DNA of 64,000 nt, taken from positions 76,587,817-76,651,816 of the forward strand of contig NC_057711.1 of NCBI RefSeq assembly GCF_004010195.1, given 5' to 3'. The notes beneath the pieces were generated by a model. The model was not told the origin of the DNA. It made no database searches and saw nothing but the letters and a program-made list of their open reading frames with translations. Shown here piece after piece: positions 1-64,000 of this stretch (its first letter is position 1; each line of letters opens with the position of its first letter). This stretch comes from Chiloscyllium plagiosum. Taxonomy: Eukaryota. Both the position numbers and the translations under genes were made by a program.

Positions 1-534
1 ATTAAAGGCAGGCAGAGCTCAGAACAACGGCCACTGGTTCCACCTGTTTTTAAAGACCGATTCCTCCAATCCCTCTCAATCCTAACCCTGTGGCCCATAC
101 TGATTTAGTGCCAGTCCCAGTCACCATTCCCGATCCTAATCTAGTGCATGCCCCAGTAACTGTTCCCAATCCCGATTCAATGCCAGTATACAAGTCCTGT
201 ACAGGTCTCCATAAAAAGGTGAAGGATCCTTCAGAATTTATGAAAAACCCAGAAAACTATACAGAACCAATCACAGATAAAAGTATCATAAAAAAGGCAC
301 ACCACATTTTTTGCATCTTATGCAGACCATGCATATGTGAATACAATGAACCATGGAGGAAAAATCTCATCAGATTTACTAGGAGACAGGACATTACTCT
401 TAGACAAAGTGAGCAAACGTTTTACAATTTGCCTTTGTGCACAGCTGTGTTTATAAGTAGGTCTAATGGATACAAATTTGGACTTATCATTAAGAACAGT
501 GCACATTTTGTCAAAAAAAAAGCTGGAATTCAGA

Positions 535-1310
535 AACAAAATTAAAAATTGCTGGAAATACTCAAGAGGGCTGGCAGCATCTGTGCAGAGAAAGCAGAGT
601 TAGTGTTTCAGGTCCAACGACACTTCTTTAGAACTGACTGTAGCTAAGAAAAGTTGTTATACATGGTAAAGATAAAGGATAGGTGGCGAGGAGTTCTGGA
701 GAGGGAATATCAGTTGGGTAGACAAAAGAATGGGTAAAGGTCAACCTGGGAGAATGAATAGCTGCTAATGGGAACCATTAGTGTCTGACTGTAGTTGTTT
801 GTAGTAACAATCCATGTGATGAGGCCTGGTGTTTGGGAATGGAGATAAAGAGATGGGAGAAGATGCTCAAGCCCAAAGATTATCAGACTCTACATTGAGT
901 CGAGAAGGCTGCAGGGTTCCCAAGCAAAACAAATATGTGTTTTTCTTTCAGCATGCACTGAGCTTTACTGGGGCACTGCAGTAAGGCAGAGTCAAATGTT
1001 AGCAAGTGAAAATGGAGGTGCATGAAGTGGCTGGCAACCTGAAGTTTAGGGTCATTTCTTCAGACAAAACGTAAGAGTTCTGTAAAGTGGTTGCCCGTTC
1101 TCTCCTTTGTCTTCCCAATGTAGAGGGGGCTGCATTGTGACCAGCAAATAGAAGTCTAGATTGAGTGGAGCTCCCCACATTCAATACAATTGATTCAGGC
1201 AACATCAGGCAGGTGTGTCTGGGATCTCAGATAGTTAGGAGGGAGGAAGTAAATAGGCAAATGTTACACGTTCCATAGGGGTGTGGAGAGGTATTGGGAG
1301 GGGGAGTTGT
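535..1310 (-). mobile_element. Penelope-like element fragment (terminal repeat plus GIY-YIG remnant)
   Basis: Terminal motif TTGCTGGAAATACTCA..GGCAGCATCTG; minus strand near 1075-1130 reads PLYIGKTKERTGNHFTELL (YIG motif). Confidence 0.65.
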
Positions 1311-2669
1311 TAATATAGAGACACTTGTTAATAATAACTATTTGAGTCCTTTGTCAGGCTTACAAATGTCTACGTTGGGCTTCGGGAATTAACACTACCA
1401 GATATTAGTGTTGCATGTGAAAATTAACCAAAACACTTAGCACATGCATGTTGTAGGATGCCCAATGGTGAGCATTGTACAAAATGTATCTTTTTCCAGC
1501 AAAATAATGTGCGAACAATTGAATACAATATTTCTACATTACTTCCCTAATATCTTGTGCACCCTCAATACAAATGTTCCAAACCAATTCTTTCCTTTAA
1601 AAAAGTAAGATATGCAACAAATGGAAATGCATTTCAGATTTCCCCATGTTTTGCACATATCAACTTAAAGATGATGGGCACATGCTAAGAAATTTAAATT
1701 ATGGAATTACTACAACTACACTTAATTAAATTTTAGGAAGGTTTAAGAACTTGTTTGAGCAAGAGCCAAGATCCATCAGTTACCATGAGCCTTGTGGCAT
1801 TAGCATGCTATGCGGTCTTCCATGCCCATTATAAAAGAGCAGGGATAAGCAGAATAATAAAATGCTAAGAATACAAAGTTACAGTCAGAAGTTGGAAATA
1901 CCTTTGGTGGTAGAGGAGACTAAAGTGGCAGGGAGGGATTTTGGAAATTTAGATAGCAGGGTGAGCTCAAAGATAGCATAGAGGAAAGAGAATTGTCTCA
2001 GAGACTGCAAAGGGAGGGGAATCAGTGATAACAGTACAAGTCAAAAATTGTAAGGGAGCGGAAATCAGAGTTGGCAGGCAAGAGGCCATTCAGGGGGCCA
2101 GAAAAGGTCTACTGCATGATTAAATTGGTGGCTGGAGGAAATACACTGAAGTGGCTATCTACCCCACAACTTTCCTTTGTTCAAACAGAAAGACAACAAC
2201 TTAGCAATAGGTTAGAAATGTCAATATCTTCCCCAAGACGTTATTCATTAAAATGATCAAGAGAGCATTGAATTTAAGAGAAATCCCTTTAACCAGACAA
2301 ATTACTATTCCGGCGGAATAGTTATGATTAATACTCCAGCTTTAAAACTAAAACAACTTATTCCTTCATTGTAGAAGTAACATTTAACACAAACACGTTT
2401 TTGACTGAAAAATATCTGGTCCATTAACGGTTCCACAGAATAATGAGTTAACCAACAATAATTTGTTCATTAGACAACTCACATAATACAAGCAAAATTA
2501 ATTTTATCACTTCAGTCTGACATTTCATCACGAGTCTATTTCCACTTTAAGACTAGAGCTGCGAATTGGCATTGTTTGAGCAGAGGATGAATCTTCCTCC
2601 CAGCACTTACCAGTCAGTCTTTGAAAGTATAAAAGCATTCAATGATAGAATTATTTGAACAGGTTGGCA

Positions 2670-5376
2670 GAAAACAAATGAAGTTAGATCTTTATTCCAT
2701 ACAATACAAGCCTACAAAGAGCCTGAAAACAAATCAATTTCCTAACATTGTAAGCTTTGCAAAGATAAATCACATAGCCAGACCCGAACATTAAAAGAAA
2801 ACATGAATGTGATATGTTCCATATATTAAAATCTCAACTTAGCAGTCAAAAAGAAATAATGCAAGTTGCCACAAAAAATACATACATGAAATTTGGTCTT
2901 GATTTTAAATAAATTACATAAAAAAACAGTTTAATTATGGCTTCTTACACTAGTGCAATATTTGTTGCACATTTCTCATAATAATGGATAGGGACATTAA
3001 GGTTAAACATTCTTATTTCATATCATATCGGACTCCCAGCCCTTAAGTGTAGGGACCTTTCATTTTAAAATGGAGAATGCATATGGAGTTGTAAAAGGTA
3101 CGAGTGTCATAACTGTTTGCAGTAAACATGGTGGTTTGACATGAGGAGCAAAACAAAGGAGCACTTCATAACGAAAATAATAAAATTCCTCCTCTACTGA
3201 TGAGTGCTTGATAAATACATTAAAATTGTCTCCATCACTTACAGACTCCTGCATTTTTATTAAAACCATAAATAACCCAAAACAACTTAAGGCGTAATGC
3301 ACTGACATACTCAGACTTTTAAAATATGTTTTTATCCCCCCCCCACCTCAATGGAAAGGAATAGACTATGCCTTTTTCTAGTTTAAAGCAGAATGAGCGA
3401 TTTAGTTTTTGCTTAGTTTTAGCACCTACAATGCAAGGAAATGGGACAATGACTGATAAAATTATGAGCACAGACAATTTAATTTATTATGATGAAATTT
3501 CATGAAGCTCCTTTTATCATTCCTTTAAATCGGTTTTACGCTATTGGATTCCTTTCCTACAGAATTACAATAAGATGTAATTTAATAACTGTGCAGTATC
3601 ATTAGTTCTACAAAGTACTATGCTGCGCATACTGCCAATGTGGGCATATTTTGGTAGAGGTAAATTATGTAACAGTAAATCCTCTCCTTACAATATTCTT
3701 CGTCATGACCGCAAATGTTTTCAGGTGACGAAAATAAATACATAGCAGATAGGTTTCTGTTACTCAAACATCAGGATTTCTAAAGAAATGTACAGAAATA
3801 ACTGGTTGTAAAACGGATCAATGAAAATTGAGGAGCCACTCAAGAATTCTACCCTGTGCCTAATTGATGTCCAAAAGGGAACATGAAATCATAGATTGTT
3901 ATTTTCTATCATGTAATAGTGACAGGATTAGTATTCTGTACAGACATCTATACCATTCAAAACTTACAGACGGCAGTTACAGATGAGTGGATACAGTTCC
4001 CTGGCATTTGCAATGGGAAAAGCATTAGCTGTTACTTAGAAATGGAGAGCACCCAAAGGGCATTCACTAATACTGAAAGTGTGTTATTCCTCATGCGAAT
4101 GCCTTTAAATCAAATACTCCTTCTTGGTACATGGGTAAAGACAAAAAAAAAAATACAGAAATAGTAGGCCAGTTTACCTCAATCCACATCAAACAGGATG
4201 GTGACTGAATCATAAAGTTTCAATATCAATTACAGGTTACAGAAAATTCCCTAAATCTTAGCCCCTGGGTTTTGATGCATATTAAGTACACTACCAGAAG
4301 GTATGGCTTTCTTTATGTTGCCTAATCTTGGCAGTGCCAACATATAGAGGACAAAAAATATAATTTTAATGCAAATAATCAATCATAAGAGCAACGAGTG
4401 ATCTTTATAATGCTGTGCACAGATGTTGGGATTTTTGTGCTGCTAATTTGCAATATCACAGGGACAAATATAAAGCATTCAGATACTAGAGATTCATTTT
4501 GCATAGACAAACAACTGTCATCTGCGACAATGAACTTTGAGCAGTGCTTGAAGCCAACAAAAGTACTGGCTCTTCTGTCTAAAAAAAACCACAGAGGCAA
4601 AGTTAGAAAGACAATGAAATGGAAAAGAAAGTACAGTTTTGTTTTGAAAGATGACTGAAAACAAAAAGTTAAGGAATTGAAGAGAACAAGATTGGTATTA
4701 CATGCAACGTAATAGGTTTTGGTGATTAAGATTTGCTTGTAAACATTTTTGTACCATCGGAAAAGAAATCTGACGCACAAGGTTATCTCAAATCATTAAA
4801 TACTCCAAGTAGCTGGGCACAGTAATATAAATGCAATCACAGATTTAACAGTTTTTGTTGAAAGAAAGGCCATCCTGTTTAAGGGTATTGCTCTTGAGCA
4901 GATCTTAGTAGCAGAAACATAGGCTTAAAATCTACTGTTATAGATTTTTAGTGAATATACTTCTAACATTCTCATAGGACTTCCTCAAACATCTACATTT
5001 TATGAGGTATTAATGAATTTATGCCCCGTCTAAGACAGATGTCATACGACACATTAAGCTTTCACCTATTACAGTCACACTATCACTTTTAGCCTCACAT
5101 TTTATCAACTGAGATTGCCAAAATTAAAGCACATAAAAGACATTTAAGATTTCAGTAGTTATTAAAAGCAACTGCATAGCTAGTAAATTTTAAATAACAG
5201 ACGTCTGCATCTGAATATTATTTTTGTAAAATGTATTATTTTCTTCATGAGTTCATCTATGACATTTAGAACAAAAGTCTGGTCAGGGTTCAGCACAGTT
5301 ATGTTATGCTAAGTTAACAATTGCCTAAAATTAAAGGGAACACGATAAGAAGAGGCCACAGTTGCACAAACTTTGG
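2670..5376 (-). other. RFK: Putative long RFK 3' UTR with candidate polyA signals
   Basis: AT-rich stretch with no recognisable repeats after the stop; minus-strand AATAAA at 3483-3488, 3256-3261 and 2691-2696, the last followed by a U/GU-rich tract. Confidence 0.5.
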
Positions 5377-5507
5377 TCAATGGCCATTCATTATATTGTT
5401 TTCATGTGACCTGAAGAAGTTGTCATCCTTCATGCACTGGTGTTCTGGCAGATCTAGCTTTTCCTTTGCTTCAGAAATATCATTGTGAATTGCTGTAATT
5501 AGAGAAT
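5377..5507 (-). CDS. RFK: Riboflavin kinase, coding exon 4 (131 nt incl. TGA)
   Basis: ccttgtttcag acceptor, (D)SLITAIHNDISEAKEKLDLPEHQCMKDDNFFRSHENNIMNGH-stop; the IMNGH ending matches vertebrate RFK; total CDS 82+152+103+131=468 nt. Confidence 0.96.
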
Positions 5508-6124
5508 CTGAAACAAGGTGGAAATAAAAAACAACCATGAATGAACAAAAACAGCAAGTGAGACTTAAAACCAGAAGTATGTAAAATAAAGAGCCATCTT
5601 GGGGATAAAATTGCGTAGAGAAATATTACCTTTTTGTATTTTGAACAACCTGACAGATATGCTCAACTGAAGACTGCATTTCATTTAATGCTCATTTCTA
5701 TTTATCTTCAAGGTATAGTTGTTTTTTCTGTATTAAAATAATGAAGGAAGAGTGCCAAGACATTATCTTCCATAAAAGGGGTTTCTGGTAGTTTGGGGGA
5801 AAGAAATAGCTATATCTCTAGCTGAGTAATTTTTTTTTGTTTTGTTGTAATCATCCATGTGTCAAGAGATTAGTATCGCAGTATCATTTTACATTTCACA
5901 AGCTAAAGAAATAAAAAGTGTCAAAGTTATAAGTAAAAGATAAATTAAAATAAAAAGATTAGCACCATAAACTAGTAAAAATATGAAAAAGTAAAACCTT
6001 CTGAAAATTAGATAGTACTGTAGTGACAACTCTTCATCAGCACTAAGAAATATAGCTCCCATTGGATAGGATATAACAGCATTGACCACAGGACACAACA
6101 GCATCTTTTCTAACTGTTTAGATC

Positions 6125-6315
6125 ATGTCCAAAGTTAAAAAAAAAAACACACAACACCAGGTTATAGTCCAACAGGTTTACTAGGAAACACTTTCTTCCG
6201 GAATGCTGCTCCTTCATCAGGTATCTGTGGAGCAGGACCATAAGACACAGAATTTATATGTTGTGCGAATTTTTTACTTTGTCCACCCTAGTCCAACACT
6301 GACTCCTCAACATCA
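6125..6315. mobile_element. Penelope-like terminal-repeat fragment (family C)
   Basis: ACAACACCAGGTTATAGTCCAACAGG...CTCCTTCATCAGG, with a partial inverted copy of the end; same family at 29230-29370 and 29635-29755. Confidence 0.55.
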
Positions 6316-7372
6316 TAGACATTGCCCATGAGAGTTTGAGGATTGAGAAGGTTTGTCAGTCTTCTACTGTATCAACCTAATGGAGCAGGCAGCAAAGGAG
6401 ATAACCTGGTGATATGGGAGCTCTTGCTGATGACAGAACAATGCAGGCATTGAAGGGTGTATAGAACTCCATTTTGACTGATAATATGTTGCACACTGAG
6501 TAAAGCTGGCATTCTCAGCAATGCATCGGTTTCTATTCATCTAGGCTAACGTTCATAGCCTCTTCTCATACTTCCACAGATGCATGGATACCCAACCCAA
6601 GGCAGCCTCTCTTCCCTCACCCTGTGGGCTGAGAGCAGCAAGTATAATCCTGTCAGGTCCTGGGGAGCGTGGCTGAACAAAGATCTTGGCGTGTAGGTTC
6701 ATACTTCCTTGGAAGCGGAGTCACATGTAGACAGGAGAGTGAAGGTGGCATTTGGTATGCTTGCCTTTACTGGTCAGTGTATTCTGTATAGAAGTTGGGA
6801 GGTCATGCTGCTGCTGTACAGGACATTGGTTAGGCCACATTCGGAGGACTGTGTGCAACTCTGGTCTCCCTGTTAGAGAAAGGATGCTGTGAAACTTGAA
6901 AGGGTTCAGGAAAGATTTAAGGATGTTGCCAGGGCTGGGGGCTTGAGCTTTAAGGAGAGGCTGAACCGGCTGGGGCTACTTTCCCTGGAGCTTTGGAGGC
7001 TGAGGGGTGACCTTAGAGGTTCATAAAATTGTGAGGGGCATGAATAGGGTAAATAGACAAGGTCCTTTCCCTGGAGCAGTGGGGGAGGGGGTGAAAAGAG
7101 TCCAAAACTGGAGGGCATAGCTTTAAGACAAGAGGGGGAAAAAAAAAGTTAAAAAGGGACCTAAGGGGCAATATTTTCCATGCAAACAGTGGTACATGCA
7201 CAGAATGAGAAAGTGGTAGAGGCTGGTGCAATTACAACATTTAAAAGGCATGTGGATCTGAATATGAAAAGGAAGCATTTAAGGGATATGCTGGCAAATG
7301 GGACTAAATTTATCTAGGATATCGTCAGCATGGACAAGTTGGACCGAATGGTCTGTTTCATGCCATACATCT

Positions 7373-7593
7373 GAGGAGAAATTGAGGACTGCAGATGATG
7401 GAGATCGGAGCTAAAAATGTGTTGCTGGAAAAGCACAGCAGGTCAGGCAGCACCCAAGGAGCAGGAGAATCGACGTTTCGGGCATGAGCCCTTCTTCAGG
7501 AATCTTGAAGAAGGGTTCATGCCTGAAGTGTCGATTCTACTGCTCCTTGGATGCTGCCTGACCTGCTGCGCTTTTCCAGCAACACATTTTCAG
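7373..7593. mobile_element. Fold-back Penelope-like terminal-repeat mini-element (family A)
   Basis: Inverted arms AAAATGTGTTGCTGGAAAAG...CTTTTCCAGCAACACATTTT; flanking duplication CATACATCT (7364-7372) / CATACGTCT (7594-7602). Confidence 0.85.
7467..7503 (-). ncRNA. Minimal type I hammerhead ribozyme motif
   Basis: Minus strand ATTC-CTGAAGA-A-GGGC-TCAT-GCCC-GAAA-CGTC-GATTC: CUGANGA core, 4-bp helix II, GAAA, palindromic ACGU helix III, GUC site; helix I weak. Confidence 0.65.
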
Positions 7594-8489
7594 CATACGT
7601 CTCTATGACTCAGATAAGTCAGCAGAGTCTCACTTTACTTGTCCACTGCCCACCAGCAGATACACATATGTAGATTTTTTTTGTATTCAGGATAGATAGG
7701 GTGATGATCACAGGTGGAGGGGGCATTGTCTGCAGAGAGAAGGGAGGATTGGCAAGATCAACTCAGGTGACCACAGGTTCAGGACCTTTGGAGACTCTGG
7801 ACGAGAGGCTAAGTCTTGAGCAGCAGCAGGTGTGCTCCTGCATCGAAGTGTTCCTGAGGCAGGATGAATCCTCAATGGAGGTGTCCATCTAATTCATATG
7901 CAGTGATTGCTCAGGGCTATGAGTGGATGACTTCCTTCCTAGAATGGTCAACCTCTTACATGGAATGCATGATGGAGGTTCACAGTGACATTCACAGGAT
8001 GCACAGATCTTTGGAGAATACACATGAAAATCAACTAGTGTCCTCAAATCAGGAATCCTGAACATCTAGCAAGAGTAGAGGACATCACTGAGGTGGCTCA
8101 ATATAATCATCTGAAAATAATCTTTTAACCCCCTCTAAAAAGGCAGAAATTCTAAGGTACATTTAAAATAAGCAATACGGAGGCTCTTCACCTGATTTTT
8201 CAATGGGAATTGATAAACTGATAGCAGTTGAAGTATTAACTGGCACATTTGCAAATACTTTTGTTACATAATGAGTGGTGGGTGCAATATTAAGAAACAC
8301 GAGTTAGATGACAAAGCAAAAAAAGATAATTTAGAACAAGGAACATTTTTTCAGATCAATGGAATTGGATAAAATCAGAGCAGAAGTAGGTCTTGGAAAT
8401 GAGAATGAGGAAGAATTTTTCTTTCAGAGCGTAGCAAATTGCAGAGTCTGATTCAGTGAAGACATGAAAGGTTGATACAAACATTCTTT

Positions 8490-11090
8490 GAGTCATACAA
8501 CATGGAAAAGGACCCTTTGGTTTAACTTGTCCATGCCGACCTGAATTCCCAAACTAAACTATGCTCATTTGCCTGCATTTGGTCTATACCCTCCTAAATT
8601 ATTCCTATTCACGTACCTGTCCAAATGTCTTTTAAATGCTGTAGCTTAATCTACCACTTCCTCTGGCAGTTCATTCCACAAATGAACCACTCTCTGGGTG
8701 GAAAAGGTTTTCCCTCCGGTCCTTTCAAATCTTTTTCCTCACTTTAAAATATGCTGTCCCCTACCCTAATCCACAGAAAAGACCGTTGCTATTCACCTAA
8801 TCTGAGCCCCTCATGATTTTATACACCTCTAAAAAGGTCAAATCTCAACCTCCTATGCTCCAGGAAGGTGGTCACAACTTATCCAGCCTCTTCTTATACA
8901 GTCAGTTCTGCTAGAACACTATGGTTGTGTTCTTGTGCCATCCTGCGTTTTAGAAAAATCGTGTTTTAGAAACAGCACTTAAAGTGTTAGCACTATAACT
9001 GTGTTACAGCCAACACACATTTTAAAAGTTTGCACTGTAGAAATAGCATCCTCAATTTGTCAATCACGTACAGTGAATTTGAATTGACGAAACACCCATT
9101 AGAACAGAATGACTTGTAATTCAAACCCTCCAGTCCCAATAACATATTGTAAATCTTTTCTGCACCTTTTCCAATTCAATAGTATCCTTCCTATTGTAGG
9201 GCAACCAAAACTGTACACAGTACTCCAAAAGTGGCCTCACCCATGTCCTGTACAACCACAATATGACATCCCAAATTGTATACCCATTGCTCTGAGCAAT
9301 AAAGGCAAGCATGCTAAATACCTTCTTCACCATCCTGTGACACCACTCTCAAGGAACTATGCACCTGAACTCCTAGATCTCTGTTTGACAACAGCCCCAG
9401 GGCCCTATTATTAAATATGTAAGGCATGCCCTTGTTTGTTATCTGACCAAAATGCAGCACCTCACACTTATCTAAATTAAATTCCATCTGTCACTCTTCA
9501 GCCCAATGGCCCAGTTGACCAAAATTTCATTGTACTCTTACATAATTGTCTTCACTGTTCACTATACCACCAACTTTGGTGTCATCCACAAATGTACTAA
9601 CCATGCTTGCTATGGTCTCATCTTAATAGCTTATATTGACAACAAACAATAGTGGACCACCGCTGGTCACAGGCCTCCAGTCTGAAAAACAACCTTCCAT
9701 TACCACTCTATCTCCTATTCTCAAGTCAACTTTTCTATCCAATTGGCACGCTTTCCCTGGATCTCATGTGATCTAACTTTACTAACCAGTTTACCTTGTT
9801 AAAGGCCTTGCTAAAGTCCACATAAACCCACATCTAATGCTCTGCCCTCAATCTTCTTTGTCATTGTCCACAAAAAAGTTAAATCAAGTTTGAGATAATT
9901 CCCATATACAAAGCCAAGCTGACTATCCCTAATCAGTCTCTCCAAATGCATGTAAATTCCATATCTTGGAATCCTCTCCAACAACTCATCGATCACTGAC
10001 ATCTAACTCACCAGTCTATATTCCCAGGCTTCTACTTGCAGCCTTTCTTAAGGCACAAGATTAGCCACCCTTCAGTCCTCTGGCACCTCACCTATGGCTG
10101 TAGATGATAAAAATATTTCTGCTGGGAGCCCCACAATTTTTTCCTAGTTTCCCACAATACCCTGGGATATACTTGATCAGATCCTGGAGATTTATCTACC
10201 TTTATATTTTAAGATCACCGAATCTCCTCTTCTGTAATGTGGACTATTTTCAAGACATCACTATTTTGCTCTGTATTCCCTAGCGTCTTAATGTCTTTCT
10301 CCACACTAGATACCGATGCAAGTTTTTATTTACTCTCTCTCCAATCTCCTGTTGTTCACACATAGATGACCTTGTTGATCTTTAAGGGGACCTATTCTCA
10401 CTACAGTCTCTGTTGTCATATTATATCCTTAATCTCATATCCCTGTTTTTCCCTTCTAATTTCCCCTTTAAGTATGCCCCTACACTCTTTATACTTTTCA
10501 AGGGATTCACTCATTCCCAGCTTTCTATACCCGACATATGTCTTTTTCTTGATCAGTCTCAATATCACTAGTCATCCATTGTTCCCTGTTAGCAGCCTTG
10601 TCCTTCACGCTGACAAGAACCTACTGCATCTGAACTCTCATTATCTCACTTTTGAAAGCCTCTTAGTTGCCAGTCATCCCTTCACCTTTGAACAGTCTAT
10701 CCAAATCAGTTTTCTAAATTTCCTGTCTAATACCATCAAAATTGGCAGTGCTCCAATTTCGAACTTTAACTTTTAGACAGGGTCTATAGAATTATGATCA
10801 CTGGTTCCAAAGTGCTCCTCCATTAACACTTCAGTCACTTGCCCGGCCTTATTTCCCAACAGAAAATGCAAAACTTGATCTTCTCTAGTAGGTACATTTA
10901 CATATTGAAGAAAGTTTTCTTGAATGCATCTAACAAATTCCTTCCCATCCTAGCACTTTACACTTTAGCAGTCCCAGTCTATGATTGGATAGTTAAAGTC
11001 CCCTATTACAACACTATTATTCTTACACATATTGGAAATCTCCCTATTATATTTGCTCCTCAGTTTCCTCAGGGGACCTATAGTTGAAGT
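8490..11090 (-). mobile_element. CR1 LINE, degraded (endonuclease to 3' end)
   Basis: Minus-strand remnants VIGDFNYPIIDWD (APE endonuclease), HLERLIRDSQLGFV, VRPLLEYCVQFWLPY. Confidence 0.85.
8899..9116. mobile_element. Tc1/mariner-pogo (Tigger-like) MITE
   Basis: TA at 8897-8898 and 9117-9118; terminal inverted repeats CAGTCAGTTCTG / CAGAATGACTTG; removing it restores continuous CR1 sequence. Confidence 0.75.
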
Positions 11091-11554
11091 AATTTCAAAC
11101 AGTAACAGAAAAGTATGGGAGGCACAATGTTTTTGATAACAAGGAGGAAAGTGCAATTGAGGCAAAGATCACATTAGCAATCTTATGAAGTAGCAGAGCA
11201 GACTTGAACGCGTTATGGCCTACGAATGTCACTATTTTTAATGTTCTTATGTACGCAAGGTGACAGGTGTGATACTTCCTCGCTGATATCATTGCTTCTG
11301 TGTGCAATAACTTGGTATCAAACCTAAATTGGAAAAAGGAAAACTGAAATCCCATGCCACACAGACCACTCAGTCTTTGTGGTGTGGGGAGTATTCTTTA
11401 AGCTACGTTTTCACTGCTGATTACAAAACATGGAGCCCAATCTTCACTTGCCATTAAAAGTAAGCAACAGTGTTCAATTTTGCATTGTGGAAAGTAAAAT
11501 GTCTATTTTACAAAGAGATGAAAGATCTGGTGAAGTTCCAAGTTAAAATCTTAC

Positions 11555-11657
11555 CTAATGATTCAAATGACTTCTCTGCTCGGATATATCCAACAATAAC
11601 TATGCTGAGTATTTCCCCATAAAAATCTTCTTTGTAAGTATGAATAATGTGCGTTTC
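11555..11657 (-). CDS. RFK: Riboflavin kinase, coding exon 3 (103 nt)
   Basis: ctttcag acceptor, ETHIIHTYKEDFYGEILSIVIVGYIRAEKSFESL (catalytic Glu of ETH, DFYG motif), GTAAG donor; not in the supplied ORF track. Confidence 0.96.
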
Positions 11658-12269
11658 CTGAAAGAGTGAGAAAGACAGCCATGTCTAAAACATTATTGTA
11701 ATGGGATTCAAAAGCTATGTCATTCCTTAACCGAATACGGAACATCTTCAGCATTTTTTTCCAAAATTATAAATTTTCTGAGAAAATCAAGCCAGTACCG
11801 TTCACCTCATTCTTACCAGTTTTTAAGCTGTTCAGCTGTGATTTAAAGTTATTTCACAACATGGATTTCATTGCTGAAATAACCTCACAGTAGAATCAAA
11901 ATGGATTTAAAGCTCCAGGATCATGAGATGAAAGGACTGACTCAATTATTAGTGGTGTCAGAGTCTTCAATCTTCATTATTCCTTAATCATTAGTCATTT
12001 CTGAATTAGCCACTGTATCCAGGCCTATTCATAACTTGTTAAGATAAGAAGCTGCCTACATATTACACTATTAAAAATCCTCGTTCATCCCTGCTCTTAC
12101 CCACATTTATTGGATTTCAGTTTCCCAAAGCCTCAAAATTAAAATTCTCATGCTAATGTTTAACTACGAATCTGGTCTTGCTTTTGCTATGCATTAACCG
12201 TCTCTCGTACAAACAATACTGCTTCAATTTCTTGCAAATGCTAAATATTGTAGGTGAAGAATGGCTAAT

Positions 12270-12660
12270 ACAAAAACAGCATAATCCCTGGAAATACTAA
12301 GCATATCAAGCAGCATCTGTGCAAGGAGAAACAAATTTACTGTTTCAGATCAATGATCCTTGGTCAGAACTAGAAGTAGTTAGGTAACAACTTTCTTCCA
12401 CATAAGAGGCAGGGAAAGAGTGAGCGGGAAGATGAGAGGGAAAATATCTGTGAAGGAGTAAAGGTAGAAGAAGTTGTTAAGTTAAAAGATTATGCAACAA
12501 GGAAAAAAAAAGTAAAACTGTTCTAAAGGCAATTTAAGTAGCAACAGCAGTGGGAGGGAAAGAGGGGGGAGGAGAGAAGAGAGAGTGGGGTTGATCGATA
12601 GTTTAACTGGCTTCTCCTGAAATACATTCTCTCAGGTCTGAATGTGAACAAAGTAATTAA
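12270..12660 (-). mobile_element. Penelope-like terminal-repeat fragment (family D), degraded
   Basis: CTGGAAATACTAAGCATATCAAGCAGCATCTGTG motif followed by a purine-rich tract, as at 535 and 24085. Confidence 0.5.
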
Positions 12661-12823
12661 AACAAATCTATTAAATAAAGCAAGTATCTTGTTTCAGCAT
12701 TAAAAATAAAATCATATTCAACAAAAACAATACAAAATACTACCTGCTAGCAGCTGACCAATTGAATTCCCCAGTTCTTGGAATCAGGGATCAAGCAGAT
12801 ACATATTTTTTCTACTGCATCCA

Positions 12824-13258
12824 ACATAAGACCATAAGACAAAGGACTGGAAGGCAGTCAGCCCATCGAGTCCACTCTGCCATTCAATCACAGCTGATTG
12901 GCATTTCAATGCCACTTACCTGCACTCTCTCCGTATCTCTTAATTTCTGGTGAGATTAAGAATTTGTCAATCTCTGCCTAGAAGACATTTAACATCCCAG
13001 CCTCCACTGTGCACTGTAGCAGTGAATTCCACAGGACCACCACTCTCTAGTAGAAGAAATGTCTCCTCATTTCTGTTCTAAATTGACCCCCTCTAACTCT
13101 ATGGCTGTGCGCACGAGTCCTAGTATCCCTGCCCGACGGAGACAATTTCCCAGTATCCACCCTTTCTAAGCCATGCCTTTCCATTAGATCTCCCCTCAAA
13201 TCTTCTAAACTCTAACAAATACAATCACAGGATCCTTAGCTGTTCATCGCATGTTAGG
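12824..13258 (-). mobile_element. CR1 LINE 3' fragment
   Basis: CATAAGACCATAAGA tail and reverse-complement CR1 3' ORF2/UTR sequence. Confidence 0.75.
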
Positions 13259-13345
13259 CAAATGTGTATGTATGCACCTTCCAACAAATTTAATGAAAGA
13301 TTTTAAACCAGCACTTTTCTGTTACCAAAAAAAAAAGTTAATTAC

Positions 13346-13497
13346 CATAGATTTTTTTGTATTTTTATAGTATGGGTTCCAACCAATGCTCATAACCATT
13401 TTATGCACGTCACCATTACCAACACAGGCCCAGCCATAGTAAATACCAGTAGTAATGTCACTTGGTAGGTTGTCTACGACACTGTCTGGGAAGTTAG
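13346..13497 (-). CDS. RFK: Riboflavin kinase, coding exon 2 (152 nt)
   Basis: cag acceptor, (A)NFPDSVVDNLPSDITTGIYYGWACVGNGDVHKMVMSIGWNPYYKNTKKSM, GTAATT donor; phase fits exon 1. Confidence 0.97.
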
Positions 13498-15869
13498 CTG
13501 TGGAATCAGACAAAGGATAGGTAAGATTAAATATGCTTATTACGCATTTTTGAACATTCAGAATTAGTGGAGCATAAATTAGATTGAAGAAGAAAAAACC
13601 TTATCCTTACCAACAGGGTTAAGGTTACACTTAGCAACTAAAATTGTACAAAAAAAAAAATCAGAGGTGGAAACCTCTAGAATAGGATTTTTGTATCACT
13701 TTAAGATATCAGGTAAAATGTCAGAATATAATTAAACAAAACGATCACTTGGCTCACTTCTTATTCCATCAGAAAGTGGACTGGAATCCACATCATTTCC
13801 ACCAGCACTTGAAGGATACAACATTAACTCATTTATCCTATCGAGAACTAAAAAGGTTGAATTACTCAAAAAACCTTTACAAAGGCCATTCTTAAACTGT
13901 CAAACAACATTACCTTATTTCCACTTGTGCTGTGTAATAGTTACATTCATTTTTCATTTGAAGTGCAAAATGGCACTTCATGTCAGCAAGTAGGCAATGC
14001 TTGCATCGTCAACTTTTCAGAAGTGGGCTCATTCTGTATGGGTACAATCTACATAAACAACATTCTAAAGTATCATTACATATCAAATCTGAACGCAAAG
14101 ACATCAGATAATTATCGGAATAGGAAGAATCTGCAGGATCGTGGGGAAAGGGCAGGTAAGTAGCACTCGGTGAAATGTTCCTTTTAAGAGCCAACATAAA
14201 CAAGACGGGCCAGAGCCCTGCTTGTGTTGTAATCATGTTATAATTCTGGACCAGTACTTACCAATAAACAAACAACAATTTAGTAAACCAAATTAGTATT
14301 TTACAAAATTCCACAAACATGGCATCAAATTTAATAAATACCATTAAACTCAACATATTTGAGAACAAATCTCAAAGCTCTTGCACTTCTCTAGAATCTT
14401 AATAAAAGCATCAGGTAATCTCAGAGACACTCAAAATAAAACAAAAGCCTTGAGAGATCAGGAACTGTGCATCAATTTTTCACACTTGCGTGGAATTAGC
14501 CAGCTAAATGAGCTTAACTACTGAGATGGCAGAAGTACTGTTAAGCAAAACATACCGAGTTCAAGAAGGAACACATCAAGACCGGTTAGTAAAGTGGAAA
14601 CAATTTTGGATTTTAGCTGCTAGCTATGAAGCCGAAACCATGTGGGCACATTAGAAAGCAGAACTGTTACAGCAGTTGGTCCCACACTTTGTTGGAAAAT
14701 AGTGGAGGTTGGATTTGTGACTGCCTGTAGCTATTTAAAATAATTCCAAAATTTGTTGAAAGCTGCATAAGACTTGGCAAAAACCAAAACAAAAATTAAA
14801 TGCTGCGAAATCAATACCTTTTGGGATACTTATGAAGAAAATACTAAAATGGTTAGTGCCATTCTTTCAAGTAAACATTCTTATACTGCTGAAAAGAAGT
14901 TAATATGATGAAGCGGATAAATGGTGATGGACATATAGCAGAGTTTCTAAAGTGACATCATCCTCTAGTTTTATAATAGGCAAGTCTTAAATATGCACAC
15001 ACACCAATGAGATGTTTTGAAAATATGAACAAAGCCATGGAGAAACCTACATGGATAATTTTTTTTAGCATCTAAGCTCTTTAGCTTTTCTTTGCAATTC
15101 ATTTTTAATGGAGAATAATTTTTTCTGGATATCTGAAACTAGCATAAATCTTTAAAGTGTCACATCCAAATCTGGGTTATCATTTCTTTAAAATGCAGGA
15201 AAAAGAGAATTGGGATACAGAGGGTGTTTTGGGCGAGAATGTCAGATGAAGGTGCCATGTAATAAACTGAGTTGCTCTTAGCTATGCCACTGAGAAGGTA
15301 GTTGAGTGTAACTGGCTCCAATAAGTCCCAGATCCTGCATAAAGCTCCAAGCAATTCGGAATCAAATGTCCTGGAAGCTGGTAAATGCAGCCAAATGTTG
15401 GGGTTGGATCCCAAGGAGCTGTGGGCCCTTGAAAAAAGCTTATCAGCCATTAAGAGCTTAACAGAGTGTGGAGGTTAAAGAAGCCCATTACACTATTTTC
15501 TTGGTGCAGCAGAACAAGATTAGAATTCGGAATTCCAGCTCAGTCAAGGTGAGCTGGAACAATATCCATGAATAAGAATAGTTTCCAGAATAGGTAGCAC
15601 AGTCCCAAGAAAATATAGGGAACTACCAGGGTGTGAGCAGTTGTTTTAGCAGTCCATTAACGAGTGCCTTTCGAAGCTTTGTTTTCTAAAACAAGGCATG
15701 GATCCTCGTAAAGTTTTAGTAAGATTGATGATCCATCATGTAATTAAAGTCTCAGGGGTATAGCAGGGAAATCAGTGAGATCTGTCTTGATTGCTTTTGC
15801 TATTTGATATGTTCATTGGGAGGACTGGGACCAGGAAACAGTTCACCTCTCTAACCTCAGTTAAAGCAG

Positions 15870-16760
15870 AATGACTGCAAAAGAAGAGCATCAAGTGAAT
15901 ATGATGTGGCAGATTGACATTGGTGCAAAATCATGAGCTTTGCAGACCTGGGAGGTGGCTCAAAATGGTGACCCAAAAATGCAGTAATTGGCCCCTTATT
16001 CTGACAAAGAACAGGACTTCATTTCTTCGACATCACATGGAAGTGATGTAAATATACATTGCCAACAAGCTATTGAGAGTTGCATTCCCAGCAAAGAAAG
16101 TTCAAGATTCTAGTCCAATGAGAGAAATTTGCCAGATTTGGCAAAAAACAACAACAGGATATGCTCTGGAAAAAGACTCAGAAGAGATAATAAATCTAAA
16201 TGGCAAGCATCTTCACAGATCAAGCAAACTCTGCAAAATGCAGCTTTCCAAATTCTGCAGGACGTAGTTAGCCTGAAACCATCATGAACGCAACAATAGA
16301 AGCGCTACAGTAATGAGGTGATTGCTCAAAATGGTATCTCATACAAGGAAACGAGAGCAATTATCTAAGATGATGAGAAAACAAACGTTGATATGCATCC
16401 ATGTATGCCAGAAGGGAATTAAGTCTCATATGAGGAAGGCAAGAAAAGTTCTCTACTCGTCAAACGTCAGTAGCAACATTCAGGAATATGTCAGCCATTG
16501 CAATGCTTGTAATGAATGTCCAAGCTCAGCCAGCTGAAGAGTTGCTCGTGAATCGGTGACCACGAATGAAGCTTGGTGCAGACCGCCTCACTTTTGGAGG
16601 AACTGATTCTCTTGTCACCATCAGCTTGGAGGTAGATTAGCTGATGTCAATGATCATCAATGAACTTGTTGAATGCCTGAAAGAACACTGGTCATTATGG
16701 CATTCCAAACAGACACTGAAAGACTACAAAACTACTTAAATAATCCATTTGACACATCAA
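15870..16760 (+). mobile_element. Ty3/Gypsy pol remnant (protease and integrase zinc-binding region)
   Basis: WQIDIGA (protease DTGA-like) near 15905; IHVCQKGIKSHMRKARKVLYSSNVSSNIQEYVSHCNACNEC resembles the Gypsy integrase HHCC domain; downstream KLGADRLTFGG. Confidence 0.7.
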
Positions 16761-16967
16761 CCAAGCAGAGCAAGGATCTGAACCCGTTCATTCAGGCTCA
16801 GAGATTCTGGTTGATGCTGTAACACCTGCTGGAAATTCTCTCACACTTTAAACAGAAGCCAGTTTATTGTCTGATATTCTTGATTACTTTTATTTTTGCT
16901 GCTTCTTCCGGCCAGCCCTGGAGTTAAAATTGCATGTCACACTGAATCACAAAACCTCTCAGCTGGC

Positions 16968-18262
16968 TTCACGTGTTTAGAAAGGCAAGGATTAATTAAG
17001 GAAAGTCAACGTGGCTCTGAGTGGGAAATCTAATTCACGAACTTGATTGAGGTTTTTTGAAGAAATAACAGAGGATTGATAAGGGCAGAGTGGTGGATGT
17101 AATCTATATTGACTTCAGTAAGGCATTTGACAAGGTTCCTCATGGTAGACTGGTTAGCAAGGTTAAATCACATGGGATACAGGGAGAACTAGCCATTTTA
17201 ATATAGAATTGGCTTGAAGGTAGAAGACAGAGGGTGACAGAGAGTTGTTTTTCGGACTGGAAGCCTGTGACCAGTGGTGTGCCACGAGGACTGGTGCTGT
17301 GTCCACTGCTTTTCATCATTTATATAAATAATTTGGATGTGAACAAAGGAGGTATGGTTAGTAAGTTTGCAGATGACACCAAAATTGGAACTGTAGTGGA
17401 CAACAAGAAGAGTACGAGAAGTGATCTTGAATAGATGGGCCAATGGGATGAGGAGTGGCAGATGGAGTTTAATTTTGATTAAGGTGAGGTGCTGTATTTT
17501 GGAAAGGCAACTCAGGGCTGGGCTTACACACTTAATGGTAAGTTCCTGGGGAGTGTTGCTGAACAAAGAACTTGGAGTGCAGGTTCATAGTTCCTTGAAA
17601 GTGGAGTCGCAGGTAGACAGGATAGTGAAGGTAGTGCTTGGTATGTTTATTGGTCAGTGCATTGAGTATAGGAGTTAGAAACACATGTTGTGGCTGTACA
17701 GGATACTGGCTGGGAAACTTTTGGAATATTGCGTGCAATTCTGATCTTCCTATTGGAAAGATGTTGTGAAATTTGAAAGGGTTCAGAAGAGATTTAAAAA
17801 GGATGTTGCCAGGGTTGGAGGATTTGAGCTAAAGGGAGAGGCTGAACAGATGGGGCCGTTTTCCCTGGAGTGTCGGAGGCTGAGGGGTGAACTTCTAGAG
17901 GTTTACAAAATTATGAGGGGCATGGATAGGATAAATAGACAAAGTGTTTTCCCTGGGGACGGGGAGTCCAGAACTAAAGGGCATAGGTTTAGGGTGAGAG
18001 GGGAAAGATGTAAAAGAGACCCAAGGAGCAACTTTTTCATACAGACGGTGGTACGTGTATGGAGTGAGCTGCCCAGAGGATGTGGTGGAGGCTAGTACAA
18101 TTCCAACATTTAAAAGGCATCTAGATGGGTATATGAACAGGAAGGGTTTGGAGGGATATGGGCCAGGTGCTGGTAGGTGGGACTAAATTGGGTTGGGATA
18201 TCTGGTCGGCATGGACAGGTTGAACCGAAGGGTCTGTTTCCTTGCTGTACATCGCTATGACT
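16968..18262 (+). mobile_element. CR1 (HER1-like) LINE 3' half
   Basis: RT motifs DFSKAFDKV, VTSGVPRGLVL, SKFADDTK; RRLRGELLEVYKIM; tail. Confidence 0.92.
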
Positions 18263-18274
18263 AAGTCCACTTAG

Positions 18275-19125
18275 GATTTTCCATTCATTCACAGGGTGAA
18301 TGTGTTGCTGGCTAAGCCAGTATTTATCTTCTATCCCTAACTGTCCAAGGTGATGCTCTGAGCTTCCTCCTTGAACTGATACAGTCTTTGTGGCTTGGGT
18401 ACACCCAGTGCTGTTAAGGAGGGATTTAACCCACAGCAAAAGTAATAAACAGAACGATGTAGGGCTTGCAACGGAACATGAAGGTGATGATGTTATCATT
18501 TACATGTTGCTTTTGTCATTCTTGGATGTAAAGATCATGACACACTATTGCCATCATGTGGAGATAGAAAGAGGGAATATTCAAAGTCTTAAATGAGTTG
18601 ACAATTGTAATGGGAATTAAATATAAATTTCACAAAAAGGGGTTACAACAGGAGTCCCCACAGTCTGTACCAATCTTGGAAGCAGACTAGAGAGTTTTAA
18701 ACAGATTCCCAGAGATAGGATAAGAGAAAGACTTCGGGCAAAAGATTTGCTTATAGTAAGTAAACAGTGTATGCATATAAAGGTTGATGACTTGCTGCAT
18801 TGGACAGATGTAGGACAGGATCAGGACAAAATATCAGATGGAATTTTGTTCAATCAGTCTAAGACTGAGGTTATTTCAATGAACAAAGTTAACCTGCAAA
18901 CTCAAGTTGTCCTGTGGTCTATGCAAGGAGAATTTATGTGGCAGAAATGTTACTTGCCACTTATCAGCCCAAGACTGAATGTTGTTCAGGCCTTTTACAT
19001 ATAGTCACAAGCTGCTTCAGTATCAGAGGGATTGTGTTGAATATTGTGCAATCAGTGAACATGTCTATTTCTGACCTTATCAAGAGAAGGTCATTTATGA
19101 GACAGCTGAGTATGCTTGGACTGAG
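18275..19125 (-). mobile_element. Older L2/CR1-group LINE fragments
   Basis: Similar to 37760-39150, 44240-44670 and the reverse of 58170-59320 (3' end CCCAGTGAATGAATG; KWQVT-like segment). Confidence 0.55.
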
Positions 19126-19236
19126 TGATAGTGTAATAATACTTTCAATCTCATCATACCAATTGAATGTGAACAGTTATACAAGTACAACTTGAGAAGC
19201 TGCCCCTTCACTGTATACAGATTAAGATGTTACGTC

Positions 19237-19993
19237 GAGAGAAAGTGAGGGCTGCAGATGCTGGAGATCAGAGCTGAAAATGTGTTGCTGGAAAAGCGCA
19301 GCAGGTCAGGCAGCATCCAAGGAACAGGAGAATCGACGTTTCGGGCATAAAACCATGGCAACACGACGGTTGGAGGAAGAGTACCTCATCTTCTGCCTGG
19401 GAACCCTCCAACCACAAGGGATGAACTCGGATTTTCTCAGTTTCCTCATTTCCCCTCCCCCCACCTTGTCTCAGTCAAATCCCTCGAACTCAGCACCGCC
19501 TTCCTAATCTTCCTGACCTCTCCGCCCCCACCCCACTCTGGCCTATCACCCTCACCTTGACCTCCCTCCACCTANNNNNNNNNNNNNNNNNNNNNNNNNN
19601 NNNNNNNNNNNNNNNNNNNNNNNNNNNNNNNNNNNNNNNNNNNNNNNNNNNNNNNNNNNNNNNNNNNNNNNNNNNNNNNNNNNNNNNNNNNNNNNNNNNN
19701 NNNNNNNNNNNNNNNNNNNNNNNNNNNNNNNNNNNNNNNNNNNNNNNNNNNNNNNNNNNNNNNNNNNNNNNNNNNNNNNNNNNNNNNNNNNNNNNNNNNN
19801 NNNNNNNNNNNNNNTCCCTCCACCTATCGCATTTCCAAAGCCCCTCCCCCAAGTCCCTCCTCCCTACCTTTTATCTTAGCCTGCTGGCACACTTTCCTCA
19901 TTCCTGAAGAAGGACTTATGCCCGAAACGTTGATTCTCCTGTTCCTTGGATGCTGCCTGACCTGCTGTGCTTTTCCAGCAACACATTTTCAGC
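19237..19993. mobile_element. Fold-back Penelope-like element (family A) with internal N gap
   Basis: Inverted terminal repeats; GIY-YIG C-terminal remnant RRLEEEYLIFCLGTLQPQGMN; perfect 14-bp duplication TAAGATGTTACGTC at 19223-19236 and 19994-20007. Confidence 0.9.
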
Positions 19994-20154
19994 TAAGATG
20001 TTACGTCACCAAACATATAGAGTACACATTAGCTAGAGGTCCATCATTCACCTTCAAGGGTATTGGATTTGCAACAATTTCCACAGCAGTAGCACTCTCC
20101 ACAACAATTCCCTAGGAAGGAACACAGGAATATGGAGAGACAAAAGAACAGCCA

Positions 20155-20865
20155 ATTGGTGAGTGTATTGAGTACAAGAGTTCGGATGTCATGTTGCGAC
20201 TGTACAGGACATAGGCAACTTTTGGAATACTAAGCGGTGTTCAATCCTGGACTCCTTGTTAAAGGAAAGATGTTAAACTTGAAAGGGTCCAGAAAAGATT
20301 TACAAGGATGTTGCCAGAGTTCAGAGGGTTTTTAGTTATAGGGACTCCAAATAGACTGAGGCTACTTTTTTTGGAGCATCAGAGGTGAGAGATGACCTTA
20401 TAGAAGTTTAAAAGATCATAAAGGGGCATGGCTAGCGTGAATAGCCAAGGTATTTTTCTCTGAATAGCAGAATCCACAACTAGAGGGCATAGGTTTAAAG
20501 TGACAGGGCAAGATTCACAAAAGGACCAGAGGGGCAATATTTTCACCAAGGTGGTGTGCTTATGGAATAAGCTGCCGCAGGAAATGGTGCAGTCTGATGG
20601 AAGATTTAAAAGGCAGCCAGATGGGCATACGAATAGGAGAGTTTTTAAGAGGGATCTGGGCCAAATGCTGGCAAACGGGACTGGATTAATTTACGATATC
20701 TGGTCAGCATCAAAGGAGTCGAACAGGAGACTGGAAGAACACAGGAGGTGGAGAAATCAACGTTTTGGGTATAATCCTTCTTCAGGACGAAATGTGGGGT
20801 TAGGGAGAGTTACAGATTTAAAAACAGACCGAAGGGTCGGTTTCCTGCTGTACAAAGTCTATGAG
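20155..20865 (+). mobile_element. CR1 LINE 3' fragment with a small Penelope-like insert (about 20720-20825)
   Basis: KLERVQKRFTRMLP; tail GAAGGGTCGGTTTCC..CTATGAGT. Confidence 0.8.
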
Positions 20866-21193
20866 TCAAAGTCTGCAAACAATGTGTATGTGTCCGAGTA
20901 CAATTGTTTCGCAAATCATCATTTTCTTGAGACCATTAAATTTTGCCTAAACCTTCAATAAAGAATCTAGTAAATCCAGCACATGCAACGCGTTTTGTGT
21001 AATATTAAACTGCTCTGATGCAATCCAGGGAGAGGCTCTGTGAATAGAGAAGGAACACCGAGTGGATTTACAGGAAAGGGTCTCGGCCTGAGGAGCCGCC
21101 ACTCGGTGGGCACTGACCCGGCGAGAATGTACCAGAAAACCGCCTGATCAACGGGAAAACCCGTGCCGGATTCCCCCGTGTGTCTGCCTTTAC

Positions 21194-21275
21194 CTGTGCG
21201 GATCCCCAGCTCCTTGCTGCCTCGGCCGAATCCTCTCACGACCTCCCCGCGGCAGAAATACGGCAAACTCCTCAT
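21194..21275 (-). CDS. RFK: Riboflavin kinase, coding exon 1
   Basis: ATG at 21275; MRSLPYFCRGEVVRGFGRGSKELGIRT matches the vertebrate RFK N-terminus (MRHLPYFCRGQVVRGFGRGSKQLGIPT); phase-1 GT donor at 21193-21192; GC/CpG-rich context. Confidence 0.96.
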
Positions 21276-21520
21276 GGCCGCAGCTCCGCCGCTCTCCGAG
21301 CCAGGCCCACCGACAACAGAACGCTTTATTTAAAACTGATTGATAGAGCCGGCTTCCTGCCTCCCTCCCGATTCACCGCCACTAAAACCCCACAGGATCT
21401 AATCCTCGCTCACAGGAACCGGCGTTTCAAGAAAACCCGTTACGTCAATTTCTTTTTATTTCTGGGAACGCTTCCTTCTCCGCCCTCTTGGAAACTGAGG
21501 CCAACTGGTCCTCCCAGTCC
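21276..21520 (-). promoter_or_regulatory. RFK: RFK 5' UTR / CpG-rich promoter
   Basis: CpG-rich relative to background (about 21060-21530); TTACGTCA CRE/ATF-like site at 21440-21447; GC-box-like CTCCGCCC near 21478; ETS-like GCTTCCTG near 21352. Confidence 0.65.
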
Positions 21521-21835
21521 GGCAGCGCCGCCTGCTGTGTGGAGGAAATAGTATGGCAGCGCCACCTGAGGCCTGGAGGACCTATAGGGCAGCGCCACCT
21601 GATGTCTGGAGAACTAGTATGGCAGCGCCACCTGCTATGTGGAGGATCAGTGTGGCAGTGCCACCTGATGCCTGGAGGACTATTGTGGCAGCGCCACCTG
21701 CAGTGTCACCAGATGCTTGGAGGACCACTGTGGAAATGCGACACCACCTGCTGCCTGGAGGAACAGTGTGGCAGAACTGTCAGCTACCTGGGTGATCAGT
21801 GTGACAGTGCAACCTGCACTCTGGAGGACCAATGT
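21521..21835. repeat. 33-bp tandem minisatellite (about 9 units) with a CTCF-like core GGCAGCGCCACCTG
   Basis: Unit starts at 21521, 21555, 21588, 21621, 21654, 21687, then degenerate units to about 21835; consensus about GGCAGCGCCACCTGNTGYNTGGAGGAYNAGTRT. Confidence 0.9.
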
Positions 21836-21989
21836 CATTGTATTTTTCTGCCCCATTGCTGTCTACTACCAAGTCACTAGTTCTGAAACAAGCCCATTGA
21901 AAAATCTATTTAAACAGTTTCTGTTTTCCTGATTTATGCTTTTATGACTAGTGGTTTTTGGGTTTAAAACAAAACAAACAAGTGTTTGG

Positions 21990-23170
21990 TCAAATAGGGC
22001 AAAGTCAGCATGGTTTCATCAAAGGAAGGTCATGCTTGAAAAATCTGCTAGAATTCTTTGAGGAAGTAACGAGCAGGTTAGACTAGGGAGAGTCAATGGA
22101 TGATAAATACCTGGACTTCCAGAAGGGTACAGCACAGGAGGCTGCTGAGTAAGATAAGGGCCCATGGTATTAGAGGCAAGGTGTTTGCAGATGAGCAGAA
22201 TGGAAATTGAAGGGTCTTTCTCAGAATTGCAGCTGGTGACAAATGATGTTCTGTTAGGGTCAGTGTTGGGACCACAACTTTTCACTTTGTATATCAATGA
22301 TCTAGATGAAGGAACTGAGGGCATTCTAGCTAGAGAGGCTGCAGAAAGATTTAGGAGAGTGGGTAAAGAAATGGCAGATGGAGTACAACTTGGGAAAATG
22401 GTAAGAATACAAGCATGGCCTATTTTCTAAATGGGGAGTAATTTCAGTAGTCTGAAGTGCAAAAAGACTTGGGGGTTCTAGTCCAAGATTATCTCAAGGT
22501 AAACTTGCAGGTTGAGTCAGTAATTAGGAAGGCAAATGCAATGTTTGCATTTGTTTTGAGAGGGCTTAAATATAAAAGCATGGATGTACATCTGAGGCTC
22601 TGTAAGGCTCTGGTCAGGCCTTTTTGAAGTACTATGTGTAGTTTTGGGCCCCATATCTCAGGAAGGACGTACTGGCCCTGGAGCGTGTGCAGAGGAGGTT
22701 CACGAGCATGGTCGCAGGAATGAAAAGCTTAACATATGAGGAATGTTTGAGGGCTCTGATCTATACTCGATAAAGTTTAGAAGGATGAGGAGGTATCTAA
22801 TTGAAAGATGCAGAATACTGAATGGCCTGGACAGAGTGGATGTCAGGAAGATGTTTTCACTGGTAGGAGAGACTAGGACCTGAGGACACAGCATTAGAAT
22901 AAAGGCAAGACCTTTTAGAACGGAAATAAGGAGAAACTTCTTCAGCCGGAGAGTGGTGAATCTATGGAATTCATTGTCACAGAAGGCTGTGGGGGTCAGG
23001 TCACTGAACTTTTTAAACATGGAGATAAATAGATCCTTGATTGTCAAAGGGATCAAGAGTTTTGGGGAGAAAGCGAGAGAATGAGTGAAGAAACTTATCA
23101 GCCCTGAATGAATGGAGGAGCGGACCCGATGGCCTGAATGGCCTAATTTCTGGCCTAATGTCTTATGATT
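21990..23170 (+). mobile_element. CR1 LINE 3' half
   Basis: SQHGFIKGRSCLKNLLEFFEE; GSVLGPQLFTLYINDL; TCTTATG tail. Confidence 0.88.
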
Positions 23171-23738
23171 TTTTTGATGCTGTACATTTTTGGAGACTTG
23201 CTATGTCTGAGTGGGTTTAGATTTCCCTGAGGAATGAAACACTGGTGTTGGAGGCGATCTTGGGGATTTGATCATCTGATATTCTGGTCAGAGAACATCT
23301 ACAAATGTTATTGCATTGCCCTGTCTTTCTAATTCAACAGTAAAAAATTGTAGTTTACAGCATCCAATACTATATTTTACAATATAGTTTTGCTCCATCC
23401 CATGCTGTTTCAAAATTTCAAAGCAAATAAATATAAATGTACAGAACAAAGCTGTGTAAAAGTGTAGGAGTTGGATTTAATCATTGCTTTATAAAAGCAA
23501 CATGAAGACAATTGCTAAACTGTAATGATGACACATGAAACAAGTAATTAAAATTCATAGTACAAATTAGGTTATTACAGATGCTGGAAATTTTAAATTA
23601 GAACATTTCAAATGATTCTAATCTTAAATGGTCATTGGATAGACATATGGATGAAAATGGATGGGCTTCAAATGTAGGTTAGATGAGCTTCAAATTGGTT
23701 TCACAGGTGGACCGAAAGGCATGTGCTGTGCCACAGGT

Positions 23739-24059
23739 GGGTGGCACGGTGGCACAGTGGTTAGCACTGCTGCCTCACAGCGCCTGAGACCCGGGTTCAA
23801 TTCCCGCCTCAGGCGACTGACTGTGTGGAGTTTGCACGTTCTCCCCGTGTCTGCGTGGGTTTCCTCCGGGTGCTCCGGTTTCCTCCCACAGTCCAAAAGA
23901 TGTGCAGGGTCAGGTGAATTGGCCATGCTAAATTGCCTGTAGTGTTAGGTAAGGGGTAAATGTAGGGGTATGGGTGGGTTTCGCTTCGGCGGGTCGGTGT
24001 GGACTTGTTGTGCCGAAGGGCCTGTTTCCACACTGTAATCTAATCTAATCTAATCTAAT
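23739..24059 (+). mobile_element. HE1-type tRNA-derived V-SINE
   Basis: A box TGGCACAGTGG, B box GGTTCAATTCC, V-domain core GTGTGGAGTTTGCACGTTCTCCCCGTGTCTGCGTGGGTTT, CR1-derived tail, (AATCT)n end. Confidence 0.9.
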
Positions 24060-24084
24060 ATTCTAATATTCTACTGTTTTAACA

Positions 24085-24665
24085 ATAAAAAAGATGAAAA
24101 AAATTCAGCAGGTCAGAGAGCATTGTTGGAGAGAAACAGAGTTAATATTTCAGGTCGATATATTTTCATCAGACTAGAAGACAAAAAGGGATGTATGAGT
24201 TTTGAAGGCAATAGAAGGAGAGTGGAGTCAAAAAGAACAAAGAAGAAGGCCTGTCCTGGGTGGAGACCAGGGAAGGTTAAACAAAAGATTTTATGTGCTA
24301 CAGCCAAAAACTTGGCAAGAATATACTGAAGAAGAAAAGATGTCTGAATAAAGCATGAATTGCTACATAAAACTATCTGAATCCAATGCAAAGAGGTAAA
24401 AAAAAACAAGACAAAGACCAAACCAACAAAACAAAGAGGAAGAAGCAAAAGAAACATGGAATAAGATGATGGTAGAGGTTATGATCTAAAGTTGCTGAAC
24501 TTAGTGCTGAGTCCAGAAAGTGTAGATTATTAAAGATAAAATGGAAAATAAAGTGTTAGTCGTCAAGCTTGTATTGACCTTTACAGGAACATTGGAGTAG
24601 GTCATGGGGGCAACTTGGGGAATTTAAAGCTCACCTAACTGGAAACTTAGAGTCATGCTTACAGA
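24085..24665 (-). mobile_element. Penelope-like fragment (family D), degraded
   Basis: TCAGCAGGTCAGAGAGC..GAGAGAAACAGAGTTAATATTTCAGG terminal motif and purine-rich body, as at 535-1310. Confidence 0.55.
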
Positions 24666-24709
24666 CACTTTAAAAAGAGATAGCTAAACAGGTTAAAAAA
24701 ATGTAGAAT

Positions 24710-25075
24710 GATCTATTGAAAAATACAAGATTCTGAGGGGCTTTTAGTGGGGCAGTCTCAAACTAGGTCTCGTGGTTACAGACAAGGAGACACACATTTA
24801 AAACTGAGGAATGAAGAGATTTCTTCTCCAAAAGGATGGTAAATTTCTAGAATTCTCTAGTCCAGAGACTTGTGGAGTCTAGCCCACTGACATTAGATAG
24901 ATTTTTGAAGGTAGATAGATTTTTGAAATATCTGGGTATTGAGGGCTGTGATGACCTGGCCAAAAATTGGAATTGAGGCCTGTGGCAAATTTATCATAAT
25001 AGTTTTGAATAGTGGGGCATGCATGAGGTACCAAATGACTTACTCCTTCTCCTGTGACTTGTGTTGTTATGTTTC
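24710..25075 (+). mobile_element. CR1 LINE 3' fragment, degraded
   Basis: DLLKKYKILRG-like remnant and CR1 3' UTR motifs. Confidence 0.6.
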
Positions 25076-27284
25076 TGCTCCCAGCCTTGCAGAAAATGAT
25101 GATCACACTTCCAATTCTTTTATTCCTCAGTACCTCAACTGAAGTCCTACTTCTATTTTTTCTCTAGTAAAGACACAATTCCCTTGACCTCCAACTCCCA
25201 CCCATTTCTCCATTTCCTCTCTCCTTTCTCAATTCTCAACCATCTGTCAACTCTTGAGCCTCAATGCTGACACACCTTAATTCTCAACTGCTACTGACTG
25301 GTAAGTTCTGATGCTCCCCTGTTCTGCTAGTAGTAGCTTTTTGTGGGTGAGGAGGGTAATGTCGTGGTGGCATTGGGTAGGGAACAGGAAGTGTGGTGGG
25401 TGAAGAGTGGATAGTGAGTATCAGTATTGCAGAACAAAATGGCAGATAAAGTACAAAGAATTTCTGAATTACGTGCAGCAGAAAATGCAAAATCCATGGT
25501 ACATTTTAGGACACTTCCCTTAGTGCTGGCAAGCCTGGTTTTTCCCTTGTTGTACCACCCAATTCTAAAGTTAGATTAATTTCCATGAGACATATCATGC
25601 CTAATTAATCTCAGGGCGTATAGAGGCCAGACCATGACATAATGATCCTGTTGAGGTTTCATGGGGTGTTACCAATCAGCTTTGGTAAATTTCCTATTCC
25701 AGTCAAAATAGTAGCTTCTCACCAATATATACACGCCATACAAACTTCTTTTATGTGTTGATTATTTGGTTGCAGGAACAGATAAAAATGTTCCCTACCT
25801 CTTCCAACTATGTGAATTTGTCTAGAATTGGCTTTGCTTCATACGCTTTTCATACATTGTTGATGTGATTGATCTTAATTATTTTGATCTTGGCCAAAAC
25901 ATCTAGAGTTGCTACCAAGCTTGGGTTCCTTGGGTCTGTGTTCCTATTATCTCAATACTTGCTGATGAATAAAATTGCCTTTTGTACCATTCTGTCAACA
26001 TTGAAAACCTACTAAGAATAACCTAATGACACAATTTTCGCCTCATTTTGATATTAAGCATTGATTCTTAACCTGTAAGGGTCGAGACTGTTATATCTCT
26101 AATATTTTTTATAATACCTTGGTTTTCTTTTGTGGAGGAAATTTCTTTGTGATGAGATGTTGCTATAATCTGCAATTTTTAAATTACAGGGTTATAGAAT
26201 GGTCGCAGCACAGAAGAAGGCCATTTGTGTCATTGAAGAAGCAATTCACCTCAAGTCACTCTCCAACTGTCTCTGTATAGCCTTGTAAATTCTTCCTTTT
26301 CGGATAACAAGTACAATCCTCTCTTGAAGAACCTGATTGAGGCAACTTCCACCGCATCTCCAGGCAACGCATTCCAAATTACAGCCACTCATCACATAAA
26401 AACATGTTTCTTTTTACACGCCTGTCAGAGGAATCATGAAACAGTTCCAAGTGGAACCAAATAAAAAGGCACTTGGTCCTGAAATTCTTGCATTAAAAAA
26501 ATTCTGTTTTAAGTTTCAATTGTCAAATGATGTTTTTCAGGGAAAATATGTTTTTACTTCACTGATTGATTATAGAATTCTGACCTACAAAGTTAAGATG
26601 ACCATTACATTGATTACAGTCTGTCAGTGTTGAAATGCATGAGAGTGCGTTTCCTATTTGAAAGGCTATTTTTATGAATTCAAGGCAAAAGAAAACAGTG
26701 CTTGGGATCCTTAGTATAGTGATATTGAGTGAGTTAAATGCCCAGAACCCTCTTAAATTTGAAGAATATTAACAGTTTTCATTTGGAAGAAAAGTAGCCA
26801 TCTACTCCTGTACTACTTTGATTGACAACATATGTTCAGTTTAGAAAATAAAGGGCTATCATGTCCCTTCCATTTTGGTACTCTTTTATTTTCATTTCAC
26901 AGGACTTATTTTTATAATAACTGAGTCTACACGAATGCTTGGCTGAGTTTCAGCACCTTCCAAACCATTTATTAAATCAGGAGGTTTGGCTCACATTTTG
27001 AACAACAATTTTAAGAGGTTATCAAATAGTTACGTCTTTGATGTTCTTTGTGAAGAAGATGCTGATTTGGTTTTATAACAAATTGATCACTTGATATTTA
27101 AATTTAATTAATGTTTTAATTAATAAGAAGCATTTCAGTATGATGTATATTTGAGTGAGAGTTATTTAAGATTTTTAGAAATTTAATTTACTTCCATGTC
27201 CATTTCATAGACTCACACTTGACCATCTGAGACATTTGGTCAGTCACTATGGAAGATACATGGGGGGAGAGGCATAAACATAGT

Positions 27285-28260
27285 ATAGGGCCATGATTGT
27301 ACAATGAGCTGCGTCCCTGTGAGTGGGCCTGGGCATCTGTGGATAGACCAGGCCTCTGTAGAGACTGAATGCCAGTATGTGTGCTGGGGAGTGTGCATTT
27401 GCTGCATTCAGGAGTGGACTCTGACTTCTGGAGTGGACTTTGCCCTGGGGGGGGGGGGGGGTGGACTTCATTTCTGGTGATGGACTCTGCTTTTTGTGCT
27501 GGTTGGTTTTATCACCTACACTGTCTTATGTGTCCCTGGGTCTAGCAGGCCTTACAGTGAGCCAGAAGGCTCATCGGTTCTCCTGAAAGCTGTCACCCTG
27601 AGAGCCGGAGGGTCGGCAGGCCGTCCCATGAACTGAATGGTGAGTAAGCCTTCCAAGGGTTGGACAATGGGTAGGCAATACCAACGCCGGTCATCCTGGG
27701 AGCTGGCCACCCTGAGACTATTGCCCCGAGGAAGAGGTGAGATGGGCTGTCCTAGAGGTGGCCAGAAGGTATGTCAGGGCAGACTAAAAGACAGAGGTAT
27801 GTAGGGGTGGAGCAAGGGCCGGTAGGCGTGGGGACTGTCCTGAGCGCTGTCGTCTCATAGAGTTACAGGCTTGAGCTGTCCTAGAGGTGGCTCGAAGGTG
27901 CGTCAGGGCTGTCCACAGATCAGATGCTATGTCGGAGTGAGCGAGAGCCAGACGGTGCACAGGGGCTCAGCGCTGTCACCCTGGGAAGGTACTGGGGCGG
28001 ACTGTCCTAGAGGTGGCAGGAATCCCCCTCCGATTCTTTTAATCCCTACCCTACTCTTCACGTTTTCAATCACATAGGCATTGCTCTTTGATGCGAAGGG
28101 CACATGACATGGGTGCTGGGGAGGAATAAGCAGTACCACTGTTTGGTGGTAGTGTGGGTGTTTATATATGAAAGCAATATCTAACCAGGAGATAAGAATC
28201 TCCACAGTTGGAGAGTGACTCTGAGCTGGCTAGCCACAACCAGTGTACTGGGGGGAAAAG
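27285..28260. repeat. Unclassified GC-rich interspersed repeat, copy 1
   Basis: 27305-27830 aligns by eye with 30465-30900; internal repeats of CTGTCCTAGAGGTGGC; 28109-28250 aligns with 30000-30175 and partly with 35410-35480. Confidence 0.7.
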
Positions 28261-29994
28261 GTCCCTTGACTGAGAGACATTGTCTTCCTTTTTCTTCTTT
28301 GTTTTTGTGTTTTTAGTTTGTTTTCTTTTCATTCATTGAGCTGTAAAAAATATTATATGTGTGTGTATATACACAGGAGGGGTATGGCTGAATGCCTTCC
28401 CCTCTTCTGCAGTTATGTTTGGACCCGGCTATCCTTAGAGATGCAGCACATGGTGTCTACTAATAGTCTTGGCTTCTTTAGGGAGAGGTGAGCACCGTGG
28501 GGTGGAGTACTTTATTTCTCCCTTCAATTCTATTTTGATTTAGTCCTTACCCTTCCTTTCACCTTTTCACATAAACATTGCTCGCTCTGGGTTTTGCTTG
28601 TCACTGGTTCATTGGCATTGTGAGATTGTGTTCAAATAATGACTGAAATTGGGGAAAATAGCCTCTTATTCAGCAATCACAAGAGCACAAGTTTGAGGTG
28701 TCAGTAGAATCCTGAAATACAGTTCTTACAAGAGCCCCCTTAAACACAGTTCTTACACATATTAAAATTCCATTACTATGATGTTACATTCTTTTATCTG
28801 TAGAACACAAAGGTTTGAGGGGCTTCCATCCTGGAAGCCAGGATTTGGGTTAAAACATCTGCTAAATGCAGGCTGCTACTTCTGATGGGATTAAGAGTGT
28901 CTGACTGGTCTCCTGCATAATTAAGAGATGTTAGTCCTTTTGTCTTTTAAATTAGTAAAAATACTAGGCCTATATGCTCTAAATAAGTTAGCAACTGTAC
29001 AGTCCTTAGTAAAAGAATAAAGGATATTCAATTGATTATCACAGCTGGGTTGTGAGATTTGCTGGTGTGAGTTTCATTCATTGATGCAATTTCATGGAAG
29101 CACTGTTTTGTCAGTTAGTTTCTTAAAGGGATAATGGCCCAGTTAAAAGGTATTTAACAAGTACATGCTAATTGGAGAAACTGTTTGGTGTTCTGTAATC
29201 TATTTCGGTGCAGGCGATTACACAACAGCAGGTTATAGTTCAACAGGTATATTTGGTTATAGTCCAACAGGAAGCACAAGCTTCCAAATAGACCTGTTGG
29301 ACTAAAACCTGCTATTGTGTGATTATTAACTTTGTCCACCCCAGTCTAATACCAGCACCTCCAAGTCATGGGGTCCAGGAGATAGTTGTTTAGGGCTGAT
29401 TAATATTATAATGTTTTGTGGAAACATGATGGCGGGGCTAGTATTGTTCTGTATGATTCAAAGGTAAACCTCTTGTAGCAAGGGCTGATAAGGTGTAAAA
29501 ATGCAGTAATGGGTTTGAAAGGGTTGTTTTGATTAGAAAGAGTTGTTTTAAATTCAGTCTATTTTATGATTGTAAAATATACTACAGAATCGCGATTATA
29601 TGAATGAATGAATGAAACCATGTTTTGTAGGCATCATGTGGAGGAGCCGGTGTTGGACTGGGGTATACAAAGTTAAAAAGCACACAACACCAAGTTACAG
29701 TCCAACAGGTTTATTTGGAAGCACTAGCTTTCAAAGCGCTGCTCCTTCATCAGCGCTATAGTAGAGAGTTATGATTGAATGAAACAGGAACATGATGTTT
29801 GCTTGTGAATGGGAGTTATGAATGAATAGACATAAAGCACCTGTGAGTGAGAATATACAAAGTGCTTGTGAGTTGGTAAGTGAAGGCACCTAGAATACAA
29901 TATCTCACAGCCACCTCGGTGTTGTTCCTGGTGGTGGAGTGTTAATAAAACTACTTTCACTTGGTGTTTTCACTGTATCTTGCACCTACTCACA

Positions 29995-30940
29995 CAAACA
30001 TGGGTGCTGAGGAATATAAACACTACTACTGTAAGGTAGTAGTGTAGGGGAAACAAAAATAATATAATATAGAATCTTCTCAGTCCAGTGGAAAACAGAA
30101 AATATAACCAGGAGATTAGAATCTCCTCCATTTAGGTGACCAGCTTTGAGCTGGCTGGCCAGAGCCAGTGTATTGTTGAGCTTTTATGAGAACTGATTTC
30201 TGAGCTGGCTGGCTACATAGCCAGTGCATACTGTTATGCTTTAGTTCTCATTAGGGAACTGTTGCTTTTTTTCTTTCACTGGCTGGTTGCAGCCTGTGTG
30301 TTACTCTTCTTGTTTTTTGAGCAAGGAAAATGATGATTTTGTGGCAAGGCTTGGCCACTGCATTATGGTACTTAGTGTTTGCACTTTATTTTTGCATGTG
30401 TTTTCACTTTTTTGTGTTTGGACTGAGCCCCTGTGAGTCAGCTGCACCTTTATAAATGGACGGTGTCTCTGTGAGTTGGCCTGGGCCCCTGTGGGTGAAC
30501 TAGGCCTCTGTGGAGACTGACCACACGTGTGTGATGTGAGGTGTTCAATTGTTTCCTTCTGGAGTGGAGTCTGCCTTTGGGTGCTGACTCTGTTTTGGTA
30601 ATGGACTCAGCCTTTTTGATGGTTGTTTCACCTACACTGTATCGTGTGCATCCCTCGTTCTGGCAGGCGTTACTGTGAGCCGGGTGGTGAGTAGGTCATC
30701 CCACAAGCTGTCACCCCCAGAGCCAGAGGATGGGTAAGCTGCCCTGAGAGCAAGACACAGCCATCCCGAGAGCCGGAAGGTGGGTAGGCCGTCCTGAGTG
30801 CCGTTGTCCCAGAGAAGTGTAGAGACGGGCTGCCCTAGAGGTTGCCGGAAGGTGCATAGGAGCGGGCGAGAACCGATGGTGCATTAGAGTGGACCAAGAA
30901 GCTGCAAGGTGGGAGGAGTGGGCTGTTTGCTGGTTTACCA
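29995..30940. repeat. Unclassified modular repeat, copy 2
   Basis: Shares modules with 27285-28260; 30145-30410 aligns with 35113-35362 (GAGCTGGCTGGC..GCCAGTG motif). Confidence 0.7.
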
Positions 30941-30944
30941 GGGA

Positions 30945-31120
30945 CTATACCAAGGCCCTAATTAGTATTGCTGATAAGTCAGCGTCAATATTATTTAAAA
31001 AGGGCTGCCACGCCTTGTAAAACTGTTTTGTTTTATGGTGCACCATATTTGTGAGGTAGTCTTGGGGAGATGCTCCATCACCAGCCTACGCTACCCCATA
31101 AGACCTGGTGGTGTCAGTGT
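30945..31120 (-). mobile_element. L1/Tx1-type ORF2 C-terminal fragment
   Basis: RLVMEHLPQDYLTNMVHHKTKQFYKAWQPFLNNIDADLSAILIRALV-stop; closely similar to 31505-31625. Confidence 0.75.
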
Positions 31121-31317
31121 TATATGCATTGTTTTATCATTTGGTTGATCAGATTTGTTTTGTATGTCTACTGTTTTCTCCACAGGAACTTAAGGTGGGA
31201 TTTGGGATTCTTCTGCATTTCCTTGTAAATTGGGGTTTGGGGTTTGGGGTATGGTTTTGCTGAGAATTGATGTTTATTGTTAACTGTTGACTGTTTTATA
31301 TTTTTGTACAGTTTTTA

Positions 31318-34300
31318 AAAAATAATATTTTTATTGAAAACCTTTTTAAAATCTTTTACGAAACATTTATATACAAAGAAAAGAATAACACCATCAAAAC
31401 AGAAAAAAAGGCAGTACAACAAAGCCATAACACAGTACTATTGTTAATAAGCAACCGACTATTCTACTATTCCCAGTCTCCCCCTCCCGGGGTCCCACAG
31501 ACACCTATACTGATTCCCACGGCTAATATTGCTGATAAGTCAGCGTCTTATAAAACTGTGGTGCACCATATTTGTGAGGTAGTCTTGTGGAGATGCTCCA
31601 TCACCAGCCTACGCTACCCCATGGTGGCTTTTCTAACATCCAATTCAGTAGAATGTTCCTCCTCGTACAATGTTGCACAATCTCTCACCGTGTTCCCCCA
31701 GAGAGGGCAAATTTGGCAACCACAAAAGAATGATCAGATCCACGTTAATTTCAATCCCCAGGATGTCCTTACTATAGAACTCCAGTATCTCTGGATCTTA
31801 CAACATGTCCAGTAGCAGTGTGTGACAGTGCCTATACTAATGTTACATTTGGGACACTCTGATGACACTCCTCTCTTGAACTTAGCTAACATCTCTGGTG
31901 CCATATGAGCCCTGAGTAAGATCTTCAATTGCATGGCCTGCGCTCTATTACATACTGAGATTTTCCTTACATTTGCCTAGATGTCTCCCCATACCTCCAT
32001 GAAATATCCTCTCTTATCTCTCGATTCCACAACCTACAAAGTCCTTCCATGTCCTCCAGAGCACGACCTTTCTGTAAATGATATAAAGTACTGAGTGAAA
32101 GAGCATCTGTACACCAGAGTACTCTTTTCTCCATGTCTGATTTGTAACACTGGACCAGGAGGGTGGTCTTCCTCTGTATATAGTCCCTTATCTGGAAGTA
32201 TCAGAAAAGGTCCCGATTAGACAATCCATATTTCTGGCTTGACTGAGTAAATGACACCAGGATCTCCCCCTCGAATAAATCTCCTAGGCAGAAGATTCCC
32301 TTATTCTCCCATACCTTAAAGCTGGAGTCCATTGCCACAGGTTTAAATCCTTGGGCTCCCACCAATGGGGTAAATGGCAAAGTCTTAGACCAATTGCCCT
32401 CATCTTGCCTCATTATCCTCCAGGCTCTCTCCATATTTAAAATAATTTTGACTTTTACACTGCTGGGTCACGGATTTCATCTTGTCTATAAATAATAAAT
32501 TAATTAAAGGACATCTTGACTGTGAGGCTTCAATATCAAGCCAAATCGACTCCGAATTTCCCCGTACCCAGTCACCAACATATGTTAACAGGGCGCTTAT
32601 TTGATATTTCTTCAACTCGGAAGATCCACCCTCCCTCACCCGCGAAAGTTGTAATTTAGTGAATTTAATTAGAGGATGCCTGTGGCACCAAAGAAAAGAC
32701 CCGAGCCAACCATTGAGCCTCTGTAACACTTGTCTCGGTAACAACAACGGGAGCATCCTTGCGGGGTACAGCAGGTGAGAAAGAGCACTCATCTCAATCA
32801 GGGCAATTCGGCCTAACCATGTTAACAGTAATCTCTCCCACTGTTGCAAATCCTGTTTTATCCTCTCCAGTAGTTGTACATAGTTAACTTTATACAGCGG
32901 GTGGAAGGAAGGGGCAACAAAAATTCCCAAATACAAAAAAACCTTTTGATGACCATCTAAACGGGAATTGCATTCCATCCTTCAGGTTAGGCACCTCCAC
33001 TGATCCCCCTACCGGTATGGCTTCTGATTTTATATAATTGAGCCTGTAACCTGAGAAATCACCATATGAATTAATTGCATGAATCAGTTGAGAAACAGAC
33101 TTCTTCAGATTGGCCAAAAACAAGAGGACGTTGTCAGCATATGGGGTGATCTTATGATCCCCCATTCCCACCTTTGGCGCTACTATTTCAGGATCCCTCC
33201 TGATAGCTTCGGCTAACGGCTCAATCACCAAGGTAAATAACAGCGGTGATAAAGGACACCCTATTGACTACCTAGAGTCCTAGAGAGAGATGTATAGCAT
33301 GGAAACAGACCCTTCGGTCCAACCCGTCCATGCCGACCAGATATCCCAACCCAATCTAGTCCCACCTGCCAGCACCCGGCCCATATCCCTCCAAACCCTT
33401 CCTATTCATATACCCATCCAAATGCCTCTTAAATGTTACAATTGTACCAGCCTCCACCATTTCCTCTGGCAGCTCATTCCATACACATACCACCCTCTGT
33501 GTGTAAATGTTGCCCCGTAGGTCTCTTTTATATCTTTCCCCTCTCACCCTAAACCTATGCCCTNNNNNNNNNNNNNNNNNNNNNNNNNNNNNNNNNNNNN
33601 NNNNNNNNNNNNNNNNNNNNNNNNNNNNNNNNNNNNNNNNNNNNNNNNNNNNNNNNNNNNNNNNNNNNNNNNNNNNNNNNNNNNNNNNNNNNNNNNNNNN
33701 NNNNNNNNNNNNNNNNNNNNNNNNNNNNNNNNNNNNNNNNNNNNNNNNNNNNNNNNNGTGTATAAGTCCTGCTAAGATTTGCTTTCCCAAAATGCAGCAC
33801 CTCGCATTTATCTGAATTAAACTCCATCTGCCACTTCTCAGCCCATTGGCCCATCTGGTCAAGATCCTGTTGTAATCTGAGGTAATCATCTTCGCTGTCC
33901 GCTACACTTCCAATTTTGGTGTCATCTGCAAACTTACTAACTGTACCTCTTATGCTCGCATCCAAATTATTTATGTAAATGACCTCTTCTGATACTAAAG
34001 TTATTTGATTTAATACCATTTGTAATGACTGCCACCTTAGGATCATTATACAGTACTGCTACCCATTTGGCAAAGGATCCCCCCAAACCAAAGCGCTCTA
34101 GGACCTCAAATAGATATAGCCATTCTATCTGATCAAACGCCTTTTCTGCATCTAAGGAGACCACCAAACCCAGAATCAATCTTTGCTGGCATACCTGCAC
34201 TGTGTTCAGTACTCTCCTGATATTGTTGGAGGAGCTATGGCCCTTAACAAAAACCAACTGGTCTTCTTTTATAGTATGGGGCAGGACCTTCTCCAACCTC

Positions 34301-34670
34301 AGAGCCAACATCTTGGATAAAATTTTAAAATCTACATTCAACAGTGAAATTGGTCGATATGAAGCACGTTCTTCGGGGTTTTTCCCTTTCTTTAAAATGA
34401 GGGAGAAATTAGCCTCCCTAAGAGAAGACAGCAGACTGTCCTGTGTATAAGAATTGTTATACATCCCCAGAAGTGGTTCCACCAACATGTTTATGAATTC
34501 CTTATAGAATTCAGTTGGGAATCCATCTGGCCCCGGTGCTTTGCCATCCTGGAGATGCCATATTGTTCCTGCACGTCCTGTACCGTTATACGCGCATTCA
34601 AAAGGGAAGCCTGTTCCGTATTTATATCGAGGAAGTCTAGATTTTCAAAAAAGGACTGCATTCCCATTGT
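31318..34670 (-). mobile_element. L1/Tx1-clade LINE (5'-truncated ORF2, 3' UTR, A-rich tail)
   Basis: KAPGPDGFP, YRPISLLNVDFKILSK, LDAEKAFD, GCPLSPLLF, PYADNVLL, YLGIF, CPKC..GTVTHCYWTC; AATAAA plus A-rich end near 31320-31336; split by a CR1 insertion. Confidence 0.92.
33275..33983 (-). mobile_element. Young CR1 (HER1-like) fragment nested in L1 (contains N gap)
   Basis: YINNLD..VSKFADDTK..WAEKWQMEFN; inserted between the L1 RT segments IRRG and GCPLSP. Confidence 0.9.
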
Positions 34671-34671
34671 A

Positions 34672-35112
34672 CTGGGGTGGAGAAATAAATGGGAGGGGGT
34701 GGGGCTGGGGGTAGGTAGCTGAGAGTGCAGGGTAGAGGAGATGACCTGGGGGTTGCAGTGAGATAGAGACTCACTGAGATTCTCATTTTCGCCCAGTTGA
34801 TTTTAACCTTACTGCGAACCCTCTTGCAAGGATGCCTACCTTGAAGAGGTTCAAGAGGGTTCGCAGTAAAGTTAAAATCAACTGGGCAAAAATGAGAATC
34901 TCAGTAAGTCTCTATCTCACTGCAACCCCCAGGTCATCTCCTCTGCCCTGCACTCTCAGCTACCTTCCCCCCAGCCCCACCACCTCCTATTTATCTCTCC
35001 ACTCCTGAGGCTCCCAGACTCATTCCTAATTAAGGGCCTTTGCCTGAGACGTCGATTTTCCTGCTCCTTGGATGCTGCCTGACCTGCTGTGCTTTTCCAG
35101 CACCACACTCTT
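34672..35112. mobile_element. Fold-back Penelope-like element (family A related)
   Basis: 34672-34830 is inverted at 34855-35005; followed by the terminal repeat GGATGCTGCCTGACCTGCTGTGCTTTTCCAGCACC. Confidence 0.75.
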
Positions 35113-35540
35113 GGCTTTGAGCTGGTTGGCCAGAACCAGTGTGTTACTGTTATTCTTTTTTGAGAACTGACTTCTGAGCTGGCTGGCTATAGCTAGAGAG
35201 TACTGTTGTATTTTAGTTCTCATTAGGGAGCATTTTAAAAAAAATTCACAGGACAGTTGCAGCCTGTGTGTTAGTCTTTTAGTTTTTAAACAAGGACAAT
35301 GATGATTTTGTGGCAAGGCTCGATCTTTGGTGTTTGCACTTCATTTTTGCATGTGTTTTCACCAAAAGAAAAAAAGGAGAGAAGAAAAGGAAAAGGAAAA
35401 AAAGAAATATAATAACCAGGAAATTAGAATCTCCTCAGTTCAGGTAACTATCTTCGTGCTGGCTGGCCACAAATTGTACTGTGCTCAAACAAATAAAGGG
35501 AGACTTGCTGATGGGATTCTGGCCTCTGGACAGTTATTTC
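35113..35540 (+). repeat. Modular repeat copy 3 with an LTR-like 3' end
   Basis: Aligns with 30145-30410; ends AATAAAGGGAGACTTG...GTTATTTCA (polyA signal and terminal CA). Confidence 0.55.
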
Positions 35541-36029
35541 ATATACACAATACTTTTCATGAGCAGGAGCGTAAGTTTGGACTTCTTATTTACAACTCGA
35601 CAGTCTCTGAAGATAAGGCAACAAGAAGTCTCTCAACGTTCCCTGTACAACTTCAATACTAGGTCGGAGATTTGTTTTGTAATGTACAGCTGCAATATTA
35701 AATTTGAACAGCAGGTATCAGTAATATACAGGCAATTATGCACTAAAGCATTATTTGAGTTATCCAATTGTAAATCAAAGTACCTGTGTAATCAAGTCCC
35801 TCAACTGTCTGGACTTAATGTGTTGGAGAACTTCGCCAATGACAATATTGCAAATGGAAAGCATGTTTCATAATGGAGTCAATTGGATTGATTCCAACCA
35901 TCCAAAACTTTGACATGGAAATGCAAAAAAATTTACTTAAAATATTGTTTTTCTTTAAAGATTTTCCAGGAGATAAATAATGCAATAAATGTAGAAATAT
36001 ATAAAATTGGTCACACTGACCCTTATTAA

Positions 36030-37100
36030 GGGGAGTCGATGATCTAGTGGAATTACAAATAGACTGTTAATCCAGAAACTCAGTTGATGTTCTGGGCGCC
36101 AAGGCAGAAGTTGGGATTTGAATTCAAAGGAAAAATATTTGGAATGAAGAATCTACTGATGACTGTGAAACTATTGTCCATTGTCAAACAAACCCATCTG
36201 GTTCACTAACGTCCTTCAGGGAAGGGATCTACCATCCTCACCTGGTTGGCCTATGTGTGACTCCAACCGCCAGCAATGTGTTGACTTTTAACTACCCTCT
36301 GAAATGGCCAAGCAAGTCACTCTGTTGTATCAATCACTACTAACTCTCAACAAAGACATTAAACAGGGTGGACACCTATTGTCGACCTGGGCACCAGAAA
36401 AGACAATGGCAGAAACAGCCCTGTTCACCCTGCAATGTACTCCTTATTAGGATGTGGGGGCTAGTGCTAAAATTGGGAGACCTATTGACAATGGACAATA
36501 GTTTCACAGTCATCAGCAGATGAGTCAAGCAATAGCCTGATATAGTCATACCTTGCAGACAATGTCCCAGACACCACCATCACCATCCCTGGATATGTCC
36601 AGCCCCACCAGCAGGACAGACCCAGCAGAGAGGGTGATACAGTGGTATACATTCAGGAGGGAGTTGCACCGGGAGTCCTCAACATTGACTCCATACACCA
36701 TGAGGTCTCATGGATTCAGATTAAACATGAGCAAGGAAACCTTCTGATTATTACATACTGTGCTCCAACTGCTGGTGAATAGTGATCCTCCATGTTGCTG
36801 AACACTGGAAAAAGAACTAAGGGGAGTTAGGGCCCATAATGCACTCTGGGTGAGAGATTTCAATGTCTGCCACCAAGAGTGGCTCAGCAGCAGCACTCCT
36901 GACTGAGCTGGTCAGGTCCTAAAAGATGTAGCTGCTAGATTTGGTCCAACAAGATGGAAAAATGTACTTGACCTCATCCTTACCAATCTGCCAGCTGCAG
37001 ATTCATCTGAGCATGACAATGTCGATTAGAGAGAGACCATCTCACAGGCCTTGTGGAGATGAAATCCTGCCTTCACATTGAGAATAACCTTCATTGTGTT
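36030..37100 (+). mobile_element. 5' part of an L2/CR1-group LINE (5' UTR plus APE endonuclease)
   Basis: PDIVI..DNVPDTTITIPGYV..QDRPSREGDTVVYIQEG..EVSWIQIK; LWVRDFNV; VLDLILTN. Confidence 0.75.
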
Positions 37101-37759
37101 GTATAAAGAGTAAGTCTATGAGATGGAAGTGGATCTTGATGTAACATTATCTAAAGAGAATATTATTTTTGATTGCTTCACTTTTTGCTTTTGAATTTTG
37201 TAAACTTCTCATTAAGAAACATGAGCAGAACAATGCTTACTTTCATATTTGTATCATAGTGTGTTGCTGTTAATTCTTCAGCTGATCTCATGCAGTCTGC
37301 CATCATTTTAGTATAAAGTGAGCCTTCTATAAGATTTTCCTCACTTCTCTTTACTTTTGTGTAATTTCAACAGTTCTATCAACTCTTCTATATAAAGATC
37401 CACTTGATCGGACTAAAGCAAATCGCCCCACCTGATCTGTGACCAGATCTGTAAATTTGTTTTGAGAACACAATAATCTTGACTACTTCAGGATCCATTT
37501 GGAACCCTGCAAAATTACTCACATCCTCAATCCAACCTTTTTTCTAGCAGGTATTGATAGTTGATTCTCTAACTTCATTTGGTTAGTCCTTAATTAGACC
37601 CATCAATGTAAGGACGTTAAGTTGGGCTTCCAGCAATCATGGACGGTGGTTGAGAGGTTTGCTTCCATGAAGCTGAGAATATGGATGAAACTCTTTTGGG
37701 TCTAGTAGGCCTCGAAGATTTCAATGACCCACTGGTCGGATGAGTGAGGTTTTTAATAT

Positions 37760-39150
37760 ATTTATTCTTGGGTTTTAAGCATCATTGGCTAGGCCACTAT
37801 TTCCTGTCCATTTCTAAATTCTCCAGAGAAAATGTTGATGATCTGCATTCTTGAAAGGCTGCAGTCCCTCTTTTGCAGGCACACCACAGTGCTGTTACAG
37901 CATTTTGACCCAGAGGCAATAAGGGAATGGTGATGTAGTTTCAAGTCAAGATAACACGTTAAAATTTTTAAAAATTGGATGCTGGATCAAAAACAGAAAT
38001 TGCTGGCAAAGCTCAGCAAGTCTGACAACATCTGTGGGAACAAACAGTTTAAATGAACAGTCACCAGATTCAAATATTAACTCTCCTTTGTTCCCCAGGA
38101 ATGCTACCAGACCTGCTGAGTTTCACCAGCAATTTCTGTTTTGGTTCAAGATAATATACTTCTTGGAGCGCAACATGCAAGTGGTGGTGTCCCCATCCAT
38201 CTACTGCCCTTGGTCTTCCTGATGATAGAGGTTGCAAGTTTGAAAGATGCTGGCAAAGGAGATTAATAAGTTACTCCAGTTCATCTTGTAGATGGTACAA
38301 ACTGTTGCCATTGTGTATCAATGGTGAAGTGACTGAATGTTGAAGGAGGTGTTTCAGGTGCCAAAAATTGGGCTGCTATGGACTAAATAGTGTTGAACTC
38401 TAGGAGATTCAGATGCCTTCCTGATTTCTCCCTTGCAGTTGGTGGACAGGCACTTGGGAGGTGAGTTGCTTGTTACAGAATTTCTAGCCTTTAATTTGTT
38501 CTTATAGCCACAATATTTACATTGCCAGCCCTGTTCAATCTTTGATCAATTATGACAGTAGTTAGTTCAATGATTAGAATGTCTTTTAGTTGTCAAGCGG
38601 TGATGGTAGATTCTCTTTTGTTGGAAGTGGTCATTGTCTGGCACTTTTGAGGTTCAACTGTTACATTCTCCTTATCAGCGCAAGCACTGATGTTGTACTG
38701 AACACAGTGCAGTCGCAGAGTCACAGAGATGTACAGCATGGAAACAGACCCTTCAGTCCAACTCATCCACGCTGACCAGATATCCTAAATTAATCTAGTC
38801 CCTTTTGCTAGCACATGGCCCATAACCATCTAAACCCTGCTTATTCATATACTCTTCCAGATGCTTTTAAATGTTGAAACTTCACCACTTCCTCTGGCAG
38901 CTCATTCTGAAAACGCACAACCTACTGTGTGAAAAAATTGTCCCTTAAGTCCCTTTTAAATCTTTCCCCTCTCATCCTAAACCTATGCCCTCTAGTTCTC
39001 TACTCTCCCACCCCAGGGAAAAGACCTTGTCCATTTACCCTATCAGTGAGCATTCTCACTTCTGACTTTATGACGGAGGGAAGATCATTGATGAAGCAGC
39101 TGAAGAAGCTTGGTCCTAAGACATTAACCTGAGGAACCCCTGCGTGGATG
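37760..39150 (-). mobile_element. L2/CR1-group LINE fragments with a nested family D fold-back (about 37990-38145) and CR1 3' end (38717-39045)
   Basis: Similarity to 18275-19125; inverted AAACAGAAATTGCTGG..CCAGCAATTTCTGTTT; HER1-like tail. Confidence 0.65.
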
Positions 39151-40570
39151 TCCCACCCACCCTAGTGGTGCATCAGGCAAAGTATCTGCTTATGTCTTTT
39201 TCATAGCTAGATTTTCCTGGTACATGTCTGTCATCAGAGATTCTAGTTTGAGGGGCACCACTCCACATGGTAAGGAGATGTTTGCTGCCTGCCATGGGTG
39301 TATTAGAGGGATTTAGTTTGCTGGTTAGCCTGTTTCACCACATTATGAAAGAACATTCCACGGTCATCAAGTCATGAATTCGGATTTAATCTTGGAGAGT
39401 GTTTAGTTCAAAGGTAGGATTGAAACGCAATATCTCCACGTCATTATACATAGTCGTGTTTATTTCATGTGATTATGTTGCCAAAGTTCATCAGTTCTTT
39501 ATTGTATAGAAGTATCAACCTAAGGGCTTGGGCAGATTAGAAGTATTTTGAAGTTATTTTTAACCAACCTGTTCAGATATGTTAATGTCACACTTCCAAG
39601 TTATATGGGATTTGAGATCACATTTTTGTCCCAGAGATAGGAACACTACCATTGCATCACAACAGCCTTAATCTTTGATAATGTTTCTGCTGGGTTATAT
39701 ACACAAGATTTGAAAATAAAAGTCACCAATCTAAATACAATTTTTGGTACATTGTCTTGGGTACCTACTTAACTAAACAGCAGTTGGCAAACTGGGTTGC
39801 ACATTGTATCCCCTTACATTATTTCCTGGCAGGAGGAAAGCACCAAGTAATGTTAGAGCTCATTATAGTCTCACAATGTTCAACTTTTGGGCCAGAATGC
39901 TAAAAGGTTCCCCTCAAGACCATTTGAAAAGCAGCAGCCTAGAACAGTACACATGCTTTTGTAAAGTATTATTACCTAGACTTGGCAGCCCAAAATAATG
40001 AACTCTTGGCAAGATGGCTTTCCAAACTGGCTTGAAAATATAGACCCTCAGAATCCTGTGCATTGCTATGGCATGCTGTTACTCAATCCAGAACTGGAAC
40101 AAAGGATAAAAATAACAGTAGAATGCTTACATTTTATATGTCCCCAATGTTCTGAATGAACACCAAGTTTCCTCCCAACATATTTCTCTTTCTCTCTTGA
40201 TGGAAATGGACCTCAGTGTTCCTGTGCGGTTACAGCATATCAGGTCCAATGCTTCTCTGGAACTGAGTCCTAACCAAGGCTGCGCTTTTATAGTAGAGGA
40301 AGAGAAAATTATATGATGCTGATTTTTGTGTGAGTCCAGAACAAGGAAATAAATATGACAAAAAGGAATCATTAACAGCAAGTCAGGTAGCACCCAAGGA
40401 GCAGGAGAATCGACATTTCAAACATAAGCACTTCATCAGGAAAGATGTTTGTGGGCTGGGGGGGGATGAGAGATAAATGGGAGAGGTCTGGGGGAGAAGG
40501 TTCCTGAGAATGCGATAGGCAGATGAAGTTGGGGCAGAAGGTAATCGGTCAGAGAGGAGGGTGGAGCAAA

Positions 40571-40869
40571 TTAGATTCCCTACAGGCCCTTCGGGCCCAC
40601 AAGTCCACACCTACCCTCCGAAGAGTAACCCACCCAGACCCATTTCCCTCTGACAAATGCATCTAACACTATGGGCAATTCAGCATGGCCAATTTACCTG
40701 ACCTGCACATTTTTGGACTGTGGGAGAAAACCAGAGCACTCGGAGGAAACCCACACAGACACGGGGAGAATGTACAAGCTCCACACAGACAGTCAGCCGA
40801 GGCTGGTATCGAACCTGGGTTCCCTGGTGTTGTGAGGCAACAGTGCTAACCACTAAGGCACCATGCCAC
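40571..40869 (-). mobile_element. HE1-type V-SINE nested in the Penelope-like element
   Basis: Reverse complement of V-domain and tRNA head; TGGAGCA repeated on both sides. Confidence 0.85.
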
Positions 40870-41763
40870 ACCATGGAGCAGATAGATGGGAAAGATATGG
40901 ACAGGTCAAGAGGGTGATGCCAAGTTGGGGGCTTGGGATTAGAATAATGTTGGGGGAGGGGAATTAAGGAAACTGGTGAAATCCACATTAATCCCGTGTG
41001 GCTGCAGGGTCCCAAGGCGGTAGATGAAGCGTTTTCCTCCAGGTGTCAGGTGGTAAGGGTTTGGCAATGGAGGGGGCCCAGGAGTTGCATGTCCTTAGAT
41101 GGGGAGTTGAAGTGTTCAGCCACGGGCAGCGGAGTTGGTTAATGCGGGTGTCCCAGAGATGTTCTCTGAAACGATCCACAAGTTGGCGTTCTGTCTCCCC
41201 GATGTAGAGGAGACCACGTCGGTTGCAATGGAAACAGTAGATGACATTGGTGGAGGTACAGGTAAATTTCTGTCGGATGTGGAAGGATTGTTTGGGGCCT
41301 TGGACGGAGGTGAGGGGAGAGGTGTGGGCACAGGTTTTGCACTTCCTGTGGTGGCAGGGGTAGGTGCCGGGAGTGGGATGTGGGTTGGTGTGGGGGGGAG
41401 GGGAGTGGAGGTCGTGGATCTGACAAGGAAGCTAGGGAGGGAATGGTGTCTCCGGAATGCTGATAGGGGTGGGGAGGGAAATATGTCCCTGGTGGTGGAA
41501 TCTGTTTGTATGCGGATCAGGGGGTTCTGTCCTTGCTGCGTTGGGAGGGTTGGGATTCAAGGGCAGAGGTGCGGGAAGTAGAGGAGATGTACTGGAGGGC
41601 ATTATCGACCATGTGAGAGGGGAAATTGCGATCTTTGAAGAAGGAGGCCATCTGGGATTTTCTACGGTGGAATTGGTTATCCTGGAAACAGATGCAGCAG
41701 AGGCAGAGGAATTGGGAACAAGAGATGACATTTTTACAGGAGTTTGGGTGAGGGGAGGTACAG

Positions 41764-42002
41764 AGCTGAAAATGTGTTGCTGGAAAAGCGCAGCAGGTCA
41801 GGCAGCATCCAAGGAACAGGAGNNNNNNNNNNNNNNNNNNNNNNNNNNNNNNNNNNNNNNNNNNNNNNNNNNNNNNNNNNNNNNNNNNNNNNNNNNNNNN
41901 NNNNNNNNNNNNNNNNNNNNNNNNNNNNNNNNNNNNNNNNNNNNNTTTCCAGCAACACATTTTCAGCTCTGATCTCCAGCATCTGCAGTCCTCACTTTCT
42001 CC
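41764..42002. mobile_element. Family A fold-back mini-element (N gap at centre)
   Basis: Inverted arms; 15-bp duplication TGAG(G/A)GGAGGTACAG at 41749-41763 and 42003-42017. Confidence 0.85.
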
Positions 42003-42766
42003 TGAGAGGAGGTACAGTCCAGGTAGCTTTGGGAGTCATTGGATTTGTAGTAGATGTCCATGGTTAGTTGGTCACTGGATATGGCGTTGCTGAGGTCCAG
42101 GAAGGGGAGGGAGGTGTCCGAGATGGTCCAGGTGAATTTGAGGTCAGGGTGAAAGGTGTTAGTGAAGTTGATGAACTGTTCAAGCTCCTCGTGGGAGCAC
42201 AAGGTGACGTCGATACAGTCATTGATGTAGCCAAGGGAAAAGTGGGAGTTGGCACCCGTGTAGCTGCAGAAGATGGACTGTTTCAGATACCCAGCAAAGA
42301 GGCAGGTATAGTTGGGCACATGCGGGTGCTCTTGGCTACCCCTTTGGTCTGGAGGAAGTGGGAGGATTCAAAGCTTGAACAGTTCATCAACTTCGCCCAC
42401 ACCTTTCACCCCGACCTCAAATTCACCTGGACTACAACTCCTCCCACCCTACCTCCTGTAAAAATGCCATCCTTTCTTACTAATTCCTCTGCCTCTGCCT
42501 CACCTGTTTTCAGGATGACCAATTCCACCTTAGAAAATCCAAGATGGCCTTTTAAAAAGACCGTTCCCTCTGTGACTCGCTCATCAGATCCAAGCCCCCC
42601 AACAGACCACACCCCACTCGCAGCACCTCTCCTGCCACCACAGGAAGTGCAATGCTTACACTCACACCACTCCCCTCACCTCCATCCAAGACCCCAAAGG
42701 AACCTTCCACATCCGACAGCAATTTACCTGTACCTCCACTAACATCATCTACTGTATCCATTGCCA

Positions 42767-42980
42767 GAACTGAAAATGTGTTGCTGGAAAAGCGCAGCAG
42801 GTCAGGCAGCATCCAGGGAACAGGAGAATCGACGTTTCGGGCATAAGCCCTTCTTCAGGGCTTATGCCCGAAACGTCGATTCTCCTGTTCCCTGGATGCT
42901 GCCTGACCTGCTGCGCTTTTCCAGCAACACATTTTCACCTCTGATCTCCAGCATCTGCAGCCCTCACTTTCTCCTCAAAG
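42767..42980. mobile_element. Family A fold-back mini-element
   Basis: Near-perfect inverted arms of about 80 bp; perfect 16-bp duplication ACTGTATCCATTGCCA at 42751-42766 and 42981-42996. Confidence 0.92.
42826..42859 (-). ncRNA. Minimal hammerhead ribozyme motif
   Basis: Minus strand C-CTGAAGA-A-GGGC-TTAT-GCCC-GAAA-CGTC-GATTC. Confidence 0.6.
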
Positions 42981-45914
42981 ACTGTATCCATTGCCACCCA
43001 ATGTGGTCTCCTCTACATCGGGAAGACAGAGTGTCAACTTGCATATCGTTTCAAAGAACATCTCTGGGACACCTGCACCAACCAATCCCACTGCTCCACG
43101 GCTGAACACCTCAACTCCCCCTCACAATCCACAGATCATGGGCCTCCTCCATCGCCAAACCCTTATCACCCGATGCCTGGAGGAAGAATGCCTCATCTTC
43201 CACCTCAGGACCCTCCAAATATATGGGATCAATGTGGATTTCACCAGTTTCTTCATTTGCCCTCCCCTCATATTATCCAAGTCCCAAGCCTCCAACTTGA
43301 CATTGCCCTCTTGACCTGTCCATCATCTTTCCCATCTATGTGCTCCACCCTCCTCTCCGACCTACCACTTTCTCCACCACCTTCATCACCTATCACATTC
43401 TCAGGTACCTTCTCCCCAACCCTCTCCCACTCCCATTTATCTCTCAGCCCCCTTAGCCCACAAACCTCATTCCTGATGAAGGGGTTTTGCCCGAAATGTT
43501 GATTCTTCTGCTCCTCAGATGATGCCTGACCTGCTGTGTCTTTCCAGCACCACACTCTCGACTCTGATCTCCAGCATCTGCAATCCTCACTTTCTGCAAA
43601 AAAGAATCATTAATAGGTGAACAAATGTTAGGAAGAATTTCACGATACAGAAGGTGATGAATATGTGCAACTCAGTGACACATGACAGTGAATACATTGA
43701 TACACTTAAAGGAGGCCTGATTTATGCATCAAAGAGATATGGAGTTTGAGTGGCAAAAGGAAAAGAATGTGAGGAAAGGTTTACGTGGAGTACAAACTTT
43801 GGCAGAAACGAGTCAGATGGATAATACTCTACTGAGTGAAGGCTCAAATTACTATCAAAGGAAAAGGAAGAGCAAATAGTTTTCAAAGAATGGTTAACAT
43901 GAGAAAAAGGCATTTGCAAAATGCAGCCTACTTCATGATTATTTACATTGCTGCAAGTAGGGATTTTAGATTGATTCTACATCAAACTGAGACCCCACAA
44001 GTTTCAAACAGGAACAGATTGCACCTTTAGGAAGACAGCAGCAAGCTAAACATGGGACAGAATCTTTGTAAGCCAAAGGAAAATCAATGACTTCCCATCC
44101 TCTTTCAGTCTGCTTGCACACAGTTATTTATTTCATTACTATTTTATTATTGATTTATTTTGGGGTCTCGCTGATATGTGCTGACAGAATTTGAAATCAC
44201 ATTGTCTAATGTTTACTATTAAAATAGTAAATGTGTTATGGGTTATGGATGTTGCTAATTCATTGTCTATCCCTAAGTGGCCTTGAGATAGTTCTGTTTA
44301 GCTACAATCTTGAACCACTGTTGTCAATGTTGACATAGCTACACCCAGAGCACTGTTCGAAGGGAGTTCCAAGATTTTGATTCAGCAATAATGGAGTGAA
44401 CTGAAATATAGTTGCAAATCGGGATGCTATATAACTTAGTGTGGAACTTAATAGTGATAGTGTTCTCATGCACCTGCTGTCTTTGTTGTTCAGTGCGGTA
44501 GAAGTTTCAGATTTCGAATGTGCTATCAAAGGATCTTTGGCAAGGTGCTTTCCTGTGCATAGTATATATACTGCTGCCACTGTGTGCTGGCAGTATAAAG
44601 AATGATTGACTAAACTGGTGGCTGATATGTGGATCAAGCAGGCTGCTTTGAACTAGACTATGTTATGTTTCTTAATATTAGGCTTGACTTGCTGTCACTG
44701 GTGAACAACTGCACAATGTGACTTTGAACACTTTCCACGTATTAGTTCTAATTCATGTCTTTTATCTTCACAGGTCTTCCATGGCTGACATAGAAGGCTA
44801 TCAATGGGGTTGTCAGAGGAGGGTGTACATACTGAGGGAATGTCATTTCATGGCACATGCACTCTCCATTAACACTACATAAACAGGTTATGTTGGAACT
44901 CCAATAAAGATATCTAAACCCTGAACAACCTTCAAAGATTACTTGTATGAACACTTGGGCTATAATGTGGGAAAGCGGACATGTGGAGGTAGGAGTGTAT
45001 GTTTTGATGGTACAGCCTCAATGGACCAAAAGGCCTCTTCAATACCATGTCTTCTATTTTGTCTAAAGGTGGAGTACACATCTTATGTAGGCAAGACCAA
45101 CTGCTGGATATATTTGGAAGTCCCCATTATTTGGTGCAGGACCTATCAAACTTGGCTCAGTTGGATGCACATGCTGAGCCTTGGCAGATGAGACAGAGTC
45201 ATCCATAAAGAGGACAATGTAGAGCACCAACTAATATATGTTTTCTTCTATTTGCATTTACAGGGGTGGAGTACACCATTGGAGATAGATTGATATGTTC
45301 ATCATAATTGCAACTGCCATGATCTGTCTTGTATTTGTGTTCATACCCATCTCCATAGAGAAATTTACAACTGCATGGAAAATCAAACATAGTAGCCAAC
45401 AGAGTGTATTCTGCCCCTGACCAATGGCTTGCATATTCAGGCTTCCACTTAAGATGAAGGAAAGCCTCATTTTTGCTCTTCTGTATCACAATGAGGTACA
45501 GCAAAGAACTCTCTTGCTCTTGGCTGGCAGCAAATTACATGTGGGTATGTGGAAGGACGTCTTTTCTCAACATTCCTCCTCACTCTAGGCTGCAGAACAA
45601 ACATTACCTTCCTCTTGCTGCAGCTCCAGTACTCTATATTGTAGTATTATGCAAGACAGAGCAGACCATTAACATTCAAGAAATATTTGCACGTGCATAT
45701 GCACCAAAATATCAGACATTTTCAAACTTGCATCTTAAGCAGATCAATGCCTTTCTCAATTAATGATCTTGTGCTCTCATGGCTCCAGTTATAACTTCCT
45801 TCTGCAGGCTTTGTGGGGCCCTCATGTCCACATCCACACATTATATGCCTTGTTGCCAAGGAGACACCCAGTGACTCTGATTGGAATTGTGAAGCAGTCA
45901 TTGACTCATAAATA

Positions 45915-46152
45915 GAGATAGTGCAGATTGAGGCCATTCAGCCCATTGAGATTGCTCTTAAGAGCAACCCATCCGTATTTACCTTGGCTAATCCATCAAA
46001 CCTGGACATCCCTGGAATGTGGGAGGAAACCAAGTACCTGCCAGATACCCACACAGTTAGTGAGAACGTGCAAACTCCACACAGTTAGCCAAAGTTAGAA
46101 TTGAACTGGGGTTCCTGTTGCTGTGAGGCAGCACTGCTAGCCACTGTGCCAC
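45915..46152 (-). mobile_element. Degenerate V-SINE
   Basis: GAGAACGTGCAAACTCCACACAG and GCTGTGAGGCAGCACTGCTAGCCACTGTGCCACC (reverse tRNA head). Confidence 0.7.
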
Positions 46153-47484
46153 CAATGCCATGTCTGAAGGATGTAACAGACTATTACAAATATTCAGAGT
46201 ACATGAAAAACTTCCAATGTTGGAATTATAGAAAATTAATGTGTCCAGCATTTTCTGGTTTCATTTCATATTACCAGTATCAGCACTATTACTTTTCCAC
46301 CGACTTATGTCCTTGCTCTTGGAGCACAACCTCCACCAAAATGTTTCTTGCTGAAGGTAGAGGTCAATCAAACTAAGCTTGGATTGGGAACCTGCTACTT
46401 AAAAGAGAAGATTGGCATAGAGTTAAATATCAATTTTTGCCTCTCCACCACTGGGCTCAGTAAAATCTTTTTCAGTCAAAACTGCAGACACAGCTCATAA
46501 ATATAGAGAAATAAAAAGTGTTCCATCTCAATAAAGAGTCAAGATTTACTAAAACCAGATAAAAACAGTCAGCCTCAGAGGATTTCATTTTCATTTCAGT
46601 ACTTGAACAACTGCACTGGGACAAAGCAAATCATATATCCAAGTTTTATTTCCATTTCAATTAATGATCTATATTATGATTTTATTGCACAAGCTGTGAA
46701 GTGGAAAATTACTACAAAGGAGAAAATGACCCTCAAGGAAGGGGTAAGAGACTGATATCTGGAGAAAGAGAAGTTCTGTTATCAGCATAGGATGAAGGAA
46801 AAACACGTCAGGAAAGATAACTGAGGCAGAAGGAGAAAGTGGTGAGGAGAGAAATAAAAGGATGTTTAACAAAAGTAATTAGTGGAGAAAAAGGAAAATA
46901 GTGTACTAAGGGCCAGAGAAAATTTAATGGCAAATATAAATATTAAAAAATAAATATATAAAACAAATATAGTAAACTTTGTGTTATTCCAACAATCGCT
47001 GTCAACCAGAATTCTTTTGTAAACAGGATTCCTTATTAAAAGTCGACCAATTTCAATATTCAACTAATGCAATCATAACTTTAAACTGCACATCTGCAAA
47101 AATTGTCCTTAGGTTTTTGGTTAAATTTTTGGATCAGTTTTAGTTGTGTCAGAACACAGATATGCCACTGGTAGTAACTGTCAGTGAAACTGTCAGCCTG
47201 ATTATTTTCCCCCTAGTCTTTCGATCATGGTTATCAGTTGTGGTGTTAGCTTGGTCTTCAGTTGTGGTAGTTTGCTGCTGAGCTGGGCTACCTGACTGCC
47301 CACCTGCCTCCTCTCCCCTCAATTTCTCAAAAGTAAAGCCACAGCATCTCTTGTGCAGGAGGAATATAATTCCCCATTAACTGTAATTTTGATTAAACCT
47401 ACTCCTGCAGAAAGCTGAAAAACAAAGATTAAATACAACGACAAAAATTTGTTTCGCATATTTACAGCCATGGATGTACTTGTG

Positions 47485-48050
47485 CTCTTATCCATTTTGC
47501 TTGGAAGAATAAAAAGACAATTTACTACCTAAATGGAGGGAATCTTCACAATGCTTAGGTACAGAAGAGTCTGGGTGTCCTTGTCTGTGAGGTACTAAAA
47601 CTAGTATGCAGAAACAACAGGTAATAAGGAGGGAAAATGGAATGTTGGCATTTATTCTGAAGAAATGGAGTATAAAAGTAGAGAGGTGTTGTTGCAACTG
47701 TACAAGGGATTGGTGAGTCCACATCTGGAATATTGCATATATTTTTGGTCCCCTTACTTGGGGAAGGATAGAATTACACTGGACGTTGTTCAGAGAATGT
47801 TCAATAGATTAATTCCAGAGGTGATATGCTTGTCTTCTACGGAGAGCTTGAGTAATTTAGGTTGTACATGCTACAGTTTAGAAGGGTGATAGAAGGCCTA
47901 AAAATTGAGGTATGTAAGATGCTAAATGGGATTGACAAAGTAATGCAGAGTGGATGTTTCACCTTATGGAGAAATCTAGGACAAGACATTATAGCTTTAG
48001 ATTAAGGGGAAGCTGGTATAAAAGAAAGGGTCATGTATCGCTGGAATTCA
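47485..48050 (+). mobile_element. CR1 LINE fragment
   Basis: EYKSREVLLQLYKGLVSPHLEYCIYFWSPY. Confidence 0.85.
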
Positions 48051-49217
48051 CAATGGTAGAGTTATATTCATATGTTCATGTCTCACGAATGGAGAAGAAC
48101 ACTATAATGTGCTAACAACACTCAGAAGTAAAATAATTTTTCTTCAGAATTTCAAGGTTGAACTTCTAGGTTAAAGTCACCAAACAAAGTAAAGTAAGAC
48201 CCAAAGCCATAGGAATGGAAGTAAGTTATATTGAATAGCCTTTTAATGCAGGAACTCTAAGAGTCTGTTCATTATTGCTAAACTTTGACTATCAAACATA
48301 CATCACAGAATGATTCCAGACTGCAGAATGTAAACATTCTCAGTGGTTTGACTGGTTTTCTCCTATAGTATATTGTTTGAATTTGACATCAATCATACTT
48401 TATAGGGAAAATTGCTATTGATTGGCATTTTGCTGTATTTTGTACCCAAGTACTAAAATGTATTACAAAAATGAACTGTCCTTATTTAATTTCTTAAAAA
48501 GAAGTCACCTGCTGGTTTGTATTTCACAAGAGCTGTTCCCTGGTCAGTTTTTAATTGAAAACATCATGTTGAAATGAATAGGGCTATCGTCACTTCTGTC
48601 ACTTTTATGTTAACCATTTTAACACTTGCCACCAATTAAAACCATTCTTATGTTTGATTGACATGAGCTAAAGTCTACACACAAAATAATAGTTTAAAGG
48701 AACAACAGTTTTCCTCACATGTTGAACCATGGTTCAGTGTTCAGAACCATCTACAAATCAAAGAACCAGTGTGAATTCTTACAGAGAGATCGGACCTTTT
48801 GAAATTGTTTTGAAGATAAAATCAGACCAATCAACTTTGTTGTTAGGTTTCTGTGTTTGAAAACTGTATAACAAAACACAAAAAAGAACCTACTTAGAAT
48901 AGGAATATAAAAGAAACAATTTTCTGCAACTTCCTTTGTAAATAATAAAATCTAGTCATCTAGTATTATACAGAGAATTTTTTGGTTCCTTTCACTGAGG
49001 ACTATTACATTAACTACTTGCTCCTTCTCTTCACTTCTTATAATTATTAATGTTTAGTTCATTGATTTTCATACAGTCATATACTTGGCATTACCATCAT
49101 ATTATTATAAATGGGTTTCAGGATTACAGCCCTGTCAATTTCAACATTATGTTTTCAACGAACAACTGACAACAGACAGCTTCTGTGAAATGTAAACCAG
49201 CAGGTGAATTTATTACT

Positions 49218-49840
49218 TTATTGGTCAGAATATTGAGTACAGGAGTTGGGAGGTCATGTTGTGGCTGCATAGGACCTTTGGTTGGACCACTGTTGGAATA
49301 TTGCGTGCAATTCTGGTCTCCTTCCTATCGGAAAGACATTATGAAACTTGAAGGAGTTCAGAAAAGATTTACAAGGATGTTGCCAGGGTTGGAGGATTTG
49401 AACTATAGGGAGAGGCTGAACAGGCTGGGGCTGTTTTCCCTGGAGCGTCGGAGGCTGAGGGGTGATCTTATCAAGGTTTACAAAATAATGAGGGGCATGG
49501 ACAGGATAAATAGACAAAGTCTTTTCCCTGGGGTCGGGGAGTCCAGAACTAGAGGGCATAGGTTTAGGGTGAGAGGGGAACGATATAAAAGAGACCTAAG
49601 GGGCAACCTTTCACACAGAGGGTGGTATGTGTATGGAATGAGATACCAGAGGATGTGGTGGAAGCTGGTACAATTGTAACATTTAAAAGACATTTGGATG
49701 GGTATATGAATAGGAAGGGTTTGGAGGGATAGGGGCAGGTGCTGGCAGGTGGAACTAGATTGGGTTTCGATATCTGGTCGGCATAGACGGGTTGGACCGA
49801 AGGGTCTGTTTCCATGCTGTACATATCTATGACTCTATGA
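49218..49840 (+). mobile_element. Young CR1 (HER1-like) 3' fragment
   Basis: LLEYCVQFWSPSYRKD..LERRRLRGDLIKVYKIMRG; CTATGACTCTATGA tail. Confidence 0.92.
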
Positions 49841-49999
49841 TAGTTCATTTTTATAATACATTTTAGTATTTGGATACAAAATACAGCATAATGCCAACCC
49901 AATAGCAATATTCCCTATAAAGTATGATTGATGCCAAATGTTAATTATTACTGCATATATCAGCAATACATCATATTTGTTAATTACATTAGTTTCTGA

Positions 50000-50960
50000 T
50001 AATTATGCACATCCACTTAAAATCTATGACATTAGAAGATTGTCCCGATTTTGCTGCAGTAGAGAAGGGTGATCAACATAATAGTCTTATCTTGTTGACT
50101 TCTAGAAGTCCCTGTTGTCAAATATGTTGTTGCAGCTTGAAAAAGTCAACACTGACACAGTTGACTTGCTGCTGGATTTCTTCATTGATAGCTCCTTGCG
50201 TATGTTTGCTGCTAAAATGTGGGAAGAGCTGTGTGTATTCCAGAGCCAATCTCTCTATGCATGTGGTACAGGGTATGCTTAACTGATGTTGGGAAGATTG
50301 CTGGAGGACCTTTTGTCTTGGCCAAACATCATATATAAAATGTTGAAAAAGTCAAGCATCATTTTCATGTCCTGTTGGGAGTGGGCCACCACGTATCAAT
50401 CATCCACTCACTGAAGATTGTGCATGTCCGTGGTGATAGGATTTGTTTTTGTCCTGAACCAAGGTTGAATAGCTTCCTATCCAGATGATGTTAAATGATG
50501 ACACTGGGTAGTAGGTCATGTTGGAAGAGGTGGATGATGATGCTCAGGTAGATATGAACAAGGTGGGAGTGATCACACAACCTTCTTTCACCCCATTCTG
50601 GGTATAAAAGGTGTCTGTTTCAGATCCTTCCTTCAGGGTGATAGTGATCATATTGTCAAGCAGAAGTCTCAGGATAGTGGCAGACTTCAACAATGGGCAA
50701 CCAAAGCATTGGAAGTTAATCGATATGGCTTCATGATTTTGAGAATCAAAGACCTTAGCTGATGAACATGAAGAACAATTCGAGACTTTGCTTCAGACAT
50801 TTTTCTTGGATCTGCCTGGACCCAAAGTTTTAGAAGCTACACTGGGTTACCAGGAGTAATTCTTCAGAAATAGGAGAAAGTTTATGCAGGATCTAATTTG
50901 CAATGGACAGGAAAGATATCCCTCTTTATCTTCCACAATCAGTCAAATTCTTGAGATCTT
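50000..50960 (-). mobile_element. RTE-clade LINE RT remnant
   Basis: Minus strand DCGR*RGISFLSIA, EELLLVTQCSF, KVFDSQNHEA..FGCP..ILRLLLDNM..NGVKEGCVITPTLF. Confidence 0.75.
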
Positions 50961-51018
50961 ATACCAGTGATACCTATGTCCTGGGGATCAAATAGCAGGA
51001 CTGCTGGATCAATGTTAC

Positions 51019-52455
51019 TGTGATGATTCTGTGACTTTAGAAGGTGTATTTTGTCCTTTTTTTTAACGAAGAAAAATTGAGAGAGAGGATTGAGCAATCT
51101 ATGCAGAGCTATTGGAGTAAGTAGTTTGTGATGTCTTGGGTTTTTCAAAAGTAGGAACAATTGAAGCAGCCTAAATGGGTGGGGCCAGCTCCCACAGAAC
51201 TGGGATTTTTTTTTCAGCAACAGTTGTTGCTGGGGTCTCAGCAGGGTTTGGAAACTGCAGTCTTTTTTTTCCCTGCTACACTCTCAGAGTTTTCTCTTGA
51301 TATTTTTCCTTCTGCTGCTGGAGTTGCATGTGAGACAATCTGTTTTCTGAATTTGCCTTTGTCAAGGGTATGTTTATGGGATGTTTACTGTATTGGAACA
51401 GTTATTGTTTAGTAGCAAAATAATCTACTATTCTGTTAGCTTTCCAATAGGGTTAAAGCTAAGTCAACTCTTTTCTTTATTTTTTTTCTTCTGTTTATTT
51501 TGACTATAGTGTACGAATAAAGCTTGTTTTGCTTCAAATCTGATAGATTGACCAATCAAATTGCATCTGGAACATAACACCTGATCGAATCTTGAGAAAA
51601 TTTGTAGCTAAGGTTGAGGTTCTGGATGTAGGTTTGCTCGCTGAGCTGGAAAGTTCATTTCCAGACGTTTCACCCTACTAGGTAACATCTTCAGTGGGCC
51701 TCAGGTGAAGCACTGCTTATAAGTCCTGCTTTCTATTTATATATTTGGGTTTCTTTGGGTTGGTGATGTCATTTCCTGTGGTGAAGTCACTTCTTGTTCT
51801 TTTTCTCAGGGGGTGCTAGATGGGGTCTAACCCGATGTGTTCAGTTGGAATGCCATGCTTCTAGGATGCAACAAGCAAAACTAATGTCATTTACAAAATA
51901 CTGTTCAGGGACTGTAACAAACACTACATTGGACAAACAGGCAGAAAATTTGTCACCAGGATACATGAACACCAATTAGCCACAAAAAACATGACCCTCT
52001 CTCACTAGTATCCTCACATACGGATGAGGAAAGACACCACTTAGACTGGGACAACATATCCATCCTCGGACAAGCCAAACAAAGACACGCACGAGAATTC
52101 CTAGAAGCATGGCATTCCAACTGGAACACATCGAGTTTGACTCCATCTACCACCTCTGAGAAAAAGAACAGGAAGTGACTTTACCACAGAAAATGACATC
52201 ACCACAGGAAATAACATCACCAACCCAAAGAAACCTAAACATATAAATAGAAAGCGGAACTTATCAGCAGTGCTTCGCATGAGGCCCACTGAAGATGTTA
52301 CCTAGTAGGTGAAGAAACATCTGGAAATGAACCTTCCAGTTCAGTGAGCAAACCTACATCCACAACACATTATGCTTACCCCTGAAATAAGAAAAGGTTA
52401 GGGTCTAGACTATCTTCTAAATATATTTTGAGGGAGTTTGGTCTGGTCCAAAACA
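51019..52455 (+). mobile_element. Solo LTR (Gypsy-like), interrupted by a Penelope-like element
   Basis: TGTGATG...CAAAACA ends, 4-bp flanks TTAC/CTAC, AATAAA at 51515-51520; the 3' end matches the reverse complement of 61160-61320. Confidence 0.7.
51581..52362 (+). mobile_element. Penelope-like element (family B): GIY-YIG fragment between inverted terminal repeats
   Basis: 51871 onward TSKTNVIYKILFRDCNKHYIGQTGRKFVTRIHEHQLATK..REFLEAWHS; 51624-51865 is inverted at about 52100-52361. Confidence 0.9.
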
Positions 52456-53639
52456 CTACCATCCTTCATGAAACTGCATTTATCCCAATTAAGGCCCTGT
52501 TCCTGATTAACCAACTACTTTAGATGATTCTTATCTTTCAACTCTGTACTGGCCTATGCACAAAGTCTAGCAAGTGGGAAAAATATACTGATACACTCAA
52601 GCTCATCCTAAAACACAGAGGCATTGACACCATTTACTTGGAGGAGCATCCTGGCATTCTGATCCATCTCTGATCCATCAAATCCTAAACCTGTCTGTGG
52701 CTCAGTGACTGGACTGTGGGATGGAATAGTGGCTGCAAAGGAAGGAAACGTAAACCAAGTTATAGCATTGAATTCCATTTCTGCACACAGCAACATGCCC
52801 CTATTGCAGAGAAACTTGTGGATCCAAAGTTGTGTTCCTTAGTTATTTGACGACACACATCGCCTAACAGATGTCATCTTCAATTCTAAAAGATTGCAAC
52901 TGACACTTAAAAATGACCCTAATATTTACAGAATAATATATGACCAAGTTTGTAAAATTAAACTGCGTGCCAACATTCCCACATGTCAGTGTTAATGATA
53001 AATTTATATAATTTATAGGTACATTTCTGTGTATGGACATGGAAAATAAAATAAGGAACATTTGTTAACCACAGGGTATTTGAACAAAAACACATAAAGC
53101 TATACTTGATGAATTCTATGTTAATTGATTCAATGTATTTTTAAAAAATATATTAAAATTGCTTAATGCATTTCAGGGCTAACATTTGCCATGGATGAAT
53201 GAATTACACCAGCATCAATCAAATGGATCTTGCTAAGAGATTAAATGTAGGAACAGGAATAAATAAGCTTTCTCATCATACTTGCATGAATAACAGGATG
53301 ATTAGGTATAGTCAGTTTAGGATGAAACGGATAGGAGGCACATAAATACAAGCGAACTGTTTCTGACAGTTGGTGAGTCTAGAAGGAGAGCCAATCCCAT
53401 GTGATAACATGTAAGAAAATAAGAGGGTAGGAGAAATAGCTTTACCCACAGTTGTGAGTTGTGCAATTCACTTCCAAAATAAGTGTTGAAGGCAGAAACA
53501 ATGTCAACATGCAAAATTAAATTGAATAGCAGGATGATGGAAAATAAAGATTTAGAAGGGCTTGGGAACTGGGTGAATAAATACAATAACTATTTTCTGA
53601 TCTGGATTGTATGGCCACAGTTTGAAAATCTGCCATCTA

Positions 53640-54560
53640 TGGTCTAAGGCGGGGCGTGATGTACATTGTTGGAAATGCTGTGAACTCCTCATGCACTTAG
53701 GAGATTCATTGATTTGAGCTGGGACTGCAGCCCAGTCCAATCGCGCCAAATTTTGCTGTAATTCAGGAAACGGCTAGAATTAATTCGAAGAGAATGTCCT
53801 TATGCCATTTGTCTCTACCAGTCGCCGACAGTTTCGCAAAAGTCAGCCGTGCACCATCATAAAGTGCAAATCCCAGCCAATGCTAAAATCCTACTGCAAT
53901 CACGATCAAAGGTGAAAATATTTTTTTTCAGTGCAGCTCTGAATTAGCTGTTCTCTTTGCCAAACACTGCCAGGTAAAATGCGAAATCATGCGTCATAGT
54001 ATATTTGTGTGCTTCTCGAGGTGGGTCGTGCTAACTCATCGTCATCAAGGGAAACTGACTTCCTCTTTACGGTTGATATCGGGATTGTGCTATGGCAACT
54101 TCTCTTATTTCCACTGCAATTACATTACTGATGCTGCTGCAAGGAGTCTGAGGGCGGTAGGGGGCGCCCACACCCGCCGATGGAAATCAACGGTAACTGC
54201 AGCGACAGTGAACTGGAAAGTGAGAAGAGGATATGGTTTCGCTGACTGATCGCCGTCACTCAGCCGGAATTCAACAGACAGTCGACTTGGGTTAGGAAAC
54301 AACTGCAAAAAGAGCCCTATCAAAGAGAGACGAAGAGCCCCCACGCCCTACAATAAAAGAGCAGTCGCAGATGCAAGGTCATGTCGTAGCCAGTATTCTC
54401 CATTCTCCCAGCTAGTCAGCTTCGCAGCCGCAGTTTCACTGAGCTCTCGGCAACAGCCTGACACAGAAGCCAACAGGAACAACATGCTGCTGCCGTCTCG
54501 ACCTGACCGCGAAGACGCAAGGAGCTCCAACATTGCCTGGGCATTGATTTGACTGTGAGT
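53640..54560 (+). promoter_or_regulatory. CpG-rich putative promoter and non-coding first exon of a downstream gene
   Basis: CpG retention far above background; GGCGGGGCG near 53647, CCAAT near 53737 and 53877, GGGCGG near 54152; donor-like CT|GTGAGT at 54555. Confidence 0.5.
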
Positions 54561-56969
54561 TAAATTTACTCTTTCAGATCGGTTTTTAAACTTTACGTGT
54601 TGCTACCGAAACTTGAGATTCGAATTCTCCCTGAAAAATTTAGTTTTCATTGTACGTTTAAGCTTTGCATCCAAGGAGCACAGTAAAAACGCTTACAAAA
54701 TACACAGGCATGCTTTGTTCTACGTGTTTTGATGCAGTTTCCTGACATTGGTTCCATTTTAACATGTTTCTTTAAAAGTGAACTTATTACACAGAGCTGC
54801 TGAACAGAGTTGCAGGAAATATAAATTAACTAGATATTTAGTTCATGTCTTGCAAAACTGTTACAGCAGCTCGTTGTGTTTGACTAAACTGTATTGACTC
54901 TGTTGGTGGCCTGAACAGTGGAGCAAGAAAAATTGATGAGTTTTAAGGAAGAGGATTTTGTCACCAAATGGAATCTAATTTTATTAGAAATGAATCAGAC
55001 AAATACTGTATCTAGATGGATGAAATGAATGAAAATCTTTGCCTGTCGGTAGCAGTTATGACATTCGAAGGACAATAGCCGTCTTACAATAGACACTGGT
55101 AATGCCATCCACTAGTTTCAGATCTAAAGGCAGAGTGCATTCGAGGAAGATCCTTTCAATAGTATCACGCCAGGATAATAATGCAAAGTATATTAAGCCA
55201 ATCAATTCAAATTCTTCTGCTAACAGCAATGTGAAAATACATGTAGAATCGGCAATTATTAAAAGCGTGGATGTTTGCTTTTAACTGTTCCCATGTACTC
55301 CTGACCTCTGCTGTAGATGGGTGTAAGATGTCCTGAAGTAGTGTCACATTTTCTGCTATTGATTTCTTTATTGGGTTCCAAGCAGTTCTTCCAGGGAGTG
55401 AATGACTTTGAGGAATGATGACATTTCCAGCTTGTTGGGTATGCTGACGGGTTGGATTTCTTTCACAGGACAACGCTTCTTTACCTATCATGGTCTCACG
55501 GCTCGCCTCATCCTCTCGATATTTAGCCGGGCATTGAAGTTGCCAGGATCTAATTTAAATCCAAACGCAGTTTTTTTTTATATATATGATGGGCATTATA
55601 GATCACAATTCGCTTCTGCCTTTCAAGCATTTCGTAGAAGTGCCGGAGAGGCCCTTCGGCCCATTAGCCTCTCCCGCCGAGAGTATACACCTCATAGACT
55701 CGTCCACTTTCCCGAAGTAGGGCGTGTATCGTGGTCATAACTTCAAACGCATTTAGGAGAAAACCATAATGGTCCAGGTTACTATAAAGCTCAGGGTTAC
55801 AGCAGCATGACATCAGAATGAAGTCCAAGGTCCATGAAGACAGCAGTAGGCTATTCAGCGTTTGGAATCTGCCCTGCCATTAAATTGTGAACGATCGGAA
55901 TAAGAACCGAAAGAACTGTGGAAGCTGAAAATCAAAAACAAAAAAAAAACCATAACTTGCTGGAAAAGCTCAGAAGGTCTGGCAGCATGAATGGAGAGAA
56001 ATCACTTAATTCTTTGGGTCGACCTTTCACCTTGCCAGACCTGCTGAGTTTTTCCCAACCATAACCCTTGTCCCTCTTGCCTGTCAATTCATGGTGGGTC
56101 TAAAGTTAGCTATCGAGCCTTGAAGTCCTTGAATTTACATGCGATAGATATGTAAACATTGTGATAAAATAATTCCAGCAGCTAAAGATAAAAAAGGCAG
56201 AGAAGCAAAGCTTACTATCGTGTTTGTACAACTGTAGCAGTGTCCGACGGAGAGTACAGAAGTCTCTCAGTGATATTTCCTAGCAAAATTGGTGTAAAGC
56301 TGACACGTTATTTCCAATAATCATATTCTAGTATTGATTAACTAATAATTGCGTGAAATATGATGGTTAATCCTGTTTCTTTCCATTGCTGATAGTAAGA
56401 GGAAGCAAAGTCTCCTTGAATAAAAGGAATTGACTTGTGAAAATATCAAGTTATTTACGGAAGGGATCAGGAATAATAAATCTGACACCGGGAAATTACT
56501 ATGCATAGTAAAAGTGGTCTTTGAGAAAAGATAATCAAACAATAAAATTAGCTATCAGCATAATAAGTATCAGACGTCAGGTTATGCAAATACAGATACT
56601 CTTTTGAGATTTTGTGAAGAATGAGTCATATTTAGTCGCTGAATTTGCTGTAAATTTCTTCACATACACAAAAGAGATGCCACTGCCTGTCAAGAGAAAT
56701 TATTGAAATATAGTGTCTTGCAAGGATGTGGTACTCAATGTTGCCGTGAGTGACTTATAAATATTCAACAGTTCTACGTTCATTGCCTTCTGAGGCTGAG
56801 TTATAAAATTACATGACCCTCTGAGAGGAAAAAAAATCTCTCCATCTCTGTCATATAAGGAAGTCACCTAATCTTTAAAAACAGGACCTTAGTTCTGGAC
56901 TTATTCACAAGAGGAAACTTTCCTTTCATGCCCACTTTGTCAAGACTGTTCAGGATCTTAAATGTTTTA

Positions 56970-57240
56970 AACAAAAACAGAAAATGCTGGAGAAGCTTAG
57001 CAGATCTGGTAGCATGTGTGAAGAGAGAAGCAAAGTTAATGTTTCTATCCCAAAATAACTTCAGAACTGAATTTTGAAGAAAACTCTGAAGATGTCCTGA
57101 AGAAGAACTTCATAACTGAGCTCTGAAGAGGAGTCATATTGGACGTGAAATATTAACTCTGTTTCTCTCTTCACAGTTGTTGATGAATGTCTCCAGCACT
57201 TTTTGTTTTTCTTTCCAACAACTGCACTATTTTGCTGTTA
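56970..57240. mobile_element. Family D fold-back Penelope-like mini-element
   Basis: AAAACAGAAAATGCTGGAGA...GAGAGAAGCAAAGTTAATGTTTC and inverted GAAATATTAACTCTGTTTCTCTC...TCTCCAGCAC; degenerate CTGAAGA..GAAA at 57123-57150. Confidence 0.6.
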
Positions 57241-57503
57241 CTTGAGTTCTAATGTACTTCAATCAAGTCACCAAACTCCAATGGATAAAAAGATCAGTCT
57301 GTTCAACTTTTCCTCATGAGACAGCTCACTCATTCCAGGTATCAATCTAGTAACCTTGTCTAAATTATCTCCAATAAATTTCAATCCTTCCTTACACAAG
57401 TATATCAAAACTCCACAGTTCTTGAGGTGTGGTTGCCTCACTGCCATGTATAACAGAAGCAAAACTGCCTAACATCCATATAGTTATGTTCAATGACTAT
57501 CAT

Positions 57504-57797
57504 GGGCGGCACAGTGGTTACCACTGCTATCTCACAGCGCCAGCAGACCTGGGTTCAATTCCCGCCTCAGGCAACTGACTGTGTGGGTTTGCACATTCTC
57601 CCCGTGTCTGGGTGGATTTCCCCCCACAGTCCAAAAATGTGCAGGTTAGGTGAATTAGCCATGCTGAATTGCCCATAGTGTTAGGTGAAGGGGTAAATGT
57701 AGGGGAATGGATCTGGGTAGGTTGCACTTCGGCGGGTCAATGTGGACTTGTTGGGCCGAAGGGCCTGTTTCCACACTGTAAGTAATGTAATCTAATC
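57504..57797 (+). mobile_element. HE1-type V-SINE (internally deleted) inside a minus-strand CR1 relic
   Basis: tRNA head, partial V-domain, CR1-like tail. Confidence 0.85.
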
Positions 57798-58169
57798 ATA
57801 GAAAAGAATCACATTTCATTAGCCTTCTTAAATAACTTTATTCACTGTCCCAAAACACAAAAGCACCCAGATCTCTGTGCACCTCAGAATTGTTCAGCCA
57901 TTCATCCATTTCAGCAAAACTCTTCACATTTTTCCATACTATACCCCTTCTGTCAGTTTTTTTTATTCACACACTTATCCTATCTATGTCTGTCTGTAAC
58001 CTACTTATGTCCTCTTTACTACATACTTTCTTTTCTTTCTTTATGTCATGTGCAAATATAACTACCATGGCTCTCCCCTTGTCTAAATAACTGAAATATA
58101 TTAAAAAAAAAGCTGAGGTCCAGGATCCGATGGAACTCCACTTTTCAATCAGAAAAAGACCCATTTATG

Positions 58170-59320
58170 CATATTGCAGCAACATCTGGGCAATATACAG
58201 GCTTGGGTTAACAAGTGGCAAGTAACAAGTAACAAGTGGGCAGCACGGTGGCACAGTGGTTAGCACTGCTGCCTCACAGCGTCAGAGATCCGGGTTCAAT
58301 TCCCGACTCAGGCGACTGACTGTGTGGAGTTTGCACATTCTCCCCGTGTCTGCATGGGTTTCCTCCGGGTGCTCCGGTTTCCTCCCACAGTCCAAAGATG
58401 TGCAGGTCAGGTGAATTGGCCATGCTAAATTGCCCATGGTGTTAGGTAAAGGGGTAAATGTAGGGGTATGGGTGGGTTGCGCTTCGGCGGGTCAGTGTGG
58501 ACTTGTTGGGCCGAAGGGCCTGTTTCCACACTGTAAATAATCTAATCTAATCTAAAAAAAACATTTGCACCACCCAAGTGCCAGGCAATGAATACTTCCG
58601 ATAAAAGACAATCTAACCATCACTCATTGACATTCAATGACATTACCATTACTGAATTCTGATTATCAACATCCTTGTGTAACCATTGACCAGAAATTGG
58701 ACTGAACTAGCTAAATATGGTACTATGGCAGATTAGAGTTTGGGAATTCTGTGGTGAGTAATTCACCTCTTGATTCTACACAGCATGTCCATGATCTACT
58801 AAGTACATGTCAGGGGTCTGATGGAAGACTGTCCACTTGCCTGGATGAATGCAGCTCCAACAACAACCAATAAGCTTGACAACATCCAGGCAATACATAC
58901 TTGTGGCAACACATCCACAAGTATTCACATCCCTCCACCAGTGACACACAATAAACAGAAGGGTGTACTATCTATAAGATATATTGTAGAAATTCACCAA
59001 GGCTTATTAAATCTTAAACAGCACTTTCTAAACCATTGCTATTACTGTTGAAAAGGACAAGGGCAGCTGAGACAAGGTAACACCACCACCTGCAAGTTCC
59101 CCTCTAAGCCACTCAACATGCTGACTTGAAAATATGTCACTGTTTCTTCAGTGTTGCTGGATCAAAATTTGGAACTCCCTAACAGCATTGTAGGTCTTCC
59201 TACTGCAAATAGACTGCAGAAGTTCAAGAAGTCTGCTTACTACCAGCTTTTTAAGAGCAATTCAAGTTAGATAATAAATTCTAGCACAGCCAACAAAACC
59301 TCTATTCTATGAATGAATGA
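58170..59320 (+). mobile_element. L2/CR1-group LINE 3' part
   Basis: WVNKWQVTFAPPKCQAM, MEDCPLAWMNAAPTTTNKLDNIQ, (TGAA)n tail near 59310. Confidence 0.7.
58238..58560 (+). mobile_element. HE1-type V-SINE, near full length
   Basis: Highly similar to 23739-24059; interrupts a host LINE reading QAWVNKWQVT|FAPPKCQAM. Confidence 0.92.
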
Positions 59321-59767
59321 GAAAAAAAGTGTTCTTTTCTGCCAGACAGGCAATATTTTATCCAAACTAATGTTGCCCCAGATACAATGAGCTTTTAGTT
59401 TTTACAATGATCTTTGATGTGGCAACTTATCAATTGCCTTTTGAAAATTCAAGTGTAACATTTTTACAGGCTTCCCTTTGTCCTTAATGAACACCAATAA
59501 ATTAGCTTAATATGATTTAGTTTTTGCAAAATCATGCTGAATGGTCTATATCTCTTTACTGATTAATTCTAAGATCTTCTTCATGCCAATTGTCAAACTA
59601 ACTGGCCCCCGGATTTTCTTTTTCTGTCTCCCTTCTTGAAAAGTGGGCTTATATTTGCTCCATTCCTGTCTGAAGTAACTTTTCCAGAAGCTAGACAATT
59701 TTGTAAAATAGCATCAATGCACTTAATGTCTCATCAGCCACTTTTTTTTAAGATCCTAAGTTTAGTT

Positions 59768-59885
59768 ACCTATTGCACTTGGTATTCTTAAGCAGTTTTG
59801 CATCCAAATACTAAGCAAGTCTGAACCTATTTAGCTTTCGAAGTTACACAAGATAGAGTTATTTCAGACTAGTGTGGCTATTAAA
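59768..59885 (-). pseudogene. Divergent 5S rRNA-like sequence, copy 1
   Basis: 118 nt colinear with vertebrate 5S: ..GAAAGCTAAATAGG..TTAGTATTTGGATG..GAATACCAAGTGC..; no oligo-T terminator. Confidence 0.8.
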
Positions 59886-60702
59886 TTTTAGATTTAAAAT
59901 TTATAATGTTGCAATTTCTTCACCTGTTATCCAAATAACAGAGAAGATACTGTTCCTAAAATGTGCAGTGAGGGTAGTTGATATAATTTAGAAAACCAAA
60001 ACTTCAGATGCTGAGTTAAGAGGTAGGGTCACACTTATACACATGTTCAACAAGTGTATCACGTAAACTATGCATTCTTCCTCTACAAGTGTGGAGAAGA
60101 TGATACCAATCTAAATCATTATATCTGCTATTCATGGTGATTCTTTTTAGATTGATGAAAATATACTTGAGCATTTTTTTAACTTATCTTGACTCTCTTT
60201 TGTTCTTTAGCAATATTTTTTCTCTTTTAGTTCTTTCTTTTCTGTGCTGCCTTTATTAACTATTGCATAGATTCCATTATTTTATTAAAATTGCATAGAA
60301 TAAGCTCCTGTGCCTATCAATATTTTTGTCAATGCAGCCATTGTCAGATATACATTTTGTAACTTCTAAATAACTTTATGCTGCAATTATTTCAGACCTG
60401 AACCGTCTTCTCTGAGCTGAATTTCCAGGATAATTTCCTGATCCTGCCTTTCTAAATGTATGTTAGGTATATTATTATATCTTGTATTCCAAACTTTCTC
60501 TGATGCACTAACTGCAACTGTTTCTGATTCCCTATAGTAGTGGCATAAGAGATGACATAATACCTTTAAAATTGCATCTTTTGTTGTTGTCAGCAATTTC
60601 ATTTAGTGTTCTTTCCTTTTATTAAAACATGCTGGCTGTATTTCCATTTTCTATGTTAAATTCTAGTCTTTAAGGAAACAAATGGAGAGTGATAGTTTAG
60701 AT

Positions 60703-60820
60703 ACCTATTGCACCTGGTATTCTTAAGTAGTCTTGCACCCAAATAATAACCAGGTCTGAATCTGCTAAGCTTTCAATGTTGCAAAAGATTGAGTTTTTTC
60801 AAACCAGTATGTCTATTAAA
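60703..60820 (-). pseudogene. Divergent 5S rRNA-like sequence, copy 2
   Basis: 118 nt, 935 bp from copy 1: ..GAAAGCTTAGCAG..GACCTGGTTA..GAATACCAGGTGC; shares about 55 nt of 5' flank with copy 1. Confidence 0.8.
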
Positions 60821-61159
60821 TTTTAGATTTAAAATTTATAATGTTGCAGTTTCTTTGCTGTAATTGCCAATAATCTTGAATCTCCAGATGTCAATGACTT
60901 TACCACAAAACAACACACGCTGAGGGATGTATTATTTATGCGCGTCCACAAGACTGGGGAATCATCCTCCACTTCTTATCTAAGCAGCACATTCTGTCCT
61001 TGTTTTCTCTCAACCATCCTAATTTTAGTTCTTTGACCTTTTTACCACAAAGTCACTTTTAAAAAGAAAATTACATGTTAACAATTCTAATATAGTGGCC
61101 AACATGTCTGTAAATTACCTAACAACAAATACATTTCCAATTTTGTTTGCAATATATAT

Positions 61160-61590
61160 TGTTATGGACCAGGCCTGACCCCTCAAAACATTTTTAAGCA
61201 GGTAGCCCAGACCATAACTTTTGCTATTTGTTTTGGTAAGTGTATAGTGGATATTCCTGGTGTGAATTAGCTGATCTGACTGCCAAATTTTAAACAAACA
61301 GCATTTATTTACAAAATTACTGATTGAAACACGAAGAACAGAAAATAGAATACCGGATAACTTATCCTATCCAAAAACCCGACAGACTATCCTGACTTAA
61401 TTATTCTGGAAATAATTGCAACCATCCCAATAAACACATCCCTTAGCACAAACAGTATAAATGAAACAAACTAGGGCTTACAGTCTTGAAAGAGAGAGAG
61501 AGACAGAGAGACAGAGAGAGTACCTGGCTGGACTTGCTCCAGCAGTCTTTTTTCACACACACTGCTATGGAACTGAATCAAACGAAGGCT
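61160..61590 (-). mobile_element. LTR fragment (same family as 51019-52455)
   Basis: TGTTATGGACCAGGCCTGACCCCTCAAAACAT matches the reverse complement of the 52455 end; includes a GA microsatellite at about 61490-61520. Confidence 0.65.
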
Positions 61591-61604
61591 AGTGAAGAGG
61601 CGTG

Positions 61605-62280
61605 ATGTCGAGAAGAGGCAAAGGAGGCAAAGGTCTGGAGAAAGGTGGATCAAAGTGGTGCCACAAAGTGCTCCGTGATAACATCCAGGTAATCACAAAA
61701 CCAGCCATCCGGCGCCTGGCTCAGCATAGTGGGTTCTGGATCAGTGGTGCTGGAAGAGCACAGCAATTCAGGCAGCATCCGAGGACAGGCAAAATCGACG
61801 TTTCGGGCAAAAGCTCATTTCCCCTTCCCCCACCTCATCCTAGTTTCAAACTTGCAGCTCCGCACTGTCCCCTTGACCTGTCCGGACTTGTCCGACCTGC
61901 CCAGCTCGTTTTCCACCTATCCACTCCACCCTCTCCTCCCTGACCTATCACCTTCATCTCCTTCCCCACTGACCTATTGTACTCTATGCCACTCTCTCCC
62001 CCCCCCCCCCCTCCTCTAGCTTATCTCTCCATGTTTCAGGCTCTCTGCCTTTATTCCTGTTGTAGGGCTTTTGCCCGAAACGTCGATTTTGCCTGTCCTC
62101 GGATGCTGCCTGAATTGCTGTGCTCTTCCAGCACCACTGATCCAGAATCTGGTTTCCAGCATCTGCAGTCATTGTTTTTATCAGCATAGTGGGGTCAAGC
62201 GCATCTCAGGCTTAATCGACGAGGAGACCCGTGGGGAGTTGAAGGTTTTCTTGGAGAATGTGATCTGGGATGCAGTCTCC
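61605..62280 (+). pseudogene. Histone H4 pseudogene (codons 1-43 at 61605-61733; codons 44-72 at 62194-62280)
   Basis: [43 protein letters not shown] | [29 protein letters not shown] against H4 MSGRGKGG...VIRDAVT; many Arg to Trp/His/Gln CpG-type changes; interrupted and truncated. Confidence 0.93.
61734..62180. mobile_element. Fold-back Penelope-like element inserted in the H4 pseudogene
   Basis: Inverted TTCTGGATCAGTGGTGCTGGAAGAGC / GCTCTTCCAGCACCACTGATCCAGAA; 13-bp duplication TCAGCATAGTGGG at 61721-61733 and 62181-62193. Confidence 0.9.
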
Positions 62281-64000
62281 ATTGGAGGAAGGCTAATTTT
62301 GACGGTATTAGGCATGAACTTTCAAAAGCTGATTGGGGGCAGATAAAGGGACTGTTGGAAAATGGGACGCCTTCAGAAATTTGATAACGAGAGTCCAGAG
62401 ACAGTATATTCCTGATAGGGTGAAAGGAAAAGCTGGTAAGTGTAGGGAATGCTGGATGACTAGAGAAATTGAGGGTTTGGTTAAGAAAAATAAGGAAGCA
62501 TATGTCAGGTATAGACAGGATAGATCGAGTGAATCCTTTGAAGAGTATAAAGGCAGTAGGTATATACTTAAGAGGGAAATCAGGCAGACAAAAAAGCAAT
62601 ATGAGAAAGCTTTGGCAAATAGACTTAAGGAGAATCCAAAGGGTTTTTACAAATACATTAAGGGCAAAAGGGTAACTAGGGCCCCTCAAAGATCAGAAAG
62701 ATGACCTTTGTGTGGAGCCACAGGAGATGGGGGAGATACTAAATGAGTACTTTGCATCAGTGTTTACTGTGGAAAAGGATATGGAAGATATACAATATAG
62801 GGAAATAGATGGTGACAGTGGAAGTGCTGGATGTCTTGAAACGCATAAAAGTGGATAAATCCCCAAGACCTTATCAGATATATCCTAGAACTCTGTGGAA
62901 AGCCAGGGAAGTGATTGCTGGACCTCTTGCTGTGATATTTGTATCATTGGTAGTCACAGGTGAGGTGCCAGGAGACTCCAGGTTGGGTAACATGGTGTCA
63001 GTGTTTAATAAAGGTGGTAAGGACAAGCCAGGGAACTATGGACGAGTGAGCCTGACGTCGGTGGTGGGCAAGTTGTTGGAGGGAATCCTGAGGGACAGGA
63101 TGTACATGTATTTGGAAAGGCAAGGACTGATTAGGGATAGTCAACATGGCTTTGTGCATGGGAAATCATGTCTCACAAACTTGATTGAGTTTTTTGAAGA
63201 AGTAGCAAAGAGGATTGATGAGGGCAGAGCAGTAGACGTGATCTATATGGATTTCAGTACGGCATTCAACAAGGTTCCCCATGGAAGACTGGTGAGCAAG
63301 GTTAGATCTCATGGAATACAGGAAGAACTAGCCATTTGGATGCAGAACTGGCTCAAAAGTAGAAGATGGAGGATTGTTTTTCAGACTGGAGGTCTGTGAC
63401 CAGTGGAATGCCACAAGGATCGGTAGTGGGGTCCCCTAATTTTTGTCATTTATATAGATGATTTGGATGTGAGCATAAGAGGTATAGTTAGTAAGTTTGC
63501 AGATGTAGTGGACAGCAAAGAAGGTAACCTCAGATTACAATAGGATCTTGATCAGATGGGCCAATGGGCTGAGGAGTGGCAGATGGTGTTTAATTTAAGT
63601 ATCTGTGAGGTGCTGCATTTTGGGAAAGCAAATCTTAGCAGGATTTATACACTTAATGGTAAGGTCCTCGGGAGTGTTGCTGAACAAAGAGACTTTGGAA
63701 TGCTGGTTCATAGCTCCTTGAAAGTAGAGTTGCAGGTAAATTGGATAGTAAAGAAGGCATGTGGTATGCTTTCCTTTATTGGTGAGAGTATTGAATACAA
63801 GAGTTGGGAGGTCATGTTGTGGCTGTACAGGACTTTGTTAGGCCACTTTTGAAGTATTGCATGCAATTCTGGTCTCCTTCCTATCGGAAAGATGTTGTGA
63901 AACTAGAAAGAGTTCAGAAAAGATTTACAAGGATGTTGCCAGGGTTGGAGGGTTTGAGCTATGGGGAGAGGTTGAATCGACTGGGGCTGTTTTCCCGAGA
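62281..64000 (+). mobile_element. CR1 (HER1-like) LINE ORF2, runs past the window end
   Basis: ENPKGFYKYIK, KPGNYGRVSLTSVVGK, SQHGFVHGKSCLTNLIEFFEE, DFSTAFNKVPH, SKFAD; frameshifts and stops. Confidence 0.95.

Follow-up and report, generated by a model that had tools for sequence, protein, structure and literature searches.

Co-oriented CTCF-like cores and a spaced GGAGG word in a minisatellite at the edge of the RFK CpG island of a shark

What a minisatellite built of CTCF-like motifs may be doing beside a housekeeping promoter is the question raised by a locus of Chiloscyllium plagiosum, which we have analysed within a window of 64,000 nucleotides (the whole stretch of DNA; its coordinates are used throughout). 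A preliminary description had seen about nine units of a 33-bp repeat some 250 bp upstream of the RFK start codon and had read them as an insulator. The anatomy was borne out, with nine units plus a 12-bp partial duplication lying 246 bp from the ATG (Table 1). TRF called a 33-bp period at 21521-21700 (5.4 copies, 76% matches), and anchoring on the core extends the array through degenerate units to 21835; the four 16-mers cited in the preliminary description are the minus strand of U1, U3, U4 and U5. RFK exon 1 matched human riboflavin kinase (E 6.7e-11) and exon 2 is the sole flavokinase match reported for the genome. A single base at 21198-21200 (minus strand) sets exon 1 apart from the human protein: in the GIPT stretch Pro is replaced by Arg, which is either an error of the assembly or a true change in the only reported RFK copy. 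Between the RFK start and the array lie what we take to be a CRE-like TTACGTCA (21440-21447) and a GC box (21480-21485). The array sits at the edge of the RFK CpG island, with a CpG o/e of 0.76 at 21401-21600, 0.19 at 21601-21800 (within the array) and 0.0 further out; the interspersed repeat that adjoins it is presumably LINE-like.

Table 1. Features of the RFK locus (window coordinates, except for the window itself; bit scores with the reconstructed CTCF matrix)
Feature	Position	Strand	Remarks
Window	G000:C2:76587817-76651816		
RFK exon 2	13346-13497	-	open frame
RFK CpG island	20601-21600	.	CpG o/e 0.68-0.97 per 200-bp bin
RFK coding exon 1	21194-21275	-	ATG at 21275, GT donor 21193-21192
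Inverted spacer word (TCCTCC 21509-21514)	21504-21517	+	ahead of U1, 11 bp from core
33-bp minisatellite, 9 units + 12-bp partial duplication	21521-21835	-	cores read on minus strand, toward RFK
U1	21521-21554		
U2-U5	33-bp steps, ending 21686		
U6, 12-bp partial duplication	21687-21698		
U6b	21699-21731		5 additional bases before U7
U7	21737-21769		
U8	21770-21802		
U9	21803-21835		
Promoter-proximal cores U1-U6, 19-mers from 21523, 21557, 21590, 21623, 21656, 21689	21523-21707	-	8.6-15.5 bits
Distal decayed units	21699-21835	-	U7 12.1; U6b 2.5, U8 -6.0, U9 -2.5; core CpG lost in 4/4
TGGAGGA, first copy	21540-21546	+	6 bp from 9-bp core
TGGAGGA, later copies	21574, 21607 (one change), 21640, 21673, 21718, 21756, 21822	+	
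Interspersed repeat adjoining array	21980-23170, bounds approximate	+	22-kb bin wholly covered by matches in other loci

The array does not appear to be a piece of a dispersed satellite, a possibility that the preliminary description had itself named. Against the 3.56-Gb assembly the array DNA returned only its own locus, in a search that skips very common words, and the core 14-mer had no match with up to three mismatches elsewhere in the 64-kb window. The exact unit pattern has six matches in the genome, four in the array and two solitary, and no multi-copy element with common flanks was found, only a 20-base match to one retroelement copy. A dispersed MITE-like element with the exact layout of RFK was also rejected (9 rows from 3 loci and 7 from 5). 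There was no sign of a structured non-coding RNA: Rfam gave no match at E<=0.1 in 20500-22500, and DNA fold z was -2.06 for U1 with its inverted word and -1.45 to +0.79 for three other stretches. In terms of sequence definition, with head-to-tail units of 10-100 bp that each carry a co-oriented CTCF motif, this is a CTCF-bearing minisatellite.

The description of the units as co-oriented CTCF-like sites stood up to scoring. The matrix used is a reconstruction of the counts of JASPAR MA0139.1 (column sums 908-913, self-consistent), and all scores given here refer to this reconstructed matrix. Scores were above background and all the sites point toward RFK: with the window background 7 of the 10 cores passed p<1e-4 (5 of 10 with a uniform background), those of U1-U6 having p values of 2e-6 to 6e-5, and the array holds 7 of the window's 28 CTCF matches and 4 of its top 5. 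As in CTCF sites generally, a 15-bp core matches the ZF3-7 motif above background. The passing cores are of medium strength, 8.6-15.5 bits with the window background, against a possible maximum of 29.4. The canonical upstream motif (CC at -10/-9 or -11/-10, positions from the available text of PMC10484683) is present in none of 8 RFK units, and a ZF1-type GAG at core positions 19-21 is not in the unit majority. Core position 1, the base of which is not directly contacted in the CTCF crystal (PMC10484683), is never C in RFK; C2 and A3 are majority bases (6/8 each). The core CpG occupies position 12, and according to PMC10484683 methylation there is no obstacle to CTCF. It had been described as mostly kept, which holds for the promoter side: the 5 cores (of 10) that retain it all belong to the six nearest the promoter. 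Elsewhere in the window, the best single CTCF match, 16.5 bits with the window background, is at 54151 (+), within a second CpG-rich stretch (53500-56300) and facing away from RFK, and an inverted pair of 18-bp tandem repeats (51761-51797 and 52168-52222) lies within a repeat element.

Conservation within the array follows the CTCF motif poorly. The 15-bp core shows no excess of conservation over the remaining 18 columns of the unit (0.71 in both with 8 units, p 0.49; 0.81 vs 0.68 with U1-U5 only, p 0.11) in a test of low power with few units, an outcome that the preliminary description had named as telling against its own reading, and column conservation does not correlate with motif information (rho -0.23, p 0.35). 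The statement that the spacers vary more is half true, since in TGGAGGA, a block of the spacer, 6 of the 7 columns are identical in all pairs of the 8 units. Few columns of the array vary as much as CTCF core positions 1-4 (6 changes vs 4 expected). Conservation is instead concentrated in two blocks, the right part of the core and the spacer word, in which GGAGG, 6 bp away from that right part, is equally conserved. The E-box CACCTG noted earlier is present in U2-U7, but we rejected it as the reason for the conservation, as it leaves the wider conserved block unexplained.

To see this array in context, we can look at others of its kind in the genome. A search for three cores in a row gave 353 matches, of which the 100 listed correspond to 33 loci on C1-C30; 32 were fetched, RFK being the other. 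Among these 32 loci a CpG island (o/e>=0.6, GC>=0.5) was found only on the side to which the motifs point in 9 and only behind them in 1 (sign p 0.02; two further thresholds gave 10 vs 2 and 7 vs 0), and CpG density differed between the pointed and the behind flank (Wilcoxon p 0.013, among the matches listed). There was no CpG island beside 19 of the 32, and the exceptions L082, L103 and L063 carry an island behind the motifs. When 11 pointed flanks were read, first exons oriented with the motif appeared at several loci: the first exon of TADA1 follows its array in the motif direction (E 2.4e-6), and an IBA57-type exon has a GCV_T match (E 1.7e-5) below the cut-off. Others we take to be TRUB2-, MTHFD1- and CCDC88C-like; there were also 2 unnamed ATG-to-donor exons, 3 possible non-coding exons and 1 flank that is merely another repeat. 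Pfam on 87 frames gave only 1 credible gene, and PDB had no matches for the exons at L105 and L088. As a control, the reversed pattern was found at 6 loci on C1-C30, compared with 33 for the real one among the matches listed, a ratio that we do not use because the control pattern forces CpG; an island flank was seen in 0 of 4 control arrays measurable on both sides (3 more had one side measured). Several of the arrays other than RFK score 17-24 bits, and periods range from 29 to 59 bp, therefore helical phasing is not required.

Some of these loci deserve a description of their own. L092 (G000:C12:87445200-87451700) consists of 96 near-identical 31-bp units, each of ca. 19-20 bits for CTCF and with the word at 6 bp; its CpG-rich flank is another minisatellite and no promoter, and the flank read contains no first exon. 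L074 and L108 (G000:C1:24752300-24765400) extend over several kb with the top CTCF scores seen (<=23.7 bits), without CpG island or flanking word. At L063 (G000:C88678:5800-7550) a 57-bp array with both words is interrupted by a short insertion and its motifs face away from the gene, the exon directly downstream being presumably an MTDH-like first exon. L058 (G000:C43:14355600-14357060) has the three-part layout (word, core, inverted word) in two neighbouring minisatellites, of 50 and 42 bp, located in what we take to be the last intron of a PEX5-like gene. A loose triple pattern mostly recovered a 39-bp satellite (99 of the 100 listed rows, of 1743), which is young, being near-identical at dispersed loci including G000:C1:13999259 and others on C1-C3.

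The spacing between word and core recurs outside RFK. Taking as a 9-bp core the CTCF core positions 5-13, a first search with a variable gap peaked at gap 6, but 15 of the 20 fetched loci were one retroelement family. A pattern excluding this family gave 370 matches, the 100 listed being 62 places; collapsing three repeat families (11 places with gap 12, 4 with gap 6, 2 with gap 7) and removing RFK left 47. In these independent places, among the 100 of 370 matches listed, GGAGG was at gap 6 in 11 (3 expected, p 1.2e-4 against uniform) and at gap 5-7 in 22, the spacing tests being partly post hoc. In the 46 that were fetched, of the 30 places with gap 4-7 there were 9 with an island on the side pointed to and 1 with an island behind, as against 2 and 0 of the 16 with other gaps, and the sites were tandem in 7/30 vs 0/16 (L175 and L178 did not match in this comparison).

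The word is also found inverted on the other side of the core. In RFK U1 bears it on both sides, at 11 bp rather than the 8 bp seen at other loci. Among 29 arrays (L081, L087 and L100 were dropped for having no clear tandem unit, L107 and L108 for being second blocks) the inverted word was exactly 8 bp away in 6 of 10 occurrences (p 7e-5, corrected for 19 gaps). In a fresh search 38 of the 100 listed rows (of 632) had gap 8; all gap-8 places were fetched and collapsed to two families (13 and 9 loci) and 12 singletons. With the discovery loci L200 and L127 left out and unfetched rows at other gaps treated as independent, 12 of 56-74 places had this gap vs 3.5-4.6 expected (p 1.5e-4 to 2e-3, among the 100 of 632 matches listed). 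In 4 of the 12 singletons the word was present also at 6-7 bp on the first side.

Besides recurring, the word changes little. In unrelated arrays, not selected for it, there were 8 changes vs 23.7 expected over 55 columns (p 0.0005), a change rate of about one third that of the other columns; the difference is still seen without CpG columns (6 vs 20.8) and with G/C columns only (5 vs 16.1). At L082 the word was lost on realignment in this analysis. In RFK the conservation of the word is only borderline, with 3 changes vs 5 expected (p 0.27), or 1 vs 5 (p 0.045) when U8 is left out, and all these constraint p values may be inflated, as the column permutation ignores block-wise homogenisation. 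All 11 arrays with the word at these gaps are CpG-island-adjacent, whereas among the 18 that lack it only 2 are (post hoc, p 2e-6), and those with the word mostly point into their genes. Relative to the core the word occupies -3 to -7 or 22-26, as an inverted pair, its GG pairs being 3 and 6 bp closer to the core than the contacted GG pair of the upstream motif. Given that it is not at -9/-10 or 19-21, it would be read by an abutting factor or in a variant mode. As candidates we considered PRDM5, ZNF263, PLAG1, ZIC, INSM1, VEZF1 and chi-like or PRDM9-type minisatellite cores.

The full three-part layout also occurs in a dispersed family of ca. 55 bp (L181, L197, L218, L220-L222, L226, L233, L234, and also L137 and L172), mostly in CpG-poor DNA and in some cases with a second decayed copy ca. 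68 bp off. Nine of its loci share 70% identity with unrelated flanks, and the family carries GTGAG at core positions 17-21, which in the CTCF crystal are the bases of ZF2 and ZF1 (PMC10484683). This gives independent support to the central motif of the layout being a CTCF site, and the family is possibly an old repeat-derived one of strong CTCF sites.

The reading that we favour, our confidence in it only just exceeding our doubt, is that the RFK array is a locally amplified promoter-edge element composed of a CTCF-like core and GGAGG, of which the proximal units likely bind CTCF and would act as a gene-facing anchor at the island border. The pairing of core and word, recurrent at other gene starts, likely marks a protein-bound promoter edge. 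U1, with the word on both sides, would have been the seed, from which tandem duplication would have copied the core and one word outward in 33-bp steps, the distal copies becoming methylated and then decaying. CTCF is predicted to occupy U1-U6 via ZF3-7 without the upstream motif, and GGAGG to be read by a second contact, either an abutting partner protein or a variant mode of CTCF or CTCFL. So bound, the array would stall cohesin arriving from the gene side and help to hold the edge of the CpG island, although its copy number may itself be neutral. As a tentative extension, in which our doubts outweigh our confidence, there could be a composite shark promoter-edge element, made of a CTCF core and outward-facing GGAGG words (at 6-7 bp and 8 bp), read by CTCF plus a partner or by a new CTCF/CTCFL mode, directed into housekeeping genes and amplified into minisatellites independently at many promoters, that of RFK included.

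There are simpler explanations to consider. One would be that of a neutral GC-rich minisatellite, in which a CTCF-like word, there by chance or once used, was duplicated at an unstable promoter edge and is now decaying, either unbound or with inert binding. The core that is no better conserved than its spacer, the lack of correlation with motif information, the medium scores and the decayed distal units are all as this would have it, and in rodents the DXPas34 repeat persists though one vole species has lost all predicted CTCF sites (PMC3149622, as far as the available text goes). We consider it unlikely, as it would not account for solitary, unrelated loci having fixed spacings, for the word changing less often in other arrays, or for the motifs facing genes. 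Very improbable, in our view, is that the array was seeded by a short piece of an RT/GIY-YIG retroelement (we take the family to be Penelope-like) after CpG decay, with a spacing that is inherited and not functional. This abundant family, to which most of the loci fetched from the first variable-gap search belong, maps to a GIY-YIG-bearing element in the window and matches both spacings inside its coding sequence, and U5 has 20 exact bases in common with one of its copies; the RFK gaps match the family at 2, 5, 4, 1, 5, 4, 4 and 2 of 6 bases (mean 3.4). However, outside the 20-mer the RFK units match the element at 0.29 vs 0.24 expected, there is no blast match of >=50 bp over 21400-21950, the singletons and arrays are at background outside the fixed columns (0.20-0.30 vs 0.24-0.26 expected), and the element cannot supply the inverted word of U1. 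Since the resemblance of RFK to the retroelement is confined to the 6-bp gap, we regard coincidence as more probable than descent. The coding sequence of the element (window 40900-42400; L110, L235, L156) contains three CTCF-like half sites, one of which arose by CpG decay, and the element is a possible source of new CTCF sites.

The other two alternatives concern what the array would be read by and what it would be for. The main reader of the layout of word, 9-bp core and inverted word could be, in place of somatic CTCF, another protein such as its testis paralog CTCFL or a long zinc-finger factor of housekeeping promoters. In its favour, the conserved columns in RFK are the right part of the core and the word and not CTCF positions 1-4, and the word fits neither the upstream motif nor the ZF1 triplet (PMC10484683); besides, sharks have a testis-biased CTCFL (PMC7471279), and in K562 cells 171 tandem repeats, mostly uncharacterised, are bound by CTCF and BORIS together (PMC5007689). 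Yet positions 1-4 are conserved elsewhere (11 changes vs 20.8, with 1 of the 4 columns in the search pattern), several arrays reach high scores, and C2 and A3 are majority bases in RFK itself, for which reasons we find this distinctly improbable. Only a little less doubtful than the retroelement seed is the strong insulator of the preliminary description, shielding the RFK promoter from a transposon-dense region upstream. The sites are indeed co-oriented at an island edge, and the CpG gradient puts a likely methylation border within the array. But the transposon-dense zone supposed to start near 22 kb was not borne out: repeat cover (minimum values, estimated by similarity to the fetched loci) is 0.52 in the RFK intron at 16-21 kb vs 0.32 at 22-27 kb, therefore there is no step at 22 kb, and it is 0.35, 0.40 and 0.35 in the thirds of the window. 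According to PMC12885311, CTCF insulates most strongly toward the side that lies downstream of its motif, and as the motifs point into RFK the best-insulating side faces the gene and not the repeats. With medium scores, without the upstream motif typical of insulators (PMC12885311), and with neither a step-up in repeats nor a strong side facing them, the case for a shield is weak; by inference from the motifs, the geometry would be more in keeping with an anchor near the promoter that faces the gene than with a barrier to the repeats upstream.

CTCF-bearing minisatellites are already known, therefore a single array at RFK is modest news, and what matters is the common spacing rule across arrays. 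If the spacing reflects protein contact, there would be a third kind of CTCF flank or a partner of fixed geometry. The rule would make it possible to test concretely why anchors or methylation borders form at some promoter CTCF sites only, with the arrays as a natural mutagenesis series. The CTCF motif is reported to be unchanged since lampreys (PMC5504073), and shark CTCF ChIP-seq has been published, as cited in PMC7471279; the available text of PMC7932699 contains no shark ATAC data, and among the best-ranked literature matches we found no publication on CTCF minisatellites in sharks.

The extended CTCF sites already described (PMC10484683, PMC12885311, PMC11472169, PMC13470930, PMC5504073) consist, as here, of a core and a flanking word at a fixed distance. 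However, in the extended site the contacted GG of the upstream motif is at -9/-10 and the GAG of ZF1 at 19-21 (PMC10484683). The available part of PMC11472169 reports the upstream motif only, and in that of the motif-grammar paper PMC13470930 neither GGAG nor CCTCC occurs (figures aside). Human CTCF sites up to 300 bp upstream of starts prefer the forward orientation (bioRxiv 10.64898/2026.01.05.696797), a bias that the RFK array and most of the island-adjacent shark arrays share; the human ones are single, with flanking motifs 2, 2' and 3, of which motif 3 may relate to the downstream word.

By its sequence the RFK array belongs to the same type as DXPas34 and the VNTRs of K562 cells. The CTCF/BORIS VNTRs (PMC5007689), which form staggered cluster sites, likewise consist of short tandem units, each with a partial CTCF signature, that together give a cluster of sites. 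Those VNTRs are validated by ChIP, and the available text on them reports neither a position at a promoter edge nor a polarity toward genes nor a flanking word at a fixed distance. Mouse DXPas34 at the Tsix promoter (PMC3149622) is also promoter-adjacent and made of CpG-containing monomers, of 30-34 bp, with one CTCF site each. It is a single rodent locus of X inactivation, whereas RFK has an autosomal-type housekeeping promoter and, unlike DXPas34, its array is one of many unrelated arrays with a common spacing rule.
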